DNA from: a virus
Length of the DNA stretch: 64,000 bases
Strand: one strand, 5' to 3'
IMG/VR virus record: IMGVR_UViG_3300035703_000034
Span: 42,381 to 106,380 of that record
Notes under the pieces: model-generated
The model's database searches: none
Seen by the model: the letters and a program-made list of their open reading frames with translations, nothing else
Told to the model about the DNA's origin: nothing
Part shown: positions 1 through 64,000 of the stretch, in pieces
Layout: every line of letters starts with the position of its first letter
How positions within the stretch are numbered: the first letter of the stretch is position 1
Program-made: the position numbers and the translations under genes

Positions 1-111
1 CGCGGGTCAGCTGATGGCGCTCCGCCAGCTCGGCCTCGCCTGATACCGGTCTAAGTAAAAACGGCGCGAGGCGAGTAACGTCGGCTCGCGCCGTTTCTCT
101 AGGAGGCTGCC

Positions 112-1557
112 GTGCCCAACGATTTTTCGTTCGCGCCCCACGAGAACGACCCCACCGACATCGCCAAAAACCCTTGGAAGCATCACGCCAGCGCCGCCGC
201 CGCCGGCGGGGCGACCGGCGCTGCCATCGGTACGGCGCTCGGAGCCTGGGCAGGCGCCGGCAAAGGCTTCAAGTCCATGCTCGGGCATGCCGGCGCCGGT
301 GCGCTCTTCGGGGGCGGCCTCGGCACGGGTCTGGGCTATCACAAGTCCGAAAAGAAGCAGCGAACCGTCGAGCAGGCCTACGGCGCCAACGATCCGTTTG
401 CCATGGACAAGCTGAGTTACGACCAGGCCCACGACGCCGGGCGGCAGTTTGCGTGGCGGATGCTGCGCGAGAAGCTGGCGCACCTGGGTCCGCTTGCGCC
501 GCTGGGGCTGCTCGACGGCTCGCTGCAGGCTCCAGCGCTGCCCCAGGTCCCTAGAGGGAGCACGTTTAACCCCCGCGACTTCGACTTCGACGGCTTGCTG
601 GTGCCCATGAAGCAGACCCCCGGAGGACGTGTCAGAAACGAGCTTCCGATCGCCTCTGACTGGGCGTCCGTGCAGCGCGGGGGGCGAGGCAAGCCGCGTG
701 TGGTAACGGTGCACCCCAAGCTGCTGGTGAGTCCCGAGCGGGCTTTGGCGCTGAAACACCAGGTCACACGAAACTCGACGACCGGCGGAGACGCGCTGGC
801 CATGGAGCACGCGGCCAACGTCGCCCTGGTGGAGGAGCACAACCGGAATGTCCTGAACGCGCACTTTGCCGGGCACCCGCACCGCGCGCACCTCGTGGAC
901 TACGTCCTGCAAAAGCACCGTGAAAATCACCAGGATTACTTTGACTTCGACAGGTTCGAAGGCAACGTGAGGCGCGTGGCCCCGGAGCCGCCGCGCTCGC
1001 AAACCGCCGCGCGTACGAGCGGCGCACCGTCTGGTACACCTGCGCAGGTTTCTCCCGCCGCCGCTGCGAGTGCGTCCACTACGTCCGCGGCGGGCGCTGC
1101 GACTTCGACCCCGCATGCAAGCTCCGGCGCGGCGTCGTCAGCTGCCAGCTCCGCAGCCGGCGCTCCCACTGCCCAGGCCACCGGCGCTCCCACGGCCCAG
1201 GCCACCGGCGCTCCCACGGCCCAGGCCACCGGCGCTCCCACTGCCCAGGCCACCGGCGCTCCCACGGCCCAGGCCACCGGCGCTCCCACTGCCCAGGCCA
1301 CCGGCGCTCCCACGGCCCAGGCCACCGGTGCGGCGTCGACCACGCACGGCTCGAACCGTCAGCCACGCTCGGTCGCGCCTCCACAGCAGACCCTCTCAGA
1401 AGCAGCGACCGACTTGTGGACGAACCACAAAGGCAAGCTCGGCCTCGGCGCCGCGGCGCTGGGCCTCTCGGGTCTCGGCTACTACGCGTACATGCAAAAC
1501 GAGCGGCGCAACGCCGATCAGCTGTTCCAGCCGCGCGAAGACGTGATGGGCGCGTGA
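112..1557 (+). CDS. Gly-zipper/TM protein with Ala-Thr-rich repeat linker; putative internal virion (ejection) protein
   Basis: GGAGG SD before GTG; N-terminal GxxxG zipper (GGATGAAIGTALGAWAG); (GAPTAQAT)x7; C-terminal hydrophobic helix; upstream of head genes. Confidence 0.65.
   Translation: MPNDFSFAPHENDPTDIAKNPWKHHASAAAAGGATGAAIGTALGAWAGAGKGFKSMLGHAGAGALFGGGLGTGLGYHKSEKKQRTVEQAYGANDPFAMDKLSYDQAHDAGRQFAWRMLREKLAHLGPLAPLGLLDGSLQAPALPQVPRGSTFNPRDFDFDGLLVPMKQTPGGRVRNELPIASDWASVQRGGRGKPRVVTVHPKLLVSPERALALKHQVTRNSTTGGDALAMEHAANVALVEEHNRNVLNAHFAGHPHRAHLVDYVLQKHRENHQDYFDFDRFEGNVRRVAPEPPRSQTAARTSGAPSGTPAQVSPAAAASASTTSAAGAATSTPHASSGAASSAASSAAGAPTAQATGAPTAQATGAPTAQATGAPTAQATGAPTAQATGAPTAQATGAPTAQATGAASTTHGSNRQPRSVAPPQQTLSEAATDLWTNHKGKLGLGAAALGLSGLGYYAYMQNERRNADQLFQPREDVMGA
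1159..1326 (+). repeat. 7 x 24-bp in-frame tandem repeat GGCGCTCCCAC[T/G]GCCCAGGCCACC
   Basis: Read directly; encodes GAPTAQAT x7. Confidence 0.95.
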
Positions 1558-3311
1558 CCGTGGTCGCACCCGACGAACGCATTAAGCAGCGGATTCTGGC
1601 TGACCCCTACGGCGAGGCGGACGTCATCATCCACCGCTCGCGCGACATCGGCGCGACGGTCGGCAGCGTGGTTCCCATCGTGGGACCCTTGGTGGGCGCG
1701 AACGTCGGCCGCGTGCATGGCATGTACAAGGCGGTGCAGCTGCACGACCAAGCAGCAAAGGAGTATGCGGCGCGGGGCGGTCACCTGAACGTTCTGGCCC
1801 GGCACCCGTACGCCACTGGCCTGGTGTCGACCGCGGGTTTGTTTCCGGTCGGCGCAGGCACAGCGGGGCTCGCCATCGGGCATCAGCTGTCGCGCGCCGC
1901 CGTCCCGCAAGACCTCGCCGCAGCCCGCGCCACCACCGACGACGAGAAGCTGGACCACCCGTACGAGCTGCTGACGCGCAACACCGTCGGCGGCGAGCTC
2001 ATCGGCGGCGCCCTGGTCGGAACGGCCGGAACGCTCGCGGGCCGTCACTACGGCCAGACGCACGCCGGTGCCATCAATGCGAGCCTGACGAAAACCGAGG
2101 AGCTCGGACGCAAGTTTCTGGCCGGCGACCTGGGCCTCCCAATCTCGCGCACCCCCCGGGGAATCAACATGCCGGGCAACTTCTGGAAGTACGGCCTCGG
2201 CGTGACAGGCGCGGTCACCGGGTTTGGCGTCGGCGCGGCGCTGGGGTCGGTGCCTGGCATCCTCGGCACCATCAAAGAGCACGGCGAGGCGGCCGCGCGC
2301 GCCGAGGCCAAGGGGCAGAAGCTCCCCTACCTGGTACGCTCGCCCTACCTGGCTTACCTCGGGGCCGGTGCGGTGACCACGCCCATCGGCCTGGGCGGCG
2401 CGAAGAACCTCGCCTTTGAAAACGTCATCCAGTACAAGCGCCAGCAAAAGACCCCGCCCGCCGACCTGTCGGCGGATCTGGGCGGGTTTGCGAGTCATCT
2501 GCACCGCACCTACCTCGGACAGCCCGAGGCCGCGGTTGCGAAAAAGAAGCCCACCCGCACCAAACGTGCTGCAGCCCACAGTTCCCAAGGAGGAAGCCCG
2601 ATGCCCAGTCCGCTGCCAACCCCGACCGTCGCCGCACCGCCCGGTCCCGTTCCGGTGCAGCCGCAAGGAAGCGCGCTACCCCCCAAGATGCCGTTCATCG
2701 TCAGCCATCCGTACCTGGCGTCAGCCGGCTACAACGTGGCTGGTGGTGCGCTGGGCGCGGGCGTTGGGTCGCTGTCCGGTGGTGTGGCGGGCAAGCTCGT
2801 CCGGCCGGTGGCAAACGCCGTTGAGGCGGGCCTCAACGCCTACGTCAAGACACCCATGGAAGGCCGCTTCAGCGTGCCGCTGCATCTTGCTGCCGCAGCG
2901 GCGGCCCGCGGTGCCAACGTGCTCGGCCGAGCGGCTGAAACCGGCGGACGGCTGGCTGGTGGCGTGGCGGGTGCCGGGGCGGGCCTGCTGGCGGGCGACG
3001 TCGCCGCCGTCGCGCACCACTTGCATGATCGTTTGGAGTACGCACGGACGTTGCGCAGCGCCGGTCACTCGGACCGGCTGCCGTTCGTGGTCGAGCATCC
3101 GTACCTGACACGCGCGCCGATGTCCCTCCTCCCGGTCATCGGCCAGTACGGGATCGCGCCCGCTGTGCATTACAACGCGCGCAACGCCTTCGAAGACAGC
3201 TTCCGTGAAGCTGCCAAGCGTCCGGTCGCGCCGACGGAGAAGGCGGCCGCGATGCAGGACGCCTACGCCGCCGGCCGCACGTTTGCCTACCAGCTGGCGC
3301 AGCAAGTCTGA
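1554..3311 (+). CDS. Multi Gly-zipper protein, putative internal virion protein (possible internal start at 2601)
   Basis: GTG overlaps upstream stop (GTGA); repeated GxxxG helices and HPY/SPY motifs; C-terminal EKAAAMQDAYAAGRTFA. Confidence 0.65.
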   Translation: MTVVAPDERIKQRILADPYGEADVIIHRSRDIGATVGSVVPIVGPLVGANVGRVHGMYKAVQLHDQAAKEYAARGGHLNVLARHPYATGLVSTAGLFPVGAGTAGLAIGHQLSRAAVPQDLAAARATTDDEKLDHPYELLTRNTVGGELIGGALVGTAGTLAGRHYGQTHAGAINASLTKTEELGRKFLAGDLGLPISRTPRGINMPGNFWKYGLGVTGAVTGFGVGAALGSVPGILGTIKEHGEAAARAEAKGQKLPYLVRSPYLAYLGAGAVTTPIGLGGAKNLAFENVIQYKRQQKTPPADLSADLGGFASHLHRTYLGQPEAAVAKKKPTRTKRAAAHSSQGGSPMPSPLPTPTVAAPPGPVPVQPQGSALPPKMPFIVSHPYLASAGYNVAGGALGAGVGSLSGGVAGKLVRPVANAVEAGLNAYVKTPMEGRFSVPLHLAAAAAARGANVLGRAAETGGRLAGGVAGAGAGLLAGDVAAVAHHLHDRLEYARTLRSAGHSDRLPFVVEHPYLTRAPMSLLPVIGQYGIAPAVHYNARNAFEDSFREAAKRPVAPTEKAAAMQDAYAAGRTFAYQLAQQV

Positions 3312-3316
3312 CGGGG

Positions 3317-3338
3317 TTTTTCGCGCGCGGCTGATAGT
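3317..3338 (+). promoter_or_regulatory. Candidate phage late promoter TTTTTC-N7-GCTGATAGT
   Basis: Upstream of prohead protease. Confidence 0.5.
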
Positions 3339-3371
3339 TCATGTGGAGCCTGAACCGGCCACGGAGCCAGC

Positions 3372-4757
3372 ATGACCGATCAGCCGTTTGAGAAACGCAT
3401 CGACCTTGCCCACGACTACCTCAACGAGGGGGAGTCGCGCGTGGTGCCGCTCGCCGTCTCGTACGGCCAGCTGACCGTCGACGATCGCGCGAGCCGCGGC
3501 CACGTGAAGACCGCCGCGGCCGAAGAGGCCCTGGCTGCCTGCGCCAACGTCAAGCCGCAGGCCGACCGGGTCTACGCGCTCGTCATCGGGCTGGGTTCTT
3601 CCGAGTTCTGGGGCGTCAACAACAACGGCGACAGCTTCCCGGAGAACGCCCTGCTGGGCCTGCCGCCGGTCGACTCGCCGATGGCGTTCTTCGACAAGTA
3701 CAAGGCGCGCATCCGGCCGGGCTGGGGCTACAAGACCTTCCTCAAGGGCCACGTCTTCGAGGAGCACCGCAACTCCAACCCGCGCTTCGCCATCGGCGGC
3801 ATCCAGGACACCTTTTGGAACAACCGCATGCACCGCGTCGAGAACCTCATCTGGATCGACCGGAAGAAAGGCAAGAAGTGGGCCGAGCGCCTCGACGCCG
3901 GCAAGACGATCGGCACGAGCATGGCCTGCAAGGTGCCCTTCGACCGCTGCAGCCTGTGCAGCAACCTCGCGCCCACCCGCGCGCAGTACTGCCCGCACCT
4001 CAAGCCCGGCACCAGCGCCTACCAGCTGCGGCAAATTCGCGACGACGGCCTCGCCGTCAGCATGATCAACGACTTCCCGCACTTCTTCGACGAGAGCTGC
4101 GTGGAGAACCCGGCCGCCCCCGAGGCGCTTTCCATCATGAAGGTCGCTAGCGACGCGGCCAAGGTCGCGGCCCGGAAGCAGGCCGAGCTGAAGAAGACCG
4201 GGCCGGACCTCCCGCTCGACGTGATGCTCGACGACGTCAAGCAGCTCTACCAGTCCGAGCCGCACCTGCCCGCCTCCGTGATCGACAAGCTGCGGCAGTT
4301 CCCGCTGACGGACGTCACGGCCGGGCTCAAGAAGCTCGGCATGGCGCTGCGGCCCTCCGAGATGTTCGCGCTGTGCTACGGGGCGGACGCGCTGCCGACC
4401 AAAGTGGCGCGCGACCTCGACGACCAGGTCTGGGTGGCGCCCGTGCGCGACGGCTACGACCCGCGCCTCGCCGAGGCGGCCCAAGTGAAGATCGCGAGCC
4501 TGCCGGACCCCCGCGCCACCCAGCGCGTGGTCGACCTGCTCACGCCCTTCGCCACGAAGCGCAGCTACCTCGAGCCCTACCTGACGCCCCGGCTGATGCA
4601 GACCCCCGTCAAGGCGGCCCATGCGATCGTGGCGCGGCCCGACCTGCAGCCCTACCTCGATGCCTACCACGGCCTGTACAAGCGTGCGAGCGGCGAGTTC
4701 GGCTACGGCGCGACCCAGCTGTACGCGACCTACCAGGGCCTGCACGGAGCGTGGTGA
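3372..4757 (+). CDS. Prohead maturation protease with Zn-finger
   Basis: N-x-N-G-D-x-F, F-x-x-H-x-N and TSMACKVPFDRCSLC...YCPHL motifs typical of large-phage prohead proteases; upstream of capsid gene. Confidence 0.75.
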   Translation: MTDQPFEKRIDLAHDYLNEGESRVVPLAVSYGQLTVDDRASRGHVKTAAAEEALAACANVKPQADRVYALVIGLGSSEFWGVNNNGDSFPENALLGLPPVDSPMAFFDKYKARIRPGWGYKTFLKGHVFEEHRNSNPRFAIGGIQDTFWNNRMHRVENLIWIDRKKGKKWAERLDAGKTIGTSMACKVPFDRCSLCSNLAPTRAQYCPHLKPGTSAYQLRQIRDDGLAVSMINDFPHFFDESCVENPAAPEALSIMKVASDAAKVAARKQAELKKTGPDLPLDVMLDDVKQLYQSEPHLPASVIDKLRQFPLTDVTAGLKKLGMALRPSEMFALCYGADALPTKVARDLDDQVWVAPVRDGYDPRLAEAAQVKIASLPDPRATQRVVDLLTPFATKRSYLEPYLTPRLMQTPVKAAHAIVARPDLQPYLDAYHGLYKRASGEFGYGATQLYATYQGLHGAW

Positions 4758-5074
4758 TGCGCCCTTACGAAGCGTACTGGCTGCACAAACAGGCGAGCGA
4801 CGGCGTCGACTGGCACGCCCTGCGGCAGAAGACCCACGACCACCTGCACGCCGCCCAAGCGTACTGGCAAGCCAACAAGCCCGCGATGCTGCGCTCGACG
4901 GCGAACAACCTGATGTACGGGCTGCTCACCAGCCGGGCGACAGGGCCGGTCTCGCTGGTCGGCTCGAGCACGGGCGGCGTCATCGACGGCATGCTGTTCC
5001 GGCCCGCGACGGACGCCACGATCAACCTGGTGGGGACGGGCTTACGAAAGTTTTACGGTTTGGGTGAAAAATAG
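4757..5074 (+). CDS. Hypothetical head-associated protein
   Basis: ATG overlaps protease stop (TGATG); KQAS motif near N-terminus. Confidence 0.6.
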   Translation: MRPYEAYWLHKQASDGVDWHALRQKTHDHLHAAQAYWQANKPAMLRSTANNLMYGLLTSRATGPVSLVGSSTGGVIDGMLFRPATDATINLVGTGLRKFYGLGEK

Positions 5075-5116
5075 GCCAACGACGATAATTCATTTGGCAA
5101 AAGGAGGATTCGCGGC

Positions 5117-5659
5117 ATGTCGAGCACCTACATCCAGAGCCTGATCGACGAGATCACGGCGAGCCAGGCTACGAAGCTGGCGTCCGATCACGAGAAGGAC
5201 GAGAAGCACGAGAAGTCCGACAAGAAGGACGACAAGTCCGACAAGAAGGATCGCGGCCGCGAGTTCTTCGAGAAGATGCGCGGCAAGAAGGACGACGAGA
5301 AGAAGGCGGCGGTCAAGACCGCGGCCGAGCGCGCGGCGTTCGACCTGTTCGCCGAGGTCGCGGACCTCCCGGACGATCTGCGCAAGCTGGCGGCCATGGA
5401 GGCGGAGGCGGAGTTCTTCGCCGACCTGCAACGGCAGCAGGCCTTCGGCTTCGGCGGCGCCGCCAAGCAGGCGAGCGACGACGAGTACGCGGCGCTGTTC
5501 AACGAGGTCTTCGAGGCCCACACGGCCAAGCTGGCGTCGTTCGACCCGGACTACGCCGTGATGCTCGCCGAGGAGCAGCAGAAGATGGCGTTCAACCAGG
5601 GCTTTGAAGACGCCATGGCCGAGCTGCAGGCGCAGATCAACCCCCTGTCGCAGTTCTGA
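5117..5659 (+). CDS. Scaffold-like helical protein, paralog 1
   Basis: AAGGAGG SD; charged helical sequence; LFxxxFEAHTAKLAxxDPxYAxML motif; many KxA motifs. Confidence 0.7.
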   Translation: MSSTYIQSLIDEITASQATKLASDHEKDEKHEKSDKKDDKSDKKDRGREFFEKMRGKKDDEKKAAVKTAAERAAFDLFAEVADLPDDLRKLAAMEAEAEFFADLQRQQAFGFGGAAKQASDDEYAALFNEVFEAHTAKLASFDPDYAVMLAEEQQKMAFNQGFEDAMAELQAQINPLSQF

Positions 5660-5669
5660 GGAGACCTCC

Positions 5670-5906
5670 GTGAAGACGATCGATCAGGCCGTGGCGGAGA
5701 ACGCCTACTGGGATCAGCTGGTGCAGAAGCAGGCAGCTGATACTTTCTACAGCGATCTTTTCGACGCGGCGTTCGAGCGCCAGACCGAAAAGCTCGCGGC
5801 GCTGGACCCCGACTATGCCGCGATGCTGTTCCAGGAGCAGCAGAAGCAGGCATTCAACCAGGCTTATGCCGAGACCCTGGCCCAGGCTCAGGCAACAGCT
5901 TGGTAG
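5670..5906 (+). CDS. Scaffold-like helical protein, paralog 2
   Basis: GAGGAG SD then GTG at 5670; LFDAAFERQTEKLAALDPDYAAML. Confidence 0.7.
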   Translation: MKTIDQAVAENAYWDQLVQKQAADTFYSDLFDAAFERQTEKLAALDPDYAAMLFQEQQKQAFNQAYAETLAQAQATAW

Positions 5907-5919
5907 AAGGTGACTTGAG

Positions 5920-6153
5920 ATGTCCGTCTACCACCAGATGATGATGCAGCTCCACGAGCAGGAGCTTGCCAAGCAGGCCGCCATGGCGGAGGCCGTCGAC
6001 ACCGAGGCGCTGTTCGACGCGGCGTTCGAGGCCCACACGGCCAAGCTGGCTGCGCTCGACCCCGCCTACGCGGCGATGCTGCACGCCGAGCAGGAGAAGA
6101 CCGCGGCGTTCGAGGCCGCGTACTACACCACGCTGCAGGCGCTGGGAGGCTAG
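5920..6153 (+). CDS. Scaffold-like helical protein, paralog 3
   Basis: LFDAAFEAHTAKLAALDPAYAAML. Confidence 0.7.
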   Translation: MSVYHQMMMQLHEQELAKQAAMAEAVDTEALFDAAFEAHTAKLAALDPAYAAMLHAEQEKTAAFEAAYYTTLQALGG

Positions 6154-6156
6154 ACC

Positions 6157-6366
6157 ATGAGCTGGGAGCACGAGCGCCACGCGCGGATCCAGGAAGCCAC
6201 GGCCATGCTCAAGGCGGCCCGCGACGTGCTCGAGCACGCGCTGCCGCTCGTCGAGACCGGCGGCATGGACCCCGCGCAGGCGATCCTGGCAAAGAAGGCC
6301 AGCATCTACAAGAACCTGAAGTACGCCGACCTCGCGCAGGCGTACCGGTCCGCACAGGGACACTGA
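6157..6366 (+). CDS. Hypothetical protein
   Basis: GGAGG SD; tightly packed in head operon. Confidence 0.6.
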   Translation: MSWEHERHARIQEATAMLKAARDVLEHALPLVETGGMDPAQAILAKKASIYKNLKYADLAQAYRSAQGH

Positions 6367-6367
6367 C

Positions 6368-7309
6368 GTGTCAGGGCCCGTCTCGGCCGATCTCCACCGG
6401 TTCATCGTCAACCCGGAGAACAGCAGCCTCGTGCTGTCGGCCGCGCGGCACCTGCTCTACCGCCCGGCAGACTTCCTGTACACGAAGCTGCGCGGACTGC
6501 CCGCAAACCCCCGGGGCAACCTCTGGCACGGCCTGAACCCCGAAACCTGGGGCGCGGGCCTGGCGCGCGCAGGGGAGCGCGCCGACGCGTCGCTCGGACG
6601 CATGACGGGCGGCACGCGCAAGGAGATGGTCACGCTCAACCGCGACCACCTGCAGCGCATCGGCGACACGCTCGCCGACTGGGAGCGCCGCCCCGACATG
6701 AAGGCGCACGCCGGCCGCGTGCGCAAGCAGTTCGATGATCTGCTGCACCAGCACCACGCGCCCGGGACCACCTTGGACCAGGTGCTTCAAAACAGTCGCA
6801 GTGCTGATAATTACAAGGTAACGCTGCACGACGTGCTTTTGCCGTCCGCCACGGGCGAGGTCGGCAAGACCGTCAAGACGATCGCGGCCGACGGTGCGGC
6901 GCTGTACGGGTCGGCCGAGATCGTGAACCAAGTCAACCGGGTTGCCAACCAAAAGACCCCATCGGAGGACCGTATGTCAGACATGGCCGCCGTCAAAGCC
7001 GCCCTCGAGCAACTCGAAAAGGCCGCGCGGATCCTGGAAGAGATCCCTGCCCGCGACCGCGCGTACAAGCAGGCTTCGAGCCTGTACCAGCACGGCGCGA
7101 TCATGGAGCACGAGGTCGAGAAGTACGCCGCGCTGTTCTTCGAGAACCCGGACAGCGCCGACGTCGTGGCCCAGGGCTTGCTGCGCAACAGCGCGAGCGA
7201 GGTCAAGTCCGCGCGCCTGGGTGAGGTGGTTTCGGGCAGCTCCGCGTCGACGGGGGGCTCTCGTTATTCGAGTTTCGATGCCATGTGCCTCGAAGGGCTT
7301 ACCAAATAG
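6368..7309 (+). CDS. Head-associated protein with probable nested in-frame product from ATG 6974
   Basis: Long ORF; internal GGAGG-N5-ATG; KxA motifs concentrated in C-terminal part. Confidence 0.6.
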   Translation: MSGPVSADLHRFIVNPENSSLVLSAARHLLYRPADFLYTKLRGLPANPRGNLWHGLNPETWGAGLARAGERADASLGRMTGGTRKEMVTLNRDHLQRIGDTLADWERRPDMKAHAGRVRKQFDDLLHQHHAPGTTLDQVLQNSRSADNYKVTLHDVLLPSATGEVGKTVKTIAADGAALYGSAEIVNQVNRVANQKTPSEDRMSDMAAVKAALEQLEKAARILEEIPARDRAYKQASSLYQHGAIMEHEVEKYAALFFENPDSADVVAQGLLRNSASEVKSARLGEVVSGSSASTGGSRYSSFDAMCLEGLTK

Positions 7310-7315
7310 GGGCCT

Positions 7316-7336
7316 TTTTTCAAAACGGCTGATAAT
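7316..7336 (+). promoter_or_regulatory. Candidate phage late promoter TTTTTC-N6-GCTGATAAT
   Basis: Upstream of decoration/MCP; related copies at 3317-3338 (+) and 14334-14356 (-). Confidence 0.55.
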
Positions 7337-7365
7337 CCCGTTAACGGCGTAAGGAGATCAAAGCT

Positions 7366-7896
7366 ATGACCATCAGTTTCGGTAAGCCCGGACAACTGCG
7401 AAAGACGTTCAAGGACGCCAAGCTGGAGATCCAGGGCGGCGTGTACTTCCGTCACGCGTGTCCGCTGGTGGACGCCTTCAACAAGGCGAACCTCAAGGAC
7501 GGGCTCTTCCTGGCGGCTGCCGCGGGCGGCAAGTTCGACGTGGCCGCGGACGCGAACCGCGCGCTGTACCTGATCTTCACCTCGAACTCCGAGGTGATCA
7601 TCTCGCAGCCGACGTCGGCGGACGACTTCCCCGGCGACGACCGCACGGACGCTCCCACGGGCCTGTTCGGCTCCGTGCAGGCCGTGTGGCCGATCGAGCT
7701 GCTGCACACGGGTGCGCGTGGCACGGCGACGGTGGCGCTCAACAGCTACGCCGTCGGCACGGCCCTGACCGTCGTGAACGGCAGGCTGTGTCCCGCCAAC
7801 GTCGGAGGCATCACGGGGGACCGGATCGTCGGTTACGTCGAGGCGGAGCCCTCGGTGACCGGCACCAACTCCGTGCAGTGCCGCGTGTCCCTCTAA
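7366..7896 (+). CDS. Capsid decoration/cement protein (putative)
   Basis: TAAGGAG SD; beta-rich 176 aa protein immediately upstream of MCP. Confidence 0.55.
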   Translation: MTISFGKPGQLRKTFKDAKLEIQGGVYFRHACPLVDAFNKANLKDGLFLAAAAGGKFDVAADANRALYLIFTSNSEVIISQPTSADDFPGDDRTDAPTGLFGSVQAVWPIELLHTGARGTATVALNSYAVGTALTVVNGRLCPANVGGITGDRIVGYVEAEPSVTGTNSVQCRVSL

Positions 7897-7917
7897 CCGT
7901 TCCGGAGGCTTAGGATC

Positions 7918-8862
7918 ATGGATCAGGATATGCACACTCTGCAAGAAGTTCGGATGAGGAACCAGGGGCTGGTTCAGATGCTCCGCTCCGGACCCGAGGG
8001 TCACGAGAAGGTGGCCTCGGCCATCAAGGAGGAGCTGATCCTCAACTACGCACGCGAGGACGGCCTGTCGCGCCGCGCGATGCCGATGCGCCCCGTGTCG
8101 AACGCCGAGCTCACGCCCGACGCCAACAACCCCGACGTGCCCGCCATGCTGGTCCCGGTGGAGCCGGTGCTCAACGAGTACCTCGCCACCTCCGTCGACT
8201 TCATGCAGCCGTCCAAGGAGCTCTGGTTCCGCTCCAAGGTGGCCTTCGTCTACTTCAAGCCGATCAAGACGAAGACCATCACGTTGACGGAAATGCAACT
8301 TCTTGCAAATAACTTTCCCATCAGATCTTACATCGAGTCTGTCGCGCGCAACGACATTCTCGCGGTTGAAGACATCGCCCTGATCGAAGCCATCGAGCGC
8401 TGCGTGGCGAAGTTTTCTGCGACCAACGCCTTGACTTCGACCGCACCTTTGGTGAAAGATGTCATCGCGGACGGCGCGAAGGCGATGACCCGCAACCGAC
8501 TCAATGTCGAACTCATTCTTCTGAATGAAATTACATATTACGACATCTTGAAGTGGAACTCTTCGGAAGTCGGCTCTCTTGTGCTGGACGACATCGTCGA
8601 GCACGGGCCGAAGGGCGAGGAGTTCAAGTACAAGAGCTGGCTGGGCTTCAAGTGGGTGTTGACAAACAACACCGACGTGATCCCCGAGAACATCCTGTAC
8701 TACCTGCCCCCGCAGCGCTTCCTGGGCGTGTCGTACATGCTGGCCGAGGCCGAGCAGTTCCTCGAGTTCCGGGACGGCATCCTGCGCACGAACACCCGCG
8801 AGATCATCGGCCGCAACCTGATGAACCCCCGCGGTCCCATCAAGCACACGCTGTCGGCCTAG
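7918..8862 (+). CDS. Major capsid protein (HK97 fold, putative)
   Basis: 314 aa; position after protease/scaffold/decoration; REDGLSRR, EDxxLI and YYLPPQRFLG motifs recalled from large-phage MCPs; N-terminal EKVAS possible cleavage site. Confidence 0.75.
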   Translation: MDQDMHTLQEVRMRNQGLVQMLRSGPEGHEKVASAIKEELILNYAREDGLSRRAMPMRPVSNAELTPDANNPDVPAMLVPVEPVLNEYLATSVDFMQPSKELWFRSKVAFVYFKPIKTKTITLTEMQLLANNFPIRSYIESVARNDILAVEDIALIEAIERCVAKFSATNALTSTAPLVKDVIADGAKAMTRNRLNVELILLNEITYYDILKWNSSEVGSLVLDDIVEHGPKGEEFKYKSWLGFKWVLTNNTDVIPENILYYLPPQRFLGVSYMLAEAEQFLEFRDGILRTNTREIIGRNLMNPRGPIKHTLSA

Positions 8863-8957
8863 AACGGGCTTACCCGGGCGGCGGCCCCGTGACATCTGTC
8901 GCGGCGGCCGCCGTTTGGTTCGTATCCGCCGCAGCACCCCATTGAAGGAGGACTTCC

Positions 8958-9299
8958 GTGAAGCAGCACGAGACCGTCCAGGTCCGTAACCTCTCCGCCG
9001 GTGCCATCTGCATCGCGCACGTCACGCTCCCTGGCGGCGAGCTCGGCGCGATCAACGCCAAGCGCTTCCAGCTCTGGTTCGACAAGGGCGGTAAGCGACT
9101 GTTTGACGCCGGCCTCGTCGCCTTCGCGCAGCCGGCCGTGGCCGCCGCGCCCGCGAAGCCCGCCGCGCCCGAGCCCGTCGAAACCCCCGCCCCGGAGCCG
9201 GTCGCGGAGCCCGCGCCGATCGCCGAGGTGGAGGAGGCCCCCGCGGCCGAAGAAGCCGACGACGAGCCCAAGCGGGGCCGCACGACCCGCCGCCGCTAA
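8958..9299 (+). CDS. Hypothetical protein with Pro/Ala/Glu linker and basic tail
   Basis: AAGGAGG SD; typical post-MCP gene. Confidence 0.65.
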   Translation: MKQHETVQVRNLSAGAICIAHVTLPGGELGAINAKRFQLWFDKGGKRLFDAGLVAFAQPAVAAAPAKPAAPEPVETPAPEPVAEPAPIAEVEEAPAAEEADDEPKRGRTTRRR

Positions 9300-9347
9300 G
9301 CCGCTTATCGACCGCTCAACGGAGCGGTCGCGCTCCAGGGGGCCGCC

Positions 9348-9824
9348 ATGACCCGCGCCGAGCTGCTCGCAGCGCTGAAGGAAGACAACGCCGACCTGGC
9401 CGTGAACGTGCCGATGCTGCGGCGCCGGCTGCGCGACTACGCGCAGTTCAACGAGATCTTCGAGCAGGTCATGACGGACGACGAGCTCGCCGACGCCATC
9501 GTCGACAGCATCGCCGACTTCAACGCGCTGCCGCCCTTCATGGGCGACTACGACGAGCGGAACTTCCCCGACCGCAAGCTGCTGCTCGACACGGCCACGT
9601 GCGAGGCGCTGCAGCGCCTGGTGCTGTGGCACGCCCAGAACCAGTTCTCCGCGAGCGACGCCGGCCTTCAGATCCCCATCCACGAGCAGTGGCAGGGGCT
9701 CATGCAAATCGAGCAGATGCTGCGCGCCCGCAGCGAGCAGCGCGCGTCGCGCCTCAAGGCCCAGCTCAACGTGCAGCGCGCCTGGGGCCCCGGCGTCAGC
9801 TCGCCGCTCTGGCGGGAGTTCTGA
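9348..9824 (+). CDS. Head-tail adaptor/neck protein (putative)
   Basis: Helical 158 aa; RRRLRD..N..F..xDDELADAI pattern; position. Confidence 0.55.
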   Translation: MTRAELLAALKEDNADLAVNVPMLRRRLRDYAQFNEIFEQVMTDDELADAIVDSIADFNALPPFMGDYDERNFPDRKLLLDTATCEALQRLVLWHAQNQFSASDAGLQIPIHEQWQGLMQIEQMLRARSEQRASRLKAQLNVQRAWGPGVSSPLWREF

Positions 9825-9825
9825 G

Positions 9826-10764
9826 ATGACCCTGTCGCTCGAGGTCGCCTGGGCCACGCCGCGCTGGGTGTCGCTGCGCTGGGAGTACACCGGGGCCGCG
9901 CCGCTGCAGGGGCCCGTGCGCGTTTACCGATCGAACAACGCCGTGACCGGCTTCGAGCCCGTCGGCGAGACCAGCCAGGTCGTCTGGATCGACCCTGTCG
10001 ATCGCCTGTCGCGCTTCAACAGCTGGTACTACCGCGTCGAGGCCACCACCGCCACGGGCGCCGCGCTCAGCTCGCCGGTGGCGACCCTGCAGGACCTGAC
10101 GGACCGCACGGTGCTGCGGCTGCAGAAGCGCGAGCGCTTCCAGCTCGCCAAGTACGACGGCAACGGCGTCTGGCTCTATCCCCGGCGCCGCACGGGCACG
10201 CCCTGCCCGCGCTGCGTGCCCCAGGGCCAGGCCGCCCTCGGCGAGCTGGGGCTGCAGTGCACCGTCTGCTTCAACACCGGCATCGAGGGCGGCTACTACC
10301 CGCCTGTGCCCATCTACTGGGCGCAGCAGACGCTCCACAGCGAGGGCAGCAACCTGCTCGAGAACCGCGTCAAGGACTCCAACAACGGCGGCAACGCCTG
10401 GACCAGCAACTGGACGCTCGTGCACCCGGAGGACCTCCTGCGCGATGCCAACCCGCCCAACAACATCTGGAAGGTGACGGGCCTGCAGGCCTCCGAGCGC
10501 CGCGGCAGCACCCTGCGCCAGATCTTCACGTTCAACGAGGTCGACCGCTCGCAGCCCTACTACCAGCTGCCCGTGCCCGACTTCACGTTCCCCGACCCGA
10601 CCGCGCTGTTCTTTCAGAGCTGGGACGGCCCGGACTGCGACGAGCGCTGGGCGCAGGCCATTCAAGCCTACCTGACCACGCTGCAACCCGCACCGCCACC
10701 ATCGCCGCCAGCCACGCCCCCCAGCACGCCGACGAAGGACCGTCAGTCGCGCGCTTACCGCTAG
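9826..10764 (+). CDS. Neck/head-closure protein with Fn3-like N-terminus and CxxC...CxxC Zn site
   Basis: VSLRW...VYRS...WYYRV Fn3 pattern; CPRC and CTVCFNTGIEGGY. Confidence 0.55.
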   Translation: MTLSLEVAWATPRWVSLRWEYTGAAPLQGPVRVYRSNNAVTGFEPVGETSQVVWIDPVDRLSRFNSWYYRVEATTATGAALSSPVATLQDLTDRTVLRLQKRERFQLAKYDGNGVWLYPRRRTGTPCPRCVPQGQAALGELGLQCTVCFNTGIEGGYYPPVPIYWAQQTLHSEGSNLLENRVKDSNNGGNAWTSNWTLVHPEDLLRDANPPNNIWKVTGLQASERRGSTLRQIFTFNEVDRSQPYYQLPVPDFTFPDPTALFFQSWDGPDCDERWAQAIQAYLTTLQPAPPPSPPATPPSTPTKDRQSRAYR

Positions 10765-11589
10765 TCAAGCGACCGGTGGGTCGCTGTCGAACGGTACGCC
10801 GTCCCCGGGGGCGGTCATCGACAGCGTCTCGCCGGCAGGCGGCTCGGGCAGCGGCCGCAGCACCGGCCTGTCGGGCAAGGACTGCGACACGGGGTCGCCC
10901 GCCTGCTCGGGCCAGACGATCTCCCGCGTGGTGTCGTCCGCCAGCAGCAAATTGGGCGTGGCGACCTCGCGCGCGAAGACGAGCTGCACGTTCTCCAGCA
11001 CCGTCGGGTTGGTCGCGCTCAGGCTGCGCGCGTGGCTCTGCAGCAGGCACTTCTCCCAGTACCACGACGCGATGTAGGCCCCGACCTCGTTGAACGACAC
11101 GAGGTACAGCCCGAACGGCACCTCGATGAGCTCGCTGGCCGTCGTCGCCTGCAGCGGCGTGCCGCGCTGGCTGGTCGGCAGCAGCGGCGCGACGTTGTAG
11201 CCCCCGCCGGTGTGGTACTCCAGCAGCCAGCGGTACAGCATCCCCAGCATGTTGCCCTGCGAACCGACCACGCGCTGCAGGGTCACGGCGTGCTGCATGC
11301 GCCCCGGGAAGTGCCGGGGCGTCGCCGCGCCGAACTCGTTGACCGTCGTCATGCTGCGCTGGCTGCTCTGCTCCACGGCCTGCAGCATGCCGATGGGCGT
11401 CAGCTGCTCGCGGTACGCGACGGCCAGCCGTGCGAGCGGCGGACCGGAGACCAGCAGCGTGTGGGACGGGCTGACCAGATCGCCCGGCAGCTCGTCCGCG
11501 AAGACGGGCTGCTCGAAGGCGTTGTAGGTCTGGCTCCGGACCGATCGGTACGCCGCGTGGCGCAGCGCGTCAAGCGAGAGCGTCGGCAT
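10765..11589 (-). CDS. Tail tube-like protein (paralog of 11604-12356)
   Basis: Shares SGPP, PIG, LQRV, YxWL, PFG and YxExCxL motifs with the adjacent tube gene. Confidence 0.65.
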   Translation of the reverse strand: MPTLSLDALRHAAYRSVRSQTYNAFEQPVFADELPGDLVSPSHTLLVSGPPLARLAVAYREQLTPIGMLQAVEQSSQRSMTTVNEFGAATPRHFPGRMQHAVTLQRVVGSQGNMLGMLYRWLLEYHTGGGYNVAPLLPTSQRGTPLQATTASELIEVPFGLYLVSFNEVGAYIASWYWEKCLLQSHARSLSATNPTVLENVQLVFAREVATPNLLLADDTTREIVWPEQAGDPVSQSLPDRPVLRPLPEPPAGETLSMTAPGDGVPFDSDPPVA

Positions 11590-11603
11590 CGATCACGGGG
11601 CGC

Positions 11604-12356
11604 TCAGGCCGTCGGGAAGGTGATCGACTTGGGATCCATCTTGCCGTCGCCCGTGGCAAACGCCAGGTTGATGGCGGGTGCGGGCACCTTGCGCACGGCG
11701 TAGATGCTGACGGACTCCTGGATGATGGGCTGGCCCGCCCCCACCGACTTGCCCGCGTTCAGCAGCTGGCAGCGCTCGTAGTACTCACGGCTGACCAGCT
11801 TGCCGCCGGCCGTGAAGGTGGCGAGCAGGATGCCGAACGGCAGGCGGAACACGTCCGACTCGAAGGTCGTGAAGTGCCCCCCGCTGACGGCCATGTCGGC
11901 CGCCCCCGTGGCGTTGCTGGCGGCGCCGCCCGGCTCGTTGGGCAGCAGCCGGACATCCACGGTCTCGTTGTTCAGCAGCTTGGGCAGCCAGGCGTAGCAG
12001 GCGTAGCGCAGGTTGCTGTGGTACGAGAGCACGCGCTGCAGCGACAGCTGGTACTGGGCCTGGGAGGCGGCCGTCCGCTTGAGGCGGCTGCCGATCTCCG
12101 AGAAGGGCGTGATGCCGTTGGTCTCGCTCTCGTTGAAGCCCTGCACCGCGCCGATGGGCACGAGGGTGCTGCCGATGTCCGTCGCCTTCGCCAGCACCGG
12201 CGGGCCCGAGAAGATGATCGTCGCGTCGGCACTCGCGACGTTGTTCGGGTCGTCCTCGAACTGGACCAGGTGGTTGAAGAAGTCCAGGTCGTCCGTACCC
12301 TTGGTCGTGTCGTAGAGCGCGTTCAGGGTTTCGAGCAGCTCGCTGATGTTTGCCAT
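11604..12356 (-). CDS. Tail tube protein
   Basis: Directly downstream of sheath; PIGAVQ...EIGS...YYERCQL...IIQESVSI pattern. Confidence 0.7.
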   Translation of the reverse strand: MANISELLETLNALYDTTKGTDDLDFFNHLVQFEDDPNNVASADATIIFSGPPVLAKATDIGSTLVPIGAVQGFNESETNGITPFSEIGSRLKRTAASQAQYQLSLQRVLSYHSNLRYACYAWLPKLLNNETVDVRLLPNEPGGAASNATGAADMAVSGGHFTTFESDVFRLPFGILLATFTAGGKLVSREYYERCQLLNAGKSVGAGQPIIQESVSIYAVRKVPAPAINLAFATGDGKMDPKSITFPTA

Positions 12357-12369
12357 GGGGGGCTCTCCT

Positions 12370-14295
12370 TTACTGGGTCAGGACGACGCGGGCGCGGATG
12401 CGGTTGAGCGGCAACGGGATGTCGATTTCGGTCACGATGTCGAGCACGTCCCGCTGGAACTCGTTTTGCGCCAGCGAGACCAGCGTGCCGCTGAGGATGG
12501 GCGCCCCGATCTGCGGGAACACCCGGTTCAGCAGGAACTGGTGGTAGCCCTCGATGACGTTGGCGATCGCCGCCGTCGTGGCCGCGTACAGGTTGTACGG
12601 CCCGATGAAGCTCGCCAGGCGGTCCTTCAACCCGATCGAGTAGTAGTCCCAGGTCTTCGTGACCGACAGCTCCTTGAACCGCGTGTCCGTCGTGTCCGTC
12701 GTCGTCTGGTAGTACGCCCGCGGCAGGGCCGTCGGCGACTGCTTCTCGACCACGAACCCGCCGCTGCCCGCGATCAGGCCGAGCTGCTCCTCGGTGAAGT
12801 AGGTGTTCGCGTAGCGCACGCCCGCCACGCCGAGCACGCCCAGGTTGGTGAAGCCCTGGTGCGGCTGGTTGCCCGCGCTCATGCCGGCCAGCGCGGCCGC
12901 CAGGTAGTAGCCCGGCACCACCGTGTCGACGCCCTGGACGTTGACGACGATTTCGCCGTTGGTGACGTACACGATGCGGCGCGAGCCGAACGAGTCCGCC
13001 GCGCTCGCGATCGCCTCGGCCTGCCCCTGCTTGTCGAGCACGCGGAAGACCATCAGGTCCACCGCCTCCGCCGCGAAGTCGACCGTCACGGTGGCCGCCT
13101 GCGCGTAGCTGCCCTCCTCACCCTCGAACTTGGCGTTGACCAGCTTCAGCGCGCCGTTGTTGAGCACCTCCGACACGCGGTAGATGCCGGCGCGATCCTC
13201 CGGGTTGGCCGTCACCGGCGCCTCCGCCCGGGCCGTCACCTGGACGTAGTCGCCGACGCGCACGGCCGTCACGAACTCCGCCACCGGGTGCAGCACCCGC
13301 AGCACGCCGGCCGCCCGCACGAGCTGCCCGTTGGCGAGCGGCTCGACGACGACCTTCTCGCGCGGGTGCGGCAGGTTGACGAAGCCGATGCGGAACTTGC
13401 TCTTCTCCGGCACCGACATCTGCTGCACGTGCGCCTTGAGGAAGCTCTGCACCGTGACGTCCTGCGTGAGCAGGCAGATGGCGTAGACCCGCTCGTTGGT
13501 CAGCGCGTCCAGCGCGGCGAGCCAGGCGGCCGGGCTGTCCTCCTCGACGCCCACGCACATCACCGAGGTGATGGTGTTGGAGAGCGCGAGCTGGGCCGCG
13601 AGCGCCAGCGGGTTGTCGACCGAGGCTGGCCCGAGCTTGGCCTCGAAGTCGGCGAGCCGGACCTCCGTGACGGCGTTGACCGTCAGCTGGCGCACGGCCT
13701 TGTAGCTGACGCGCACGACGGCCGTCAGCACCGCCTTGCCGTCAACCTCGAGCTCCGCGGCGAGCGTGACGCTCTCGTCCGTCGCCTCAAGGGAGGCGGC
13801 GGCGACGACCTGCGGGGCCGTCAGGTAGCGCTTGATGACAAAGGTGGCGCTGGCGAACGTCAGCTCGCGGTCGAGCTTCAGCGTGTAGTCGCCCGTCACG
13901 GCGAGGATCTTGGCCGTGTAGTCGACGCCGGCCGCCGTGAGGATGACGACGTCGCCCGCCGCGACGCCGCTGGCCGCGAAGGTGGTGCCGCCGGGGATCG
14001 TCAGCGTGTCGCTGGAAAGCGCGCACGTGACGGCGCCGCCGTCGCGCACCTGCAGGACCGCGTCGTCGAGCCGCACGACGAGCGAATCGGGCTCGACTTT
14101 CGCGCCGAGCTCCAACTCGGGGTAGGCAAATGTTAGACTGGTTCCGGAGTAGTTCCCGGGGCTCTTCTCCTGAATCACTTGCTTGTTCAGGCCAACCAGC
14201 ACCGTGGGCAGCACCGGCGCAAACTGCGTCGTGCTGATCGCGGCGAGTTCCTGCTGAATCTCAACGCCGGGGCGCGTCATGGTTCTGATCGCCAT
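12370..14295 (-). CDS. Contractile tail sheath protein
   Basis: N-terminal RPGVEIQQE; C-terminal PLPLNRIRARVVL; ELSVTKTWDY; GGAGGAG SD before ATG 14295. Confidence 0.85.
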   Translation of the reverse strand: MAIRTMTRPGVEIQQELAAISTTQFAPVLPTVLVGLNKQVIQEKSPGNYSGTSLTFAYPELELGAKVEPDSLVVRLDDAVLQVRDGGAVTCALSSDTLTIPGGTTFAASGVAAGDVVILTAAGVDYTAKILAVTGDYTLKLDRELTFASATFVIKRYLTAPQVVAAASLEATDESVTLAAELEVDGKAVLTAVVRVSYKAVRQLTVNAVTEVRLADFEAKLGPASVDNPLALAAQLALSNTITSVMCVGVEEDSPAAWLAALDALTNERVYAICLLTQDVTVQSFLKAHVQQMSVPEKSKFRIGFVNLPHPREKVVVEPLANGQLVRAAGVLRVLHPVAEFVTAVRVGDYVQVTARAEAPVTANPEDRAGIYRVSEVLNNGALKLVNAKFEGEEGSYAQAATVTVDFAAEAVDLMVFRVLDKQGQAEAIASAADSFGSRRIVYVTNGEIVVNVQGVDTVVPGYYLAAALAGMSAGNQPHQGFTNLGVLGVAGVRYANTYFTEEQLGLIAGSGGFVVEKQSPTALPRAYYQTTTDTTDTRFKELSVTKTWDYYSIGLKDRLASFIGPYNLYAATTAAIANVIEGYHQFLLNRVFPQIGAPILSGTLVSLAQNEFQRDVLDIVTEIDIPLPLNRIRARVVLTQ

Positions 14296-14333
14296 CGCGG
14301 GCTCCTCCAAGGACTGGACTGCTTCCTAAGAGG

Positions 14334-14356
14334 ATTATCAGCAGCCGATGGAAAAA
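14334..14356 (-). promoter_or_regulatory. Candidate phage late promoter TTTTTC-N8-GCTGATAAT
   Basis: Upstream of sheath-tube operon. Confidence 0.55.
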
Positions 14357-14737
14357 CCGCCCAAACCGGAACCGGCCTGCGCGCGGATCGACGCGGTGGT
14401 GCACCAGACCCTCAAGGACTGCCTCGCCCAGCACGGCGGCGCGCCGGCCGAGCTGTGCATGGCGATCGACGTATCATTGAAGTGGTTGTCCGAGCAGGGC
14501 GCGCCGTGCCGCGCGTTCGAGGTGCGGCTGGCGCAGGGCGGCGTCGGCTTCCGGTGCCTGGAGGCGGGCGAGGCCGCCCACCCCGAGGGGCTCTGGAAGC
14601 TGCTGCTGCTCGCCAGCGCGCCGCGCACGGGCCCGGACGGCGCCCCGCTGCTGGTGCCGACCACGTTGAACTGGTCCTCGGACACGCAGCGCTTGACGGT
14701 GGAGTACGCCCGCGCCGATGAAACACCTGACGCGTAA
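14348..14737 (+). CDS. Hypothetical protein
   Basis: ORF divergent from sheath, overlapping sigma start. Confidence 0.5.
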   Translation: MEKPPKPEPACARIDAVVHQTLKDCLAQHGGAPAELCMAIDVSLKWLSEQGAPCRAFEVRLAQGGVGFRCLEAGEAAHPEGLWKLLLLASAPRTGPDGAPLLVPTTLNWSSDTQRLTVEYARADETPDA

Positions 14738-15611
14738 AGAAGAGCTCGAGCTGATCATCGCGGCGCAGGCCGGCGACCGCCAGGCCCTGGCGACGCTCGT
14801 GCTCGCCCACCGCCCCTTCGTGCAGTACCTCATGCGCCAGATCACCTTCCCGGAGTGGATGGACCCCGAGGACATCCTGCAAGAAGGCTGCATCGGGCTG
14901 ATGGACGCCGTCCGGACCTTCAACACGCAGTCCGGCAACCGCCTGCTCACCCACGCCTACTGGAAGATCAAGAAGGCGCTCACCAACCACATGAACAAGA
15001 TGGGCTACATGGTGACGATCCCGTTCCTCAAGCTGCTAGACCTGAAGAAGTACATGAACAAGCTCGAGCAGACGCCGCAGCTGGTGACGGACGAGGAAAA
15101 GAAGAAGTACAGCACCTTCAAGAACGTCCAGCTGCTGTCCTTGTCGATCGGCATGTGCTCCTTCGAGGAGCCGAGCTTCCGGCAGTTCAACAACCACCGC
15201 GCCGCCGAGGAGTCCGACGACGGCACCGGCGCGTACGTCGCCAACGACGTCAGCCTCGTCAGCCGCTCGACCGAGGAGGTCGTCCTCGGCGAGGCCGTCT
15301 ACGCCGACCTGCTGCAGGTCATCTCCAGCCTCAACGCGCTGGAGGGCGTGCTGCTGTCACAGTACTTGGGGGTGTACGGCGACGACCGGAAGCACTCGTT
15401 GAAGGCACTGGTCGGACAGAAAGCAGACTTCGACCCGTCGGGGAACCTGGTGACCGGCAGCAACGGGTACGGCATCCAGGTGGGCAAGTCATATAATACC
15501 ATTAGCAAGCTGGTTCACGGCGCCCTGCATCTTGTGCGGCATCAGGTTGCACAGCATCTGGACGACGTGTTGCCCGAGATGGGAATTAGGCACCATGACC
15601 ACACCGCCTGA
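14718..15611 (+). CDS. Phage-encoded sigma70-family RNA polymerase sigma factor
   Basis: LTRKEELELIIAAQAGDRQALATLV (region 1.2/2.1); EDILQEGCIGLMDAVRTFN...THAYWKI (region 2.2-2.4). Confidence 0.85.
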   Translation: MKHLTRKEELELIIAAQAGDRQALATLVLAHRPFVQYLMRQITFPEWMDPEDILQEGCIGLMDAVRTFNTQSGNRLLTHAYWKIKKALTNHMNKMGYMVTIPFLKLLDLKKYMNKLEQTPQLVTDEEKKKYSTFKNVQLLSLSIGMCSFEEPSFRQFNNHRAAEESDDGTGAYVANDVSLVSRSTEEVVLGEAVYADLLQVISSLNALEGVLLSQYLGVYGDDRKHSLKALVGQKADFDPSGNLVTGSNGYGIQVGKSYNTISKLVHGALHLVRHQVAQHLDDVLPEMGIRHHDHTA

Positions 15612-16086
15612 CGCGCTGGCACCGCGCGAGCCGATCCTCCCGCCGTACCAGGGGCGCGTCGAGATCAAGGGGATCTGGGACGAGCCGGGTCACCCGCGGC
15701 ACGGCGAGGTGGTGAGCTACTACGCGGCCAACACCATCACCTTCGACGCGCGCGGGCTGATGGCGCGGGCCCTGGCGGGCGACGCGGCGGGGCACATCGT
15801 GGCGGTGGCCTGGGGCACGGACGGCACGGCCGCCCAACGCTCCGACACGGGCTGCAAGGCGCAGGTCGCGAGCTCCGCCATCGTGCAGCCCATCACCTAC
15901 CCGCGCCCGGAGTCGGTGATGTTCACCAGCGTGCTCGCGCGCGGCGAGGGCACGGGCTACACCTACAAGGAAGTCGCGCTGATGGCCGACGACGACAAGT
16001 GCTTCGCGCGCTTCGTGTTCCCCAACGGTCAGTACAAGTTTGCCCAGCTGCGCATGAGCGTCAACTGGGAAATCATCTTCATCTGA
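15595..16086 (+). CDS. Tail/baseplate-associated structural protein
   Basis: NTIT...LMARALAG...AWGT...SDT...KEVAL...FAR pattern seen in fibre-attachment proteins. Confidence 0.55.
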   Translation: MTTPPDALAPREPILPPYQGRVEIKGIWDEPGHPRHGEVVSYYAANTITFDARGLMARALAGDAAGHIVAVAWGTDGTAAQRSDTGCKAQVASSAIVQPITYPRPESVMFTSVLARGEGTGYTYKEVALMADDDKCFARFVFPNGQYKFAQLRMSVNWEIIFI

Positions 16087-16096
16087 GGCGCGTCGC

Positions 16097-19000
16097 ATGC
16101 AGTATGGCAGCTACGGGGTCTATCAAGGCGGCGACGTCGTCAAGGCGGTCGACGGCAGCCACCTGCTCGTCGCCCCCTTGATCGTCAAGGCGAGCGACGG
16201 CCGCAACCTGGGCTTCGGCGCGCCGGCCCGTCGCATCATCACGCTCTTCGACGCCACGGTGCCGAGCTTCACGTTCGACGCGCTGCGCGTCAGCGACTTC
16301 GACGCCCCCGACTACACGCTGCGCATCGGCGCGACGGCCGGGGCGGCCTACGTGGTCTTCGACACCCACCACATCCAGGACGTGCGCGTCGTGCCGACGC
16401 CGACCACCGAGATGGTGGTGCTGGCCGAGGTTTCCTGGCCCGACGGGGCAAGCGACCTTGACGACCTGGTGCTCGACGTCGGGCCGCGCCAGGAGAGCCG
16501 CGTGCTCGAGACGGGCCACCCGCTGCAGGCGCGCGACCTGTACACGGCCGGGATGCCGTTCACGGACACGGCCTTCAACGCGCCGCTCATCGGGTTCGCG
16601 TTGCTCTCGGAGGTGCTGCAAGGCGAGGCGCTCGCGAAGAACTCGGACACCTTCAGCTTCGTGGTGATCGACGAGAGCGCGCTCGTGCGCAGCGAGACGC
16701 AGCTGACCGTCCAGCCCTTCCGCATGCTGCTGCGCCGCATGATCGACGGGCAACCCGTTTACCGGGCCGTGCACACCAAGACGCCCTTCGTCTTCGACTA
16801 CGACGTGACCACCTTGCCGGGCGAACGCATCTACGTGTGGGCCAGCCCCGACAACGGCGAGGTCTACTCGGGCATCACCTACGACCCGGAGAACGGCGTG
16901 CTGGTCGCCTACGGCAACGTGACCACGGGCATGACCAGCCTCGCGCAGGTCAAGTTCATCTTAAGCTCGGAGATCGCGGAGTCCAACGCCCAGTCGGGTG
17001 CGACGATCGCCGTGCAGGCCGCGGCGCTGCCCTCGGGCTTCGTGCAGCCCGTGGCGTTCACCCGCTCGACGACCGTTTATCGCACGGCCACCAGCGCCGA
17101 GGCCATCGCCTTGATCAAGGGGATGGAGTTCCTGATGCCCCAGACGACGCACGTCTTCCCGGCCGCGCCCGAGACGGGCACGCGCCTGGACCTGCTGTTC
17201 GCCGAGTTCTACCGCGAGGTCGAGTCGGCCCCGCCGCTCAACCGCTCCTTCTACCTGCAGGTGCCCGGCGTCGGCTACGTCGTCACCAAGGTGCGCTTCA
17301 AAATCGTCACGGGCGTGGCGTACGCGCCCCCCGAAACGATCCTGCTCCAGTCGCTCGTCACGAACGACGCGGGCTTCGCCTACACGCGTCACGCGGGCGG
17401 CCACTTCGAGGCTCCCGACGTCCGCGCCTACGACGGCTACACCTTCGCGCTCCCGCTCGCGCTGGTCTCGCGCTTCAACCAGGCGCCCTTCTCGCTGGAG
17501 AACCTGGCGGGCGGCGGGCTCGACGCCGAGAACCAGCCGACCCGACCGGACGGCAAGTCGCACGTGCTCTTCCACCTGGACGAGTGGGAGACGCTAGCAC
17601 CGCTGACAAACCTGCCGGCGCGCGACCCCGCCCAGCTCTTCGGGCGCGCCTTGGCCGCGACGTTGCGCGGCGAGAACGCCAACCAGATGGCGCCCAGCCA
17701 GCTGCTGCCCGCGTTCTACAGCAAGGCGCCGCTGCAGCAGGACGTGATTGCCCCGCTCAACGCGTCGGATCTGGGGCTGTTCACGCGCCTGTCCGCGCCC
17801 GACGGCGTGCGGCGCGAGTGGAGCGCCAACCCGCAACCCTACTGGCTCGGCACGCACTTCGTGGCGGATGCCGACGCCGTCTCGGCTCTGCACACCTACG
17901 AGGAGGGCACGCGTACGCTGACCATCAGCGCGCCGCAAGGGGCGTTGCTCGAGGTCGGCGGCTTCGGCGGCAACCAGCCTGTCGTCGCGCTGCGCTGGGT
18001 GGAGAGCGGCCGCGTCGTCGTGCTGCAGGCCCCCTGGGTGATCGGCAACGACGGCCAGTCCGCCACGGCCATCCTGGATCGCGGCGACGCGCACTACAAC
18101 CCGAGCGGCACCGTCGGCCTGTCGTTCGCCGTGCGCCAGCAGCGCACGGGCTTCATGACCCGGATGCCCCGGGCCATCCTGCGCGCGCTCTACAACGGCG
18201 CGCCGATGACGCTCGCGGAGGTCGTGGCCCCCGGGCGCACGCCCGTCTTGCCCCCGCCGCCCGCTCCGTACCACGTCACGCCCGTCGGCAACCCGCTCAA
18301 GGGCGACGCGCGCACCGTGCGCGTGCCGGTCGTGGCCGACGGCTCCAACCAGGTGCGCGTGCCCGTGACGCACGCCGAGCACGCCGTGCTCGGGCCCGTG
18401 CGCGCCCGCGTCGTCGGCGGCGCGGAGCTGACCATCAAGCATGTCGAGTACGAGGACTTCGCAGACCCCGCCGCCCAGCTGCGCGTCTGGCTCTCCGCGC
18501 CCGTGCTCGCGGGCGAGACGGTCGAGCTCGACCTCGCCCTCGGCGGCGTCATCGCGAACGTCGTGCCCCAGCACGCCGCGCTCGGCGACGTCGCCCGGGC
18601 CCGCTTCGTCCCGTTCACCGTCCAGGGCGAGACCGCCGCCGTGCGCCTGGCGCTGCCGTACAACACCGTGCTGCGCGGCAGCTTCAGCTACCAGCGCGAC
18701 GCGGCGGCGCCCGCCACCCACGGCGTCTACCTCGACGGCTGGCTCTACCCCGTCAGCCTCGCGGGCTTCGACCGCAACGTGATCGACCTGAACTTCCTGC
18801 TCTCGCCCGAGGTGTTCAACACCCTGCCGGAAGCCCAGCAGGCCAAGTGGGAGTCCGACCCCGAGAACGCCGCCGGCTACCGGCTGAAAGCCGGCACCTA
18901 CGCGCTGCAGCTGCCGGCGCTGCTCAGCCACGCGCTCGCCGCGAGCGACGTCGTCCAGGTGCTGTACCGCTACCAGAACGCGCCCTACCTGCCTGTTTCG

Positions 19001-19411
19001 CCGGATGCCAGCTTCAGCTTGCTGCACCGCGGTCAGCTGCTCGCGACCAACTCCAGTCTCGCCAACGTGAGCACCTACTTCGCGGCGCCCGTGTGTGAGC
19101 GGCTGCCGCGCGTCCGGGGCCTCGTGAAGGGGGCCGAGGCCGCGCAGGTCGAGACCACGCTGCAGGACCCCCTGCGCGTCAACCCGCTCGGTCAGCTGCC
19201 GATCGACGGCACGTCGTTCGAGCTGAACGGGGCGCTGGACTTCGACCTCGGCGTGGTCGACCCCGACGCGGGCGTCGTCGCCTGGTTCGCGCTGGTGGCC
19301 GAGCGCCGCTACGTGAAGCTGTTCTGCTACGTCACCGAGAACGAGTCGTTCACGCTCGACACCCCCAGTCGCGCCTTCTTGACCTACTGCGACGCCCACT
19401 ACCTGGTCTAG
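16097..19411 (+). CDS. Large baseplate wedge/tail structural protein (putative)
   Basis: 1104 aa beta-rich protein; RLDLLFAEFYRE and RPDG motifs; context. Confidence 0.55.
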   Translation: MQYGSYGVYQGGDVVKAVDGSHLLVAPLIVKASDGRNLGFGAPARRIITLFDATVPSFTFDALRVSDFDAPDYTLRIGATAGAAYVVFDTHHIQDVRVVPTPTTEMVVLAEVSWPDGASDLDDLVLDVGPRQESRVLETGHPLQARDLYTAGMPFTDTAFNAPLIGFALLSEVLQGEALAKNSDTFSFVVIDESALVRSETQLTVQPFRMLLRRMIDGQPVYRAVHTKTPFVFDYDVTTLPGERIYVWASPDNGEVYSGITYDPENGVLVAYGNVTTGMTSLAQVKFILSSEIAESNAQSGATIAVQAAALPSGFVQPVAFTRSTTVYRTATSAEAIALIKGMEFLMPQTTHVFPAAPETGTRLDLLFAEFYREVESAPPLNRSFYLQVPGVGYVVTKVRFKIVTGVAYAPPETILLQSLVTNDAGFAYTRHAGGHFEAPDVRAYDGYTFALPLALVSRFNQAPFSLENLAGGGLDAENQPTRPDGKSHVLFHLDEWETLAPLTNLPARDPAQLFGRALAATLRGENANQMAPSQLLPAFYSKAPLQQDVIAPLNASDLGLFTRLSAPDGVRREWSANPQPYWLGTHFVADADAVSALHTYEEGTRTLTISAPQGALLEVGGFGGNQPVVALRWVESGRVVVLQAPWVIGNDGQSATAILDRGDAHYNPSGTVGLSFAVRQQRTGFMTRMPRAILRALYNGAPMTLAEVVAPGRTPVLPPPPAPYHVTPVGNPLKGDARTVRVPVVADGSNQVRVPVTHAEHAVLGPVRARVVGGAELTIKHVEYEDFADPAAQLRVWLSAPVLAGETVELDLALGGVIANVVPQHAALGDVARARFVPFTVQGETAAVRLALPYNTVLRGSFSYQRDAAAPATHGVYLDGWLYPVSLAGFDRNVIDLNFLLSPEVFNTLPEAQQAKWESDPENAAGYRLKAGTYALQLPALLSHALAASDVVQVLYRYQNAPYLPVSPDASFSLLHRGQLLATNSSLANVSTYFAAPVCERLPRVRGLVKGAEAAQVETTLQDPLRVNPLGQLPIDGTSFELNGALDFDLGVVDPDAGVVAWFALVAERRYVKLFCYVTENESFTLDTPSRAFLTYCDAHYLV

Positions 19412-19415
19412 CCCC

Positions 19416-20939
19416 ATGAGCGAGCCGTTCAAGAGCAGCGTGCAGGGCCTCGCGCCCGAGCCGGCAGGTCCCGCCTTCTTGCGGCGGCCGAGCATCACCA
19501 ACGACATCACGCCCTACCCCGCCAGCCGGTCGGAGTTCACGGTCCAGCTGCGTCACCAGGTGACGTTCAACCTGCCTGCGGGCCTGCCGGACGCCAGCAT
19601 GCGATCGCTGGTCGTGGCGGGGCGCACGCACTTCGAGGACGACTTCATCGTGCGCGGCCTCAAGGTCATCTGGCAGCGCGGCGTGCTGCCGCTCGGCACC
19701 GAGCTGCTGTTCGAGAGCCTGGGCACGAACCAGCGCCACTGGCGCCAGGTGCGCTTCATCGCCCGGCCCGCCGACGCGGGGCGCTTCGAGCTCTGGACGG
19801 CGCCCGCCGGCACGCACGTCGAGGTCTTCCACAACCAGCGTTACCACGACGAGGCGAGCGGCCTCTTCCGCGTGCAGGGACACCACCTCACGTGGCTCGG
19901 GCCGCTGGCGGCGGGCGACGAGCTGGTCGTGCGCTACGCCACCAGCCCCGAAGGCGCGGCGCTCTGGCACACGCACCACTGGCGGCTCGCGCCCGGGCAC
20001 CCCAACCACTTCACCCTGGCGGTCGACAACCTGTCGCCTATCGGGCGCTCCGGGCGGCTGTACTTCCGCGGGCTGCGCCTGAAGGAGGGGGTCGACTACT
20101 TCGTCACGGACGATCGCCTGTGGCTGCTGCGCGAGGACCTGCTGGCGCAGCACGGCGAAATCTTGACATACGTGCAACCTACCAGCGAAACTCACTTCCA
20201 ACGAATGAACGCCTCCGGGCGCATCACCTCGAACGTACTTGCGATCAGTCATCACACGATCAACGCCGACACGCCGATGGTTGCCGATCTGCGCAACCCT
20301 GGCGTCAAGGGACTTCTGGGAGTCAACGGTTTGCTGGCGGCCGAGGGGCACGGCTTTCTCCACTTGATGCACCGCTTCCTGCTGTGGCTGGACGGGCCGT
20401 ACGTCCTCAAAGAGGACGACGCGCTGACGCTCATCGCGGTCTACCCGCAGTACGCGCAGGGCGTTCACATCAGCCGCATGCCCGTGACGGAGGCGTATCC
20501 GACGTGGACGCTCGCGCGCAAGTCGGCGGACATCCGCAAGTCGCTGGTCCTCGTCTCGGCCGCCAACCGGCCCGGTGGCGCGTGCTACGCCGGCACGGGC
20601 GCGCTGGCGTTCCTCGACGAGCGGACCCTGGCGTGGCGCGGTGAGTTCCCGCTGAAGCCCACCGACATGGTGGTCGTCGTCAGCCTCGTGCACCCGGCCC
20701 TCGCCAGCAGCTTCGAGCTCGCGCAGTTCGCCATCACCGAGGCCCAGGCCGGCACCAACGTCTGCGTGCCGCTGCCGCGCACGCCGCGCGAGCCGCACGC
20801 CGTGCTCGCCGCGCTCAACGGCGTGCAGCTGGTGAGCGGCCGCGACTTCAGCGTCACGGACGCCCACTTCACCTACTACGCCGACGCAAGCGGCATCCCG
20901 CCGAAGGTCAACGATCGCTTAACGGTCTGGTTCCGCTAG
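19416..20939 (+). CDS. Virion structural protein with repeated small beta domains
   Basis: Repeats of type GLRLKEGVDYFV and NGVQLVSGRDFSVT. Confidence 0.55.
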   Translation: MSEPFKSSVQGLAPEPAGPAFLRRPSITNDITPYPASRSEFTVQLRHQVTFNLPAGLPDASMRSLVVAGRTHFEDDFIVRGLKVIWQRGVLPLGTELLFESLGTNQRHWRQVRFIARPADAGRFELWTAPAGTHVEVFHNQRYHDEASGLFRVQGHHLTWLGPLAAGDELVVRYATSPEGAALWHTHHWRLAPGHPNHFTLAVDNLSPIGRSGRLYFRGLRLKEGVDYFVTDDRLWLLREDLLAQHGEILTYVQPTSETHFQRMNASGRITSNVLAISHHTINADTPMVADLRNPGVKGLLGVNGLLAAEGHGFLHLMHRFLLWLDGPYVLKEDDALTLIAVYPQYAQGVHISRMPVTEAYPTWTLARKSADIRKSLVLVSAANRPGGACYAGTGALAFLDERTLAWRGEFPLKPTDMVVVVSLVHPALASSFELAQFAITEAQAGTNVCVPLPRTPREPHAVLAALNGVQLVSGRDFSVTDAHFTYYADASGIPPKVNDRLTVWFR

Positions 20940-20940
20940 G

Positions 20941-22938
20941 CTACATCGGGCTGCCGCCCTGGCGGCGCGGCGGCTTCTGCTCGGGCATGTTCTTGCTGAC
21001 CTCGCCGCCCGCGGGCTGCTGCACGCCGGCCTGCGGAGCGAGGCCCATCTGCGTCAGCATGCGATCCATGATCGAGGCCATCAGCGGGTTCGTCTGCTCG
21101 AGCTGCGCGAAGATCTGGGCCTGCTGCTCGGGCGGCATCGTCGCCATCTGCTGGGCCTGCTGGGCGATCATCTGCGGGTCCGTCGCCTGGCGGCGCATCA
21201 GCTGCCGGGCGAGGTCGGGGTTCTGCTGCGCGATGCGCTCGATCGCCATCTGGGCCTGCTCTGGCTTGAGCGGGCGCAGCGCCTCGAAGACGCTCTCGAC
21301 CTGCTCGTGCGGGATGGTGGGGAAGCCGAAGTTGCCCTCGGGCGGCAGGGCGTTGACCAGCAAGCTCTGGATCGTCTGGCCCCGGGTGGCCGCCTCCGCC
21401 TGCGCCTTCGCGTCGGCGATCGCCTTCTCCAAGTTCTCGGCGATGCGGTAGCGGCTCTCCTCGGCGTAGTCGAAGTCGTTGAGCACGCCCAGCGTCTTGC
21501 CGGAAAGCACGCCCGACTGCCAGTAGTTGAAGCTCAGCTGCTTGGCCTGGATGTCGTCCGCCATCTTGAACTTCTTCATGTCGATCTTCACATGCTCGAT
21601 GCCCGTGATCTGGCTGATGCGCTTGGCGACCCAGCGGAAGAGCCGCACGATGCCGTTAACCTGGTTGAACAGGCTGTTCTCCAGCATGCGCAGCGAAACC
21701 GACGTGCCCGAGTACTGCAGGCCGCCGCGCACGAACTCCTGCGGGACGTTCAGGCCGTTCATCAGGTTGGTCTGCACCTGCTCGAGCTCGGGGAAGAGCA
21801 TCAGCGCCTTACCCTGGCCGCCCATCTGGTCGTGCGCCAGCGGCACCGGGCTCACCATGATGTAGAGGGGGTCCTTCTTCCACTTCCGGATCTCGGTGTT
21901 GAGCCGCCGACGCCAGTCGAGCAGGTCGACGGGCAGCGTGGTGTTGCCGCCCGTGTCGGAGGCCGGGAAGACGAAGCGGAAGGGCAGGATGTGCTCCATC
22001 ATCAAGGCGAGCTGGGCGCGGCGCATCATGTTGAAGTAGAAGAGGTCCTGCAGGATGGCGACGGTGTTGGGGATGCCCCAGGGCGTCTCGACGCCCGGCA
22101 GGTCGAAGCTGGCGCGCGGCAGGTGGAACAGGTTGCCCTGCTTGAACTTGATCTTCGCCGCCTTGCCCCGCTGGGCACCCTTGGTCTGGCGCGCGGCGAT
22201 GATGACGTCCATCGGCGTGTGCAGCAGCCGCACGCGGTTCCCCTGCTTGATCTTGCTCAGCTCGCTCTCGGGGATGGTGTAGTAGTACTCCGTCACGCCG
22301 GAGTACGGGTCGTAGTCGATGTCGATGTTGCCCGGGTAGAAGCTGATGAGGTGGATGCGCGTGTAGTCGGAGATGAGCACGTCGTTGACCTTGGCGCGGC
22401 CCTTCTTCTCGCAGCTCGCGCACGTGAGGATGAACTGCAGCGCGCCGCGCTCCCACTCCCACTTGGCGTTCTTCGCGCGCTCCTCGCCGCCGCAGTGCTT
22501 GCACACCAGGTGCCGCTCGAAGGGCTGGTACACCGAGCAGAACACGTTGCCGTAGGTCTGGAAGTTGAGCCCGCACTTCATGGCGAACTCCTTGGCCTGC
22601 AGGTGCTCGAAGATCTTCTCCCAGGTCTTGATGAGCTCCTGCTTCGACTCCAGGATCCGGGTGTAGTCCTCGTCGTCCTGCTCGGCGTTGATCTTGGGCG
22701 TGAAGGTGAACTCCGTGATGGGGTACTCCGCCAGCTTCTCGATGGCCGGGTTGACGGCCGAGTTGGTGAGCATCGCGTGCGCGGAGTACTTGAAGAGCTC
22801 CTTGACGCTGTGCGGCAGGAAGAAGCCCTGGAAGTTGAAGAACTGCGACTGGTTGAGCATGCTCTGCTGGAGCATGGTCGAACCCATGGCGTACATGTCG
22901 CCCGTCAGGTCGTCGTGTTGGGACTGCAGCCAACTCAT
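20941..22938 (-). CDS. Portal protein with Zn-ribbon insertion
   Basis: KLAEYPIT, YGNVFCS, PWGIP, GLNVPQEFVRGGLQYSGTSVSLRMLEN motifs; CKHC...CASC insert; Q/M-rich tail ending PEQKPPRR. Confidence 0.8.
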   Translation of the reverse strand: MSWLQSQHDDLTGDMYAMGSTMLQQSMLNQSQFFNFQGFFLPHSVKELFKYSAHAMLTNSAVNPAIEKLAEYPITEFTFTPKINAEQDDEDYTRILESKQELIKTWEKIFEHLQAKEFAMKCGLNFQTYGNVFCSVYQPFERHLVCKHCGGEERAKNAKWEWERGALQFILTCASCEKKGRAKVNDVLISDYTRIHLISFYPGNIDIDYDPYSGVTEYYYTIPESELSKIKQGNRVRLLHTPMDVIIAARQTKGAQRGKAAKIKFKQGNLFHLPRASFDLPGVETPWGIPNTVAILQDLFYFNMMRRAQLALMMEHILPFRFVFPASDTGGNTTLPVDLLDWRRRLNTEIRKWKKDPLYIMVSPVPLAHDQMGGQGKALMLFPELEQVQTNLMNGLNVPQEFVRGGLQYSGTSVSLRMLENSLFNQVNGIVRLFRWVAKRISQITGIEHVKIDMKKFKMADDIQAKQLSFNYWQSGVLSGKTLGVLNDFDYAEESRYRIAENLEKAIADAKAQAEAATRGQTIQSLLVNALPPEGNFGFPTIPHEQVESVFEALRPLKPEQAQMAIERIAQQNPDLARQLMRRQATDPQMIAQQAQQMATMPPEQQAQIFAQLEQTNPLMASIMDRMLTQMGLAPQAGVQQPAGGEVSKNMPEQKPPRRQGGSPM

Positions 22939-23705
22939 AGGGCCTCAAGCTCCTGAAGCGCCTGGTCGTGGCGCGTCTTCACGTAGGCGGCCGCAGCCGC
23001 CAGCCGGTCGTGCTGCAGCGCGGCCTCGGGCGTGAGCGGGCGCTGCGTCATGGCGTGCTGGACCTCGCGGCCGTGGTCCGACAGCACGCTGTCGAGGGCC
23101 GTCTGGGCGAAGCGCAGTGGCGCGGGTGTTTGCACCAGCCCGTCCTGGTGCAGGCTGACGGCCACGAAGACGGCGACCTCGTCGCCCCAAGGCGTGACGG
23201 GGTCGATGAGGCGCAGCTCGTCGGCGGCCCACGCGAGCTCCGCCGGCAGCAGCTCGGGCATGACGTCCGGCGTCACGGGGTGCCCGTTGAACGCCTGCGC
23301 GACCCAGGCAAACGCCTCCCAGTCCGTGAACGGCGCCGCGCGGTGCAGCGCCAGCTTGGCGGCCAGCAAGGCGGTGAGCGACCGCTCGTCGATCGCCAAG
23401 CGGTCGATGAGCGTCTCGGGCTCGTAGTCGGTCCAGTCCGGCCCGAGGTGCTTTTCGCAGTAGGCCGCGAGCGCCACGGGCGTGCGGGGCGCGGGTCCGG
23501 CCACCTTGGTGGCCGCCGTGTCGTCCTTGGTCTTGCGCACGCCCGCCGCGAGCAGGCGCGCGCCGACCCGCTCGACGACGGCGCGGCGATCGCGGCTCGC
23601 GTCCGTCAGGTCGGCCAGGCTCTTGAGCGCGCCGACGACCTGCTGGACCTGCAGCTCCCGCTCGAGGGCCTGGCTGTCCGCCGGCGCGTTAGAAACCGGG
23701 TCCAC
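22935..23705 (-). CDS. Hypothetical head-associated protein
   Basis: Overlaps portal start; LGPDWTDYEPETL motif. Confidence 0.6.
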   Translation of the reverse strand: MDPVSNAPADSQALERELQVQQVVGALKSLADLTDASRDRRAVVERVGARLLAAGVRKTKDDTAATKVAGPAPRTPVALAAYCEKHLGPDWTDYEPETLIDRLAIDERSLTALLAAKLALHRAAPFTDWEAFAWVAQAFNGHPVTPDVMPELLPAELAWAADELRLIDPVTPWGDEVAVFVAVSLHQDGLVQTPAPLRFAQTALDSVLSDHGREVQHAMTQRPLTPEAALQHDRLAAAAAYVKTRHDQALQELEAL

Positions 23706-24732
23706 GCGCAGCCACCACGATCATGCGCTGCATCGGCATCGGCAGCCCGCGCAGCACGCTCGCCACCTTGCGCGGATCGTCCCAGTGGTCGAGCACCTCC
23801 GGCGCGAGGTCGGCGTAGACGTCCTGCGCGACCTTGTGCATGAGCTCCTGGATCGAGAGCTGGACGCCGGCAAGCTTCATCGTGTCCTCGAAGAGGTCCT
23901 CCTGGACGGGCCGCCCGGCCATCGAGACCACCGGGCGGAAGCCCGGGGCGCCTTCGAAGCCGGCGAGCTTGTCGAGCGTGGCGAACATGTGCCAGAACGG
24001 ACCGTCGAGCTCGGCCGCGTGCGCGACCTTGGCGAGCTCGTCGTAGGCCTTGAGGAAGGCCGAGTCGAAGCGCGGCAGGTCGTGGTAGCCGGGCATCTCG
24101 ACGCCCCGGCGCTCGGCGGCCGACTTGATGGAGGCCATGCGGTCGGCCTGCTCGTTGGCGGCCATGATGGCGCCGAGGCGCTGCCGCACGGCGTCGATGA
24201 CGTGGCTGCGCTTGATCGCCATTCCGTGCGTCGCGAGCGCGGGCGTCGGCGCGATGCCGTAAACGTCGCAGGCCGACAGCAGCTCGGCGGCGAACTTGGG
24301 CATCGCCTCGAGGTCGGGCGTCTCGGAGACGAGGGTGGCGAACTGGTGGTTCGCGAGCGCCACGGCGTCCCGCTCGGAGACGGCCGCGGCGGCCTGCTTC
24401 TCGGTGGGCGCCAGGAAGTCGGCGACGTCGTCCTCGATGTGGTGGATCTCGGCTGCGATCTTCAGGGCGTCGGCGATGGACTCGTGGTGCTGGAACGGAA
24501 TCAGGTGGGCGGTCTTGCTGAAGTAGGCCGCGGACAGCCAGGTGTCGGCGGGGGTGTCGCAGGCGAACTTGCGCTCACCTTCCCAGGCCAGCATGCCCTT
24601 GTCCTTGCGGAACTCGGCGCTGGGGATCAGGCTGGCCGACTTGATGTAGTCGGGCACGCCTTCCGGGCCGCGCTCCTCGAGCAGCTCGCGCATGACCGCG
24701 CCGGTCGCGTCGTCGTAAAAGTCAATCAGCAT
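23689..24732 (-). CDS. KxA-rich putative internal head protein
   Basis: About 11 K-x-A motifs in 347 aa (KSAS, KTAH, KIAA, KQAA, KFAA, KSAA, KVAH, KLAG x2, KVAQ, KVAS). Confidence 0.65.
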   Translation of the reverse strand: MLIDFYDDATGAVMRELLEERGPEGVPDYIKSASLIPSAEFRKDKGMLAWEGERKFACDTPADTWLSAAYFSKTAHLIPFQHHESIADALKIAAEIHHIEDDVADFLAPTEKQAAAAVSERDAVALANHQFATLVSETPDLEAMPKFAAELLSACDVYGIAPTPALATHGMAIKRSHVIDAVRQRLGAIMAANEQADRMASIKSAAERRGVEMPGYHDLPRFDSAFLKAYDELAKVAHAAELDGPFWHMFATLDKLAGFEGAPGFRPVVSMAGRPVQEDLFEDTMKLAGVQLSIQELMHKVAQDVYADLAPEVLDHWDDPRKVASVLRGLPMPMQRMIVVAARGPGF

Positions 24733-24742
24733 CTGCCTGCCC

Positions 24743-25150
24743 TCAAAACGCCGGAAGCCCGAGCGCGCGGCGCACGCCCACGAACACGTTGCGCTCGCGG
24801 ATGTAGCACGTGGTCACCGTCTTACTGGAATTATCGCCCCGGCGACTTTCATTGACCAAAAGGGCGTAGCGCCAGCCGGTCACGCGGGCGCGCTGCACGA
24901 GGCCGTCCGCGTAGCGCACGCCGTCGTCGCGGCGCACCGTGCCGTCCGTCTCGAACAGCTGGGTCGTGACGGACTTGGCCTGGTGCAGGTAGACGCAGAG
25001 CACCTCGTCCTTGCGGCTCTTGCCCAGCATCGGGTCCTCGAGCGGGATCAAGATGAACTGCGCGCCGCGGTGGAGCTTCGGCGTCAGCAGCTCGATGAGC
25101 TCCTGCTCCGACTCGGACGGCGTGGGGGCCTCTCGCGTTTCGATCTTCAT
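24743..25150 (-). CDS. Hypothetical protein
   Basis: AGGAGG SD then ATG (MKIETREAP); the longer ORF call upstream is a GC artefact. Confidence 0.6.
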   Translation of the reverse strand: MKIETREAPTPSESEQELIELLTPKLHRGAQFILIPLEDPMLGKSRKDEVLCVYLHQAKSVTTQLFETDGTVRRDDGVRYADGLVQRARVTGWRYALLVNESRRGDNSSKTVTTCYIRERNVFVGVRRALGLPAF

Positions 25151-25158
25151 GGATCCTC

Positions 25159-26655
25159 CTACAGGCCCGGCCAGTTGCCGAGCTTCAAGACCTGGGCCAC
25201 GGTGTTGAGCGTGCCGCGCACGACCCCCGGGTCGGGCGCCCCCGCGCAGAAGAACACGGCCAGCGTGCCGTCGGTCGGCTGGATGTCCGGCGCGTTGGCG
25301 GCGAAGCTGGAGAGTCCCTGCTGCAGCGCGAAGTTCAGCTGGTGGTTGCCGCCCGCGCACGGGGGGATCACGAGGGTCGCGGCCGTCAGGCGCTGGATCT
25401 CGGCGAGCAGCGCGTCGTACGCCTCGGTCTGCGTCTGCAGCACCTCCTGACGCTGCTGCGTGGTGTCGGGCCGCCGGGCCGCATCCTCGTTGAACGCCTG
25501 CTGAATCATGTTGGGCAAAGTCCCGAACGCGCGACCGGCCTCGTCGTACGCGGCCGCGATCTGCCCGGTGGCGTCCAGCGCCGTGAGCGTCGCCTCGTAG
25601 AGCACCGACACGCCCGGCAGCAGGGTGTTGAGGCTGTCGCCCACCGTGACCGCGCGCCAGACGTCCCACGTCGACGCGTCGTTTAGGCGCTGCAGCTGCT
25701 GGCCGAGCGGGCGGTCGTTGACCTTCAGCTCGCCCACCGGGAAGCGCGTCGCCCCGCGCCGCACCTGGACCGGGTACGTTCCGGGCGTGAGCCCCTCGGT
25801 GGGCACCGCGAACTGCATGTGGCCTTCGGGCGTGAACTCCACCTCGAAGTACCGGTCGCCGATCTGCGCGCGATCCGTCTCGCGCAGCCCGACGCCCCGG
25901 ATCACGAGCGTGGCGGGCTGGTCGACCGTGACGGCCTTGGGCGAGAAACCCTGGATGCGCGGGGCCGCCTCGAAGGCGAGGTTGAACGGAAAGTTCTCGG
26001 GCTCGCTCAGCAGCCGGTTCGCCGCCGAGGTCTCGAACCGTTCCTGCCACTCCGCGATCTCCTGGCTGCGCTGCGCAGCGGGCAGGTAAGCGGCGCGCAG
26101 CAGCGCGTCCTCCAGCGGCTCCATCAGCGAGTCGGCCAGCAGCATGTCGGCCAGGGCCGTGCGGGCGTACGGCACGCTGCCGGAGAGCATCAGCAGCAGC
26201 ACCTTGGCCGCGTCGAACAGCACCTCCGGCTGCCCGGAGAAGACGAGCAGCAACCCGCCGACGTGGTGGGCCTCCGGGAAGCGGGGCGCGTCGGCGACGC
26301 CCGAGGGCTGCAGGGCGCGCGAGAGCGTGCGCTGGAGCTGGCCGAACCCGCCCGGCTGCGGCCGCAACACGCGGTAGTACAGGCCGGTGGACCAGAGCCC
26401 CGCGAGCGCGTCCTGGGCCGACTGGGTCCACTGCTCGACGGGCGTGGGCGGCCGCTGCTGCTCGTCGTACCAGGCGCGCAGCCGGCTGGTCACCGAGGCG
26501 CGCTGGGCGTCGAGCGACGTGATCGCAGGCAGGCCGGTCGTCGCCACGTTCTTCGCGTCCTGCGCGAGCTTCGCGATCGCGCTGGGCGCGAGATCGCTGG
26601 TGCTCGCGAGCGGCGAGAGCGGCGTGGTGATCCAGTACGGCAGCAGCGAGGTCAT
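25159..26655 (-). CDS. Structural protein with IPT/TIG Ig-like domain
   Basis: PRIQGFSP...LVIRGVGL...FAVP...GTYPVQV. Confidence 0.6.
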   Translation of the reverse strand: MTSLLPYWITTPLSPLASTSDLAPSAIAKLAQDAKNVATTGLPAITSLDAQRASVTSRLRAWYDEQQRPPTPVEQWTQSAQDALAGLWSTGLYYRVLRPQPGGFGQLQRTLSRALQPSGVADAPRFPEAHHVGGLLLVFSGQPEVLFDAAKVLLLMLSGSVPYARTALADMLLADSLMEPLEDALLRAAYLPAAQRSQEIAEWQERFETSAANRLLSEPENFPFNLAFEAAPRIQGFSPKAVTVDQPATLVIRGVGLRETDRAQIGDRYFEVEFTPEGHMQFAVPTEGLTPGTYPVQVRRGATRFPVGELKVNDRPLGQQLQRLNDASTWDVWRAVTVGDSLNTLLPGVSVLYEATLTALDATGQIAAAYDEAGRAFGTLPNMIQQAFNEDAARRPDTTQQRQEVLQTQTEAYDALLAEIQRLTAATLVIPPCAGGNHQLNFALQQGLSSFAANAPDIQPTDGTLAVFFCAGAPDPGVVRGTLNTVAQVLKLGNWPGL

Positions 26656-29171
26656 GGGGTGGTGTTCCCCGTGAGCAGCGTGAAGAGCTCACCGGACTCC
26701 GGGTTCTCCGCCGTCAAGATGAGCATGTGCACGATCTGGTCGAGCGGATCGGCGAGCTCCGCGCCGTCCGGGTCAGGTGTCGCCGCGAGCAAGTTCTCGG
26801 TGCGGGTGTACAGCTGCGCCTTTTCGCGCGCCTCCGCCGCGGCGAGCCAGAAAGACTCGTAGAGCTCCGGACTCGAGTCCGCGAACTGCTGCGCCGCGGC
26901 GGTGAACGTGGCTTCAAGCTCGTTCATGTACGCGATGTCGTCTTGCAGCCGCGCGGCCACGCGGGTGCGCAGCGACTCCCCCACTCTCAGCAGGCTGGCC
27001 TGGGCGTTGGGCGGGTAGCCCGCCAGGCGAAACGCCAGCTCGACCTCCTCGGGCGTCTCGGCCTTGGCAGGCAGCACCGAGAGGTGGCGGATGGCCCGGC
27101 GCAGCACGGTCTCGTCGTGCTGTGCGGTGCTGATGTCCAGCAAATAGCGCGCGATGTCCTGGGAGAGCGTTTCGTACCGTGTCTGCAGATCGCGCACCCG
27201 GGTCTCGGCCTGCCCCTTGAGCCGCTCCAGCTCGCTTCTTCGATCGGCCGTGAGGTCCGTTCGCTCCAGCTCGCGCGTGATCGACGTCAGCTCCTCCGTC
27301 ACCGAGGTCAAGGAGGCATTGGTGGTCTCGCGGTCCTTCTCCTTGGTCTTCAGCGTCGACTCGGCCTGCTGCAGCGACGCCTGCAGCGTGGCGAGCTCGG
27401 TGTTCAGCTCGGTCCTGAGTGTCGTCGCCCGGCTGCGCGTCAGCGTGTCGAGCGCGCCGCCCAGGCGCCGCTGCAGCAGGTCGATCGCGTCGGGGAGCGC
27501 CGGGTCGGGCTCGTTGTTCTCACCGGGCACGCCCGCGCCGAAGAACTGCGCCGTCGCCGGGCCGAAGCCTGCCGCGGACCCGCCGTAGCGGTACATCACC
27601 AGCGTGCCGATTGCGAGCGCGTCGAGGAGCTGGTTGATGAGCCCCGAGATGAGCGCGACGAACCGCACGATGAAGGCGCCGATGCGCTCCAGCTTGGCGA
27701 TCGTGGACGTGAACTTGAGCAGGATGCGTTCGATCGCCTCGCGCAGCGTGACCAGGACGTCGAGCATCGCGCCGAGGAAATCGAGCAGGATCTCGAAAAA
27801 ATCGACCGCATCATCCAGCAGGTCGGAGACGATCAGCAGCGGCTCGAACGAGGCCGCCACGCTGACGCGCCCCTGATAGGTCAGCCCGATCACGGTCGAG
27901 CCCGGCCCCTGCGGCACAGGCGGCGCGTCCGTGGTGGGCATCTCGCTCAGGTGGTCCAAGACCCGCTCCCAGAACGCCGCCACCTGCTCATGGCGCAGCG
28001 CTGTCGCCGTGTCGGGCGGTGTTTGGGCCTCAGCGGCCTGCTTGGCGGCGCGGGCCGCCGCGATGTCCGCTTGCAGCACGCCATACAGCATGAGCTTGCG
28101 CCGCGGCGTCAGCGGCGCAGGGCCCACGCGATCCAGCAGGGCCTGCTGCTCCTCCGATAGCCGCTCGTCTCGCAGGATGGCGCGGGTGCGCACCACGATC
28201 TCCCACGCCTCCTGCGCCTCGTCGATACGCGTTTGGATGGCGGCCTTCTGGTCGTCCGGCGCGTTCAGCAGCTCCTGCTTGGCGGTGTCGCGCTCGAGGG
28301 CGAACACCGCGAGGTCCTCGGCCAGCACCGTGTCGATGAAGGCCTGGCGCTCGCTGTCGTAAAAGGCGTTCGGCTTGCGCGGACCGGGGTGGTCGGGCGG
28401 GGTCGCAGGCAAGCTGGCGAGCCAGGTGGTGACCCGCTCCTGCGCGGCCGCCTCCACGCGACGCTTGCGCGCCTCTTTTTCGCGCGCGAGGCCACGCTGC
28501 CGGATGCGCTCGAGCTTTTCCTTGACCCGCTTCGCCCGGGCCTCGTTGCGCTCGCGCAGGCGGTCCGCCGACGCGGCCTGCGCGTCCAGGTACGCCTTGT
28601 CCTCCGCCTCGTCCGCCTGACGGTTCGCCTCTGCGATCAGGCGCTCGTTCTGGGCGTAGTCGCGGAACGGGCCGGCCTCGCTCAGGGTCGGCAGCAAGAA
28701 CCGCCGCAGCCGGCCAATGGTGTCGCTGAGCGTGGCCGCGAAGACCAGCGCGTTGACGGTCGCCTGCGGGGCCTGCGCCGGGTTGCCCGGGTACTCGGGC
28801 GGACCGGCCTTGAACATCCCGTCGAAGCTCGGCCCGAGGTCGCGCACCTTGCCGCTGTAGGTGTACCAGGCAAGCGACCCCTCCAGCACCCCCTTCAGCA
28901 CCTTCGACAGGGCCTTGAAGACGTTCAGCTTCTCCGCGATCAGGGCCAGGGCGCTGCCCACGCGCTGCAGAAACATCAAGATGATCCCGAGCGTCATGTC
29001 CATCAGGAACTTGGCGGCCCGCACGGCGATCATGAGCACGTCGACCACGATCTGCACGCCCTGCAGCACGGTCTGGATCGGCAAGAAGGTGTCGACCCAC
29101 TCCCGCAACGCCGGGAACAGGTTCTCGAGCTTGCCGCGGACGAGCTCGACCCAGGTGCCGCTGCCTGACAT
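26652..29171 (-). CDS. Large coiled-coil/helical tail-associated protein
   Basis: Likely start MSGSGTW; amphipathic helices and long heptad coiled coil; in spike operon. Confidence 0.55.
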   Translation of the reverse strand: MSGSGTWVELVRGKLENLFPALREWVDTFLPIQTVLQGVQIVVDVLMIAVRAAKFLMDMTLGIILMFLQRVGSALALIAEKLNVFKALSKVLKGVLEGSLAWYTYSGKVRDLGPSFDGMFKAGPPEYPGNPAQAPQATVNALVFAATLSDTIGRLRRFLLPTLSEAGPFRDYAQNERLIAEANRQADEAEDKAYLDAQAASADRLRERNEARAKRVKEKLERIRQRGLAREKEARKRRVEAAAQERVTTWLASLPATPPDHPGPRKPNAFYDSERQAFIDTVLAEDLAVFALERDTAKQELLNAPDDQKAAIQTRIDEAQEAWEIVVRTRAILRDERLSEEQQALLDRVGPAPLTPRRKLMLYGVLQADIAAARAAKQAAEAQTPPDTATALRHEQVAAFWERVLDHLSEMPTTDAPPVPQGPGSTVIGLTYQGRVSVAASFEPLLIVSDLLDDAVDFFEILLDFLGAMLDVLVTLREAIERILLKFTSTIAKLERIGAFIVRFVALISGLINQLLDALAIGTLVMYRYGGSAAGFGPATAQFFGAGVPGENNEPDPALPDAIDLLQRRLGGALDTLTRSRATTLRTELNTELATLQASLQQAESTLKTKEKDRETTNASLTSVTEELTSITRELERTDLTADRRSELERLKGQAETRVRDLQTRYETLSQDIARYLLDISTAQHDETVLRRAIRHLSVLPAKAETPEEVELAFRLAGYPPNAQASLLRVGESLRTRVAARLQDDIAYMNELEATFTAAAQQFADSSPELYESFWLAAAEAREKAQLYTRTENLLAATPDPDGAELADPLDQIVHMLILTAENPESGELFTLLTGNTTP

Positions 29172-29173
29172 GC

Positions 29174-29680
29174 TCAGGCCCCCGCGAAGGCCGGCGGGCC
29201 CGTCTCGGTCGCGGCCGTTGCGACGCTGTGCGTGTGCGTGCCGAGCTTCTCGACCAGCGGCGCGAGCTCGGCCATGCGCGTCTCGAGCGCCGTCAGGCGC
29301 GTGTCGACGCCCGGCGCGAGGGCGCTGAGCGTGGTCGACAGCCAGGTGGTGAAGGTCTCGACGACGTCGACCTGCGCCATCTCCACGGTGCGGCTCGCCC
29401 CCTCCGCCGCCCCCTTGGCGGCCAGGGCGGCCAGGCCTTCCCACAGGGCCTTGGGGTAGACCACGTCGAGCGCGTCGTTGAGCGCGAAGGTGCCCGTGAC
29501 CGTGACGGTCTGCCCGGCCAGGCTCGCGCCCGCGTGCACCTTGCCATTGTGCAAGACGAGCAGCTGGGACGCCTGCTCGGGCACGTACGGCAGCTCGACC
29601 GTGAGGCCCCCGGTCTGGCTCGCGCCGACGCGGGTGCGTGCGATCATCAGCTGGCTCTTGACCTGGTCGACGAGTCCCAT
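29174..29680 (-). CDS. Spike-associated protein (HTH...TGPP C-terminus)
   Basis: C-terminal HTHSV...TGPP resembles gp5/gpV/PAAR-associated tips. Confidence 0.5.
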   Translation of the reverse strand: MGLVDQVKSQLMIARTRVGASQTGGLTVELPYVPEQASQLLVLHNGKVHAGASLAGQTVTVTGTFALNDALDVVYPKALWEGLAALAAKGAAEGASRTVEMAQVDVVETFTTWLSTTLSALAPGVDTRLTALETRMAELAPLVEKLGTHTHSVATAATETGPPAFAGA

Positions 29681-29689
29681 GGGCCTTCC

Positions 29690-30055
29690 TTAGATGACCG
29701 GCGGCGTGGTGGGGGAGCCCCAGTTGCCGTTCAAGTGGGTGTGGGCGGTGAACAAGGTGTCGAGCTGCGTCAGCGGCAGCGTGAGCACCGCCGACACGTA
29801 GCCCTCGATGATCATCGCGAGGTCGTTGGCGAGCTCCACGGGGGAGCCGTCCGGCCGGGTCGCCACGGCCTGGGCCAAAAGCTCGCGCAGCGCCACCCCC
29901 GGTGTGGCCGTCGCGGCCGCGAAGGCGGCCGTGATGGCCGCTTGCTTGACTGGATAGGCCGCAATCGCAGTCGGGGAGGCACGCCCCGGAACCATCAGGG
30001 GCGAGACGGGCGTGAGGGTCACACCCTTCATCGTCGCCAACGTGGTCATCGGCAT
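29690..30055 (-). CDS. Spike-associated protein (HTH...TTPP C-terminus)
   Basis: C-terminal HTHLNGNWGSPTTPP. Confidence 0.5.
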   Translation of the reverse strand: MPMTTLATMKGVTLTPVSPLMVPGRASPTAIAAYPVKQAAITAAFAAATATPGVALRELLAQAVATRPDGSPVELANDLAMIIEGYVSAVLTLPLTQLDTLFTAHTHLNGNWGSPTTPPVI

Positions 30056-30068
30056 CGCAACAACCTCC

Positions 30069-31277
30069 TCAAGCCGTCGGGTTGTAGTGCTCGGACACCG
30101 TCACGTTGTCCGACAGGAAGTCCGGCACGTCCTCGAGCTTCAACAGCCCGCCGGGCATCCCCGTCAGGCCGAGCGACGCGGCGCCCGGCAGCGTGGGCAT
30201 GCCGCCCATCGGCGTCGCCAGCATCAGCTCGTAGTTGATGTACTGGACGATGCGCTCGATGTACTTCGTGAGCTTGTGGCCCAGCACGGCGGGCTCGTTG
30301 GTGGTGTTGTCGGCGCCCAGGTTCAGGCTCGGGCTCTTGATGGTCTTCTCGATCTTCACGTGCTCCAGCGCCGTGCCGTCCACCTCGATGTCCTGGTCGC
30401 CGCCCACCACGAGCTTCTGGTTGCGGGCCACGCTGAGGCCCTGGTGGCCGTCAATCTGCACGACCTCGTCGTTTGCCAGGCTCGCGAAGCGGTTGCCCTT
30501 GCGGTCGATGCGCACGCTCATGGCTGGCGTCAGGCCGTCCGTCGTGCGCAGCTCGGCGCGCAAGAAGTCCGGCCCGTCGGCGTCCCCGATCGTCAGCTCG
30601 TACGCGAAGCGATCCTTGTAGGTGTCCGCCGCGCGGTCGTTCGCCCGCAGCGTGAGCTTCGTTTTGCCCGCGTCGTTGATGATCTGAATATGACCCCAGT
30701 CGGTGAAGAGATCCACGTTGCGCGACACCAGCCGCGCGAGGTCGTCGACCTGGTTGAGCACCAGCTGGCAGAGATCGCCGGCCTTGAGCCCGGCCACGCC
30801 GCCCCGCAGCGCGTAGACGCTCGCGCCCTCCGAGGTGCGCACGCCCCAGTCGCCCGCCAGCAGGTCGTGCGGCCGGTGCGAGCGGCGATCCTCCCCCTGC
30901 GCGTGCTCGACCTTGCGGTAGGGCGTGTAGGCGCCCGTGAGCGACAGCCAGGTGTTGACGGTCTGCACGTAGTCGTCGGTCTCGGGCGCGCGCCCCTCGC
31001 TGAAGTAGCGCGGCGACGGGAAGCAGTGGTGCAGCGCGTCGAACCCCAGCTCGTTGGTCAAGATGCCGCGCCAGCCCGGCATCGGCGTGCTGAAGTCACC
31101 CTCGCCGTCCGGGCCGCTGTCGCGGAGGATCGGGACGGTCTGCACCCGGTGGTGGGTGTCGAGCACCGTGGCGGTGTGCCGGACGGGGTCGACGGTCAGG
31201 ATGGTCACGTAGTGACGGGCGTTCGCATCGCGCTGGTGTAGCGCGTACGGGTTTTTTATCGGCTTCGGTTTGTCCAT
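30069..31277 (-). CDS. Baseplate central spike, gp5/VgrG-like
   Basis: N-terminal OB-like strand pattern; 8-residue beta-helix repeats (IDGHQGLSVARNQKLVVGGDQDIEVDG); EPAVLG. Confidence 0.65.
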   Translation of the reverse strand: MDKPKPIKNPYALHQRDANARHYVTILTVDPVRHTATVLDTHHRVQTVPILRDSGPDGEGDFSTPMPGWRGILTNELGFDALHHCFPSPRYFSEGRAPETDDYVQTVNTWLSLTGAYTPYRKVEHAQGEDRRSHRPHDLLAGDWGVRTSEGASVYALRGGVAGLKAGDLCQLVLNQVDDLARLVSRNVDLFTDWGHIQIINDAGKTKLTLRANDRAADTYKDRFAYELTIGDADGPDFLRAELRTTDGLTPAMSVRIDRKGNRFASLANDEVVQIDGHQGLSVARNQKLVVGGDQDIEVDGTALEHVKIEKTIKSPSLNLGADNTTNEPAVLGHKLTKYIERIVQYINYELMLATPMGGMPTLPGAASLGLTGMPGGLLKLEDVPDFLSDNVTVSEHYNPTA

Positions 31278-31294
31278 CAGGAGGTCAGATCCCC

Positions 31295-31636
31295 ATGGCC
31301 AACAAAGACACGCGAGACACGGTCAGACAATTCCTCGCGGCCCGCAAGCTCTACCGGAAGCAGCTGGAGCAGAAGCTGTTCCCGGCATACACCAGTGTGG
31401 TAACACCCGCGCTCCATAATACTACCAAACTGGTAAGCGCGGCAAAGAAAACCAGCGACCCGATGCTTCAGGCCATCGAGCAGCAGGCCATGGACCTGAT
31501 GCTGGCCTCCCAGCGGGCCGTCGACCTGCGCAAGAAGACCTTCAGGAACTACGTGAACGAGTCACGCGCCGGCAGGATCCACTATGATTTCTACGAGGAC
31601 GCGCGGCAGCAGCGCTACGAGAGGGGGGTGCTCTGA
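31295..31636 (+). CDS. Hypothetical protein
   Basis: GGAGG SD; coupled to gp25-like gene. Confidence 0.55.
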   Translation: MANKDTRDTVRQFLAARKLYRKQLEQKLFPAYTSVVTPALHNTTKLVSAAKKTSDPMLQAIEQQAMDLMLASQRAVDLRKKTFRNYVNESRAGRIHYDFYEDARQQRYERGVL

Positions 31637-32088
31637 TGGCGACCTTCGGGTTCTCCGCGGGGGCGTTCAAGACCCTGGAGCCCGGCACGTACCAGATCGA
31701 CCTGGCGCGCGGCTTTGCCGAGGCGCGCTTCGCGTCGGACATGGAGAAGCTGGCCTTCGAGGTGTGCTACGGCCTGATGACGACGCGGGGCAGCATCCCG
31801 TTCGACCCCACGTTCGGGAGCCTGCTGCCGGTCGCCATCGGGCAGTACGCGAGCAACGAGGTCGCGGAGCTGCAGGCGTTCGTCGCCGGTGAGATTGCCC
31901 ACGTCGAGGCGATGATTAAGGAGAGGCAGGCGTCTGCCGTGCTGCCGGCCGCCCAGCGGCTGGAGGCGCTGGACGCGGTCGAGGTGCGGGTCCGGCCGGC
32001 GGAGCAGCAAGTCGACGTCCTGCTCACCATCACCAACGGGCTGGGCGAGTCGGTGGGGTTCTCGGTGTCTCAAGCGGTGGACAGCTAG
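31636..32088 (+). CDS. Baseplate wedge subunit, gp25/gpW-like
   Basis: LMTTRGSIPFDPTFGSLL motif. Confidence 0.8.
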   Translation: MATFGFSAGAFKTLEPGTYQIDLARGFAEARFASDMEKLAFEVCYGLMTTRGSIPFDPTFGSLLPVAIGQYASNEVAELQAFVAGEIAHVEAMIKERQASAVLPAAQRLEALDAVEVRVRPAEQQVDVLLTITNGLGESVGFSVSQAVDS

Positions 32089-32091
32089 GTC

Positions 32092-33564
32092 ATGGCGGTC
32101 ACGGAAACGATTCTTCAGCAGGCGGAGACCTTCATCGTCACCGCCATCACCGAGGCCTTCGCGGCCGAGGGCGACAGCATTGACCTGCGGCCGGGCACGC
32201 CGCAGTACGACCTGTTTGTGCGCGGCTTCCTCGCCGTGGTCGCGCAGATCGTCGACCAGCTGCAGCAGGCCCAGCGCAAGGTGACGGCGCTGTCGGCCAC
32301 GGAGCTGACGGACGCGGAGCTCGCGGCGCTCGGGGCGCGCTTCGGCGTGAGCCGGCGCGTGGGCGCGACCGCCCAGGGCACGGTGCGCGTGAAGTTCCGC
32401 GAGCGGGTGGCCGTCACGCTGACGACGAGCGACGCCTTTCTGGCCGGGGACCAGACCTACTACCCGACCGAGGACGTCGCGCTGCTGGCCGACGAGCTGA
32501 CGCAAGAACCTGTCTTGAACTACTGGTACGTCAACGTGCCGCTGATGGCGGCCACCAACGGGACGGCCAGCAACACGGGGGCCGGCACGGCCTTCACGTG
32601 CGCCAAGCTCGCGGGCGACCCCGCGCTCATCGAGGCGGTGGCGATCACGCCGCTGTCGGGCGGCCTGGACCAGGAGGACGCGACGGCCTACTTCGACCGG
32701 TTGCAGGCCGCCCCCTTGATCCGAAACCTGGTGAGCCGCAAGTCGATCGACGCGGTGCTGATGGGCGAGTTCGCGGGCGTCATCGAGCGGCTGCTGGTGG
32801 TGGGCTACCAGGAGCCCGAGATGCAGCGCGATCGCCTCGAGGTCGTCGACCCCGTGCTCGGCCCGATGACCATGCACGTGGGCGGGCACACGGACATCTA
32901 CGTCAAGACGCCCATCCGGCGCGAGACGGTGGAGTTCACGGTCTCGCCCGGCAACTACGTGATCGACCTCACGGACTACCGCGCGGTGCTGAAGGTCCAC
33001 AACGTGACCCTCAAGGGGAACGGCGACGTCAGCCCGTACTTCGAGCTGCGCGTGGCCGACCCGGCGCTGCGCTACTCGGCACTCGACACCGTGCAGCTGT
33101 TCGTCGACCCCGGCCTCTCCGAGGAGACCATCCAGGTCGACCTCTCGTACGCGCCGGACGTCGTGAGCATCCATGCGTACGTCAACGGCGACGAGCAGCG
33201 CATCACGAACGCCAACACGCTCGTGCGCCACTTCGTGCCCGTCTGGCTCGGGGCCGTCATCTACGTGGCGGGCGACGACGCCGCGATCGCGCAGGCGAAC
33301 GGCAACATCGCGGCCTACCTGGACGGCCTCGCCAACGGCGCGCCCGTCGTCGTCAGCAAGCTGACGGAGGCCATCTACCAGGGCGGGGCGCTGAACGTGC
33401 TGCAGGACTACGACCTCATCGCCCAGATCATCTACAACGACGGCACGTTGCTCGAGCGCACGGCGGACGAGGTGCTGACGATTGCGGACGACCTGCCCAA
33501 GGGCTTCTCGCAGCGGGTGGCGACCTACCTGAACGAGGGCGTGACCCTCGTGCAGCTGGGGTAG
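32092..33564 (+). CDS. Baseplate J/gp6-like protein
   Basis: DLRPGT..YDL; R..GATAQGTV; GGLDQEDATAYFDRL; GGHTDIYV. Confidence 0.8.
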   Translation: MAVTETILQQAETFIVTAITEAFAAEGDSIDLRPGTPQYDLFVRGFLAVVAQIVDQLQQAQRKVTALSATELTDAELAALGARFGVSRRVGATAQGTVRVKFRERVAVTLTTSDAFLAGDQTYYPTEDVALLADELTQEPVLNYWYVNVPLMAATNGTASNTGAGTAFTCAKLAGDPALIEAVAITPLSGGLDQEDATAYFDRLQAAPLIRNLVSRKSIDAVLMGEFAGVIERLLVVGYQEPEMQRDRLEVVDPVLGPMTMHVGGHTDIYVKTPIRRETVEFTVSPGNYVIDLTDYRAVLKVHNVTLKGNGDVSPYFELRVADPALRYSALDTVQLFVDPGLSEETIQVDLSYAPDVVSIHAYVNGDEQRITNANTLVRHFVPVWLGAVIYVAGDDAAIAQANGNIAAYLDGLANGAPVVVSKLTEAIYQGGALNVLQDYDLIAQIIYNDGTLLERTADEVLTIADDLPKGFSQRVATYLNEGVTLVQLG

Positions 33565-33568
33565 GCCC

Positions 33569-33949
33569 ATGCGCGACTACCTGGCCGTCCAGCACGCGCG
33601 CGAGAAAGACGGCGCCCCGCCCGGCGAGTACCTCGCCACCTACGAGCGGATGGGGCGCGCCAAAGGCGATCGCCTGCAGCGGACCCTCGTGCTGACGGAC
33701 GTGACCACGCCCGCGGGCGACCCGGTGACGGACCACGTCTGGCTCATCCACACGAAGGAGTGGCAGGGTGTGGCGCCGGGGTCGCGGGTGCGCTTCACGG
33801 CCCCCGCCCATGCCTACTTCAAGGACCGTGGCCGGGGGCTGATGGGCCGGGTGCCCAACCGGGAGATGGACTACGGCTTCTCCCGGCCCCTGGAAGTCAA
33901 GGCTGCCAGCGCGTATCAGGCCTATCTGGCCTGGGTCGGAGGCTACTAA
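33569..33949 (+). CDS. Hypothetical OB-fold-like protein
   Basis: DHVW...GSRVRFTA pattern. Confidence 0.55.
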   Translation: MRDYLAVQHAREKDGAPPGEYLATYERMGRAKGDRLQRTLVLTDVTTPAGDPVTDHVWLIHTKEWQGVAPGSRVRFTAPAHAYFKDRGRGLMGRVPNREMDYGFSRPLEVKAASAYQAYLAWVGGY

Positions 33950-33950
33950 A

Positions 33951-34370
33951 ATGAACCCCTATTTCGCCTATATATCTATGAAGGCCGCTTCTGACTTTTC
34001 AGACGCGCTGGACCTTTACGTGGTGGCCCACGACGCCCCGCTGAGCGAGCACATGCGCGCCCAGAACCGGGGCTACATCCCGCTGCACATGCTGAAGGAC
34101 AAGGGGCGCGACAGTCACCTCGTCTACGTGCACCGGATGAGCTACAACCCGGCGATGCACCTGAAGTCGGCCGACCCAGCAAAGTTCCACGCCCTGGTGC
34201 GCACGCACCTGGGCGGCCCCCCGGTCGTCGTGCCCGCCGCCCCGGCGGCCCTCCCCCCACCCCCCGGGGTGGGGGTGGCCCCGGGTGGGCAGACCGCTGT
34301 GGCGGTCCCCCCGGTGCCCGTGAAGCCGGTGGTTCCGGTTGCACCCCCTCCCCCGGGGGTGGGGGGCTAA
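33951..34370 (+). CDS. Hypothetical protein with Pro-rich C-terminus
   Basis: ORF ends the structural block; KAAS motif. Confidence 0.5.
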   Translation: MNPYFAYISMKAASDFSDALDLYVVAHDAPLSEHMRAQNRGYIPLHMLKDKGRDSHLVYVHRMSYNPAMHLKSADPAKFHALVRTHLGGPPVVVPAAPAALPPPPGVGVAPGGQTAVAVPPVPVKPVVPVAPPPPGVGG

Positions 34371-34400
34371 AAAAGACCCCCGAAACCCCTATATATACTT

Positions 34401-34962
34401 GACCCCCACATTAGCCCTTGAACAAAGGCTGGTGTGGGGTTCTTGGTTTGAGTCGGGCCTGCAGCCCGGCGTCCGTGGAAACGGAAGGCTCGCTGTGCGA
34501 GGCCGGCGAGGGTGCCATACGGACGGCACCCGTTGACCCGGTCTTTCAGAGTTAAGGGGAACCTCGCCACTGTTTGGTCAGGCGAGGCTGCGAGAATGAC
34601 CACCCCACCGTCCCGGCTTTGGGACGTTAAGCGGATACGCGACCGCGAAGGCCTGTCCCCTCGGGGGCAGAAGACTGGCATTCCCGAACCGGCCCCACGG
34701 ATGGGTGGGCCGGCTGCCAGACACATCTAGGGAGCTGCCGGGGTTTCCCGGCCCATGTCCCGCAAGCGACCACCTCTCCGTGGTGCGGGATAGTAACGTG
34801 CGGAGCGCTCCGCACGGCTGACGGTCGCAAGCCCCTATCGCGTGGGCAGTACGCGAGAGGTCTGGTCACGTGGACAGGCATCACGTGACGAACCCGACGC
34901 AGGGGTTGCCTGCGCACGTTCCCCACCCGCCCCCGGTCCGCTCTTGCGGCCGGGGGCTTTTT
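34401..34962 (+). ncRNA. Candidate large structured non-coding RNA (~560 nt)
   Basis: No credible ORF; about 15 back-to-back hairpins with G-U pairs on the + strand; upstream TATATA/TATACT; ends in an intrinsic terminator. Confidence 0.6.
34929..34962 (+). terminator. Intrinsic terminator
   Basis: GCCCCCGGtCCGC-TCTT-GCGGCCGGGGGC followed by T5. Confidence 0.8.
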
Positions 34963-34987
34963 GCGGTTCCGACCGCAGGAGGTTCAA

Positions 34988-35206
34988 ATGGACGGGCTTC
35001 AACTGCAAAAGGAACTGGAAGAGTTCGCCGAAGGACACGCCCAGCTCGAATTTGCAATTAACAAGATCAAGATCGGTTACAACGAGCAGCGCCTTCTGGC
35101 GCGACTCGACGCCGAGCAGGCGGCGACCGAGGCCGCCGGCGAGGCCGGGCGGCTGGAGTGCCGCTTGGCCGGCGGCCGCGTGGCCCCGGCCCCTCTGGCG
35201 GACTGA
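34988..35206 (+). CDS. Small hypothetical protein
   Basis: AGGAGG SD preceded by UNCG hairpin. Confidence 0.6.
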   Translation: MDGLQLQKELEEFAEGHAQLEFAINKIKIGYNEQRLLARLDAEQAATEAAGEAGRLECRLAGGRVAPAPLAD

Positions 35207-35317
35207 AGTCCGCCAGAGGCCCGCTCCGCAGAAGGAAAACTGCGTAACAAACCCGCCCCAGCCGGGCGTGACCGGGGACCCGCAAGGGCGAGACCGGAGG
35301 CGCGTTGGTATCAAAAA

Positions 35318-35378
35318 CTGACATCCAGGCTGCGTTAGCCTGCTGATGATGGCCCCGTCGCGGGGGCCGAAATGTCAG
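35318..35378 (+). ncRNA. Type III hammerhead ribozyme
   Basis: Stem III CUGACAU/AUGUCAG; cleavage triplet AUC; stem I CAGGCU/AGCCUG; CUGAUGA core plus extra U; stem II GGCCCC/GGGGCC; GAAA. Confidence 0.9.
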
Positions 35379-35435
35379 AAGTCTCGTGCTGTTTCGACGG
35401 CACGCAGAGGGCTGAAGGCCCGGGGAGAAAAGACC

Positions 35436-35795
35436 GTGAAGACCACGAATCGAGCGGAAGACCTGTACCAGGCGGGACAGTATCTGGGAACGATCACTGT
35501 CGTCGAGGGCAAGGAGGTAATCCTCCAGCCCTGGACCTACCGCCTCCGCTACGGCGGGGGCAAGCACGAGATCTCGTACGCCGTGAAGCGGGAGACAATT
35601 CCCGTCCTCCGGTGGGACGGCGACGTCATCGGGCGCAAGCCCACGGGCGTCGTGCAGGGGGTCTACCCCTTCGGGCCAGACTACGTCTCGGGCGGCCGGG
35701 CCCGTCTAGAGGAGCTCCTGGCGGCCCCCGAGACCCACGACCAGGAGTGCTACTGCCACTTGCACAAGGGCGCGGAGCGCTTGCTGAGGGTCTAG
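35436..35795 (+). CDS. Hypothetical protein downstream of hammerhead
   Basis: GGAG SD then GTG (MKTTNRAEDL); normal codon usage. Confidence 0.6.
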   Translation: MKTTNRAEDLYQAGQYLGTITVVEGKEVILQPWTYRLRYGGGKHEISYAVKRETIPVLRWDGDVIGRKPTGVVQGVYPFGPDYVSGGRARLEELLAAPETHDQECYCHLHKGAERLLRV

Positions 35796-35987
35796 CCAAC
35801 CGCCCGGCGACACGCACAGGTCCAGCCGTCTACCCGAGAAGGGCACAGACAGACGGCCCTCGTGCGTGTCGCCACCTCAACCCAGCCGGGGGTCAAGCCG
35901 GCGCGTCGGAAGTGGTCATGTCCGACGTCCCCAGTGTCAGGGGTTTGATGACACTATCACCTGCCGCTACGGCGGCAAGGAGGTCTG

Positions 35988-36473
35988 ATGAAGACCGAAT
36001 CCATGGGCGCCCCCCTGCACGGCGTGTGCCCGTCGGACCCCGAAGGGGTCTACCTCGGCCGCGCCACCTGGTGCGGGGTCGAGGTGGACCTCTGGTTCTG
36101 GGCCACGGCCTGGGACCGGGGGTCCATCGGGTACCGCCACGGCACCCGGGGGGACGAGTACGGGTCGATGCCCGTGCGCGGCCTCCAGGAGGCCGAGATG
36201 AGCCAGGCGCTGAAGGCCACCCCGGCCTTCGAGGCCTTCTGCCTGAAGATCAACAGGCAGAAGTCGGTCCTTGGCGAGGGCTACGTCCTCGCCGAGGGCA
36301 CCGTCTGGCGGAAGGCTCTCACGGCCGCCCGCCAGACGGGCCTGATCACGGAGCTGTCGCTCCAGGAGTCGGCGGACTTCTGGGCGGCCGGCGTGCTCCA
36401 GTGGGATGACCCCACCGGAGCGTCGCTGCGCTCGGCTTACGCCGAGGCGCGTTCCGCGATCGCAAGCCTGTAG
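35988..36473 (+). CDS. Hypothetical protein
   Basis: AAGGAGG SD preceded by C(UACG)G hairpin. Confidence 0.7.
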   Translation: MKTESMGAPLHGVCPSDPEGVYLGRATWCGVEVDLWFWATAWDRGSIGYRHGTRGDEYGSMPVRGLQEAEMSQALKATPAFEAFCLKINRQKSVLGEGYVLAEGTVWRKALTAARQTGLITELSLQESADFWAAGVLQWDDPTGASLRSAYAEARSAIASL

Positions 36474-36646
36474 GAACCCCCGCGCCGTGACGGCGCGTGA
36501 GTGGGGAGCTGTGCCGAACCCATAAGGCACGGTGAGCCCACACGTCGCAAACAGGCCGTAGGGGCGCCTGGTCAAGTCCGACGAAGCCCCAACGGACCCT
36601 CACCCGCGCGTGAGGGGGACTGGCCCCCCAATGGGCCGAGGTCAAC

Positions 36647-36823
36647 GTGGCGAGCACGCGCCTCGTCCTCCGTGACGGAGCCATCAAGCTCCTCACGGAG
36701 GACGGCGTGCTGTTCGACCTTCCGGTCAACCGGAAGGGCGAGTTGCCGCTCGGCGGCAACACGGACGCGCAGCTGCGCGTCCTCCGCCCGCTCCGGGACA
36801 CCGGGCGGGTCGAACAGCAATAG
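36647..36823 (+). CDS. 58-aa ORF embedded in a multibranch RNA structure (MASTRLVLRDGAIKLL...)
   Basis: GAGG SD then GTG; protein-like codon use; below ORF-track length cutoff. Confidence 0.45.
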   Translation: MASTRLVLRDGAIKLLTEDGVLFDLPVNRKGELPLGGNTDAQLRVLRPLRDTGRVEQQ

Positions 36824-36923
36824 GTTCATCCCTCTCCCTGGGGGCAAGCAGGGCGTCAGCGCGGGAAGCATACGACAACGCGCCAACCCGTACGGCCACG
36901 CCGTACAAACCAAACACAACGCT

Positions 36924-37015
36924 CACCCTCCAAGGTGGGACGTGTTTGTTTCACATCTCTTCACTCCATTGCGAGTGATCAGATGTGAAGCAGACGCGTC
37001 CCACCTTGGAGGGTG
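36924..37015 (+). repeat. 35-bp inverted repeat (long RNA hairpin)
   Basis: Arms 36924-36958 and 36981-37015; the three mismatches are all G-U on the + strand. Confidence 0.9.
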
Positions 37016-37099
37016 TGGATTACCGTTGCTTTTCCTTTAGCCCCGCTGAGCGTTCAGCCGGGGCGCAGTTGCCGTTCCGACGGCAGAAAGGAGTCCGAC

Positions 37100-37606
37100 G
37101 TGGACATCCTCCAGAACAACCCCACCACCTGGTCCAAGTGGACCTCGGTCGTCCTGACCACCGGCGTGCCGGGCGCCGGCAAAAGCACCCTCGCCGCCCG
37201 GCTCGTGGCCGAGTTCGGCTACGAGCAGCTGGAGCTCGACGAGCTCCGGGCCGAGCTCGGCGACCGGGCCGACCAGTCCCTCACCCCGGCCGCCGTCGCG
37301 CTGCGCGACGAGCGGCTCGCGGCGGCCATCGCGGCGGGTCGCAAGGTCGTCGTGAGCGACACCAACGCCCACTTCCCGTTCCGGGTGGCGCTCATCCGGG
37401 ACATCCTCAGTCTCGGCGTCCCGGCGGACGAGATCGCCATCGTCCACTTCAACGCGGACGTGGACGAGGCCAAGCGCCGCAACCGGGGGCGCGCCAGCGA
37501 GGTGCCCGAGGCGGTCATCGACCGGATGGCCGCGGCGCTCGAGGCCGCGCAGCCCTCGCTGGACGCGGAGCTCTACGGGCTCCAGTACCACGAGACGGAG
37601 CTCTAA
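37100..37606 (+). CDS. P-loop kinase (AAA_33/polynucleotide kinase-like)
   Basis: GVPGAGKST Walker A; VVVSDTN; RNRGR lid; AAAGGAG SD. Confidence 0.85.
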   Translation: MDILQNNPTTWSKWTSVVLTTGVPGAGKSTLAARLVAEFGYEQLELDELRAELGDRADQSLTPAAVALRDERLAAAIAAGRKVVVSDTNAHFPFRVALIRDILSLGVPADEIAIVHFNADVDEAKRRNRGRASEVPEAVIDRMAAALEAAQPSLDAELYGLQYHETEL

Positions 37607-37609
37607 GCC

Positions 37610-37918
37610 ATGAGCAACGTCGAGAAGGCTCGCCGCGAGCACCAGGGCGACAACCTCCTGGCCCTGCTGGCGGCGGGCCTGAAGCTCGGTCAGGTCGCGG
37701 CCGTGTCCGACGTCCCCGGCTGGGCGGCGATCCACGGCGCGATCACCGTGGTCGTCCCCAGGACGTTCGGCCCCCGCCTCGTCGTCCTCGCCGTGGACGA
37801 CTACGGCAGGGTCCGGGAGGTCGCCCGCCACGACCACCCGGAGACGGTCTCCCAGGAGGACCTCCGCGAGATGGCGGAGGACTTCCTCGCCGACCAGGTG
37901 GCCCACCACGCCTGGTAG
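37610..37918 (+). CDS. Hypothetical protein
   Basis: ORF in operon. Confidence 0.6.
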   Translation: MSNVEKARREHQGDNLLALLAAGLKLGQVAAVSDVPGWAAIHGAITVVVPRTFGPRLVVLAVDDYGRVREVARHDHPETVSQEDLREMAEDFLADQVAHHAW

Positions 37919-37972
37919 GTCGCCGGGTTTCACCCACCCCACACGCGCCGTTCCGACGGCAAAGGAGGAACG

Positions 37973-38314
37973 ATGAACAACAAAGCGCAACGTAAGGTCA
38001 AAAAACAGACGGCCACGGCCCGTTTCAAGGACCGAGCCAAGGTCGACGCGCTGCTGGCCGCCCGGCCGGACGCCAAAGTCCGGGAGCTGGGCCTACAGTG
38101 CTTTGTCGTGCACGCCTGCTGCTGCAGCTGTGACGACAACTGGTGTCGCGACAGCTGGCTCCCGGCCTGGGAGGTCACCGGCCTCTACAACCGGGAAATC
38201 GCCAACATCTTGAACGCCGCGGGCTTCGTGCCACGCGACACCCACCTGGTGGAGGTGTCAGACGAAAACCAGGCGAAGACCGCGCGGTTCGATCGTACAG
38301 AGAAGGAGGGCTGA
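37973..38314 (+). CDS. Hypothetical Cys-cluster protein
   Basis: AAGGAGG SD; HACCCSCDDNWC. Confidence 0.6.
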   Translation: MNNKAQRKVKKQTATARFKDRAKVDALLAARPDAKVRELGLQCFVVHACCCSCDDNWCRDSWLPAWEVTGLYNREIANILNAAGFVPRDTHLVEVSDENQAKTARFDRTEKEG

Positions 38315-38317
38315 TAG

Positions 38318-38674
38318 ATGCAGAAGCTTCAGAATCTTTGCGACGACACACTGAAGAAACTGACGCACTGCGGCAAGGGGCCTGCGGACGTCAAGTGGGT
38401 CCAGGGGCAGGACGCCGACGGCCTTTGGTCGTGCACCTGGGAGCAGTTCGCTGCCGCAGCAGCCGAGCTCGAGCACGACGGCGGCCCGGAATGGGTCAGC
38501 ATCGACCTGAAAGTCGTCGGAGACGGCTGGTGGCTCGAGCGCCGAGAGCACGAGCTCTATGACGAGTGGGTGTTTCGGCAGGCGGTGGTGCGTCCCAAGC
38601 GCAGCCTCGCGCCGACCGCGCTGACGCTTCGCGGCATGCGTTGGGAGTATGACACACCGGGTGACGAGGACTGA
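38318..38674 (+). CDS. Conserved phage hypothetical protein
   Basis: DLKVVGDGWWLERRE motif; AAGGAGG SD. Confidence 0.65.
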   Translation: MQKLQNLCDDTLKKLTHCGKGPADVKWVQGQDADGLWSCTWEQFAAAAAELEHDGGPEWVSIDLKVVGDGWWLERREHELYDEWVFRQAVVRPKRSLAPTALTLRGMRWEYDTPGDED

Positions 38675-38731
38675 CAGTCCGAGCGCATAGACTTACGACC
38701 CGCCGACCCGTCGGCGAGAAAGGAACTTCCC

Positions 38732-39403
38732 ATGATCGAGATCAAGAACTCCCGCGGCCACGTGCTGCACACGGTCGACGCCGACACGCTCATCGGGGCG
38801 GACTTGTCGGGCCTCGACCTGACGGACGCCAACCTGCGCGGCGCGGACCTCAGCCACGCCAAGCTCGTGAAGACCAACCTCAGCTACGCGTGCCTGGAAA
38901 ACGCGGACTTCAACAGCGCCGAGTTGGATGAGACGCAGTTCGACGGTGCGGACTTGCGCGCGGCGAACTTCCGGACGCGGAACACAGATGCCAGCTACCG
39001 AGGTGACCGGACAGGAATCGAAGCCGTGTCGTTTATAGACGCGGACCTGCGGAACGCCAACTTCTGCAAGTGCGAGATTTTCTGGTCTTCGTTCTACGAT
39101 GCCGACCTGCGGGGCGCCCACTTCAAAGACGCCGAGTTCTTCGGTGACGACATGGAGTTCGCCTTCGCCGATGCGCGCAACGCAGACTTCAGCTTTGCAA
39201 CATTCAACAATGTACAGCTTAAAGGCGAAGGCGAGGACGACGGCCTTCCGTATCTCTGTGGCGCGGACTTCACCGAAGCCTCCTTCCTTGAGTCGTTCAT
39301 CGACGCACACCTTGATGGTGCAAACTTCATGCGCGCCCGCTTGGCTCGTGCCACGTTCAGCCCGTACGTTCAAGAACAGCTGAACGAGACAGTGCGGCGC
39401 TAA
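38732..39403 (+). CDS. Pentapeptide repeat protein
   Basis: A[DN][LF]xx repeats. Confidence 0.9.
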   Translation: MIEIKNSRGHVLHTVDADTLIGADLSGLDLTDANLRGADLSHAKLVKTNLSYACLENADFNSAELDETQFDGADLRAANFRTRNTDASYRGDRTGIEAVSFIDADLRNANFCKCEIFWSSFYDADLRGAHFKDAEFFGDDMEFAFADARNADFSFATFNNVQLKGEGEDDGLPYLCGADFTEASFLESFIDAHLDGANFMRARLARATFSPYVQEQLNETVRR

Positions 39404-39422
39404 CCCACCCACCCCGGCCCCA

Positions 39423-39456
39423 CCCGCCCCGCAACCCCACCGGTTGCGGGGCTTTC
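39423..39456 (+). terminator. Hairpin/weak terminator, copy 1 of a repeated element
   Basis: GCCCCGCAACC-N5-GGTTGCGGGGC-TTTC. Confidence 0.65.
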
Positions 39457-39474
39457 GCATGAGGACCCATCACC

Positions 39475-39930
39475 ATGCCCATCCCCGTCATCCGGTGCGT
39501 CCGCGAGAGCCGGGCGCCGTACGATCGGCGCACGGCGCTCAGGGGTCCCGAGGACGCTGCCCGTGCGGCGCGGGCCGTCATCGGCGACCCGGATCGCGAG
39601 CACTTCCTCACCATCCACCTGGACCGCAAGAACCGCATCTTGTCGGCGGAGATCACCGCCATCGGGACGCAGTCCGCGGTGCTGGTCGGTCCCCGGGAGA
39701 TCTTCCGCGCGGCGATCGCCGCCGACGCGGGCGCCCTCATCGTGGCGCACAACCACCCCAGCGGCGACCCGGCCCCGAGCCATGAGGATCGCGAGCTCAC
39801 GCGCAAGCTCCTCGAGGCAGGCGCGCTGCTCGGCATCACCCTGCTCGACCACCTCGTCCTCGGCGACGAGGACGCCACGTGCCCCCACCTCAGCCTCCGG
39901 GACGCGTACCCGGACCTCGGCTGGACCTGA
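39475..39930 (+). CDS. radC: RadC-like JAB domain protein
   Basis: REHF..I.LD.KN; PREIFRAA; AHNHPSGDPAPSHEDRELT; LLDHLV. Confidence 0.9.
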   Translation: MPIPVIRCVRESRAPYDRRTALRGPEDAARAARAVIGDPDREHFLTIHLDRKNRILSAEITAIGTQSAVLVGPREIFRAAIAADAGALIVAHNHPSGDPAPSHEDRELTRKLLEAGALLGITLLDHLVLGDEDATCPHLSLRDAYPDLGWT

Positions 39931-39950
39931 TTGAAAGGAGATCCGTCTTT

Positions 39951-40580
39951 ATGAGGACGACACAAAAGTTACTCCGAGGCCATCGGACGGTGCCGCTTGA
40001 TGACGTGGCAAAGGTACTCGGGGCCGAGTATGTGTCAATAGACCCCGGCGAGCAAGTAGCCGCCGAGGCCTTTTTGGTCGATCGTCACGACTTTCAGCCG
40101 AACGGCTACTGCGGCCGCCCTGCAAACAAGGTGGCAATTTCGGAACGTCTACTGGGTACGGTCGAGAGCGGGGCAGTCAAAGGCGGCGACATCCTGCTAC
40201 AGTGCCGTCCGGTCACACTGGCTCAGCCGGCACTGGTAGCGGAGGACCCTGACGCACTCTGGTATCCAACCCAAACGATGCGGATCCTGCGCATGCGCGC
40301 GTACAGCCCCGTCAACGCGGTCATTTTGCATCGTTACCTGTCATCACGCGTCGGACAAGAGTTATTAAACGCCGCGGCAACGCACAGTGGCAAAGGTAAA
40401 CATTCGTACGTGCCGGTGGACGCGCTGCGGGCCTTGCCCGTCATCGTCCCGGACGATGAGACGGTCAGCCGAATCATGGCGGCGCACGACGCGATCCTCA
40501 CCGCGCACCAGGAGTTGGAGCGCGTCCAGCAGCGCATTGCCGCGCTGCGCGACGAGCCCTGGCTGACGTCCCTGACCTGA
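39951..40580 (+). CDS. Stand-alone type I R-M HsdS-like single target recognition domain
   Basis: VKGGDILL; YLSSRVGQ; LRALPVIVP..E..RI followed by a coiled coil; lower GC than neighbours. Confidence 0.55.
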   Translation: MRTTQKLLRGHRTVPLDDVAKVLGAEYVSIDPGEQVAAEAFLVDRHDFQPNGYCGRPANKVAISERLLGTVESGAVKGGDILLQCRPVTLAQPALVAEDPDALWYPTQTMRILRMRAYSPVNAVILHRYLSSRVGQELLNAAATHSGKGKHSYVPVDALRALPVIVPDDETVSRIMAAHDAILTAHQELERVQQRIAALRDEPWLTSLT

Positions 40581-40594
40581 CCAAATCCCGCGCC

Positions 40595-40628
40595 CCCGCC
40601 CCGCAACCACCCTGGTTGCGGGGCTTTC
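40595..40628 (+). terminator. Hairpin/weak terminator, copy 2
   Basis: Same stem as 39423-39456 with a different loop. Confidence 0.65.
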
Positions 40629-40648
40629 TCTTTGAAAGGAGCCCCACG

Positions 40649-40996
40649 ATGAGCGCCAAGGACGTGCGCCGGCTGAACGAGGACTTCCTCCAGACCATCC
40701 CGCACCGGGTGCTGCGGGACTTCTCCGGCCCCATCGACTTGCCGGGCGGCCGCTTCATGCACCACGGCGTCGTGGTCGTGACGCACCCGAGCGGCGCCCT
40801 GGACGTGCTGACCCGCAACGGTCAGTTCCTCCGGGTCTCGGGACCCACGACGGCGGTCCCGCTCGACCTCGCGGTCTACCCGCACGCGCAGCTGAAAAGC
40901 GGCGTGCTCGAGGCCCTCAACTCCGCCATCGCGCGGCGGAAGCAACGCACGCACGAGCTCGAACGACTAGAGCGCCGGCTGTGCGAGCGCGCGTGA
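40649..40996 (+). CDS. Hypothetical protein
   Basis: AAAGGAG SD. Confidence 0.6.
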   Translation: MSAKDVRRLNEDFLQTIPHRVLRDFSGPIDLPGGRFMHHGVVVVTHPSGALDVLTRNGQFLRVSGPTTAVPLDLAVYPHAQLKSGVLEALNSAIARRKQRTHELERLERRLCERA

Positions 40997-41058
40997 ACCC
41001 ACCCCCGGTCCTGACCCACACCCCACCGTGCCGTTCGCGGCAGAAGGCGGATAACCCC

Positions 41059-41502
41059 ATGGAGATGCTCGACAACAACGCCACCCAGGTCCTGTTCATG
41101 GCGATGGTGGACGCCAACCTCATCGGCAAGCACTTCCCGCTGCACCTCGCGCACATGGCGGACGAACTGGCCGCGCACCTGAAGGCGGGCGGCACGCCCG
41201 AGTCGTACTGGGCCGAGTACGTGTTCGCGCCCATCGACGACCAGCCGCTGCGCCGGCAGACGGCCGAGGAGCTGGCCGGCTGGGCGATGACGCTCCTGAT
41301 GGTCGCACCGGCCCTGAAGCGGCTCGCCAACGTCGGAGAAATCGCGGAAGCCATCGTGCTCGTCTCGGCGCACGTGGCCGTGCGCAAGACCCCGCTGCTC
41401 GCGGCGGTGTTCCATTTGATCGCCAAGGAGCTCGACATCCTCGTGATGCCGAAGGCCTTCGGCATCGGCCGCGACGCCCTCGCGGCGCTCACGGCCCAGT
41501 AG
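41059..41502 (+). CDS. Hypothetical protein
   Basis: ORF after UUCG hairpin. Confidence 0.6.
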   Translation: MEMLDNNATQVLFMAMVDANLIGKHFPLHLAHMADELAAHLKAGGTPESYWAEYVFAPIDDQPLRRQTAEELAGWAMTLLMVAPALKRLANVGEIAEAIVLVSAHVAVRKTPLLAAVFHLIAKELDILVMPKAFGIGRDALAALTAQ

Positions 41503-41516
41503 AAAGGAAGGTTCCC

Positions 41517-41957
<441 letters not shown>

Positions 41958-42194
41958 AGAGCGCACCTGCGCCGACTGCGTCTACCTCGACCGTGCGCCC
42001 CTTGCGGTGCACGGCCTCGAGTGGCACACGGCGGCGACGGTCGCGCTGTTCGAGTCCGATCGCCCGTGCCGGGCGTTCGGGCAACAACCGGAGTACAGGG
42101 CCTGCGAGGCGCTCCTGACGCACGACGCGTGGGACTGCCTCCAGGCCTCGCCCCAGAGTGGTCCGCCACCGACACGCAAGCGGAAAGGACCGCC

Positions 42195-42356
42195 ATGACG
42201 GACCAGGAGAAGGCAGCCTTGTGGACGCTCGCGAGCCTCGCAGCCGACGTGCTGATGCGCATGTCGTGGTTTGCCGGCAGCGAGTACGTGGGCGTCATGG
42301 ACGAGGCCAAGAAGTACGGCATCGTCAAAAAGGACTGGACGGACAACTTCTTTTGA
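42195..42356 (+). CDS. Small hypothetical protein
   Basis: AAAGGA SD then ATG. Confidence 0.55.
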   Translation: MTDQEKAALWTLASLAADVLMRMSWFAGSEYVGVMDEAKKYGIVKKDWTDNFF

Positions 42357-42371
42357 GGAGGAGGTCCACGG

Positions 42372-42515
42372 ATGCCCGCATACCACGACAGCTTCGACTG
42401 TCAGGTGCATCCCGAGGAGTTCGGCGAACTCCCACCCGACGACGAGGGGGTGGCGATCGCCGAACCAGAAGAACACGAGGAAGACTGCGCCCTGTACTGG
42501 TGGGAGGTCGCCTAA
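42372..42515 (+). CDS. 47-aa acidic peptide
   Basis: GAGGAGGAGG SD; MPAYHDSFDC...; fills the gap exactly. Confidence 0.5.
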   Translation: MPAYHDSFDCQVHPEEFGELPPDDEGVAIAEPEEHEEDCALYWWEVA

Positions 42516-42516
42516 C

Positions 42517-42981
42517 ATGAGCACGTCACCCCAGCCGCCCCGGCGGCGTCGGTCCTGGCAGGCGACGAAAGTCCTGCTGGACAACCTGATGGCAAATCAG
42601 GTACAGAAGGAAACCCGTCTCGCGGAGCTGCAGAAGCAGCTGTTCGACACGGAGCTGGGTCAGCAGGTGCTGGCCCTGAGCAACGAGGTCGAGCGGCTGA
42701 CGGCCCAGCTCCAGGCGCTGCTCCAGGACGTCGTCGGCGTCCAGGAGACGCCCTACGGCAAGGTCGGCTACCAGCCTCGCACCGCGTACACGTACAACCC
42801 CGCGGCGATTCGGGAGGTGCTGCCGCAGTACGTGGAGACCCTGGTCGTCCAGGCGGTCGACAAGAACGAACTCAAGCGGGTGCTTGCCAAAGGCGACCGC
42901 CGCTGGGACGTGCTCAACCAGCACGCCAGCACCGAGGCCAAAACGACGCTGGCCTGGGTGTGCAAGCCCCTCACGCACTAA
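42517..42981 (+). CDS. Coiled-coil protein, possibly Gam/Gp157-like
   Basis: Coiled coil then ETPYGKVGY...VDKNELKRVL. Confidence 0.45.
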   Translation: MSTSPQPPRRRRSWQATKVLLDNLMANQVQKETRLAELQKQLFDTELGQQVLALSNEVERLTAQLQALLQDVVGVQETPYGKVGYQPRTAYTYNPAAIREVLPQYVETLVVQAVDKNELKRVLAKGDRRWDVLNQHASTEAKTTLAWVCKPLTH

Positions 42982-43023
42982 CAACGCTCAGTCACGCACA
43001 GTCATTTAACTCTGGAGGTACAA

Positions 43024-44130
43024 ATGACAGCAGAGATGGTGTCCCCCATGGGACCTGAAGATGCTGCGCGCATCCCGCTCTACGGTAAGCAGATCCACTG
43101 GAGCCTGCCGGGTGTGGCCCTGACCGAAGGCGAGGTCAAGAAGCTCCTCGTCGAGGCCGGCCTGAACCCCGACGCCACCCCCAAGGTCCGCGGCACGACG
43201 ACGGCGGCCCGGACCCTCAAGAAGCTGCAGCAGGACAGCGAGGGCGGCTTCGTCACCGAGGCACCCGCGCCCAACGGCTGCACGTACTTCTTCCTGGTGC
43301 TGCCGGGCTTCGACGCGGCGGGCCAGATCGGGTTCCGGACGGAGCGGGTCACCTACGACCCGGTGACCGACACGCTGACGGCCGAGAACCCCGACCGCCA
43401 GTCGGACGTCAACGCGGCCCTGGCCCGCTTCGCCAACTGCCTGCTCGGCGCGGACATCCGCAGGGCGCTGACCCGCATCGTGCAGGACGAGGGCGGCGTG
43501 CCCTACGCGCCGGGCTCCGGTGTGTACATCCTGCCCGAGTCCAAAGCGGACGTGGCCGACCGCATCGACACGTTCGTGCGCAGCCTCGGCAAGCGCTGCA
43601 AGGTCCGCATCATGGAGCTGACCAAGACCGAGCAGAACCGCCAGACGATGGAGTCGGCGTCGCGCGACGACATCCTTGCCGAGATCGCGCAGCTGTCGGA
43701 AGAGCTCACCAAGCTCGAGGACAGCAACGTGATCGCGGAGGGCGGCGACAACCGCGCGGTCATCGTCGGCTATCAGGCCAGCTTCGTCGAGGAGCTCGTC
43801 GTGACCAAGCCCGTCCGGCGCGGCGACAAGCTTCAGATGATCGCGGGCGGGGCGTTCATGACCTTCGAGATCGACCGTGCCAACGACGACGGCACGCTGA
43901 CGCTCGCGGTCCCGGCGCCGCGGGCCGTGTCCGGCAGCTTCACCATCGAGCGCCCCTCGGAGACCCGCGTGCGCGCCAGCACGTGGACCAACAAGATGAA
44001 GACGCTCCAGGCGAAGCTCACGAAGGCAGAGATGTACGCCGACCTGCTCGCGTACAAGGCGGACGACATCCGCCAGGCCATCGCCGAGCAGATGGCGCGT
44101 GTCCAGGCGCGGATGCTCGGCGCCGAGTAG
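43024..44130 (+). CDS. AAA/VWA-associated protein (DUF6744-like) with inserted beta domain
   Basis: G..IHWSL, DIR..L, GSGVYILP motifs; upstream of MoxR ATPase. Confidence 0.55.
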   Translation: MTAEMVSPMGPEDAARIPLYGKQIHWSLPGVALTEGEVKKLLVEAGLNPDATPKVRGTTTAARTLKKLQQDSEGGFVTEAPAPNGCTYFFLVLPGFDAAGQIGFRTERVTYDPVTDTLTAENPDRQSDVNAALARFANCLLGADIRRALTRIVQDEGGVPYAPGSGVYILPESKADVADRIDTFVRSLGKRCKVRIMELTKTEQNRQTMESASRDDILAEIAQLSEELTKLEDSNVIAEGGDNRAVIVGYQASFVEELVVTKPVRRGDKLQMIAGGAFMTFEIDRANDDGTLTLAVPAPRAVSGSFTIERPSETRVRASTWTNKMKTLQAKLTKAEMYADLLAYKADDIRQAIAEQMARVQARMLGAE

Positions 44131-44203
44131 GTCCCTCTCCCGTCACCCCACGATCCGCCGGGCGCACGTCGCCCGGCGGTCCCTTCCGATGGAGATCACA
44201 CCC

Positions 44204-45352
44204 ATGACGACGAACGTCATCACGGCCATCCAGGCGATCGAAACGGAACTCAACGACTACTTCCTCGACCGCAAAGACCTCATCCGCGGCCTGCTGCTCG
44301 CCATCGTCAGCCGCCAGCACCTGCTGATGGTCGGCGAGCCCGGCACGGCGAAGTCCGCGATCGCCCGCGCCCTGGCGGCGCACCTCACCGGCGGCCGCTA
44401 TTTCGAGACCCTGCTGACGAAGACCTCGCCGCCCGAGAAGGTTTTTGGCCCCATCGCGATGAGCAAGCTGCTTCAAGACGTCTACGAGCACAAGACGACG
44501 GGGTACGCGCCGGACGCCGAGATCGTCATGCTTGACGAGGTCGGTAAGGCCTCCAGCGTCATCTTGAACGAGTTTCTTGCTTTGATGAACGAGCGCTTGT
44601 TCCACAACGGCGGCATCGCCCAGACCTGCCCCCTGATGACGATGGTGGGTACGTCCAACGAGCTGCCGGACGGGGACGAGCTCTCGGCCCTGTACGACCG
44701 CTTCCTGCTGCGCTTCGAGGTGCATGATCTTGACGATGCCGAGTTTGAGCTGGCAATCGACGCGGACGACGCGTACCAGCCACAGACACATCTGACGCTT
44801 GCGGACCTCACGGCGCTGCAGGACCAGGCGGCGAGTATCAGGCTGCCGGCTACCATCCGTCAGGCGATGGTCCGGCTGCGCCGCGAGCTGCGCGACGCGG
44901 GATTCCGGGCCTCCATTCGCCGCTGGAAGGCCAGCCGCAAGCTCATGGCGGCCAACGCCCTGCTCAACGGGCGCACCGTTATCAACGAGGAAGACCTCGA
45001 GGTGCTTGCGAACTCGCTGTGGAAAAAGCCCAGCGACCGCACCGTCATCTACCAGAAGGTCATCGGCATCGCCAACCCGCTCAAAGCGGAGCTCACGGCG
45101 CTGCTCGACAACTACCACAGCATCCGCGCTCACGTGGAGGCCGTCATCAAGCAGACGGGCGAGAACAGCGCGGCGACGAGCGACGCCCGGCTCGAGGCGC
45201 AGAACAAGATGCAGGCGCTGAACAAGGCGCTTGCCAAGCTGGCGAGTACCCACGCGGGCACCTCCCAGGCGGCGGCCATCGAGGAGGCGCGGCGTCAGGG
45301 TGCGGCCCTGCACAAGGCGTTCCTGGTGGCGCACATGGGGTGGAGCGAGTGA
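44204..45352 (+). CDS. MoxR/RavA-family AAA+ ATPase
   Basis: GEPGTAKS Walker A; MLDEVGKAS Walker B; SNELP; ALYDRF. Confidence 0.9.
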   Translation: MTTNVITAIQAIETELNDYFLDRKDLIRGLLLAIVSRQHLLMVGEPGTAKSAIARALAAHLTGGRYFETLLTKTSPPEKVFGPIAMSKLLQDVYEHKTTGYAPDAEIVMLDEVGKASSVILNEFLALMNERLFHNGGIAQTCPLMTMVGTSNELPDGDELSALYDRFLLRFEVHDLDDAEFELAIDADDAYQPQTHLTLADLTALQDQAASIRLPATIRQAMVRLRRELRDAGFRASIRRWKASRKLMAANALLNGRTVINEEDLEVLANSLWKKPSDRTVIYQKVIGIANPLKAELTALLDNYHSIRAHVEAVIKQTGENSAATSDARLEAQNKMQALNKALAKLASTHAGTSQAAAIEEARRQGAALHKAFLVAHMGWSE

Positions 45353-45651
45353 TGACGGCCACCCTGGACCACCAAATCGAGCAGGCGCTTGAGCTGCTCG
45401 ATGAGCAAATCGCGAGAATCAGGCGCATCGACGCGCTGGCGTACGACGACACGCCGGCGTTCGTGGCAACCACCATGCGCGATGCGCTGACGCTTTACGA
45501 GAAGGTCAACCGGCTCCTGGGCAAGCGCTTCACGCCGTCTGGCAACCTCATCAACCAGGATGGGGTCCGCGAGCGGCTGCGGCAAGTTCAGGACCGGGTG
45601 CTGACGCTGCGCGAGATGTCGCGCGGAAAGGAGAACCCGTGCGGATCGTGA
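45352..45651 (+). CDS. Hypothetical helical protein
   Basis: TGATG coupling between ATPase and VWA genes. Confidence 0.55.
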   Translation: MTATLDHQIEQALELLDEQIARIRRIDALAYDDTPAFVATTMRDALTLYEKVNRLLGKRFTPSGNLINQDGVRERLRQVQDRVLTLREMSRGKENPCGS

Positions 45652-47063
45652 AGACCGATCTGCTGGACCGTCGGGCGTGGGAAACCGCGCTCGACGCCAG
45701 CGATTCCCTGCATCAACTGGTCGAAACGAACGAGGCCGAAGAGGACGGCCTCGACGACTTCGTGGCCGATCTCTTCCAGACCCTTCACCAGCGGGTGCCG
45801 GTACTGGCCCCGCCGCACAGCCTGACCCTTACAGAGCCTGTGCTGCGTGAGGTGATGGAGACGCAGGAGTTCAAGCAGCTCACGGCGTCGACGCGCGGCG
45901 ACCTGGTCAACGCCACCTTCGCCACCCACCGGCTCGGCACCAAGCTCGTCGAGAAGCTGCGCGCGCTGTTCAAGGAGGATCTGAAGGAAGAACACGAGGA
46001 GCTCGAGGAGGACGAGCTCGAGGACGGGGACGAGGACGACGGCCCGGACCAGCCCGACGGGTTTCCGGATCCCACGGGTCGAAAGGGACGCAAGCGCAAG
46101 GGCCGAGAACGCAGGCCCGTCGACCCCGATAAGATCGGCGAGCTCCGCCGGGACCTCCGCGAGGCCGCGAAAGACGTTCAGAAGCAGGTCGACGCCATCC
46201 AGCAGGCGGAGGACATGCTGGGCGGCAAGAGCGGTCACAGCCTGGAGAAGAAGCTCGCGCTGAGCCAGAAGGTCGGCCGCTCCACCAAGCTCAAGCAGAT
46301 GATGGAGCTGGCCGGCCGGCTCCGGCGGGTCGCGCTGGCGAAGAAGTCCAGCGTGATTCGCGAGGTGCCCCAGGAGACGGTGGGCATCCGGATCGGCGAC
46401 GATATCACCCAGGTGGTGCCAAGCGAGCTGGCGCTGCTGGCGCACCCGACGACGGCACCGCTGTTCTACAAGAAGTTTCTTCAAAAGCAGTTGATGCTCT
46501 GGGACAAACAGGGCGAGGAGAAGCTCGGCGGCGGCGCCATCGTGCTGCTGATCGACGGGTCGGGCTCGATGGCCGGGCCGCGGGAGCTCTGGGCCAAGTC
46601 CGTGATGATGGCCTACCTGGCCGTCGCGGAGAAAGAAAAGCGCGACCTCCACGTCATGCAGTTCGCGGGCCACGGCAAGACCGCGTCGTGGGAGTTCCCG
46701 TTCCGCAGCAACCCGGCGGCGGTGGATCGCGGGAAGATCCTGGAGGCGGTCGAGGTGTTTCTCGACGGCTCGACCGATCTCGAAGGCCCGCTCCGGTGGG
46801 CGGTCGAGCAAATCAAGGTGCCGGCAACCAACCCGATGTCGGCGGCGGACGTCGTCGTCCTCACCGACGCCGAGTGCACGTTCAGCCCGGAGTTCATCAG
46901 CGAGTTCGGGCAGGCGCAGGCCCGGCTCGGCTTCCGCACGCAGGGTGTGCTCATCGGGGCGCCGGCGTACCTCCCGCACTTCCAGCAGGTGTGCGGCGAG
47001 GCGATCGCCATCGACGACCTCAAGGACGACGACAAGGTGACGGACCTGCTGTTCAAGAGGTGA
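45639..47063 (+). CDS. VWA-domain protein (ViaA-like)
   Basis: MIDAS DGSGSM; GSTD; VVLTDAE; VVPSELALL. Confidence 0.9.
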   Translation: MRIVKTDLLDRRAWETALDASDSLHQLVETNEAEEDGLDDFVADLFQTLHQRVPVLAPPHSLTLTEPVLREVMETQEFKQLTASTRGDLVNATFATHRLGTKLVEKLRALFKEDLKEEHEELEEDELEDGDEDDGPDQPDGFPDPTGRKGRKRKGRERRPVDPDKIGELRRDLREAAKDVQKQVDAIQQAEDMLGGKSGHSLEKKLALSQKVGRSTKLKQMMELAGRLRRVALAKKSSVIREVPQETVGIRIGDDITQVVPSELALLAHPTTAPLFYKKFLQKQLMLWDKQGEEKLGGGAIVLLIDGSGSMAGPRELWAKSVMMAYLAVAEKEKRDLHVMQFAGHGKTASWEFPFRSNPAAVDRGKILEAVEVFLDGSTDLEGPLRWAVEQIKVPATNPMSAADVVVLTDAECTFSPEFISEFGQAQARLGFRTQGVLIGAPAYLPHFQQVCGEAIAIDDLKDDDKVTDLLFKR

Positions 47064-47067
47064 CGCC

Positions 47068-47262
47068 GTGTTCGATTACGACGGCTGGTTGTACCGCCAG
47101 GCCGAGCGGCACCACGGGGGTCCTGCTCGGCACACGCTGCGGTGCGTGACGTGCCTCAGCGACGCGCTGGACTGTGCGTGCGAGGAGGACACCGAGCTCG
47201 AGCCGGTGGACGACGGCGACGCGCACCACGACCGGATGAGGGACGACGCACTCACCGGTTAA
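47068..47262 (+). CDS. Small Cys-containing protein
   Basis: CVTC...CAC. Confidence 0.45.
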   Translation: MFDYDGWLYRQAERHHGGPARHTLRCVTCLSDALDCACEEDTELEPVDDGDAHHDRMRDDALTG

Positions 47263-47268
47263 CAACCG

Positions 47269-47291
47269 TTCAACAGTTCAACAGTTCAACC
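47269..47291 (+). repeat. Short tandem repeat GTTCAAC(A) x3 flanked by GTTAAC
   Basis: Read directly in an AT-rich intergenic gap. Confidence 0.7.
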
Positions 47292-47328
47292 GGTTAACGC
47301 TCAGTCAACGCAAAGAAAGGAGTCCGCG

Positions 47329-47697
47329 ATGCGGAACCCGACGATCCCCAGTCAGATGTTCAACATTCTCCGGGGGCGCTTGGACCTGCTGACGAACTAC
47401 GTGGAGGACTTCCTCTACGTCGACCTTGCGGCCCTCGGCCGGGCGCCCGAGGGGGCGCGGTTCGCCTGGGTGGTGCGCGAGTGGGGCACGCACCTGATCG
47501 ACATGTACGACAGCTCGTTGATCGGGTACGCGCAGTCGCTCCGGGCCGACCACCCCAAGGCGCCGTGGTTCATCATCGAGGTGACGGACCCGGCAGAGCT
47601 GCCGCTGGCGGCGTACCCGCGCGGCACGGTGGAGCCCACCAGCTACGCGGCGGTGGTGCGCGAGCTGCGCGGCCCGAAAGGCGCGGTGTCGGCATGA
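47329..47697 (+). CDS. Hypothetical protein
   Basis: AAAGGAG SD; FAWVVREWGTHL. Confidence 0.65.
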   Translation: MRNPTIPSQMFNILRGRLDLLTNYVEDFLYVDLAALGRAPEGARFAWVVREWGTHLIDMYDSSLIGYAQSLRADHPKAPWFIIEVTDPAELPLAAYPRGTVEPTSYAAVVRELRGPKGAVSA

Positions 47698-47990
47698 CGC
47701 TGGGCCAGGATCTCCTGCGCTCGCAGGTGCAGTGGACGGTGTTCGCCTGCCAGGACCTGCTGCGGATGCAGCACGTGGCGGGCGTGGTGCGGCTTAAGGA
47801 CAATTTGCAGCGGGTGCTCCAGCACCCGCACGACCTGGCCGGGGCCTTGATGGCGCTGCTCGACGAGACGACCGTCGAGGACGCCTTCGAGAACCTGCGC
47901 GAGATGACGGACTGGATGGAGCGCGTGCGGCTCTACGTGAACGCGCTCAACAGCTGGGACACCCGCGTCATGGCGGATGAGAGGAGCTGA
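47694..47990 (+). CDS. Hypothetical protein
   Basis: ATGA overlap. Confidence 0.55.
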   Translation: MTLGQDLLRSQVQWTVFACQDLLRMQHVAGVVRLKDNLQRVLQHPHDLAGALMALLDETTVEDAFENLREMTDWMERVRLYVNALNSWDTRVMADERS

Positions 47991-47992
47991 CG

Positions 47993-48367
47993 ATGGATAA
48001 GTTCAAGAAGGCGATGGCGCAGCTGATGCGCGCCTACGAGGAGGAGCTCACGAAGGACCTGGTGGTCGTCGGCAAGCTCACGGACGACGAAAAGGTCATC
48101 GTGCGCCGGATGGCCGGCATCCACGAGCGGGGCCAGACGCTGCACGAGGTCATCCAGACGATGACCGACGAGCTGCAGCAGCTGGCGACGACGCTGGAGC
48201 GCACGGAGTTCCGGCTGCAGGATCGGCTGGCCCAGCGGCTGGACATTCCCGACAGCGTGGCCGACGCCGAGCGCGACGTGCTGTTCGTCGCGGACGACGG
48301 CCAGGTGCTGATGCGCCGGCAGCTGGCGTTCAAGCTAGGGCTCGAGTACCGGGAGGTGAAGGCGTGA
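47993..48367 (+). CDS. Hypothetical coiled-coil protein
   Basis: GAGGAG SD. Confidence 0.6.
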   Translation: MDKFKKAMAQLMRAYEEELTKDLVVVGKLTDDEKVIVRRMAGIHERGQTLHEVIQTMTDELQQLATTLERTEFRLQDRLAQRLDIPDSVADAERDVLFVADDGQVLMRRQLAFKLGLEYREVKA

Positions 48368-48555
48368 GTCTTGAGAGCAGCGCCATTCTACTGCTCCGCG
48401 AGTTCGTGGAGAACGTCCGTGCGGTGGGCGGCCTGGACGACGTCCGTTTCGGCGAGCTCGACGACGAGCCGGGCTGGCCGGACATGCAAGAGACCTTCGA
48501 GCGCGCCGCGAGGCTGCTGGCGGCGTGCGACACATCGGAAGAAGGAGGCACCTGA
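48364..48555 (+). CDS. Small hypothetical protein
   Basis: GTGA overlap, GGAGG SD. Confidence 0.5.
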   Translation: MSLESSAILLLREFVENVRAVGGLDDVRFGELDDEPGWPDMQETFERAARLLAACDTSEEGGT

Positions 48556-48941
48556 TGACAACCAGCATGATTCGCAAGAACTTTCTCGACGTGTACCAAC
48601 GGTACGAACAGCTGGGGTTCGACATCGTGGCGAACGTCAACGTGGATCGGCCTGACCTGGGGATGGACACCTGGCTGCTCGCCAGCTGGGAGCCGGGGTA
48701 CAAGCGCGTGTCGCTGGACGGTTTCGCCACGCGGGCTGACATTCAGGACGTCCTGTTGCACGGGCTGCTGGACGATGGCGCGGACTACGACGCAGCGACC
48801 GTCCCGCTGCTTGCGCTGAACCTGACCACGGGCGACCGCTACGCCCTGCGAGCCCGCTACGACATGGAGCTCGCCGGGCCGTTCGGCAACGACTTCCGCA
48901 CAGACGGCTTCACGGACGGCATCGCCCGTCCGGTGTGCTGA
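48555..48941 (+). CDS. Hypothetical protein
   Basis: AAGGAGG SD, TGATG overlap. Confidence 0.6.
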   Translation: MTTSMIRKNFLDVYQRYEQLGFDIVANVNVDRPDLGMDTWLLASWEPGYKRVSLDGFATRADIQDVLLHGLLDDGADYDAATVPLLALNLTTGDRYALRARYDMELAGPFGNDFRTDGFTDGIARPVC

Positions 48942-48954
48942 AAGGAGCAATCCG

Positions 48955-49407
48955 ATGGGTTACACGCACCACTACTACCAGCTCGTGCACTGCCCCGACG
49001 ACGTGTGGGCAACCCTGCGCGAGGCGGCCCACAAGCTCGTCGCCGCCGCCCCCTGCGCGATCGACGACGAGTCCAACCCCTGTCAGGTTCGCTTCAACGG
49101 GGTGGGCAGCGCGGGCTGCGAGACCTTCCTGCTCGGCAACTGGAAGCGCCCCAAGTACGACTGGGAGCGGTTGTCGGCATACACGCACGACGGCGCGCAC
49201 CACTTCTGCAAGACCGGTCACCGTCCTTACGACCTCGTCGTGTGCGCGGTGCTGGCCGTGGCAGAGCAGCTGGCGCCGGACGTGTACCGGGTGCGCTCCG
49301 ACGGCGAGCCCGACAAATGGCAGCCCGGGCTGGCGTTCGCCACGAAGGTGCTGGGTTTCGGAGTGAAGTTGCCGAAGGGCGTCGCATTTCCCGAGGAGGT
49401 GGCGTGA
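48955..49407 (+). CDS. Conserved phage hypothetical protein
   Basis: MGYTH...FNG...ETF...FCKT..PYDLVV motifs. Confidence 0.7.
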   Translation: MGYTHHYYQLVHCPDDVWATLREAAHKLVAAAPCAIDDESNPCQVRFNGVGSAGCETFLLGNWKRPKYDWERLSAYTHDGAHHFCKTGHRPYDLVVCAVLAVAEQLAPDVYRVRSDGEPDKWQPGLAFATKVLGFGVKLPKGVAFPEEVA

Positions 49408-49823
49408 TGGGACAGTACTTCCTGGTGGTGAACCTGGACAAGCGGGAGTTCATCCACCCGCACGCGTTCGGCGACGGGCTGAAGCTGGCGGAGTTCGGTC
49501 GCAGCGGGGACGGCACGATGTTCGCGCTCGCGGTGCTGCTCTCCGACGGCTTCCGCGAGCGGGGCGACGACCCCGTCATCGGCTCGTGGGCCGGCGATCG
49601 CGTCGTGGTGACGGGCGACTACGCGGCGGCCGGGCGCTTCACGGTCGACGAGTGGCGGAACCTGTACGCCGTCGTGCGCGAGTCGATCGACGTGGCGGCG
49701 CGCCAGCACGGCGAGCCGGGCCTGTACCGGGACGTCTCGGAGGAGGTGCGGCGTGCGGTGGTGAGCCGCATCGAGCCGGGGGTGTTTCAGGGTGGCGTCG
49801 AGTCCGGGGAGGCCGTAGGATGA
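49407..49823 (+). CDS. Conserved phage hypothetical protein
   Basis: MGQYF.VVNLDKRE...GLKL.E...GSWAGDRVVVTGDY. Confidence 0.7.
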   Translation: MGQYFLVVNLDKREFIHPHAFGDGLKLAEFGRSGDGTMFALAVLLSDGFRERGDDPVIGSWAGDRVVVTGDYAAAGRFTVDEWRNLYAVVRESIDVAARQHGEPGLYRDVSEEVRRAVVSRIEPGVFQGGVESGEAVG

Positions 49824-50272
49824 GGTGCAAAGAGGCCGAAGGGAAGCCGCCCGTGTTCCACAAGATGCTGCACCTCGCCACGGCGCACCTCACCGAAGAC
49901 ACGTGCACGCGGTGGCTCGGCAGCGACGACAACCGGTCAGTGAACGCGCTAGACTTCGGGGGCGCTGGTTGGCAGGTGGCGGTCAACCCGACCGCGGAGA
50001 GCGTGCCGGAGGACCTGCAGCGCGTGATGACGTACGCGCACAGAAACGACTGCGAATGGGTCTGCTTCGACTGCGACGCGCCCGTTTGCGCGGATCTGCC
50101 GACGTATGACTGGGGCCTCTACGCGGCCAGTCGCGCGGCACTCAACGCGCTGGCTGACCTCAAGGCAGGCAAGATCGACGCGGTGCCGCCGGAGGTGGTG
50201 ACGAAGCTCTTGCGAGAGGCGCGTTACCACGACAGCGCGGTCGAGAAGCTGGTGCGCGACGCCGGAATCTGA
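49820..50272 (+). CDS. DUF5983-like protein
   Basis: LATAHL...PEDL..V..YA...C.W..FD.DA...LPTYDW. Confidence 0.6.
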   Translation: MRCKEAEGKPPVFHKMLHLATAHLTEDTCTRWLGSDDNRSVNALDFGGAGWQVAVNPTAESVPEDLQRVMTYAHRNDCEWVCFDCDAPVCADLPTYDWGLYAASRAALNALADLKAGKIDAVPPEVVTKLLREARYHDSAVEKLVRDAGI

Positions 50273-50310
50273 CGCGCGGTGGATAATCTCTCCATAGACC
50301 CGCCAAGGCT

Positions 50311-50637
50311 ATGCGCGCAAGCGTATCCTCAAACTGGCGGGTCCCTTTTTGTCTGGAGGCAGAGGTGAAGCAAAAGACCCGCGTGACCGTCACGCCCCAC
50401 CGCATCGGCTACCTCACGGTCGAGCCGTGCGGTACCTTCAAGCGCACCTGGAAGGGCCAGACCTGGGACGACGACCAGGCGCTCACCCAGGGGGCGATGC
50501 TCCAGCTCAGTCAGGAGCAAGAGCCGGTGCTCCAGGCGATGGGCAGGACCGCCCGGCACTGGTTCGAGCGGGGCTGGGCGGTGACGACTTACCTGCCCGT
50601 GGAAGAGGCCGAGGCGCTGTTCCACTGCGCCTACTAG
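50311..50637 (+). CDS. Hypothetical protein
   Basis: ORF preceded by GGATAAT. Confidence 0.5.
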   Translation: MRASVSSNWRVPFCLEAEVKQKTRVTVTPHRIGYLTVEPCGTFKRTWKGQTWDDDQALTQGAMLQLSQEQEPVLQAMGRTARHWFERGWAVTTYLPVEEAEALFHCAY

Positions 50638-50651
50638 CGAAGGAGATCCTC

Positions 50652-51056
50652 GTGACGACGAAAACGACATGGACCCTGGTCACGCGGCTGCCCGGCGAGC
50701 ACCGCATTTTCCGGGACGCGGGCGGACGACTGGCGCTCGCCGACAACAGCGGGGACACGCCGGACACAACGGACGACGGCGTGCTGTACCTCGACCTCGA
50801 CCGGCCGGTGCAGTTGGTGTCGGCGTCAATCGCCGAGGTCTTCAGTACGTCCCAGCGGCTGTACTGCAAGATTCCGCTCGTGACGTCGGACGGCACAAAA
50901 AGTTCGACGTTGGGCGTCTTGGAGGACGGCCCGATCCTGAACAGCCTGGGTATGAAGGTCGAGGTCAACGCCGCCGCGCAGGCGGTGCTGGCACGCTTCA
51001 AATGGTGGTTGGCGTATGATCGCGTGTTTCAGCAAGAAGGACCCGTGGACGCGTGA
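50652..51056 (+). CDS. Hypothetical protein
   Basis: AAGGAG SD then GTG; ADNSGDTPDTTDDGVLYLD. Confidence 0.6.
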   Translation: MTTKTTWTLVTRLPGEHRIFRDAGGRLALADNSGDTPDTTDDGVLYLDLDRPVQLVSASIAEVFSTSQRLYCKIPLVTSDGTKSSTLGVLEDGPILNSLGMKVEVNAAAQAVLARFKWWLAYDRVFQQEGPVDA

Positions 51057-51270
51057 CTCGCACGGTCGTGCGTTGCACTGGGTGGCGAAGGAGATGCCGG
51101 ATCTCACGACGGTCCGGTGCGCCTTCACCACCTGGGCCGTCGACCGCGACCACGCCGTCACCTCGCTGGCGGTCCACCTGTTCTCGGACGACGAGGACGA
51201 GCCCGTGGACCGCGACGACGCCCGCCGTGCGTTTGACGCCGGCGGCTTCAGCGTGGCGTGGCTCAACTAG
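51016..51270 (+). CDS. Small hypothetical protein (start uncertain)
   Basis: ORF track; acidic C-terminus. Confidence 0.35.
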   Translation: MIACFSKKDPWTRDSHGRALHWVAKEMPDLTTVRCAFTTWAVDRDHAVTSLAVHLFSDDEDEPVDRDDARRAFDAGGFSVAWLN

Positions 51271-51287
51271 AGGGGCACAGGCTCGGT

Positions 51288-51881
51288 TCAGCTGAACAAC
51301 CGGCTCAACAACCCCCGGGTCTGGTGCCGCTCGAGCTGCGCGAGGCGTTCCTGCAGCCGCTGGTTCTCCTCGCGCAGCTCCAGGTTCCGGGCGCGCTGCT
51401 CTTCGTAGCGCTCCTGGTACTGACGAGCGGCCTCCTCGGCGGTGCCGAGCGATCGCGACGCCTCGACGAACTGGATGGAGATTTGACGATCGTCAGCCAG
51501 CTTGGCGATCGTTTGCTCCAGGCGCTCGCCGAGGTTCTGGAGCACCGTCAGCGCGGTGTTCCGGCCAACTTCCACCAGCTCCGCGTCGTCCTCTTCCTCA
51601 ACGAGCACGGCGTCCGCTTCGACAGCGGCAGGCGCAAAGCCGAACTCCGCTAAACGGGGAATCAGCTCACGCCGAAGCGCGACATCCTGCAGACCGGCCT
51701 CCCGCAACCGCTTGATCTCTTTGAGAAACGGCACGAACCGTTCGTCGAGCACACGCTGGCGGCGCTCGCCCACCTCGTACGGCAAGCAGTCGCGGAAGTC
51801 CTTCAACCAGAACTTGACGGTGCTTTCCTTGGTGCCCACCACCGCGGCAATCGTCTTGTTGGTGTAGGTCTGCTCCGACAT
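51288..51881 (-). CDS. MerR-like HTH + coiled coil + amphipathic C-terminal tail
   Basis: IAAVVGTKESTVKFW..F; coiled coil; RGLLSRLFS; AAAGGAAG SD. Confidence 0.75.
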   Translation of the reverse strand: MSEQTYTNKTIAAVVGTKESTVKFWLKDFRDCLPYEVGERRQRVLDERFVPFLKEIKRLREAGLQDVALRRELIPRLAEFGFAPAAVEADAVLVEEEDDAELVEVGRNTALTVLQNLGERLEQTIAKLADDRQISIQFVEASRSLGTAEEAARQYQERYEEQRARNLELREENQRLQERLAQLERHQTRGLLSRLFS

Positions 51882-51953
51882 AACACTTCCTTTCGTGGTC
51901 GCAATCCTAGTTTGGCTGTCGCTAAATCGTCAAGCGATGACGGGAGTCACGCA

Positions 51954-52688
51954 TCAGCCGGTCGCGGCAGGCAGCAGCTCCGCCAGCGGCAACCCCCACT
52001 CCGCGGCCCGCCGGCGGCCGCTGGCGCGGACGACGGCAAGCGGTGAGTCCAGCATCACGCGAACGGAAGTCATGCGGTCTTCCAGCGTGGTGGCCGCGTC
52101 GCGGGCGTCGGGCTCCGCCACCGGCCGCGCCGGTGCGGGCGCCACCCGGGGGGCCGGCTGCGGGGCGTCCGGCTGCTGGTCGCGGTGGTAGGTGTCCAGC
52201 GGCAACCAGTTGTGGACGATGGCGCGGAACAGGAACCCCTGCGGGTTCTTGAACCTGTAACCGACGGCCACGCGGTGCCGGTGGTAGGCCAGCTGGTTCT
52301 CGATGCGCTCCCGGGTGAACGCGCCGGCCTGCAGGCGGGCCAGCAAGTCCTGGACGGCCCAGGGCTTCAGGCCCGTCTCGAGCAGCGCGGTCTCAAGCGG
52401 CTCGCAGGGCTTTGCGGGTTCGTCCGCAACGGGCTGCGGGTGCTCATGAATCTCGTTGTGTTTTGTTGTGACATGTTCATGCGAAATTTTTTTCGTAACC
52501 GGAACCAGCTCGAGCTCGCGGAACTTCTCGAAGGCGAGCTCGACGGACCGGACGCTGATGCCGCAGGCCTGAGCAATCAGGCCGTACGGCGTCAGGCCGT
52601 GTTCCTCGACGTAACTGTGAACCAGAATGGCGGACAGGCTGAGGCCAGCCGCCTTGAGCTTGCGCAGCTCGGCGAACGGAATCGACAC
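51954..52688 (-). CDS. Putative replication initiator-like HTH protein
   Basis: GAGGAG SD then GTG; wHTH (IAQACGISVRSVELAF..F..L.L); C-terminal KNPQGFLFRAIVHNW. Confidence 0.5.
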   Translation of the reverse strand: MSIPFAELRKLKAAGLSLSAILVHSYVEEHGLTPYGLIAQACGISVRSVELAFEKFRELELVPVTKKISHEHVTTKHNEIHEHPQPVADEPAKPCEPLETALLETGLKPWAVQDLLARLQAGAFTRERIENQLAYHRHRVAVGYRFKNPQGFLFRAIVHNWLPLDTYHRDQQPDAPQPAPRVAPAPARPVAEPDARDAATTLEDRMTSVRVMLDSPLAVVRASGRRRAAEWGLPLAELLPAATG

Positions 52689-53143
52689 GCGGGCTCCTCG
52701 GGGCGTGTGCAGAAATTTTTCACGCCAGGGGTCGCCCTGTACTTGACGTCCCGATCCACCACCCGTATAGTCGAGGTTGCGAGTTTCAACTAAACGGTCT
52801 TGATTGTGGGTCGGGGGCCTTTCGGGGCTCCTGACTTTTTTTCTGCTCGGTGGGCTACTTGAGAGGTGGTTCCTCCAAACAAAAACGCCGTCGAGGCTGA
52901 CAGCTCGACGGGCGCAAGACACCCGGTGGTGACAAGCTCGTTTTGTGGTACGATGAGCTTGCCGCCGTCGCCTGCTGTCAAATCTGAGGCGCTGGCTTAT
53001 GGGCTCCGACGTTCCCGCGTCGGGGCCCTTTTATGTTGCGCGATCGCCAGGGCTTTGGCAAGCGATCCTCCCGCCGCCGATCGCCAAAGTGTTGTGCGGC
53101 CTGCGATCGCGGCGCGATCGCCCCGTGTGAGAAGGAGGCACCG

Positions 53144-53938
53144 ATGATCCCTGCATGGATCGCCCTGTGCGCATGGGCGATGCTGCTGTCGGGCTGCGTG
53201 TTCATCCCGCCCGTGACCGCCGCCGACGCGGTCAAACTAGCGTCGGATGGCGCGCAGATTCGCAAGCAAATTCTCCGGGTGCACCGCCGGGCGGAGGCAC
53301 CGGCGCTGCAGGCCTACGTGCAGCAGCTCGGCGCGCGCGTCGTGCGGGAGCTCGACCCGGACGCCGAGGCCTACACGTTCGAGGTGGTCGTGGCGGACCC
53401 CATCAACGCCTTCGCGTTGCCGGGCAACCACGTCTTCGTCACGACGGGCGCGGTGCTCGCCATGCGCACGGAGGCGCAGCTCGTGAACGTCCTCGGCCAC
53501 GAGGTCGCGCACGTGGTGAGCGACCACGGCTGGCAGAACGTGCAGTTTCGGCAGCAGAACGCGCGGTTGCACCGCATCGACCCGGCGGCCGGGTTGCTGG
53601 ACGTGCTGTGGACGAGCTTCCTGCACGCGGCCACGAACGGCCAGTTCAGCCAGGGGCTCGAGAGCGCGGCGGATCGCGCGGGGCTGGACGCGGCCTACGC
53701 CCTCGGCTACGACCCGCGGGGGCTGCAGGAGTTTCTGGCGCTTGCCGATCGCGCATCGACCGTCAAGCGAGACAAGCTTTCGGAGTGGATCGGGACGCAC
53801 CCGCCTTCGGCCAAGCGGTCGTCCGACATCGCGTCGCACATCGCGGCGCGTGGCATGCAGCTGGAGGGGCTGCGACAGGGGGCCGAGGAACTGCTCCAGG
53901 TGAAACGCAACGCATTTCCAATGAGGGCTTTGGAATGA
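53144..53938 (+). CDS. M48 family Zn metalloprotease lipoprotein (BepA/LoiP-like)
   Basis: Lipobox LSGC; INAFALPG; HEVAH; E..AD..G; THP. Confidence 0.9.
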   Translation: MIPAWIALCAWAMLLSGCVFIPPVTAADAVKLASDGAQIRKQILRVHRRAEAPALQAYVQQLGARVVRELDPDAEAYTFEVVVADPINAFALPGNHVFVTTGAVLAMRTEAQLVNVLGHEVAHVVSDHGWQNVQFRQQNARLHRIDPAAGLLDVLWTSFLHAATNGQFSQGLESAADRAGLDAAYALGYDPRGLQEFLALADRASTVKRDKLSEWIGTHPPSAKRSSDIASHIAARGMQLEGLRQGAEELLQVKRNAFPMRALE

Positions 53939-54447
53939 TCCCAACCACACCCGGTGCCGTCTTCCTCAAGCCGGGCGCGCGCCCCCAGTGCGTGCCTGTG
54001 CCCGTGGGGCTGACGGACCTGAAGAACTACGTAGAGGGCCACATCGAGGCCCTCTACCACTGGCTGCCCGAGCACCCCGGCGTCCTTGCCTACGGCAACG
54101 ACGAAGCCCGGCTGCTGGGGATGCCGCCCAGCCTGTACCGGCAGTACGACGAGCAGGTCCTCGTCGGCCCGTTGATCTTCGTGGGGGACGACGGCCAGGG
54201 AGACGAGCGTGCGCTGACCGACGACGAGGAACGCGCGGTGCTCGACTACATCGAGCGCAACAACCTGTCGAAGGCCTTGCCGGGCCAGACCGTGACGTAC
54301 ACGGACGACGCCGCGCAGGTGCGCGGCGTCGTGCAGGATCTCATCGTGGATCGCGACAACGTCTTGCACGCGGCGGTGCTGAACGAAGCCGGCATCACGG
54401 TGCGCGTGGCCCTGGATCGCATCCAGTACAACGAGGAGGCTCAGTGA
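53935..54447 (+). CDS. DUF3846-like protein
   Basis: L...VEGHIE...NDEARLLGMP...LVGPLIFVG. Confidence 0.65.
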   Translation: MIPTTPGAVFLKPGARPQCVPVPVGLTDLKNYVEGHIEALYHWLPEHPGVLAYGNDEARLLGMPPSLYRQYDEQVLVGPLIFVGDDGQGDERALTDDEERAVLDYIERNNLSKALPGQTVTYTDDAAQVRGVVQDLIVDRDNVLHAAVLNEAGITVRVALDRIQYNEEAQ

Positions 54448-54530
54448 TGAAACTCTTCTTGGGCACGCTGGTCTTCGTGCTGGTGTTCAGCGCGATGTCG
54501 AGCCTCTACGCATTTCTTTTCGGAGAGTAG
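54447..54530 (+). CDS. 27-aa transmembrane peptide
   Basis: GGAGG SD; MKLFLGTLVFVLVFSAMSSLYAFLFGE. Confidence 0.5.
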   Translation: MKLFLGTLVFVLVFSAMSSLYAFLFGE

Positions 54531-54603
54531 ACTCATTCGCAACAGTTGTGCTAGGTTACAAACAAGCACTCTCAAAGTTCAGTCAAGCAAGGAGCAAAGC
54601 ACG

Positions 54604-55299
54604 ATGGAAACCAAGATCTGCTCACGTTGCAAGGTGGCGCGCCTGACGACGGCGGCGTACACACCGTCTCAGGTCAACAGTCCCTCCGGGCGGTGCCGCG
54701 TGTGCATCCGCGACCAGAACACGGTGTACCGCTGCGTGAAGCTTGGTGTCACCAAGCAGATGGACGCACGGTTGACGTCCTTGGCCCACCTGTACAAGGA
54801 GGCTGGTGACTTCAGTTTCGCGGTTCCCGCGGCCCTGGTCGACCCGGTGTCGTGCACGCCGGCACACCCGCGGCTGCTTCCGCTGTCGGACAGCAACGCG
54901 CACTACCTGGCGGCGCTGAACGACAAGCGCGTCACCGTGGCGCCGCAGGTCGAGCCGGCCCTGCCCCGGCCTGCTGCGGGCATCGACGCCATCGAGGAGG
55001 CGCTTGCTTACGGGCGGGCGTTTCGCGTGGAGCTGGAGAAGACCCGCCAGGAGCGCGACGCGCTGCGCGAGCGGCTGGATGCCATGCAGCTGGAGCTGGC
55101 GACGGTCCAGGCCGAGGTGCGGACGCTGACCGAGGAGCTGACGACGGCGCGCAACGACGTCGCGACGCTCGAGAGGCTGATCGAAGACGAGGCCGCGGCA
55201 CGCGTCGAGCGCGTCGTGCCGACGCCCGAGCAGGCCGCGGAGCTCGCCGAGATGCGGGCGCTGGTCGGCACCTGCGGCGGCGAGGCCCTCGCCAGCTAA
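54604..55299 (+). CDS. Zn-finger plus coiled-coil protein
   Basis: KICSRC...CRVC; C-terminal heptads. Confidence 0.7.
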   Translation: METKICSRCKVARLTTAAYTPSQVNSPSGRCRVCIRDQNTVYRCVKLGVTKQMDARLTSLAHLYKEAGDFSFAVPAALVDPVSCTPAHPRLLPLSDSNAHYLAALNDKRVTVAPQVEPALPRPAAGIDAIEEALAYGRAFRVELEKTRQERDALRERLDAMQLELATVQAEVRTLTEELTTARNDVATLERLIEDEAAARVERVVPTPEQAAELAEMRALVGTCGGEALAS

Positions 55300-55380
55300 G
55301 CTCCCCACCCGCAGACGTTCAACCGGTTGCCGCACGACAGGCGACCGGTTGTCGTGCTGCGCCCTGACAGGAGGTGTTCG

Positions 55381-55662
55381 ATGCCTCGCACCAAGACGAA
55401 GCGCATCCCGTTCAATTTGGAGCCGTACCTCGACGGCGAGGGTCGGCTGGTTCACCACGTCTGGCCGGGCGGCTACCCGGTCTTCTACCTCACCGCCCGC
55501 GACGAGCCGCTGTGCCCGCGCTGCGCCAACCGCGAGCGGGACGACCTGGTCGCGGCGACGGCGAACTGGGAGAACCCGGCGCTGCACTGCGGGCACTGCA
55601 ACGACCGGATCGAGTCGGCGTATGCCGAGCACCGGGTCGCCAGGAGGGCCGCGCGATGCTGA
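55381..55662 (+). CDS. Small Zn-finger protein
   Basis: AGGAGG SD; GGYPVFY, CPRC, CGHC. Confidence 0.7.
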   Translation: MPRTKTKRIPFNLEPYLDGEGRLVHHVWPGGYPVFYLTARDEPLCPRCANRERDDLVAATANWENPALHCGHCNDRIESAYAEHRVARRAARC

Positions 55663-55853
55663 TGGTTCGCTACGATCGCGCCGCGGGGACCTACCACATC
55701 ACGCGCACGATCGCCGGGCGGTCGGACGTGTGTGACGTGGTGCCCACCACCGAGCTCCAGGACTACCTGCGTCGCAAGCGCCTGTCGCTCGCGACCTTCA
55801 TGGCCGGGTTTCACACCCACTGCTGGCCCGGAACGTGCCCGCAGTGTCTGTGA
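55656..55853 (+). CDS. Small hypothetical protein
   Basis: Overlapping start; C-terminal HxHC...CPQC. Confidence 0.45.
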   Translation: MLMVRYDRAAGTYHITRTIAGRSDVCDVVPTTELQDYLRRKRLSLATFMAGFHTHCWPGTCPQCL

Positions 55854-55869
55854 CCCACTAGGAGGCCCC

Positions 55870-56550
55870 ATGCACCCTCACAACCCGCTGCCGGTGGACC
55901 CGGCAGCCATCGCGGCCGCGCTGGCGGCGCCCTTCAGCGACGACGAGCTGAAGTACCGCCCCGGCCACACCTGGGAGGAACAGGGCGCCCGCTGGACGAA
56001 GCCGTTGGTCTACGTCGATGTCCGCACCGTCGTCACACGACTCGACGCGGTGCTCGGCATCCACGGCTGGTCGAGCGAGATCGTGCCCGTCGGCACGGGC
56101 GTGTACGCCGCCAAGCTGACGGTGCACGCGCTCGGCGGCATCACGCGCACCGACATCGGCCAGGCTGGCGAGCACGAGTCCGAAAAGGAGAAGGCCGGCG
56201 TGTCGGACGCCATCAAGCGCGCCGCCGTCCAGCTCGGCGTCGGCCGCTACCTCTACAGCCTCGAGGTGCCGAAGGCGCGGGTCGAGCAGCACGCGGGAGG
56301 CTGGCGCCTGCCGTACGGCTGGCGACCGGGGGCGCCTGAACCGGCGCACGCGCCGCAGCCTGTGCCGGGATCCGCGCCGAATGGCCGCGGCATCACGCCG
56401 GCCCAGTTCAACCGCCTTCAGTCCGACCTGGCTCGGCTGGGACGGACGGCGGAGCAGGTCGTGAACAGGCCGCTCACCGACCTCAGCAAATCTGAAGCAA
56501 GCCGGCTCATCGACATGCTGAGCGGCAACAACCCGCAGACCGCGGGTTAG
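55870..56550 (+). CDS. Rad52/Rad22-family single-strand annealing protein
   Basis: YVDVR.V..RLD.VLG..GW; KAGVSDAIKRAAVQLGVGRYLY. Confidence 0.9.
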   Translation: MHPHNPLPVDPAAIAAALAAPFSDDELKYRPGHTWEEQGARWTKPLVYVDVRTVVTRLDAVLGIHGWSSEIVPVGTGVYAAKLTVHALGGITRTDIGQAGEHESEKEKAGVSDAIKRAAVQLGVGRYLYSLEVPKARVEQHAGGWRLPYGWRPGAPEPAHAPQPVPGSAPNGRGITPAQFNRLQSDLARLGRTAEQVVNRPLTDLSKSEASRLIDMLSGNNPQTAG

Positions 56551-56563
56551 AAAGGAGCCCTCG

Positions 56564-56782
56564 ATGGATCCCGTCGCAAACCTCAACGAGCAGCTGGAGC
56601 TGGCACGCGCGCTGTTCGCGCTCAATGAGCAGCACGAGCTCGACGACATCGACGACGACACGCTTCTGAGCATCGCTTCTGACGCGTGGCGCTTGGCGGA
56701 GCTCGTCTTGGACCTTGACGCCTGGCAGCGTCGGGGTGGGTTCTCGCCGTACGCCGCCGCGTTGGTCAAGAAGGAGGGCTGA
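56564..56782 (+). CDS. Conserved small phage protein
   Basis: MDP.ANL...LAELV..LD.W...GGF.P. Confidence 0.7.
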   Translation: MDPVANLNEQLELARALFALNEQHELDDIDDDTLLSIASDAWRLAELVLDLDAWQRRGGFSPYAAALVKKEG

Positions 56783-56786
56783 CGCC

Positions 56787-56984
56787 ATGGACGACAACAG
56801 CAGACAAGTCCTTCAGGACCTGCACGGTCGCGTTCACGATCTGAGCGTGGCCGTGAGCCGGGCGTGGAACGAAATCGAGGATCCACCGGTTCGCAAGCAG
56901 TTGTGGGCCGTGCGGGACGCGGTGGTCGATACGTTTCAGGCACTCGAAGCAGCGTGGAAGGCCGGCGAACGACAGTCGCCCTGA
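56787..56984 (+). CDS. Small hypothetical protein
   Basis: AAGGAGG SD. Confidence 0.55.
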   Translation: MDDNSRQVLQDLHGRVHDLSVAVSRAWNEIEDPPVRKQLWAVRDAVVDTFQALEAAWKAGERQSP

Positions 56985-57004
56985 TCGGCACACCTCGCTC
57001 CTGC

Positions 57005-57031
57005 GCCCCGCCTCTCGGCGGGGCTTTTTTT
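57005..57031 (+). terminator. Intrinsic terminator
   Basis: GCCCCGCC-TCTC-GGCGGGGC-T7. Confidence 0.85.
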
Positions 57032-57046
57032 CATAGGAGGCTTCCC

Positions 57047-57340
57047 ATGGAGAACCGCTACCTGCGGCGTCTGGCTGACGACGGCCTCGACGCGGCCCGC
57101 GCGATGGTCGAGCAGGACGCACGCGACATCACGGACGCCTGCAACCCCGTGGCGATCGCGGGCGCCCTGCACGACATGCTGGTGTTCTACGGCCGCACGG
57201 AAACCTACAACCGCGAGGCCCTTGCGGCCAAGCCGGCCGTCCAGCTGGCGCTCACGCAGCTGACGTGGCTGCTGGCCGGCCAGAACGTCGCTCCGGACTC
57301 GGCCTGGGAGTGGCTGGGTCCGAGCAGCGCGGCCTCGTAA
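57047..57340 (+). CDS. Hypothetical protein
   Basis: AGGAGG SD. Confidence 0.6.
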   Translation: MENRYLRRLADDGLDAARAMVEQDARDITDACNPVAIAGALHDMLVFYGRTETYNREALAAKPAVQLALTQLTWLLAGQNVAPDSAWEWLGPSSAAS

Positions 57341-57350
57341 GGAGGGTTCG

Positions 57351-57659
57351 ATGACCACCTCGGATGCACTGACGACCCAGGCCGCGCGCGCCGCAGACAA
57401 GACACTTGCGGTGTCGCGCGCGGAAGGCTGGGCGGATCTCGGCGACAATCTCGCCTGCTACCTGCGGGACGGCACCGTTCCGAGCGGCGTCCTGTCCGCC
57501 ATTCTGGCGAACGACCTGCTCAACGCGGTCGCACGAGCCGACCACACCACAATGGCGCACCTGCGGAGCATCGTGCAGACACTCTTCACCTACGTGCCGC
57601 GTGAGGCGTGGGGCTCCGACCAGAAGGTCGACGACTGGCTGCGCCGCTTCAGGCCCTGA
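57351..57659 (+). CDS. Conserved phage hypothetical protein
   Basis: AILANDL..AV.RAD...P..AWGS..KV..W. Confidence 0.7.
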   Translation: MTTSDALTTQAARAADKTLAVSRAEGWADLGDNLACYLRDGTVPSGVLSAILANDLLNAVARADHTTMAHLRSIVQTLFTYVPREAWGSDQKVDDWLRRFRP

Positions 57660-57681
57660 CCTTACACCCGTTAACCCCCTG

Positions 57682-57713
57682 AGCCCGTCGCGCTTTTGCG
57701 CGGCGGGCTTTTT
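57682..57713 (+). terminator. Intrinsic terminator
   Basis: AGCCCGTCGCGC-TTTT-GCGCGGCGGGCT-TTTT. Confidence 0.8.
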
Positions 57714-57732
57714 GCGTTGGAGGACCCTTCGC

Positions 57733-59496
57733 ATGCTGTTGGATCACAACACCACCGAGGTCACCCCCATCCTGGCCGCGCCTGTGATCGAAGACGTGAT
57801 CACCCCGGCCTACCTCAACCTGGACAGCGAGCTCGAGGCGCTCTACGACCTGATGCCGAACCACGTCAACCGGGCCCACCTGACGGCCGTCGTGATGCGC
57901 GGCCTCGAAGCCAAGAAGCACCTCGTGCCGGCGCTGGGACTGGGCCCGGACCACCGCGCCCGGTTCACCATCCCGGCCATCGACGCGGTCACCGCGAACC
58001 CCCGGGCGCGGGCGCTCGCCAACTTCATGCTTTCCGCCGGTCTCGTCAACAACGGTCCTGACGCCTACGCGGCGATTGCTTTGAACGAGATGGCGCTCGA
58101 CGAGAAGCGCACGATGCGTCTCACCAAGTTCTTGACCCGGGCCTTCGCCGACAAGGACAAGGGCGCCGGCCACCGGGAAGCCTGGGAGCAGACGCGGCGC
58201 AGCTACTACAACATCCCGGAAACCGAGACGTTCGAGGCCACGGTCTCGCGGGTCATGGACGAGATGGCCTCCGCGTCGATCGACGTGGTGATCTCGGCCA
58301 ACCCGCTCGACATCCTGCTCGCCAGCGAGCGCTGCGGGTACACCAGCTGCTACCAGTTCAGCGGCTGCCACGCCAACGGCGCGATCGCCTGCGCGATCGA
58401 CAGCTTCACCGTCATCGCGTTCCTGGACTCCTCGCGCTCGAAGGCGTACCCCTTCCACAAGCGCGGCCGGATGTTTGCGTACATCCCGGACTTCAAGCGG
58501 TTCGTCATCGCCAACACCTATGGCAACGTCGCGACCGCCCAGGTCCGCCTCATCAGTGAACGCATCAGCACGGCGCTCGCCCAGCACCTGGCGCTGCCCA
58601 ACACCTGGAAGGCGAAGAGCCGCGACGTCCACGGCGGCGACGACGAGGACGCGACGCTCTACTACCCGGAGGACCTGCTGGAGAACGCGGGCGGTCGTTC
58701 CGTGACCCACACGGCGCACGACCAGTTCCCGGTCTACTTCGACGCGCCGGTCAGCCGCGTGGTGGTGCACAAGAGCGTGCTGACGGAGGGCGCGCCCAAG
58801 GTGCGCGACCACCGTCCGCTGCTCTCGTTCGAGGATGCGATCTGCCTGGTCTGCGGCACGCGCACGTGCCACAACGAGGGGTTGGCGTGCGGGGCGTGCC
58901 GCAGGCCCGCGCACAGCTGCTGCGAGTGCGGCAACGACCTGGACGAGGACTACGTCGAGAACTGGAACGACAACACCTATTGCAGCGGCTGTCTCGGGGA
59001 CGTCACGTTCATCTGCGACTGCTGCGACGAACGGCACTCGAACGAGGCGTCCAACTCGACTGTACGCTCCGGGCTGGTCTGCGACAGCTGTTTCGAGGAC
59101 GACTTCATCCAGTGTGAGGACTGCGAAGAAGGCGATCGCCACGACTACAGCTGCCACATCGCCGGTCACGGCCACGTGTGTCGGAACTGCGCGCACGACT
59201 ACGGCCGTTGCTCGGACTGCGGCGATCGTTACGCCTCGCTGACACCGGTCGGGGCCATCAACGGCGTCACGGGCGACTACAGGCTCTGCGACGGCTGCCG
59301 GGAGCGGCACGCCGACTGCGCAGAGTGCAGCGAGACGTGGGAGGTCGCGCACCTGCAGCACCACGAAGACGACGACGCGCCCATCTGCCCCGACTGCTAC
59401 CGGGACCGCACGGCAACCGACACGACTCCGAACGAGACCCCCGAATCGGCCGCCGACGACGGCGCGGCCGACCCCGACAGCGCCCCTGCGGCGTAG
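57733..59496 (+). CDS. Large protein with C-terminal tandem CxxC Zn-finger repeats
   Basis: GGAGG SD; ISANPLD.L.AS...TSC motif; about 12 CxxC pairs. Confidence 0.75.
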   Translation: MLLDHNTTEVTPILAAPVIEDVITPAYLNLDSELEALYDLMPNHVNRAHLTAVVMRGLEAKKHLVPALGLGPDHRARFTIPAIDAVTANPRARALANFMLSAGLVNNGPDAYAAIALNEMALDEKRTMRLTKFLTRAFADKDKGAGHREAWEQTRRSYYNIPETETFEATVSRVMDEMASASIDVVISANPLDILLASERCGYTSCYQFSGCHANGAIACAIDSFTVIAFLDSSRSKAYPFHKRGRMFAYIPDFKRFVIANTYGNVATAQVRLISERISTALAQHLALPNTWKAKSRDVHGGDDEDATLYYPEDLLENAGGRSVTHTAHDQFPVYFDAPVSRVVVHKSVLTEGAPKVRDHRPLLSFEDAICLVCGTRTCHNEGLACGACRRPAHSCCECGNDLDEDYVENWNDNTYCSGCLGDVTFICDCCDERHSNEASNSTVRSGLVCDSCFEDDFIQCEDCEEGDRHDYSCHIAGHGHVCRNCAHDYGRCSDCGDRYASLTPVGAINGVTGDYRLCDGCRERHADCAECSETWEVAHLQHHEDDDAPICPDCYRDRTATDTTPNETPESAADDGAADPDSAPAA

Positions 59497-59509
59497 GAAG
59501 GAGCACACG

Positions 59510-60661
59510 ATGCGTGCCAACCACCCGGTGTGCCAGCTCCTCACGATGGAGCTCGGCGCGGCTTTCGAGCACGTCTTCGACGTGCTCTCCGAGCTCAACT
59601 ACGAGGTCCACACGGACTTCGACCACTACATCTTCGGCGTTCCGGCGGGCGCGGTGAGCCCCGTGATGCTCGTGGCGCACCTCGACACGCTGGTGCCCAA
59701 GGACCGCCAGACGGGCATGCACCTCAAGCCCGTCGAGCTTGTCTTGCAGCATGACGTGCTGACCAACGCCAACGGCGTGCTCGGCGCCGATGACCGTGCC
59801 GGCGTCTACGCCGTGCTCGAGGCGGCTCGGCAGGCCACGGTCAAGCCCCTGGTGCTCTTCACGAACTACGAGGAGGTGGGCGGCCTCGGCGTGAAGCGGT
59901 TCATCGCCGACGAGTTGCTCGTGCCGTACGTCGCGCAGCTCCGGCTCTTCATCGAGCCGGACCGCAAGGGCTTCGACGAGTACGTCTACTACAGCTGGAC
60001 GCTGCCGAGCGAGGTCAGCGCCTTCGTGGAGCGCTTCGGTTTCAACGCGGACCACGGCTCCTACTCCGACGTGAAGGACCTCACGGAGGCGTACCGGGTG
60101 CCGCACGTGAACCTGAGCGTGGGCTACCTCAACCAGCACAGCAAGGACGAGCGGCTGAACCTCACGGCGCTCGACCGCACGGTCGGGTGCCTGGCGGAGA
60201 TGCTCGCGGCCGCGGAGACGCTGCCGCTCACCCGCGTGCCGGACGCCCCGCCGCTGCGGAGCTTCGGCACCGGGCTGCACCAGTTCTACGACTGGGGCGG
60301 CACGGGCACGCGGAAGCGGGGAAAGGCCGCGAGGGTCATCGAAGAAGAGGAGGACGGTTTCGACGACACGTGGCTGATGCAGCGCGACCGGTTCGACGCC
60401 TTTGCCGCCGTCGACCCGCTCGATCACCTGGGTCCCGAAGCCTTCGAGATGGCCTTGTGGCTTTGCGACGACGGGTTCGACGCAGAATGCTTCGCGGAGC
60501 TGAACGACGAGGACGTGCTGCAGGTGTTCTGGAGTGCCACCAGCGACGTCGAGCTCGACCAGCTGGAGGCGGCCGGCCGGCCGCCGCTCTCACCAGCACT
60601 GCTGTCGGCGTTGGGCTTGCTCGTAGACGACGTGGCCGACGAGCCCGCGCGCGTAAAGTGA
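59510..60661 (+). CDS. M28/M20-family Zn peptidase
   Basis: AHLDT, GADDRAG, EEVG, GSYSD, NLSVGY..QH. Confidence 0.85.
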   Translation: MRANHPVCQLLTMELGAAFEHVFDVLSELNYEVHTDFDHYIFGVPAGAVSPVMLVAHLDTLVPKDRQTGMHLKPVELVLQHDVLTNANGVLGADDRAGVYAVLEAARQATVKPLVLFTNYEEVGGLGVKRFIADELLVPYVAQLRLFIEPDRKGFDEYVYYSWTLPSEVSAFVERFGFNADHGSYSDVKDLTEAYRVPHVNLSVGYLNQHSKDERLNLTALDRTVGCLAEMLAAAETLPLTRVPDAPPLRSFGTGLHQFYDWGGTGTRKRGKAARVIEEEEDGFDDTWLMQRDRFDAFAAVDPLDHLGPEAFEMALWLCDDGFDAECFAELNDEDVLQVFWSATSDVELDQLEAAGRPPLSPALLSALGLLVDDVADEPARVK

Positions 60662-60680
60662 ACAGAAAGGGAGGCACACG

Positions 60681-61202
60681 ATGAGCAAACGACTGGAAGC
60701 GCAGCACCAGGCTGAGGTGCTGCGGAAGGCGGGGTTCACGGTCGTCCTGGACCCCGTTTATCTCGACCGACTCGACACGGCGACGGACGACTTGGACTTC
60801 GCCGACCTCACCGACCACATTCTGGTGGAGATTGAAAAGGACGGGGCGCGTCTCCAGGCACTCTCGCTGGGCGATCGCCGGGTGGAACTGGTCGACGTCA
60901 CGCCCGGCTGCGAACATGTTGTCGTGGCGAGGTGGTGCAATCAGCGACTTCCAGAGGCCGTTCTTCTCCTGCTGCGGCAGTTCGGAGACGGCCAGGGCTT
61001 CGAGTTCGCCGGACGGGTGTACGAGGTTTGCGTTCACAACAACGGGCGGTTCGAGGACTTCGTGCGGCTTCCGGGCGAACCGTGGTCGTCGATCGGGGTG
61101 TACTTCAGCGTGCCGCTGCCGAACGAACTAGCTGTCACGCTCAACAAGCTCGCAGCGCGGACCCTGACCCGGTCCGCGGCGGATGGAGGAAAAAATGCCT
61201 AA
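60681..61202 (+). CDS. Hypothetical protein
   Basis: GGAGG SD. Confidence 0.6.
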   Translation: MSKRLEAQHQAEVLRKAGFTVVLDPVYLDRLDTATDDLDFADLTDHILVEIEKDGARLQALSLGDRRVELVDVTPGCEHVVVARWCNQRLPEAVLLLLRQFGDGQGFEFAGRVYEVCVHNNGRFEDFVRLPGEPWSSIGVYFSVPLPNELAVTLNKLAARTLTRSAADGGKNA

Positions 61203-61599
61203 GCGGTTTGAAAACGAACGCTTCTTGTTTGCGTACATGCATCATCTGCTTGGTTCCGCGAGCTCTGCCAGGCTGATTCGACAGCTTGCGGGCAACATGG
61301 CAGAGTACGGCTACATCGAGCGGTGCGACGACGGCAGTTACACGTGGTCCGACTTCGCCGACTGGGGCTGGCTGGTATGGCAAGCGCAGCTGCAGGTGGG
61401 GCGTGCGCACGCGGCGAAACCCCGGTACGAGGTGCGCTTCCCCGTGCGTCACAAAGAGAAGCCGCACAAGGGCTGGCTTCAAACCGCCAGCCTGCATCCG
61501 TCGCTTGATGCCGCGTTCGAGGAGGCGCAGCAGTTGAGTCGTTGGCATGCTTATGTCTGGGACAGACAAGCAGGGTGCCGCGTCGACAGGTGTGCGTGA
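61195..61599 (+). CDS. Hypothetical protein
   Basis: GGAGG SD then ATG. Confidence 0.55.
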   Translation: MPKRFENERFLFAYMHHLLGSASSARLIRQLAGNMAEYGYIERCDDGSYTWSDFADWGWLVWQAQLQVGRAHAAKPRYEVRFPVRHKEKPHKGWLQTASLHPSLDAAFEEAQQLSRWHAYVWDRQAGCRVDRCA

Positions 61600-61614
61600 A
61601 CCCCGTGCCCTCTT

Positions 61615-61632
61615 GGATAATCACTATTATCC
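61615..61632. promoter_or_regulatory. Palindrome GGATAAT-CACT-ATTATCC (operator/promoter)
   Basis: Just upstream of the AAAGGAG SD of the paralog array. Confidence 0.55.
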
Positions 61633-61650
61633 CAAAGAAAGGAGCAAGAT

Positions 61651-61926
61651 GTGCTCGACCTAGAACCCATCAAGAAGAAGCTCGCCGCCAGGGCGTCAGA
61701 CCCCCTGGTGACGTACTGGGACAGCACCCGCCTGGCAAGCCAGACAGACATCGACCACGCGGACATCGCCGAAATGGTGAAGGAGCTGGAAGCCTTGCGG
61801 CTGCGCGCCGAGGGCGAGATGCGTCGCATGTGGGCGTTGGTGGATGCAGCCACCGCCCACCGAGAGGCGTTGAAAGACAACCCGCGGCCCGAAGACCTGG
61901 CGCTGTGGGAGGTGCTCGGTGCTTGA
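61651..61926 (+). CDS. Modular paralog 1 (MLDLEPIK...; Ead/Ea22-like N-terminus)
   Basis: Shared MLDLxPIKxxLA, [LM]VxE[VL]ExLR and LWE motifs. Confidence 0.7.
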   Translation: MLDLEPIKKKLAARASDPLVTYWDSTRLASQTDIDHADIAEMVKELEALRLRAEGEMRRMWALVDAATAHREALKDNPRPEDLALWEVLGA

Positions 61927-62323
61927 CCTAAAACCCATCCAAGACCGCCTGGCCGGGATCACACCCGGCACGTGGCGGCACGAAACAACGGGTGTCGCGC
62001 ACAGCGGCATCCGAACCGACTACGGCTGGTTGTACGCGAACGACGGCGCGACCGAGGCCGACAACCAGTTTGTCGCCAACGCCCCCGCCGACATTGCTGC
62101 TCTGATGACTGAGGTCGAGCGGCTGAAACGTGCGCTTCGGGAAACCACCGCGTTCAAGCAAAGTTACAACGACCACAACGCGCAGCTGTGGCACGCCATC
62201 TGCAAGCACCGCGACAAGTACCAAGCGGCCTGGGACAAGGTCTACAACGATGGCCGCAAGGTTTCCCGTACCTACCGCATCGCGGCAGCAGATGCAGAGC
62301 TGTGGAGTGTCCTAGATGATTGA
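61919..62323 (+). CDS. Modular paralog 2 (Ead/Ea22-like)
   Basis: TPGTW...ADNQFVANAP.DI.ALM.EVERL. Confidence 0.7.
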   Translation: MLDLKPIQDRLAGITPGTWRHETTGVAHSGIRTDYGWLYANDGATEADNQFVANAPADIAALMTEVERLKRALRETTAFKQSYNDHNAQLWHAICKHRDKYQAAWDKVYNDGRKVSRTYRIAAADAELWSVLDD

Positions 62324-62600
62324 TCTTGAAGCACTGAAAGCCCGGCTGGCGGAGACGCCCCGGCCGTGGTTTTGGACGCCGGACGGCGGCATCGCTGACC
62401 AGCAGTTCGACCTCGGCGAGCTTGTGGCCGAAGTCGAGCGTTTGCGCGCCGAGGTCGCCCATCTTCGGAAGACCCAGGAGATCCGAATGGCGCACATGTG
62501 GCGGGTGCACGAGGCCGTTTCGGCCCACCAGCGGGCGCTGCACGACCGGGCCCGCCCGGAAGACTTGGCAATGTGGGAGGCGACCTACGATGAACCTTGA
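62316..62600 (+). CDS. Modular paralog 3
   Basis: [12 protein letters not shown]; [11 protein letters not shown] module. Confidence 0.7.
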
Positions 62601-62760
62601 ACCTATTAAAGCCCGGCTGGCGTCTGCTGACCCAAAGGACTGGCGCGCGTATAACGCGCAATGCCAGGCGCTTTTTGTCATGCACCAGCGTCAAGACATG
62701 TTTGCTCTGGTGGCCGAGGTGGAGCGGCTGCGGGCGGATAAGGAGTTCAGTCATGATTGA
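62590..62760 (+). CDS. Modular paralog 4
   Basis: [11 protein letters not shown]...[10 protein letters not shown]. Confidence 0.65.
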
Positions 62761-63196
62761 AATCAAGAACAAGGCGGGCGACGTGCTTCACGTCGTCCCT
62801 GGTGACACGCTGACCGAGGCAGACCTGACCGAGGCAAACCTGACCGGAGCAAACCTGGCCGGGGCAAACCTGACTAGGGCAGACCTGTACAGGGCAAACC
62901 TGGCCGGGGCAAACCTGACTAGGGCAGACCTGAACAGGGCAGACCTGACCGGAGCAGACCTGACCGAGGCAAACCTGACCGGAGCAGACCTGGCCGGGGC
63001 AAACCTGACTAGGGCAGACCTGACCGAGGCAGACCTGACTGGGGCAGACCTGACCGAGGCAGACCTGACTAAGGCAAGCGTGTACAAGGCAGACCTGACT
63101 GGGGCAAACCTGACCGGAGCAAACCTGGCCGGGGCAAACCTGACTAGGGCAGACCTGACCGAGGCCATCGGCCTCCCGGAGGTGCTTGATGCTTGA
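62753..63196 (+). CDS. Pentapeptide repeat protein
   Basis: A[DN]LTx repeats encoded by near-identical 15-bp units; N-terminus like 38732 gene. Confidence 0.9.
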
Positions 63197-63500
63197 CCTA
63201 GGCCCCATCAAGGCGCGGCTTAACGGCGTGTCGCGTGGTCTGTCGCTTGGTGATGCTTGGTTTATTGATCCACTTGATCTAAATCACTGCGATGCAAAGT
63301 TCGTGGCTCATTCCGTTTATGACGTTTTGCGGCTGGTGGAAGAGGTGGAGCGGTTACAAAAAGAGTTGCAAGACGCTACGCGTCGGCGTTTCGAGCTTGT
63401 GGTCGCCATTCAAACGCACAAGCACGAGGCACAGGCCGCAACCACCGTGCAAGACCTGGGTCTGGCGACAGCAAAGCTGTGGGAGGTGCTCGATGCTTGA
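63189..63500 (+). CDS. Modular paralog 5
   Basis: [11 protein letters not shown]...DAKFVAH...LVEEVERL...LWEVLDA. Confidence 0.7.
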
Positions 63501-63762
63501 CCTTGACCCCATTAAAGGCCGGCTGGCGGCGTCAAGGAGTAGCAGGTTCTTAGACGCCGGCAATCAGGCCCTCATTCACCATGCAAAAGGTGACATCGCC
63601 GCTCTAGTGGCCGAGGTCGAGCGGCTTCGAGCGGCTGAAGAAACAAGAGTCGCCCACATGTGGCGGGTGCATGAGGCCGTTTCGACCCACCAGCAGGCCT
63701 TGAAGGACCAGGCCCGCCCGGAAGACTTGGCACTGTGGGAGGCCACCTACGACGAACGGTGA
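63493..63762 (+). CDS. Modular paralog 6
   Basis: [12 protein letters not shown]...[10 protein letters not shown]...[11 protein letters not shown]. Confidence 0.7.
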   Translation: MLDLDPIKGRLAASRSSRFLDAGNQALIHHAKGDIAALVAEVERLRAAEETRVAHMWRVHEAVSTHQQALKDQARPEDLALWEATYDER

Positions 63763-63778
63763 CGGCTCAGCCCACCCA

Positions 63779-63794
63779 GATAATTGAAATTATC
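63779..63794. promoter_or_regulatory. Palindrome GATAAT-TGAA-ATTATC (operator/promoter)
   Basis: Same arms and spacing as 61616-61631; again upstream of an AAAGGAG SD. Confidence 0.55.
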
Positions 63795-63814
63795 GCGACG
63801 AAAGGAGCGAGACC

Positions 63815-64000
63815 ATGCAACCCACCCACGTCACCAAGTCGGTCCTCGACACCGAGGCCGTTCGGTTGGGCACAGAAGCCCTCCTGCCGCTGGCAGCCAC
63901 GACAGAGCTGCGTCCGCTGCACGACCTGCTGAAGCAGGTCCACGCGCTGGCGGTCGCCCTCGGCGAGCAGAACGACCCTCGGCAGCACTGGCAAGGCGAC
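63815..64000 (+). CDS. Hypothetical protein, truncated by window end
   Basis: AAAGGAG SD then ATG; open to the end. Confidence 0.5.
   Translation, partial: MQPTHVTKSVLDTEAVRLGTEALLPLAATTELRPLHDLLKQVHALAVALGEQNDPRQHWQGD

Follow-up and report, generated by a model that had tools for sequence, protein, structure and literature searches.

Why does an uncultivated phage from a subsurface metagenome (about 67% GC) carry, between its tail/baseplate module and its accessory genes, a 2.7-kb island (34401-37100) that is about 50% non-coding and rich in predicted hairpins? The initial annotation had read the island as one coherent, undescribed RNA operon whose transcript cleaves itself. We analyzed it within its window, the whole 64-kb stretch of DNA whose positions are used here, and within the 106-kb record to which the window belongs. 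That record is probably about half of a full phage genome of about 200 kb.

Folding excess and small ORFs

We scanned the entire 64-kb window in 120-nt windows with a step of 60, each set against 25 dinucleotide shuffles. The mean folding z was -2.83 inside the island and -0.53 outside. The lowest 2.7-kb running mean (-3.0) is the island itself, and the running mean across the window averages -0.63 (sd 0.62). Therefore, the island is structured as first described, and nothing else in the window is comparable. The 617-nt gap at 34371-34987 has a folding z of -5.1 on the + strand and -5.4 on the - strand. A GC3 frame plot across this gap is without codon periodicity, which bears out the ORF-free block.

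Genes, SD sites, and terminators all lie on the + strand. The G-U bias ascribed to mismatches on this strand is only suggestive, because the ratio of G/U to A/C single mismatches is 11:6 within the island, against a background of 61:83. In total folding energy, the + strand has no consistent advantage over the - strand. In X3, a related phage from another metagenome, four substitutions are G-U/A-U or G-C/G-U switches that preserve pairing on the + strand only; about half of the X3 spacer substitutions at paired positions break predicted pairs. We found no tRNA or tmRNA within the window. Rfam at gathering thresholds gave no match in the window or in seven related loci, and Rfam in E-value mode over 34300-37200 gave no credible family aside from the HDV-like match described below.

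The four small ORFs have a clear GC3 coding signal, as claimed. UNCG hairpins had been reported before some of them; we found one before the SD of three of the four, and of the kinase gene. A 14-nt hairpin motif occurs in four exact copies on the + strand within 3 kb. The ORFs and their hairpins are as follows.

34962-34977, + strand: UCCG-loop hairpin directly 5' of the 72-aa ORF SD (repeat family D1; exact 14-nt motif)
34988-35206, + strand: 72-aa ORF, an ORFan (GC2 0.42, GC3 0.78)
35192-35219, + strand: perfect 13-bp hairpin across the 72-aa ORF stop codon (inverted repeat I18; windows with z of -6.3 and -4.6)
35385-35404, + strand: 8-bp UUCG hairpin between the hammerhead and the 119-aa ORF SD (motif scan)
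35436-35795, + strand: 119-aa ORF, an ORFan (GC3 0.89)
35962-35977, + strand: UACG hairpin directly 5' of the 161-aa ORF SD (motif scan)
35988-36473, + strand: 161-aa ORF, an ORFan whose mRNA is unusually structured (GC3 0.94)
36647-36823, + strand: 58-aa ORF, its RNA almost fully paired (GC2 0.41, GC3 0.92)
37069-37086, + strand: UCCG hairpin directly 5' of the kinase gene SD (repeat and motif scan)
37100-37606, + strand: P-loop kinase of the polynucleotide-kinase/PSTK type (profile matches), a neighbor with at most a putative link to the system

The 72-aa ORF has no match in Pfam, PHROG, or NCBIfam and is alone in its cluster. The 119-aa ORF matched only itself among 5.8 billion clusters. 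A search of 1.8 billion representatives with the 161-aa ORF returned nothing but the ORF itself, and its low-confidence Atlas model matched nothing of use. The RNA of this ORF has windows with z of -4 to -7.7 and a folding energy of -323.5 on the + strand and -282.9 on the - strand. The 58-aa ORF RNA folds at -123.6 kcal/mol (z down to -9.6). A protein search with the 58-aa ORF returned only itself; its cluster has six members that differ mostly by non-synonymous changes, and a 71-kb contig of a relative carries a variant. The kinase matched AAA_33 (2.5e-21) and phrog_505, polynucleotide kinase (2.6e-16), and its best matches are the PNKP kinase domain, PSTK, and bacterial Pnkp. Searches of GenBank phages with the island, the baseplate gene, and the 161-aa ORF returned nothing at the DNA or protein level, and single-protein scans of viral contigs gave no match.

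Two predicted self-cleaving ribozymes

The complete hammerhead of the initial annotation is present. A second ribozyme, HDV-like and absent from that annotation, was found in the follow-up.

34757-34828, + strand: HDV-like self-cleaving ribozyme with a double pseudoknot (RF02682 match); predicted cut between 34756 and 34757
34757-63/34785-91, + strand: HDV-like P1, predicted pairing
34776-77/34792-93, + strand: HDV-like P1.1, 2-bp pseudoknot (C-G plus U-A)
34766-71/34823-28, + strand: HDV-like P2, 6-bp pseudoknot
34772-74/34782-84, + strand: HDV-like P3, predicted pairing
34797-803/34810-16, + strand: HDV-like P4, predicted pairing
35318-35378, + strand: type III hammerhead (descriptor and MFE fold); predicted cut after C35325
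35318-23/35373-78, + strand: hammerhead stem III, predicted pairing
35326-31/35337-42, + strand: hammerhead stem I, predicted pairing
35351-56/35363-68, + strand: hammerhead stem II, predicted pairing
35343-49, 35350, and 35369-72, + strand: hammerhead core sequence, respectively CUGAUGA, the extra U, and GAAA

The HDV-like ribozyme scored 30.6 bits (E 0.0044 in 2.9 kb) against Rfam RF02682, the F. prausnitzii model, which is below the gathering score of 44 bits. It is the single RF02682 match over the 106-kb record (E 3.8e-5). The P2 and P1.1 pseudoknots are not scored by this model, yet both are present. The nested double pseudoknot, with P1, P1.1, P2, P3, and P4 in canonical order, has 25 of 25 pairs in the window and in two other phage contigs, L004 and L020. 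In the alignment of these three sequences, 75/75 pair cells are paired, compared with 28-48% for slid controls. Covariation in homologs had been named as a check on the structured RNA, and the ribozyme has six compensatory pairs (P1, P1.1, and P4) across the three contigs. P2 covaries in a fourth, truncated copy (L035), in an alignment that is only three to four sequences deep. G34757 pairs with U34791 and opens P1 directly 3' of the predicted cut; this pair is G-U in L004 and G-C in L020. The candidate catalytic C in J4/2 is 34818 (alignment column 69), two nt after P4 and invariant in all copies.

The L004 copy is syntenic, lying downstream of genes homologous to baseplate J and to the 139-aa ORF, and the ribozyme is the sole DNA that aligns between the island and L004 (82% over 74 nt, E 1.6e-13). 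In L004 and L020, the ribozyme is about 20 nt upstream of an SD and ATG, and the proteins encoded after it have no Pfam match. An RNA that is 76-82% identical and carries compensatory changes in phages without other common DNA argues for a fold under selection. We found no more than four copies, each in a viral contig, and RF02682 and RF00008 searches over the whole records of five relatives had the L004 copy as their sole match. Seven bacterial-genome pattern matches to the HDV-like core were dismissed as chance, because they lie in coding sequence, lack P1, and have low model scores. The matches in L030-L034 and L036 were rejected on the same grounds, and the candidate at L034:10682 was also rejected.

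The ribozyme resembles drz-Fpra (RF02682) in its nested double pseudoknot, its P3 and L3 near-identical to the family consensus, its P1 opening G-U, its C in J4/2, and its location within a 5' leader, close to the gene downstream. It differs in having a short GC-rich P2, a P1.1 of C-G plus U-A, a high-GC phage from a subsurface metagenome as its source, and a score under the threshold.

The hammerhead has all core positions, including CUGANGA, GAAA, the A15.1-U16.1 pair, and H17. Its stems have 7, 6, and 6 bp, its loops I and II have 5 and 6 nt, and one extra U follows A9. The descriptor matched once across the 106-kb record and never in 150 shuffles, and the MFE fold is the canonical three-way junction (z -3.9). 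Against RF00008, the hammerhead scored 14.4 bits, the gathering score being 48.5, and RF00008 over the whole 106-kb record gave no match at E 10. A type I hammerhead in L028, recognized by eye, was likewise missed by RF00008. The extra U after A9 is also found in the type I hammerhead of other phage contigs. Natural hammerheads can carry an extra nucleotide at this place, where a U increases activity 3-4 fold (PMC3705267). The cleavage triplet is AUC, an efficient one (PMC1636495). X3 is the one relative covering the hammerhead place, and the segment is absent there; the L004 contig ends before it.

Structured spacers and exchanged cassettes

The remaining features are a putative promoter, the leader, and the spacers.

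34390-34402, + strand: AT-rich motif TATATATA followed by CTTGA, with a -10-like TATACT; possible promoter
34405-34553, + strand: four hairpins in leader segment IG1a, starting from one at the putative 5' end (folding)
34554-34756, + strand: leader segment IG1b, a hairpin chain ending 3 nt before the HDV-like cleavage site (folding)
34927-34962, + strand: intrinsic-terminator-like hairpin followed by a U run (terminator scan; -28.9 kcal/mol, z -5.5)
35806-35873, + strand: branched long hairpin in spacer IG3 (-41.2 kcal/mol, z -5.8)
36474-36646, + strand: spacer IG4, several hairpins (folding)
36917-37028 (core 36924-37015), + strand: 41-bp near-perfect hairpin with a U-rich tract after it, a candidate for RNase III cutting or for a large terminator

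The 106-kb record has a single copy of TATATATA, and 100 shuffles gave no match to the longer motif. L004 carries the same AT-rich motif at the syntenic place (12311). We infer that this motif may serve as a promoter. A scan of 33500-38000, which does not cover phage-specific promoters, found no sigma-70-like site. Another motif, GACGTTAA, is also common to L004, but it is no more frequent than chance within the window and was set aside.

The IG1a folding energy is -75.1 kcal/mol on the + strand and -62.4 on the - strand. X3 keeps 34429-34553 with 3 substitutions, one of which breaks a predicted pair while two fall at unpaired positions. IG1b is missing from X3 and has no similarity to L004. 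The long duplex of the initial annotation has 41 bp, 35 of them contiguous (-83.2 kcal/mol, z -13). On the - strand, its energy is -75.5, because three G-U pairs become mismatches. X3 has a compensatory change in this hairpin (36933 A>G with 37006 U>C); an exact word from the hairpin was not found in viral contigs. The predicted duplex is longer than the roughly 20 bp or more of near-continuous dsRNA that makes an RNase III substrate, and cutting by this enzyme is plausible. The RNase III hairpins of the T7 early region are also long and lie between cistrons of a polycistronic mRNA, where cutting leaves stabilizing stems. The T7 sites have internal loops and are shorter, whereas the hairpin predicted here is an almost perfect 41-bp duplex followed by a U-rich tract.

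In X3, the structured spacers are retained at no less than 95% identity (34405-34553, 35803-35955, 36479-36646, and 36824-37085), and the cassettes between them, both ribozymes included, are lost or swapped. The segment 34554-35802, which spans both ribozymes, is absent, and the 161-aa ORF is replaced by 326 other letters. Within the kept spacers, a substitution at 35870 turns G-C into G-U on the + strand, and 36479-36646 has 8 substitutions. The X3 similarity stops exactly at 37085, the end of the hairpin before the kinase. This is the one junction of four exactly at a hairpin end; the others follow stop codons (two) or precede a hairpin. On limited data, X3 diverges less in the spacers than at the end of the 139-aa ORF. 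The more distant relatives L005-L007 have only mild structure at the island's place, none of it comparable. The closest relatives by baseplate protein have 99% and 78% identity, and a metagenome scan added no closer one. Read from these sequences, the spacers are a conserved scaffold, and hairpin-SD-ORF cassettes, ribozyme-bearing ones included, are gained, lost, and swapped among relatives.

A processing model and its alternatives

Our best explanation, which we hold as a whole to be fairly probable, is that the island is a mosaic, ORFan-rich accessory region 3' of the baseplate module that is read on the + strand. Two known ribozyme classes, HDV-like and hammerhead, probably cut the + strand transcript into hairpin-capped mRNAs. 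The motifs, their statistics, the covariation of the HDV-like ribozyme, and the mosaic pattern rest on direct analysis. From the sequence features we infer transcription, cleavage, end protection, and RNase III action, as follows. A long + strand transcript of the island, perhaps starting at TATATATA, would be cut during synthesis by two cis-acting ribozymes. The HDV-like cut at 34756/34757 would free a hairpin-rich leader of about 350 nt ending in a 2',3'-cyclic phosphate, and the 5'-OH of the downstream RNA would be buried within the compact ribozyme fold. Because a terminator-like hairpin lies between this ribozyme and the 72-aa ORF, read-through must be assumed. The hammerhead cut after 35325 would part the 72-aa ORF from the 119-aa ORF. 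Cistrons carry a predicted UNCG-loop hairpin just 5' of the ribosome binding site. Stable hairpins, dense in the spacers, would shield the ends made by cutting and may halt transcription or make it pause. Upstream of the kinase gene, the 41-bp hairpin would likely serve RNase III cutting or act as a large terminator.

It is possible, and in our judgment rather unlikely, that the hairpins are mainly PeSL-like cassette boundaries and transcription signals, serving illegitimate recombination, termination, and insulation, with the ribozymes as hitch-hiking or decaying passengers. The spacers that stay at least 95% identical in X3 while cassettes are swapped fit this idea, as do the junction exactly at hairpin end 37085 and the two just past stop codons. 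So do the four exact hairpin-motif copies plus the paired repeat D2, the terminator-like hairpins, the ORFan status of every island ORF, and the PeSL precedent (PMC2839356, PMC4122927). However, the HDV-like ribozyme stays 76-82% identical, with compensatory changes, in phages without other common DNA, no conserved position of the hammerhead core is lost, and the sigma-70 scan over 33500-38000 found no promoter component of the PeSL type. Boundary hairpins and ribozyme cutting are not mutually exclusive. Strand-specific RNA motifs, namely the double pseudoknot and the hammerhead core, make it highly improbable that the inverted repeats function at the DNA level (as cruciforms, binding sites for proteins, or a signal for replication or packaging) with RNA structure as a by-product. 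In favor of this reading, the AT-rich palindrome at 34390, which is unique, might function as DNA, and the two strands of the 617-nt gap and of several spacers have nearly equal z and energy. However, the long-hairpin G-U pairs become A-C mismatches on the other strand at a cost of 8 kcal/mol, X3 substitutions keep pairing via G-U on the + strand only, and hairpins sit at fixed distances from SD sites.

We consider it quite unlikely that the ORF-free block (about 34405-34961) is one large structured ncRNA gene and the island an undescribed RNA system (riboregulator, decoy, or scaffold), parts of which the ribozymes and RNase III would release. The block is not conserved as a unit, and the idea of a conserved 560-nt ncRNA finds no support here: only the 72-nt ribozyme is common to L004, where a gene directly follows it, and X3 retains only 34429-34553 and is without 34554-35802. 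L005-L007 have no comparable structure, the HDV-like match is the only Rfam family, and covariation is confined to the HDV-like ribozyme and one long-hairpin pair. In favor of such a gene, a possible promoter, a 5' hairpin, and a terminator-like 3' end frame about 555 nt without coding signal and with a folding z of about -5; IG1a favors the + strand by 13 kcal/mol; and the X3 spacers are more conserved than the 139-aa ORF end, on limited data. Decidedly unlikely, too, is that the spacers themselves function as RNAs of some undescribed class (further processing ribozymes, for example, or decoy dsRNA acting against host defense) and/or that the ribozyme pair excises a circularizable RNA. The two predicted cut sites would bound a 569-nt RNA carrying the 72-aa ORF. 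With such ends (5'-OH and 2',3'-cyclic phosphate), of the kind that RtcB-type ligases join, this RNA might circularize into a phage mRNA. A search of the 106-kb record, about half of the genome, found no RtcB or RNA ligase family.

Ribozyme cutting of a mosaic transcript thus remains our preferred reading. At the motif level, the proposal that the + strand transcript cleaves itself is supported, with two ribozymes instead of one, the HDV-like one backed by covariation and synteny. A coherent, undescribed RNA operon is not supported, because both ribozymes are of known classes and ribozymes flanking phage genes were described in 2011 (PMC3088659). In those prophage transcripts, multiple hammerheads flank genes and were proposed to cut the RNA into gene-length mRNAs (Perreault et al. 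2011). Similarly, the island is a polycistronic phage unit whose ribozymes occupy intergenic spacers and bracket single small genes of varying identity. It differs in having two ribozyme classes, a hammerhead whose triplet is AUC and whose A9 is followed by an extra U, and far longer, more structured spacers. Theta ribozymes, minimal HDV-like ribozymes beside tRNAs in gut phages, process tRNA 3' ends (PMC10879173). They likewise use an HDV-like fold for phage RNA end formation, as predicted here, whereas the island ribozyme has a full P4 and precedes protein-coding genes in a window without tRNAs. The PeSL of T4-type phages (PMC2839356, PMC4122927) share with the island a repeated stem-loop before small ORFans in a hyperplastic region, and perhaps also indels between close relatives that are bounded by motifs. 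The island repeat is instead a UNCG hairpin abutting the SD, no early promoter was found, and only one of four junctions is exactly at a hairpin.

The island is therefore a good further example of something already described in phages, and a new kind of system is not supported. It adds a small, covariation-backed HDV-like subgroup, which the Rfam threshold would leave unannotated, in 5' leaders of protein-coding genes of high-GC environmental phages. Two different self-cleaving classes bracket one tiny phage gene. The island is a concrete test bed for the old proposal that phage ribozymes divide polycistronic RNA into pieces whose ends are defined and protected, and its conserved spacers with swapped cassettes may bear on ORFan shuffling in large phages.

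Genomic setting and coding content of the island

The phage record that holds the island has a GC content of about 67%, and CheckV estimated this 106-kb IMG/VR record to be 51% complete. A baseplate J-like gene, followed by two small genes, is located upstream of the island. Downstream, all on the + strand, are a polynucleotide-kinase-like P-loop kinase, a pentapeptide-repeat protein, a RadC-like JAB protein, and many small ORFs. Therefore, the island (34401-37100) lies at the junction of the structural module and the accessory gene array, where the initial annotation had placed it. Pentapeptide-repeat and RadC-like JAB proteins are typical for phage accessory or counter-defence regions.

Features of the island and its flanks
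32092-33564, baseplate J-like gene, upstream of the island
34757-34828, + strand, predicted HDV-like ribozyme (RF02682, Rfam E-value mode)
34927-34962, + strand, intrinsic-terminator-like hairpin
34988-35206, + strand, 72-aa ORF by codon-position GC; sole member of its own cluster
35318-35378, + strand, predicted type III hammerhead with core and three stems
35436-35795, + strand, 119-aa ORF by codon-position GC; matches only itself among billions of proteins
35988-36473, + strand, 161-aa ORF, GC3 0.94; matches only itself among billions of proteins
36647-36823, + strand, 58-aa ORF by codon-position GC; matches only itself in a search of billions of proteins
37100-37606, + strand, stand-alone P-loop kinase; best matches are the PNKP kinase domain, bacterial Pnkp, phrog_505 polynucleotide kinases, and the tRNA(Sec) kinase PSTK
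within 38732-39930, + strand, pentapeptide-repeat protein (Pfam, 1.5e-27)
within 38732-39930, + strand, RadC-like JAB domain protein (1.2e-36)

A plot of codon-position GC cleanly splits coding from non-coding DNA in this phage genome. The coding signal covers 33951-34370, 34988-35206, 35436-35795, 35988-36473, 36647-36823, and the sequence from 37100 onward, with GC3 of 0.78-0.98 and GC2 of 0.41-0.54. Codon periodicity is absent from five gaps: 34371-34987 (617 nt), 35207-35435, 35796-35987, 36474-36646, and 36824-37099. Therefore, non-coding sequence makes up about 1.5 kb of the 2.7-kb island, which is unusual in a phage. The 139-aa ORF has, within 34240-34370, a C-terminal tail rich in proline and glycine; the DNA of this tail is a GC-rich palindrome (34344-34365), followed by six A residues.

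HDV-like and hammerhead ribozyme candidates

The HDV-like ribozyme had been overlooked in the initial annotation. It scored 30.6 bits against RF02682, with an E-value of 0.0044 in a 2.9-kb search and of 3.8e-5 in the whole record, where it was the sole match. The RF02682 model scores nested helices only, leaving the P2 and P1.1 pseudoknot helices outside the score. Both are nevertheless present: P2 has 6 bp (34766-71 with 34823-28) and P1.1 has 2 bp (34776-77 with 34792-93). The first pair of P1 is a G-U wobble, and C34818 in J4/2 occupies the place expected of the catalytic cytosine.

Further copies were found in other viral contigs. The closest relative available, L004, whose baseplate protein is 50% identical, has an RF02682 match (E 5.4e-4) on the same strand, about 1.05 kb past the baseplate gene versus 1.19 kb in the window. 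Ahead of the L004 copy lie a 139-aa ORF homolog and, as in the window, the TATATATA motif. The ribozyme is the sole alignable DNA between the two phages (82% over 74 nt, E 1.6e-13). Pattern scanning added two more, the third in the unrelated viral contig L020 and the fourth, broken by the contig end, in L035. All 25 pairs of the double pseudoknot hold in all three complete copies, as against 28-48% in slid controls. On the basis of three to four sequences, six pairs are compensatory, with both sides changed (two each in P1, P1.1, and P4 of the complete copies), and P2 is invariant in the complete copies and covaries in L035. We consider the HDV-like ribozyme very probably real. About 20 nt separate the 3' end of the ribozyme from an SD and ATG in L004 and L020; in the window, three hairpins, the terminator-like hairpin, and a UNCG hairpin come in between.

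The octamer TATATATA (within 34390-34402) occurs once in the 106-kb record. Together with a similar TTGA, it is found at the syntenic place in L004 (12311-12323), and in both phages a strong hairpin lies within about 10 nt on its 3' side. We suggest that TATATATA is possibly a promoter whose transcripts carry a stabilising hairpin at the 5' end.

Stem III of the hammerhead comprises 6 bp and the A15.1-U16.1 pair, stem I has 6-7 bp, and stem II has 6 bp and is followed by GAAA. Its core, CUGAUGA, is followed by one extra U (U35350), and cleavage is predicted after C35325 in an AUC triplet. This triplet is one of the fastest after transcription (PMC1636495). A nucleotide inserted between A9 and G10.1 is known from a natural viroid hammerhead, and a U at that position raised the rate of cleavage 3-4 fold (De la Pena and Flores 2001, as cited in PMC3705267). 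At minimum energy, the segment in the window adopts precisely the three-way junction. The Rfam score was only 14.4 bits, and an Rfam search at whole-record scale returned no match. Our own descriptor required the core, U-H, three stems with 4 bp or more each, and 0 or 1 base inserted after A9. It matched 35318-35378 alone on both strands of the 106-kb record and nothing in 150 dinucleotide shuffles; with stems relaxed to 3 bp, shuffles gave 0.027 matches per genome.

A scan for the core plus extra U also revealed, by eye, a type I hammerhead in the intergenic leader of two other IMG/VR phage contigs, L028 (2700-2760) and L029 (1565-1630, - strand). In this motif, too, a U is inserted after A9; stems I and II have 5 and 7 bp, stem III forms a hairpin, and the site is GUC. 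Rfam did not report it at E 1. Because Rfam misses this hammerhead as well, the low Rfam score is weak evidence against the one in the window. Judged from its single sequence, the window hammerhead is likely to be real.

Folding of the island and its variation among relatives

We computed fold z-scores in 120-nt windows at 60-nt steps across all 64 kb, with 25 dinucleotide shuffles per window. The mean z was -2.83 in the island and -0.53 in the rest, and the minimum 2.7-kb running mean (-3.0; overall mean -0.63, sd 0.62) fell at the island. Thus, folding is stronger than chance. The 617-nt gap has a z of about -5 on both strands, and the 41-bp hairpin at 36917-37028, which has a U-rich tract on its 3' side, reaches -13.

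Two ORFs are also strongly structured. The 161-aa ORFan has a perfect coding signature, yet its mRNA folds 40 kcal/mol better on the + than on the - strand (z down to -7.7); its predicted protein structure is of low confidence. The RNA of the 58-aa ORF is nearly all paired (z down to -9.6), and its six known variants carry mostly radical amino-acid changes, including L43W, R50P, and a four-change run at residues 23-27. Protein-level constraint therefore looks weak, and the status of this ORF as a gene is uncertain. A + strand bias in G-U mismatches had also been claimed; the skew is in that direction, if weak, with isolated G/U:A/C oppositions at 11:6 in the island versus 61:83 in the background. 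The + strand folds clearly better at 34405-34553, in the long hairpin, and in the 161-aa ORF, and the remaining spacers show no clear + preference.

Four exact copies of a 14-nt UNCG-loop hairpin are present, all on the + strand and within 3 kb. Including looser copies, it adjoins the SD of the 72-, 119-, and 161-aa ORFs, the kinase, and the genes at 37973 and 41060. By inspection, a second repeated intergenic element consists of two near-identical + strand terminator-like hairpins with a U run, one past the pentapeptide-repeat gene (about 39426-39455) and one past the gene ending at 40580 (40596-40632).

The sequencing runs listed as containing the island include no RNA run. A variant of the island, X3, comes from a sequencing run of another study and is known from contig differences alone. 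An 882-nt contig contains, in order, 34429-34553, 42 other letters, 35803-35955, 326 other letters, and 36479-36714. A second contig matches 36696-37085 and departs from the window sequence precisely where the UNCG hairpin ends. X3 keeps the spacers, and the 58-aa ORF between two of them, at an identity of at least 95%. It lacks the block 34554-35802, and with it the remainder of the leader, both ribozymes, and the 72- and 119-aa ORFs; its 161-aa cassette is swapped for other sequence. In the long hairpin, one pair is altered at both of its positions, 36933 (A>G) and 37006 (U>C). A further four substitutions exchange G-C or A-U with G-U, keeping the pairing only in + strand RNA, and about as many disrupt predicted pairs in weaker helices. 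The more distant relatives L005-L007 have long gaps past the baseplate module with only a mild folding excess, and Rfam searches of them found no ribozymes.

Proposed processing of the + strand transcript

The initial annotation had proposed an RNA operon, with an ORF-free block of about 560 nt, as a candidate undescribed system. The analysis gave this stronger idea no support: conservation does not extend to the block as a whole, and comparative evidence is almost confined to the ribozymes. A small chance of novelty lies in the dense folding of the spacers and two ORFs, and in the conservation of spacers amid gene turnover.

The observations are best explained by a hyperplastic, ORFan-bearing region in which ribozymes of two known classes, HDV-like and hammerhead, would cut the + strand transcript in cis. 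The numerous hairpins would cap the ends made by cleavage and perhaps halt transcription, and RNase III may cut at the long duplex. Perreault et al. made the same proposal of transcript processing for hammerheads flanking prophage genes (PMC3088659). The 5'-OH ends from ribozyme cleavage could be substrates for phosphorylation by the kinase at 37100-37606. However, the X3 relative has another gene in the kinase position, and searches of the 106-kb record for RtcB and RNA ligases were negative.

What the first reader, a model, noticed from the sequence alone, without database searches (positions are those of the whole stretch)
34401..34962. Candidate novel ~560-nt highly structured ncRNA
Seen: about 15 hairpins. 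Examples are CCCCACATTAGCC/GGCTGGTGTGGGG (34404-34439, two G-U), TCCGT-GGAA-ACGGA (GNRA loop), GGGTGCC/GGCACCC, CCTCGCC/GGCGAGG, nested CTGGCA..CCGGCCC/GGGCCGG..TGCCAG, a perfect 20-nt palindrome at 34797-34816 and GTCACGTG/CACGTGAC. It is bounded by an AT-rich TATATACT element and an intrinsic terminator. I could not match tmRNA, RNase P or intron cores. Known: phages carry large ncRNAs of unknown function (GOLLD, ROOL). Speculative: two loops carry ACGGA (34519, 34697), as in CsrA/Rsm-binding RNAs, so it may act as a protein sponge.
Basis: partly seen in the sequence, partly recalled or inferred. Interest (0 to 1): 0.82.

Follow-up and report, generated by a model that had tools for sequence, protein, structure and literature searches.

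The report
Self-cutting ribozyme inside phage leader RNA
The hairpin-rich 560-base non-coding stretch is real, but it is best read as a composite leader RNA at the head of a large phage's accessory genes. Its conserved core is an unannotated hepatitis-delta-type self-cutting ribozyme, which is a new example of a known kind of RNA.

Summary
Window 34401-34962 is non-coding, has about 17 predicted hairpins, and lies between a conserved AT-rich promoter-like element and an intrinsic terminator.

The reading as one novel 560-nt ncRNA is not supported. At 34757-34828 sits a complete HDV-like self-cleaving ribozyme. It has:
- P1 with the G.U pair at the cut site
- the P2 and P1.1 pseudoknots
- P3 and L3
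- a J4/2 cytosine at 34818

Rfam scores it below threshold (30.6 bits against a cut-off of 44). A related phage (L003) carries the same ribozyme at the same place, with compensatory changes in P1, P4 and P1.1. Ten further phage copies keep all helices with covariation, and an ORF start lies 11-83 nt downstream of each.

The rest of the stretch is poorly conserved. L003 has a 200-nt leader, and L004 has no long leader and no ribozyme. The shared parts are the promoter-like element, a 5' hairpin and a small hairpin-GUUAA element unique to these leaders.

The most likely role is transcript processing. The ribozyme cuts off the leader, and a type III hammerhead at 35318-35378 cuts again.

The CsrA-sponge idea is not supported. 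No RNA data could be obtained. This scan has noted HDV-like ribozymes punctuating phage operons on other DNA before.

The parts
34386..34402 (+). Conserved AT-rich promoter-like element. It has a -10-like hexamer at 34394-34399, so the inferred transcription start is about 34406.
   Evidence: It is unique in the 106-kb record. Near-identical elements lie at the same relative place in L003 (about 8310-8322) and L004 (about 10806-10820). A second similar element in L004 lies at 11147. The simple sigma-70 scan finds no -35/-10 pair, so promoter function is inferred.
34404..34439 (+). 5'-terminal hairpin of the inferred transcript, containing two G.U pairs.
   Evidence: It is present in the MFE fold. 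L003 has a different hairpin at the same position directly after the promoter-like element.
34609..34630 (+). Conserved hairpin followed by GUUAA. The stem arms are conserved and the loop is variable. It is probably a protein-binding or processing site; its role is unknown.
   Evidence: A pattern search of the three whole phage records finds it once in G000, once in G002 (L004) and twice in the G001 (L003) leader, plus one shorter match elsewhere in G001. Reversed-pattern controls give 0 matches. The distance between the arms varies (6, 8, 8 and 10 nt), which favours an RNA hairpin over a DNA operator.
34737..34752 (+). Stable hairpin ending 4 nt before the ribozyme cut site. It would form the 3' end of the released leader fragment.
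   Evidence: Mean pair probability is 0.98. In L003 the cut site is likewise preceded directly by a stem (by eye).
34757..34828 (+). HDV-like self-cleaving ribozyme. The predicted cut is between 34756 and 34757.
- P1: 34757-63 with 34785-91
- P2: 34766-71 with 34823-28
- P3: 34772-74 with 34782-84
- L3: 34775-81
- P1.1: 34792-93 with 34776-77
- P4: 34797-34816
- J4/2: 34817-22, with the putative catalytic C at 34818
   Evidence: The Rfam model RF02682 matches over its full length at 30.6 bits, E = 0.0019, below its cut-off of 44. The P2 and P1.1 pseudoknots, which that model does not include, are both present. The L003 homologue shows compensatory changes. Ten other phage copies show covarying P1, P2 and P1.1. 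It is the only copy in the window.
34829..34928 (+). Three hairpins (34838-56, 34865-89, 34898-34914) between the ribozyme and the terminator. No counterpart was found in relatives.
   Evidence: These hairpins are absent from L003, where the ORF starts 19 nt after the ribozyme.
34929..34962 (+). Intrinsic-terminator-like hairpin (12 pairs, one bulge) followed by five U residues. It could be a terminator or an attenuator.
   Evidence: Function is inferred.
34963..35206 (+). Hairpin (34963-76), Shine-Dalgarno sequence (34977-82) and a 72-aa ORF (34988-35206) of unknown family. This is the first gene after the leader.
   Evidence: no Pfam family. note e1-6019475, reports similar hairpins abutting the SD of other early genes; I did not test this further.
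35318..35378 (+). Type III hammerhead ribozyme candidate (context, outside the finding). The cut is after C35325. There is an extra U after core position A9.
   Evidence: It is the only hit of a descriptor scan of the 106-kb record and nine related loci: stems of 7, 7 and 6 bp plus the full core. Rfam does not report it even in a 141-nt search.

Best explanation
The stretch is the transcribed, non-coding leader at the head of the phage's accessory or early gene block, which follows the baseplate genes. It is built from modules.

Order of the modules:
1. A clade-conserved AT-rich promoter-like element (34386-34402).
2. A 5' hairpin.
3. About 350 nt of poorly conserved hairpins, which include one clade-specific hairpin-GUUAA element.
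4. An HDV-like self-cleaving ribozyme (34757-34828).
5. Three more hairpins.
6. A terminator or attenuator (34929-34962).
7. A hairpin-SD-ATG unit (ORF from 34988).

The ribozyme cuts itself free of everything upstream, between 34756 and 34757. This releases a ~351-nt leader fragment with a 2',3'-cyclic phosphate end. The downstream RNA is left with a 5'-OH and a compact double pseudoknot at its 5' end.

Together with the hammerhead at 35318-35378, this divides the transcript into defined units. Their 5' ends then do not depend on the promoter context and are probably poor substrates for 5'-end-dependent decay.

Shown by sequence and comparison: the ribozyme fold, its conservation, and the link between this ribozyme family and downstream ORF starts.

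Inferred: transcription from the AT-rich element, actual cleavage, and the effect on stability and translation.
For: Ribozyme identity:
- Full-length match to Rfam HDV-F-prausnitzii.
- A perfect 6-bp P2 and a 2-bp P1.1 at the canonical positions, neither of which the covariance model scores.
- The G.U pair at the cut site, the U...G ends of L3, and a C in J4/2.

Conservation:
- L003 has a baseplate protein only 50% identical. It carries the ribozyme in the same gap after the same genes.
- L003 shows double changes that keep pairing in P1 position 2, in P4 and in both P1.1 pairs.

Family:
- Eleven copies from eight phage contigs keep P1, P2, P3 and P1.1.
- Among them are more than 7 different P1 sequences, more than 7 different P2 sequences and four P1.1 variants.

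Context:
- In all 10 copies outside the window, an ORF of 66-190 aa or more starts 11-83 nt downstream on the same strand (8 of them at 11-33 nt). L042 has three copies in a row, each in front of a gene.
- A promoter-like element is conserved in three related phages. In L004 it drives an ORF directly.

Other points:
- The stretch is non-coding.
- A hammerhead follows 560 nt downstream.
- Published precedent: hammerheads flank genes in prophages and process polycistronic RNA, and one lies 13 nt before a start codon at a mapped 5' end (PMC3088659). HDV-like ribozymes sit at the 5' end of retrotransposon mRNAs (PMC6765202). HDV-like ribozymes occur in phages (PMC10879173 and PMC13635239).
Against: - There is no RNA-level evidence.
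- The Rfam score is below the curated cut-off, and RF00094 gives no hit here.
- In this window the ORF starts 160 nt after the ribozyme, behind a strong terminator-like hairpin. In the other copies the gap is 11-83 nt. The simple 'ribozyme in front of the RBS' picture therefore fits this copy less well.
- No canonical -35/-10 promoter was found.
- Two family members (L098, L124) have no obvious J4/2 segment with a C. Not every copy need be active.
- Only one close homologue of this exact locus could be fetched.
Confidence: 0.72

Rival explanations
1. The upstream ~351-nt fragment (about 34406-34756) is itself a functional stand-alone non-coding RNA. The HDV-like ribozyme exists to give it a precise 3' end, as theta ribozymes do for phage tRNAs.
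For: The fragment would begin with a stable 5' hairpin and end 4 nt after a very stable hairpin, which is the usual build of a stable small RNA. L003 has the same arrangement. It carries a clade-specific hairpin-GUUAA element found only in these leaders. Earlier notes of this scan describe ribozymes bracketing large phage ncRNAs on other DNA (I did not check these).
Against: The fragment is not conserved in length or sequence: 351 nt here, about 200 nt in L003 and absent in L004. Only short modules are shared. It matches no known RNA family. In the ten other family members the conserved neighbour is the downstream ORF, not an upstream RNA.
Confidence: 0.15
2. The leader is mainly a transcription-attenuation or antitermination device. 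The hairpin-GUUAA element would be a nut/put-like site that lets RNA polymerase read through the terminator at 34929-34962, and the ribozyme would be secondary.
For: A strong terminator-like hairpin lies between the promoter-like element and the first ORF. The hairpin-GUUAA element is promoter-proximal in all three phages and occurs only there.
Against: L003 and L004 have the element but no terminator-like site before the next ORF. No antiterminator protein was identified among the neighbouring genes. This reading is entirely inferential. It is also compatible with the best explanation and does not exclude it.
Confidence: 0.08
3. It acts as DNA, for example as a replication origin, packaging site or other cis element marked by a unique AT-rich box and cruciform-prone repeats, and is not a functional RNA.
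For: The AT-rich box is unique in a 68% GC genome. Both strands fold equally well. The stretch lies at a boundary between gene modules.
Against: There are no iterons or direct repeats. Several helices use G.U pairs that exist only in + strand RNA. The ribozyme's pseudoknots and its compensatory changes make sense only for RNA. Both flanking genes are on the same strand, and there is no GC-skew turn here.
Confidence: 0.03
4. It is a CsrA/Rsm protein sponge.
For: Two hairpin loops contain ACGGA (34519 and 34697). ACGGA occurs 3 times against a genome-window mean of 0.48.
Against: GGA overall is not enriched (11 against 8.0 +/- 3.6), nor is A-N-GGA (4, matched or exceeded by 10% of windows). Known sponges carry many GGA loops (my own knowledge). 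The L003 leader has no such loops. The host, and whether it has CsrA, is unknown.
Confidence: 0.02

Closest known systems
HDV-like (delta-family) self-cleaving ribozymes, e.g. drz-Fprau-1 (Rfam RF02682) and the Ackermannviridae phage ribozyme (PMC13635239)
   Same: Same nested double-pseudoknot layout (P1, P1.1, P2, P3, P4). G at +1 is paired to U. L3 is 7 nt with a U at its first position and a G at its sixth. There is a C in J4/2. The cut is at the very 5' end, so the ribozyme stays on the downstream RNA. P1.1 is not the canonical pair of G-C pairs, as in the Ackermannviridae example.
   Different: It scores below Rfam's gathering threshold (30.6 against 44 bits). P1.1 is A-U plus G-C. It is embedded in a 560-nt structured leader of a high-GC large phage. 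Cleavage has not been tested.
Theta ribozymes, the minimal HDV-like ribozymes of gut Caudoviricetes (Kienbeck et al. 2024, PMC10879173)
   Same: Phage-borne HDV-like ribozymes used for transcript processing, on the same strand as the neighbouring genes.
   Different: Theta ribozymes lack P4 and mostly sit just 3' of tRNAs. This one has an 8-bp P4, and the window has no tRNA. In that paper most of the theta ribozymes not associated with tRNAs lay more than 200 nt from an ORF. This family instead sits 11-83 nt before ORF starts.
Hammerhead ribozymes flanking genes in prophages and haloviruses (Perreault et al. 2011, PMC3088659)
   Same: Self-cleaving ribozymes between or in front of phage genes, proposed to cut polycistronic RNA into gene-length mRNAs. 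One halovirus example lies 13 nt before a start codon at a mapped 5' end. This window also has a hammerhead 560 nt downstream.
   Different: A different ribozyme class. Here an HDV-like ribozyme and a hammerhead are combined in one leader region.
HDV-like ribozymes in the 5' UTR of R2 and L1Tc retrotransposon RNAs
   Same: The ribozyme sits at the 5' end of an mRNA and frees it from upstream co-transcribed RNA. It remains as a structured 5' cap-substitute that may aid translation (PMC6765202).
   Different: Those are eukaryotic retroelements with IRES-like use. Here a Shine-Dalgarno sequence is present and there is no reverse transcriptase.
Large phage ncRNAs GOLLD and ROOL
   Same: Similar size range, phage origin and many helices.
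   Different: No Rfam match to either, at gathering or at E = 10. There is no conservation of the whole RNA among relatives.

Membership tests
HDV-like self-cleaving ribozymes | P1 helix starting at the cleavage-site G, with a G.U wobble as its first pair | tested here: met
   34757-63 pairs with 34785-91 (7 bp), and G34757 pairs with U34791. Eight of the 11 family copies have the G.U first pair. P1 is complementary in all 11 despite at least 7 different sequences.
HDV-like self-cleaving ribozymes | P2 pseudoknot between the segment 5' of P3 and the 3' end | tested here: met
   34766-71 pairs with 34823-28, 6 perfect pairs that the covariance models do not score. P2 covaries across the family, with 7 or more different complementary pairs of strands.
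HDV-like self-cleaving ribozymes | 3-bp P3 closing a 7-nt L3 that has U at position 1 and G at position 6 | tested here: met
   P3 is 34772-74 with 34782-84, and L3 is 34775-81. These are invariant in the family, so they are uninformative for covariation.
HDV-like self-cleaving ribozymes | P1.1: the two nucleotides after P1 pair with L3 positions 2-3 | tested here: met
   34792-93 pairs with 34776-77 (A-U and G-C). L003 has both pairs changed and still complementary. Four variants occur in the family, all paired.
HDV-like self-cleaving ribozymes | Catalytic cytosine (C75 equivalent) in J4/2 | tested here: met
   C34818 is the second nucleotide of J4/2, and the same position is C in 9 of 11 copies. 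L098 and L124 have no clear J4/2. The catalytic role itself was not tested.
HDV-like self-cleaving ribozymes | Score at or above Rfam's gathering threshold | tested here: not met
   RF02682 gives 30.6 bits against a cut-off of 44, and RF00094 is not reported. The same is true of the L042 copies. This is a database cut-off, not a structural feature.
HDV-like self-cleaving ribozymes | Site-specific self-cleavage giving 5'-OH and 2',3'-cyclic phosphate ends | not testable with these tools
   This needs in vitro transcription or end-specific RNA-seq.
Theta ribozymes (minimal HDV-like, tRNA-associated) | No P4, and a position immediately 3' of a tRNA | tested here: not met
   P4 of 8 bp is present (34797-34816). 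ARAGORN finds no tRNA in the window.
GOLLD / ROOL large phage ncRNAs | Match to the family covariance model | tested here: not met
   No hit at gathering threshold over the window or at E up to 10 over 34200-35450.
CsrB/RsmZ-type CsrA sponges | Many GGA motifs in hairpin loops, conserved among relatives | tested here: not met
   GGA count is 11 against 8.0 +/- 3.6 in same-genome windows. Only two ACGGA loops are present, and they are not conserved in L003.

The most novel reading that the evidence does not exclude
The HDV-like ribozyme and the downstream hammerhead together would excise a 569-nt RNA (34757-35325) that carries the 72-aa ORF. This RNA would have a 5'-OH and a 2',3'-cyclic phosphate, which are exactly the ends an RtcB-type ligase joins, so the phage could make a circular or re-ligated mRNA. 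The nearby stand-alone PNK-like kinase (37013-37606) could also time its decay by phosphorylating ribozyme-made 5'-OH ends. A second possibility is that the released 351-nt leader, with its unique hairpin-GUUAA element, is a new stand-alone phage ncRNA.
Probability: 0.1. Interest if true: 0.75.

Novelty: new member of a known kind. Interest (0 to 1): 0.38.

Why it matters
The work replaces a "mystery large ncRNA" with a concrete and testable anatomy: one specific cut site (34756/34757) and one predicted catalytic base (C34818).

It adds an unannotated HDV-like ribozyme, scoring below the Rfam threshold, from a high-GC large phage. With the ten related copies, it shows that this P4-bearing subgroup sits in 5' leaders just before ORF starts. 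That supports the view that phages use self-cleaving ribozymes as built-in transcript punctuation or 5'-UTR insulators, the same logic as the synthetic RiboJ insulator.

This is incremental, not surprising. Hammerheads in this role were described in 2011, and this scan has repeatedly noted HDV-like ribozymes punctuating phage operons on other DNA.

Two things remain open: the clade-specific hairpin-GUUAA element, and the reason this copy is separated from its ORF by a terminator.

Tried and rejected
- Rfam at gathering threshold over the whole window: no match.
- Permissive Rfam scans of 34200-35450, 34950-37200 and 35280-35420: only the HDV-like hit was meaningful. The miRNA-like hits reflect a long hairpin at 36916-37023. 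The hammerhead was not reported.
- ARAGORN: no tRNA or tmRNA.
- GenBank phage collection by blastn of the region and by tblastn of the baseplate protein: no match.
- The search for related loci with the single baseplate protein in viral contigs: nothing. With an alignment it gave 7 loci, of which only L003 has the ribozyme.
- Metagenome contigs: no closer relative.
- The upstream 139-aa protein as query: only the same two contigs.
- Exact subfamily pattern in viral and genome contigs: only L003 and L065 in viral contigs, none in bacterial genomes.
- A pistol-ribozyme reading of the hairpin-GUUAA element was considered by eye and dropped. Rfam gives no pistol hit, and the putative loop pseudoknot is not consistent among the four copies.
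- ORFs inside the stretch were rejected on flat codon-position GC. This includes the GTG ORF at 34842 that starts 13 nt after the ribozyme.
- My first Pfam and PHROG query for the downstream ORF used 34989 and was off by one frame. It was repeated correctly from 34988, with no family found.
- A weak second model hit in G000 (6214-6294) lies inside coding sequence and was dismissed.

Full report
**Where this is.** The window is the last 64 kb of a 106-kb IMG/VR virus record, about 68% GC and estimated about 51% complete, so it comes from a large phage.

- Upstream of the finding, on the + strand, lie baseplate genes: a Baseplate_J / PHROG baseplate wedge protein at 32092-33564, followed by two small ORFs ending at 34370.
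- Downstream, also on the + strand, come small ORFs of unknown family, a stand-alone AAA_33/PNK-like kinase (37013-37606), a pentapeptide-repeat protein, RadC and a MoxR-vWA pair. This looks like an accessory or early gene block.

**Check of the observation.**

That fold has 17 hairpin loops, about 12 of them well supported.
- The fold beats all 100 dinucleotide shuffles on both strands, with z = -4.96 and -5.54.
- After GC correction the stretch is the 4th most stable of 153 equal-sized windows of the record. The three windows that beat it are two from the adjoining 36.0-37.4 kb and one at about 52.1 kb.
- GC content is flat over the three codon positions from 34400 to 34999, unlike the flanking genes. 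The stretch is therefore non-coding.
- The TATATATA box is unique in 106 kb.
- A 12-pair hairpin followed by five U residues lies at 34929-34962.

**What the core is.** A permissive Rfam scan gave one meaningful hit: the HDV ribozyme model from F. prausnitzii (RF02682), matched full length at 34757-34828. The score was 30.6 bits against a cut-off of 44, with E = 0.0019 for the 1.25 kb searched. Read against the HDV fold, every element is present:

- P1: 34757-63 with 34785-91. Its first pair is the hallmark G.U.
- P3 and the 7-nt L3: 34772-84.
- P4: 34797-34816.
- A C at 34818 in J4/2.
- The two pseudoknots that the covariance model cannot score: a perfect 6-bp P2 (34766-71 with 34823-28) and P1.1 (34792-93 with L3 positions 2-3).

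**Comparative support.**

- The baseplate protein has 13 relatives in the protein collection. Seven related loci could be fetched.
- One of them, L003, has a baseplate protein 50% identical. It carries an 82%-identical copy of just this 74-nt segment, in the same gap after the same genes.
- The differences in L003 are compensatory. P1 position 2 changes from U-A to C-G, one P4 pair changes from G-C to U-A, and both P1.1 pairs change on both sides and still pair.
- A covariance model built from the two copies found nine more in unrelated phage contigs. One 7.7-kb contig, L042, holds three.
- All eleven copies keep P1, P2, P3 and P1.1. Between them they have at least seven different P1 sequences, at least seven different P2 sequences, and four P1.1 variants.
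- Nine of the eleven have the J4/2 cytosine. Two (L098, L124) have no clear J4/2 and may be variants.
- A broader model run without filters finds no second copy in the window.

I therefore take 34757-34828 as a genuine HDV-like ribozyme (about 0.9). Cleavage itself is untested.

**What the rest is.** The remainder is not conserved as a unit.

- L003's leader is about 200 nt, against about 351 nt here. It aligns poorly and lacks the three hairpins and the terminator that follow the ribozyme here. Its next ORF starts 19 nt after the ribozyme.
- L004 has a baseplate protein 50% identical. It has the same AT-rich element, followed at once by a hairpin, an SD and an ATG. It has no long leader and no ribozyme.

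The shared modules are:

- the AT-rich element with a -10-like hexamer, near-identical in the window and L004;
- a hairpin directly after that element;
- a small hairpin followed by GUUAA.

The hairpin-GUUAA element occurs only in these leaders. It appears once in G000, once in the L004 record and twice in the L003 leader, and reversed-pattern controls give none. The distance between its arms varies (6, 8, 8 and 10 nt), which argues for an RNA hairpin over a DNA operator. Its function is unknown. I considered a pistol-like fold and dropped it.

**How it most likely works.**

- In all ten copies outside the window, an ORF begins 11-83 nt after the ribozyme on the same strand, and in eight of them at 11-33 nt. 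The intervening sequence is an SD or a CA-rich leader.
- Several copies lie 200-350 nt downstream of promoter-like sequences, in the first leader of an operon (L065, first copy of L042).
- This family therefore appears to create the 5' end of phage mRNAs. HDV-type cleavage removes everything upstream and leaves the ribozyme on the downstream RNA with a 5'-OH.
- In this window the same logic applies, with one difference. Three hairpins and a terminator-like hairpin separate the ribozyme from the hairpin-SD-ATG of the 72-aa ORF at 34988.
- That difference gives two possibilities. A ~206-nt ribozyme-headed RNA may end at 34962, or the terminator may be read through conditionally.
- A type III hammerhead lies 560 nt downstream, at 35318-35378. 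It has a full core, stems of 7, 7 and 6 bp, and an extra U after A9. It was the only hit of a descriptor scan of the 106-kb record, although Rfam does not report it. It would cut again before the next ORF.

Published precedents exist for each part of this picture:

- Hammerheads flanking prophage genes and processing polycistronic RNA, and a halovirus hammerhead 13 nt before a start codon at a mapped 5' end (PMC3088659).
- HDV-like ribozymes at the 5' end of retrotransposon mRNAs (PMC6765202).
- HDV-like ribozymes in phages (PMC10879173, PMC13635239).

**Rivals.**

- *Functional 5' fragment.* The released 351-nt fragment could itself be functional, with its 3' end set by the ribozyme. It starts and ends in stable hairpins here and in L003 and carries the unique GUUAA element. 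Its poor conservation argues against this (about 0.15).
- *Antitermination.* An antitermination or attenuation role for the leader is compatible with the main reading but purely inferential (about 0.08).
- *DNA-level element.* This is unlikely. There are no iterons, some helices contain G.U pairs that exist only in + strand RNA, and the pseudoknot covariation is RNA-specific.
- *CsrA sponge.* The idea fails on motif density and on conservation.

**Novelty and limits.** This is a new member of a known kind. Earlier notes of this scan already describe HDV-like ribozymes punctuating phage operons on other DNA. Other first-reader notes on this genome flagged the hammerhead, the hairpins abutting the SD sequences and the PNK-like kinase, but not this ribozyme.

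The limits are as follows:

- Only one close homologue of this exact locus supports the comparison.

Noticed in passing
window 35318-35378 (+): Type III hammerhead candidate in the gap before the ORF that probably starts at GTG 35436. It has a complete core, stems of 7, 7 and 6 bp, the cut after C35325 and an extra U after A9. Rfam does not report it even in a 141-nt permissive search.
   Followed up: partly
window 36021-37400 (+): These are the most structured windows of the whole 106-kb record (GC-corrected MFE residuals of -100 and -69 kcal/mol). They include a 60-nt-arm inverted repeat at 36907-37032, which gives miRNA-precursor-like Rfam hits. They partly overlap ORFs with high GC3.
   Followed up: no
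window 34609-34630; L003 8386-8405 and 8501-8520; L004 11175-11192: A small hairpin followed by GUUAA, with conserved stem arms and a variable loop. It is found only in the leaders at the head of this gene block in three related phages. Its function is unknown.
   Followed up: partly
L042 5012-5082, 5532-5599, 6829-6900, 7507-7576: A 7.7-kb phage contig with three HDV-like ribozymes and a weak type II hammerhead hit. Each lies 11-15 nt before an ATG, preceded by a CA-repeat leader and no Shine-Dalgarno sequence.
   Followed up: partly
window 37013-37606 (+): A stand-alone AAA_33 / polynucleotide-kinase-like ORF lies 2 kb downstream of two ribozymes that would make 5'-OH ends. No RNA ligase or phosphatase domain was seen among the neighbouring ORFs searched.
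   Followed up: partly
L098 598-665 and L124 2188-2249 (- strand): Two HDV-like family members with intact P1, P2, P3 and P1.1 but no evident J4/2 segment carrying the catalytic C. They may be a variant or inactive.
   Followed up: no
window 33951-34370 (+): The ORF just upstream ends in a 45-residue Pro/Val/Gly-rich tail that is absent from its homologues in L003 and L004. In L003 this ORF is fused to the preceding one.
   Followed up: no

Follow-up and report, generated by a model that had tools for sequence, protein, structure and literature searches.

Evidence for a type III hammerhead ribozyme with an inserted core U between two small genes of an uncultured tailed phage

The 229-nt gap between two small orphan genes, ORF72 and ORF119, of an uncultured tailed phage contains a 61-nt element (35318-35378, + strand) that is, with a probability of roughly 0.8, a genuine cis-acting type III hammerhead ribozyme of a phage sub-type carrying an extra U in its core. 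The element lies in a window of 64,000 nt, the whole stretch of DNA analyzed here, which corresponds to bases 42381-106380 of IMGVR_UViG_3300035703_000034, a linear, GC-rich and hairpin-rich IMG/VR record of 106 kb that is ~51% complete. Knowledge of self-cleaving ribozymes located between small genes of phages dates back to 2011, and their role is still unproven. The locus described here is an ordinary example of this known arrangement and leaves knowledge of the ribozyme class unchanged; it adds one clean example from a phage lineage without sequenced relatives. Its interest is modest, and lies in an apparent blind spot of Rfam for insertions between positions 9 and 10.1, in the rare AUC triplet and in the bracketing of one ORF by an HDV-like element and a hammerhead.

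Anatomy of the hammerhead and its departure from chance

The sequence-only reading of this DNA had placed all hammerhead core elements, in order, at 35318-35378 on the + strand, and inspection of the sequence bears this out base for base. The parts of the element are the following.

35318-35378 (+): complete type III hammerhead, 61 nt, intergenic, on the coding strand, read directly from the sequence
35318-35324 (+): 5' arm of stem III, CUGACAU, paired with 35372-35378 in the MFE structure; U35324 is U16.1
35325 (+): C17, last base of the AUC triplet
35325-35326 (+): predicted cleavage site, between C17 and C1.1, from hammerhead numbering
35326-35331/35337-35342 (+): stem I hairpin, CAGGCU/AGCCUG, 6 bp, loop GCGUU
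35343-35349 (+): core strand C3-A9, CUGAUGA, aligned with the invariant CUGAUGA of covariance model R1 (see below)
35350 (+): extra U between A9 and G10.1
35351-35356/35363-35368 (+): stem II, GGCCCC/GGGGCC, 6 bp, loop GUCGCG; G10.1-C11.1 is G35351-C35368
35369-35371 (+): core G12, A13 and A14
35372-35378 (+): 3' arm of stem III, AUGUCAG; A35372 is A15.1 and pairs with U35324

Stems III, II and I comprise 7, 6 and 6-7 bp, respectively, with stem III open and stems I and II closed by loops; the seventh pair of stem I is a possible G.U, which leaves a CGU loop. The invariant core is intact (C3 U4 G5 A6 U7 G8 A9, G12 A13 A14, A15.1-U16.1, C17 and G10.1-C11.1), and the assignment to type III made in the sequence-only reading is sustained both by these positions and by the independent covariance model. 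The one departure from the strict consensus, in which G10.1-C11.1 directly follows A9 with no insertion, is the intervening U35350. At minimum free energy, the predicted structure of the 61-nt RNA coincides exactly with the three-way junction (-29.5 kcal/mol, z = -3.0), and the junction is retained in the MFE structure of the 251-nt intergenic context. In the centroid fold of that context a competitor is found, in which CUGAU of the core pairs with GUCAG of the 3' arm and U35350 pairs with G12. The further proposal that GCG of loop I pairs with CGC of loop II holds as far as complementarity goes (3 bp) but not in terms of significance, as 6% of loop shuffles reach the same value. Some related type III hammerheads present loop-loop complementarity of 3-4 bp, and loop-loop pseudoknots are frequent in hammerheads (PMC3088659). 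The complementarity seen here is only suggestive of a loop I-loop II contact, a feature needed for fast cleavage at low Mg2+.

A descriptor covering hammerhead types I, II and III and allowing 0-1 nt after A9 was run on the 106-kb record, where its only match was the element at 35318-35378. In dinucleotide shuffles of the record, matches were obtained in 8 of 200 replicates when at least 3 bp per stem were required and in 0 of 200 at a minimum of 4 bp per stem. Family membership was assessed with a covariance model (R1) built from seven inserted-base type III hammerheads of other phage contigs, the window sequence being excluded. The seed of R1 is a hand-checked subset of 7 sequences in which the pairing was verified by hand; MAFFT alignments, whether of type III hammerheads or of the HDV-like sequences described below, were set aside as not structure-consistent. 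In the window, R1 matches 35321-35375 at 39.4 bits (rough E-value 5.8e-10), with a runner-up at 13.9 bits. When R1 is run on 0.92 Mb, true type III hammerheads outside the seed score 28-41 bits, and type I hammerheads yield only partial matches of 26 bits or less. A covariance search with hammerhead models had been put forward as a check on the sequence-only reading; with our own model the element falls within the range of true members, whereas the Rfam hammerhead models report nothing even at E<=10. The sequence, fold, non-randomness and family membership of the hammerhead are thus direct observations.

The Rfam result was obtained at several levels of stringency. At gathering thresholds, the whole window gives zero matches to Rfam; no hammerhead match is returned by the Rfam hammerhead families at E<=10 in 35200-35500 or by RF00008 on the whole record, and the element does not reach the RF00008 threshold (48.5 bits). 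As a control, RF00008 was applied to type III hammerheads of other phage contigs. Both insertion-free instances were reported (L014, 53.6 bits; L093, 37.9 bits), versus, at E<=1, one of five inserted-base instances (32.9 bits). The inserted-base hammerheads left unreported by RF00008 are L064:3902-3955, L081:1018-1073, L017:3009-3066 and L106:2808-2866. The failure of RF00008 on inserted-base hammerheads appears to be a systematic gap in what the library covers, and the silence of Rfam at 35318-35378 is possibly due to the extra core U. Because the same library missed most insertion-bearing phage hammerheads, this silence was not counted against the hammerhead.

The inserted U and the AUC triplet among phage hammerheads

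Scanning for CUGAUGA-N-GGCCCC...GGGGCC-GAAA identified three further hammerheads, all intergenic, of type I and with an extra U at this site, none of which is reported by Rfam. A type I hammerhead with the extra U has, ~400 nt away and on the same strand, a twister-P1-like match (L004:356-407, - strand) scoring 58 bits versus a gathering score of 67.2. A wider scan of phage contigs for CUGAUGA-N-GG...CC-GAAA returned at least 118 loci. Among the matches listed, those with T after CUGAUGA include 41 complete one-base-insertion hammerheads in 59 (35 of type I and 6 of type III), compared to 4 of 25 for A and 2 of 22 for C. On these counts, which refer to the matches listed, the base inserted in phage hammerheads is usually U. 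An inserted nucleotide at this site also has precedents elsewhere. De la Pena & Flores 2001, as summarized in PMC3705267, describe an extra A10 at the insertion site of CChMVd(+), with the A10U variant active at a rate 3-4 fold higher, and in Penelope-element hammerheads the nucleotide between 9 and 10.1 is conserved (PMC4209133). The earlier statement that natural active hammerheads can carry an extra nucleotide after A9 therefore finds support both in CChMVd (PMC3705267) and in the prevalence of U in the phage survey. Since the extra U is apparently common and Rfam misses most insertion-bearing hammerheads, counts of phage hammerheads based on Rfam may be too low.

The cleavage triplet is the second unusual feature. 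Among 58 distinct phage hammerheads in the matches listed, the triplet is GUC in 51 and AUC in none, so that the AUC read at 35323-35325 is atypical for this group. AUC is essentially absent from natural hammerheads; it supports very fast cleavage post-transcriptionally and is the least efficient of the triplets during transcription, an inefficiency that has been ascribed to metastable folds (Carbonell et al., PMC1636495). The competing CUGAU/GUCAG pairing predicted in the centroid fold is of the metastable kind described for AUC.

Gene neighborhood, the upstream HDV-like element and the proposed cleavage

The hammerhead is found downstream of baseplate genes, among small genes that share their direction. 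The features of the region, several of which were delimited on a GC3 frame plot, are listed below.

31636-33564 (+): Baseplate-wedge/W-like and Baseplate_J genes; the genes downstream share their direction
34370: end of a structural gene (GC3 frame plot)
34371-34987: stretch of ~600 nt without coding signal (GC3 frame plot)
34929-34962 (+): terminator-like GC hairpin followed by UUUUU (stem listed at 34940-34957), between the HDV-like element and ORF72
34988-35206 (+): ORF72, 72 aa, orphan, with a coding-type GC frame signal (GC3 frame plot)
35381-35435 (+): remainder of the ORF119 leader, with two hairpins and then a Shine-Dalgarno-like GGGGAGA before the GTG at 35436
35436-35795 (+): ORF119, 119 aa, orphan, GTG start at 35436, clear GC3 coding signal
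35988-36473, 36647-36823, 37013-37606 and 37610-37918: further small genes judged real (GC3 frame plot)

No protein family was matched by ORF72 or ORF119. A search of ORF119 against 5.8 billion proteins returned ORF119 itself as the sole match, and neither ORF has a relative in the viral contigs searched. The 1.07-kb region has a single 41-nt match to GenBank phages, at chance level, and no relatives of the baseplate J protein were found among phages and viral contigs. These searches point to a phage lineage without relatives among the GenBank phages or IMG/VR sequences that they could reach. No orthologous locus of the hammerhead was found by the ORF, nucleotide or baseplate J searches, and hence there is no covariation to draw on at the hammerhead locus itself. 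Further along, the accessory-gene array encodes a 223-aa pentapeptide-repeat protein (38732-39403, + strand; Pfam E-value 1.5e-27), and a very long, near-perfect hairpin at 36916-37023 (+) scores 46 bits against a plant miRNA-precursor model, purely as a hairpin. Only hairpin-type miRNA matches, and no other ribozyme class, were found in the structured gaps 35780-37030 and 34360-34780.

When the window was scanned permissively with Rfam, the sole ribozyme match was to RF02682 (HDV-F-prausnitzii), at 34757-34828 on the + strand, an element absent from the sequence-only reading. Its score (30.6 bits; E-value 0.097 over the whole window and 4.6e-4 over the local region) is below the gathering threshold of 44 bits. 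The parts of this candidate are as follows.

34757-34828 (+): candidate HDV-like ribozyme, 0.56 kb upstream of the hammerhead, from the RF02682 match and a part-by-part comparison
34757-63 / 34785-91 (+): P1, 7 bp, with G at position 1
34766-71 / 34823-28 (+): P2, 6 bp, GCGACC/GGUCGC, perfectly paired
34772-74 / 34782-84 (+): P3, 3 bp, ACC/GGU
34797-34816 (+): P4 hairpin, 8 bp, with a closing C-G
Joiners and loop: J1/2 AA, L3 UCUCCGU, J1/4 AGUAA and J4/2 GCUGAC

The pseudoknot formed by P2 is complete, though P2 is absent from the RF02682 model. A pattern scan of viral contigs for HDV-like ribozymes identified 82 sites, of which 13 have a perfect 7-bp P1 together with a P2 of 5-8 bp; among these 13 the P1 and P2 sequences vary and the pairing is kept. 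The element of the window is colinear, part by part, with these 13 complete instances from other phage contigs, and its nested double pseudoknot has the same order and lengths as in the 13 reference ribozymes. Its J4/2 (GCUGAC) is that of L176, and its J1/4 is AGUAA, versus AGAAA in one phage HDV-like subgroup. Within the window, CCUCUNCGUGG occurs exactly only once, inside this element, and the P3-L3 block CCUCUCCGUGG likewise has its only exact match there. In the 106-kb record, a structure-only HDV descriptor returned 8 matches, of which seven, GC-rich pairings within genes, were evidently spurious. This descriptor is unspecific in this genome and was consequently given no weight, the agreement in sequence plus structure with the 13 references being used instead. 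Sub-threshold matches to RF02682 in ribozyme arrays are credible, given that two HDV-like members of an array in another phage contig (L174, see below) score 34.3 and 28.1 bits against this model, also below threshold. Judged by its sequence and layout, the HDV-like element at 34757-34828 is probably real. By position, its catalytic C is presumed to be C34818, and cleavage is expected just 5' of G34757. A tRNA-trailing, 'theta'-type arrangement was ruled out for this element, as the window has no tRNAs.

Directly upstream of the predicted HDV-like cleavage site are ~360 nt without coding signal (34395-34756, + strand). Their predicted fold is far more stable than that of shuffled sequences (z -3.6; none of 100 shuffles equal), and no Rfam family was matched in this segment. 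The HDV-like ribozyme could set the 3' end of an RNA made from it.

The strong terminator-like hairpin 5' of ORF72 is followed directly by another small hairpin and the ORF72 ribosome site (AGGAGG). Owing to the terminator-like hairpin, expression of ORF72 would need read-through or an unseen promoter, and the two ribozymes may share a read-through transcript or be on separate ones. No terminator-like site was detected on the + strand in the interval from ORF72 to the hammerhead, which makes co-transcription of ORF72 and ORF119 plausible, and the mechanism proposed here takes this co-transcription as its starting point. A transcript running through ORF72 into ORF119 would fold while it is being made: the 5' arm of stem III would emerge first, followed by hairpin I, the CUGAUGA strand, hairpin II and GAAA, and the 3' arm of stem III would close the junction last. 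Hammerheads cleave by attack of the C17 2'-OH on the neighboring phosphate, producing a 2',3'-cyclic phosphate and a 5'-OH. Here the 2'-OH of C35325 would attack its own 3' phosphate. The RNA on the ORF72 side would end in ...CUGACAUC with a 2',3'-cyclic phosphate and keep only the 7-nt 5' arm of stem III, and the RNA on the ORF119 side would start at C35326 with a 5'-OH. The leader of about 110 nt previously attributed to ORF119 agrees with the coordinates, 35326-35435 being 110 nt. Owing to the type III topology, this leader would hold almost the whole ribozyme, with its two GC hairpins, in addition to the two hairpins that follow.

To 5'-end-dependent RNases, a structured 5'-OH terminus offers poor access. 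For this reason, the ORF119 message would most likely be separated from that of ORF72 and probably stabilized relative to it. The likely effect is that the fates of the two messages are set apart, each having its own stability and translation. Both cleavage in vivo and its consequences for expression are projected here from the sequence; uncoupling of transcripts is the standard role proposed for phage hammerheads (PMC3088659, PMC6765202).

Other explanations of the locus are conceivable. A mere resemblance, with GC-rich hairpins happening to flank CUGAUGA and GAAA, might be entertained in a GC-rich, hairpin-rich genome where most of the 8 matches of the structure-only HDV descriptor are plainly spurious and where Rfam has no hammerhead match. 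It is nonetheless already very unlikely, considering that none of the 200 shuffles reaches 4 bp per stem against the 7/6/7 bp observed, that the independent model gives 39.4 bits versus 13.9 bits for the second-best locus, and that the site is intergenic, in sense orientation and close to another ribozyme. Alternatively, the element could be a hammerhead by origin whose cleavage in vivo is slow or absent, either a decaying relic or a set of hairpins now serving only as a structured leader; the causes would be its AUC triplet, the competing pairing and a tertiary contact that is only suggestive. This would fit the 0 of 58 phage hammerheads with AUC among the matches listed, the standing of AUC as the poorest triplet for co-transcriptional cleavage (PMC1636495), the alternative pairing in the centroid fold, the non-significant loop-loop pairing and the suggestion by Perreault et al. 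(PMC3088659) that some phage hammerheads may be non-functional. However, an unselected relic would be expected to lose some of the invariant core bases or stems, all of which are intact here; the MFE structure in context is the active fold, and AUC ranks among the fastest triplets post-transcriptionally (PMC1636495). On balance, we regard a slow or inactive hammerhead as unlikely.

The geometry of the locus also allows for the HDV-like ribozyme and the hammerhead to act as a pair that excises a 569-nt RNA (34757-35325) carrying ORF72, with a 5'-OH at one end and a 2',3'-cyclic phosphate at the other. RtcB ligases join 5'-OH and 2',3'-cyclic phosphate ends, and a host RtcB-type ligase could circularize or re-ligate the excised RNA; further processing by other enzymes is also conceivable. 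In favor of such a pair, the two ribozymes flank ORF72 on the same strand, their predicted ends are of the type joined by RtcB ligases, and Perreault et al. (PMC3088659) considered circular products possible. In addition, a P-loop kinase resembling polynucleotide kinase is encoded 1.6 kb downstream (37013-37606, + strand; 197 aa; Pfam AAA_33, E-value 4e-21). Among proteins of known structure, it is closest to the kinase domain of polynucleotide kinase/phosphatase (E-value 5e-5) and to seryl-tRNA(Sec) kinase, and bacterial Pnkp is matched weakly. The position of such a kinase near two predicted sources of 5'-OH ends is suggestive, and it might act on those ends. Against excision, a search by Perreault et al. 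(PMC3088659) for spliced or circularized RNA was negative, neither RtcB nor either of two RNA-ligase families could be detected in the 106-kb record, which is ~51% complete (the PF09511 control matched nowhere), and the terminator-like hairpin stands between the HDV-like element and ORF72. With no support beyond geometry, excision by the ribozyme pair is distinctly improbable, and separation of the ORF72 and ORF119 messages by a cis-acting type III hammerhead is the reading that we prefer. An HDV-like ribozyme and a type III hammerhead around one orphan ORF make up a construct of ~0.7 kb in which message splitting can be set against the production of ligatable ends.

Comparison with known systems

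As in the hammerheads reported from other phages and in the clustered hammerheads of prophages (Perreault et al. 2011, PMC3088659; PMC6155905), the element occupies an intergenic site in sense orientation, with small non-conserved ORFs on either side. It also shares with the prophage clusters (PMC3088659) a consensus core, a second self-cleaving ribozyme nearby and the presumed role, namely the division of long phage transcripts into messages of single genes. With the HDV-like element upstream, ORF72 is bracketed by two ribozymes, like the ORFs of the published prophage clusters. The locus differs from those clusters (PMC3088659) in that a single hammerhead is present and its partner is an HDV-like ribozyme, and in that the hammerhead has a U after A9 and an AUC triplet instead of GUC.

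Compared to Rfam family RF00008 (Hammerhead_3), the hammerhead of the window has the same topology and invariant core and similar stem and loop sizes, but it is below the gathering score and absent from the results at E<=10. One extra nucleotide between A9 and G10.1 is shared with the A10U variant of CChMVd(+), in which U is active and faster than A (PMC3705267), and with the Penelope-element hammerheads (PMC4209133). Those hammerheads belong to a viroid and to eukaryotic retroelements, respectively, whereas the one described here would be in the mRNA leader of a dsDNA phage.

The HDV-like element at 34757-34828 has in common with RF02682 (HDV-F-prausnitzii) the nested double pseudoknot of P1, P2, P3 and P4, the CCUCUNCGUGG P3-L3 block, the G at position 1 of P1 and the GCU(A/G)A joiner with the presumed catalytic C. 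It departs from that family in its score (30.6 bits, below 44), in its J1/4 (AGUAA, not AGGCAA) and in its location, 160 nt from the next ORF and with a terminator-like hairpin in between.

In the L174 array (IMGVR_UViG_3300033551_000003; L174:700-5230, + strand), ~9 hammerheads of type II are found together with two HDV-like ribozymes within 5.3 kb, and each of them sets off a small ORF. As in the window, HDV-like ribozymes and hammerheads alternate with small ORFs on one strand; L174 differs in having ~10 ribozymes in 5.3 kb and hammerheads of type II, compared to two ribozymes and longer spacers in the window. HDV-like and hammerhead classes do therefore co-occur in phage arrays, and by analogy the locus described here can be viewed as a small version of the ribozyme-and-small-ORF arrays of prophages.
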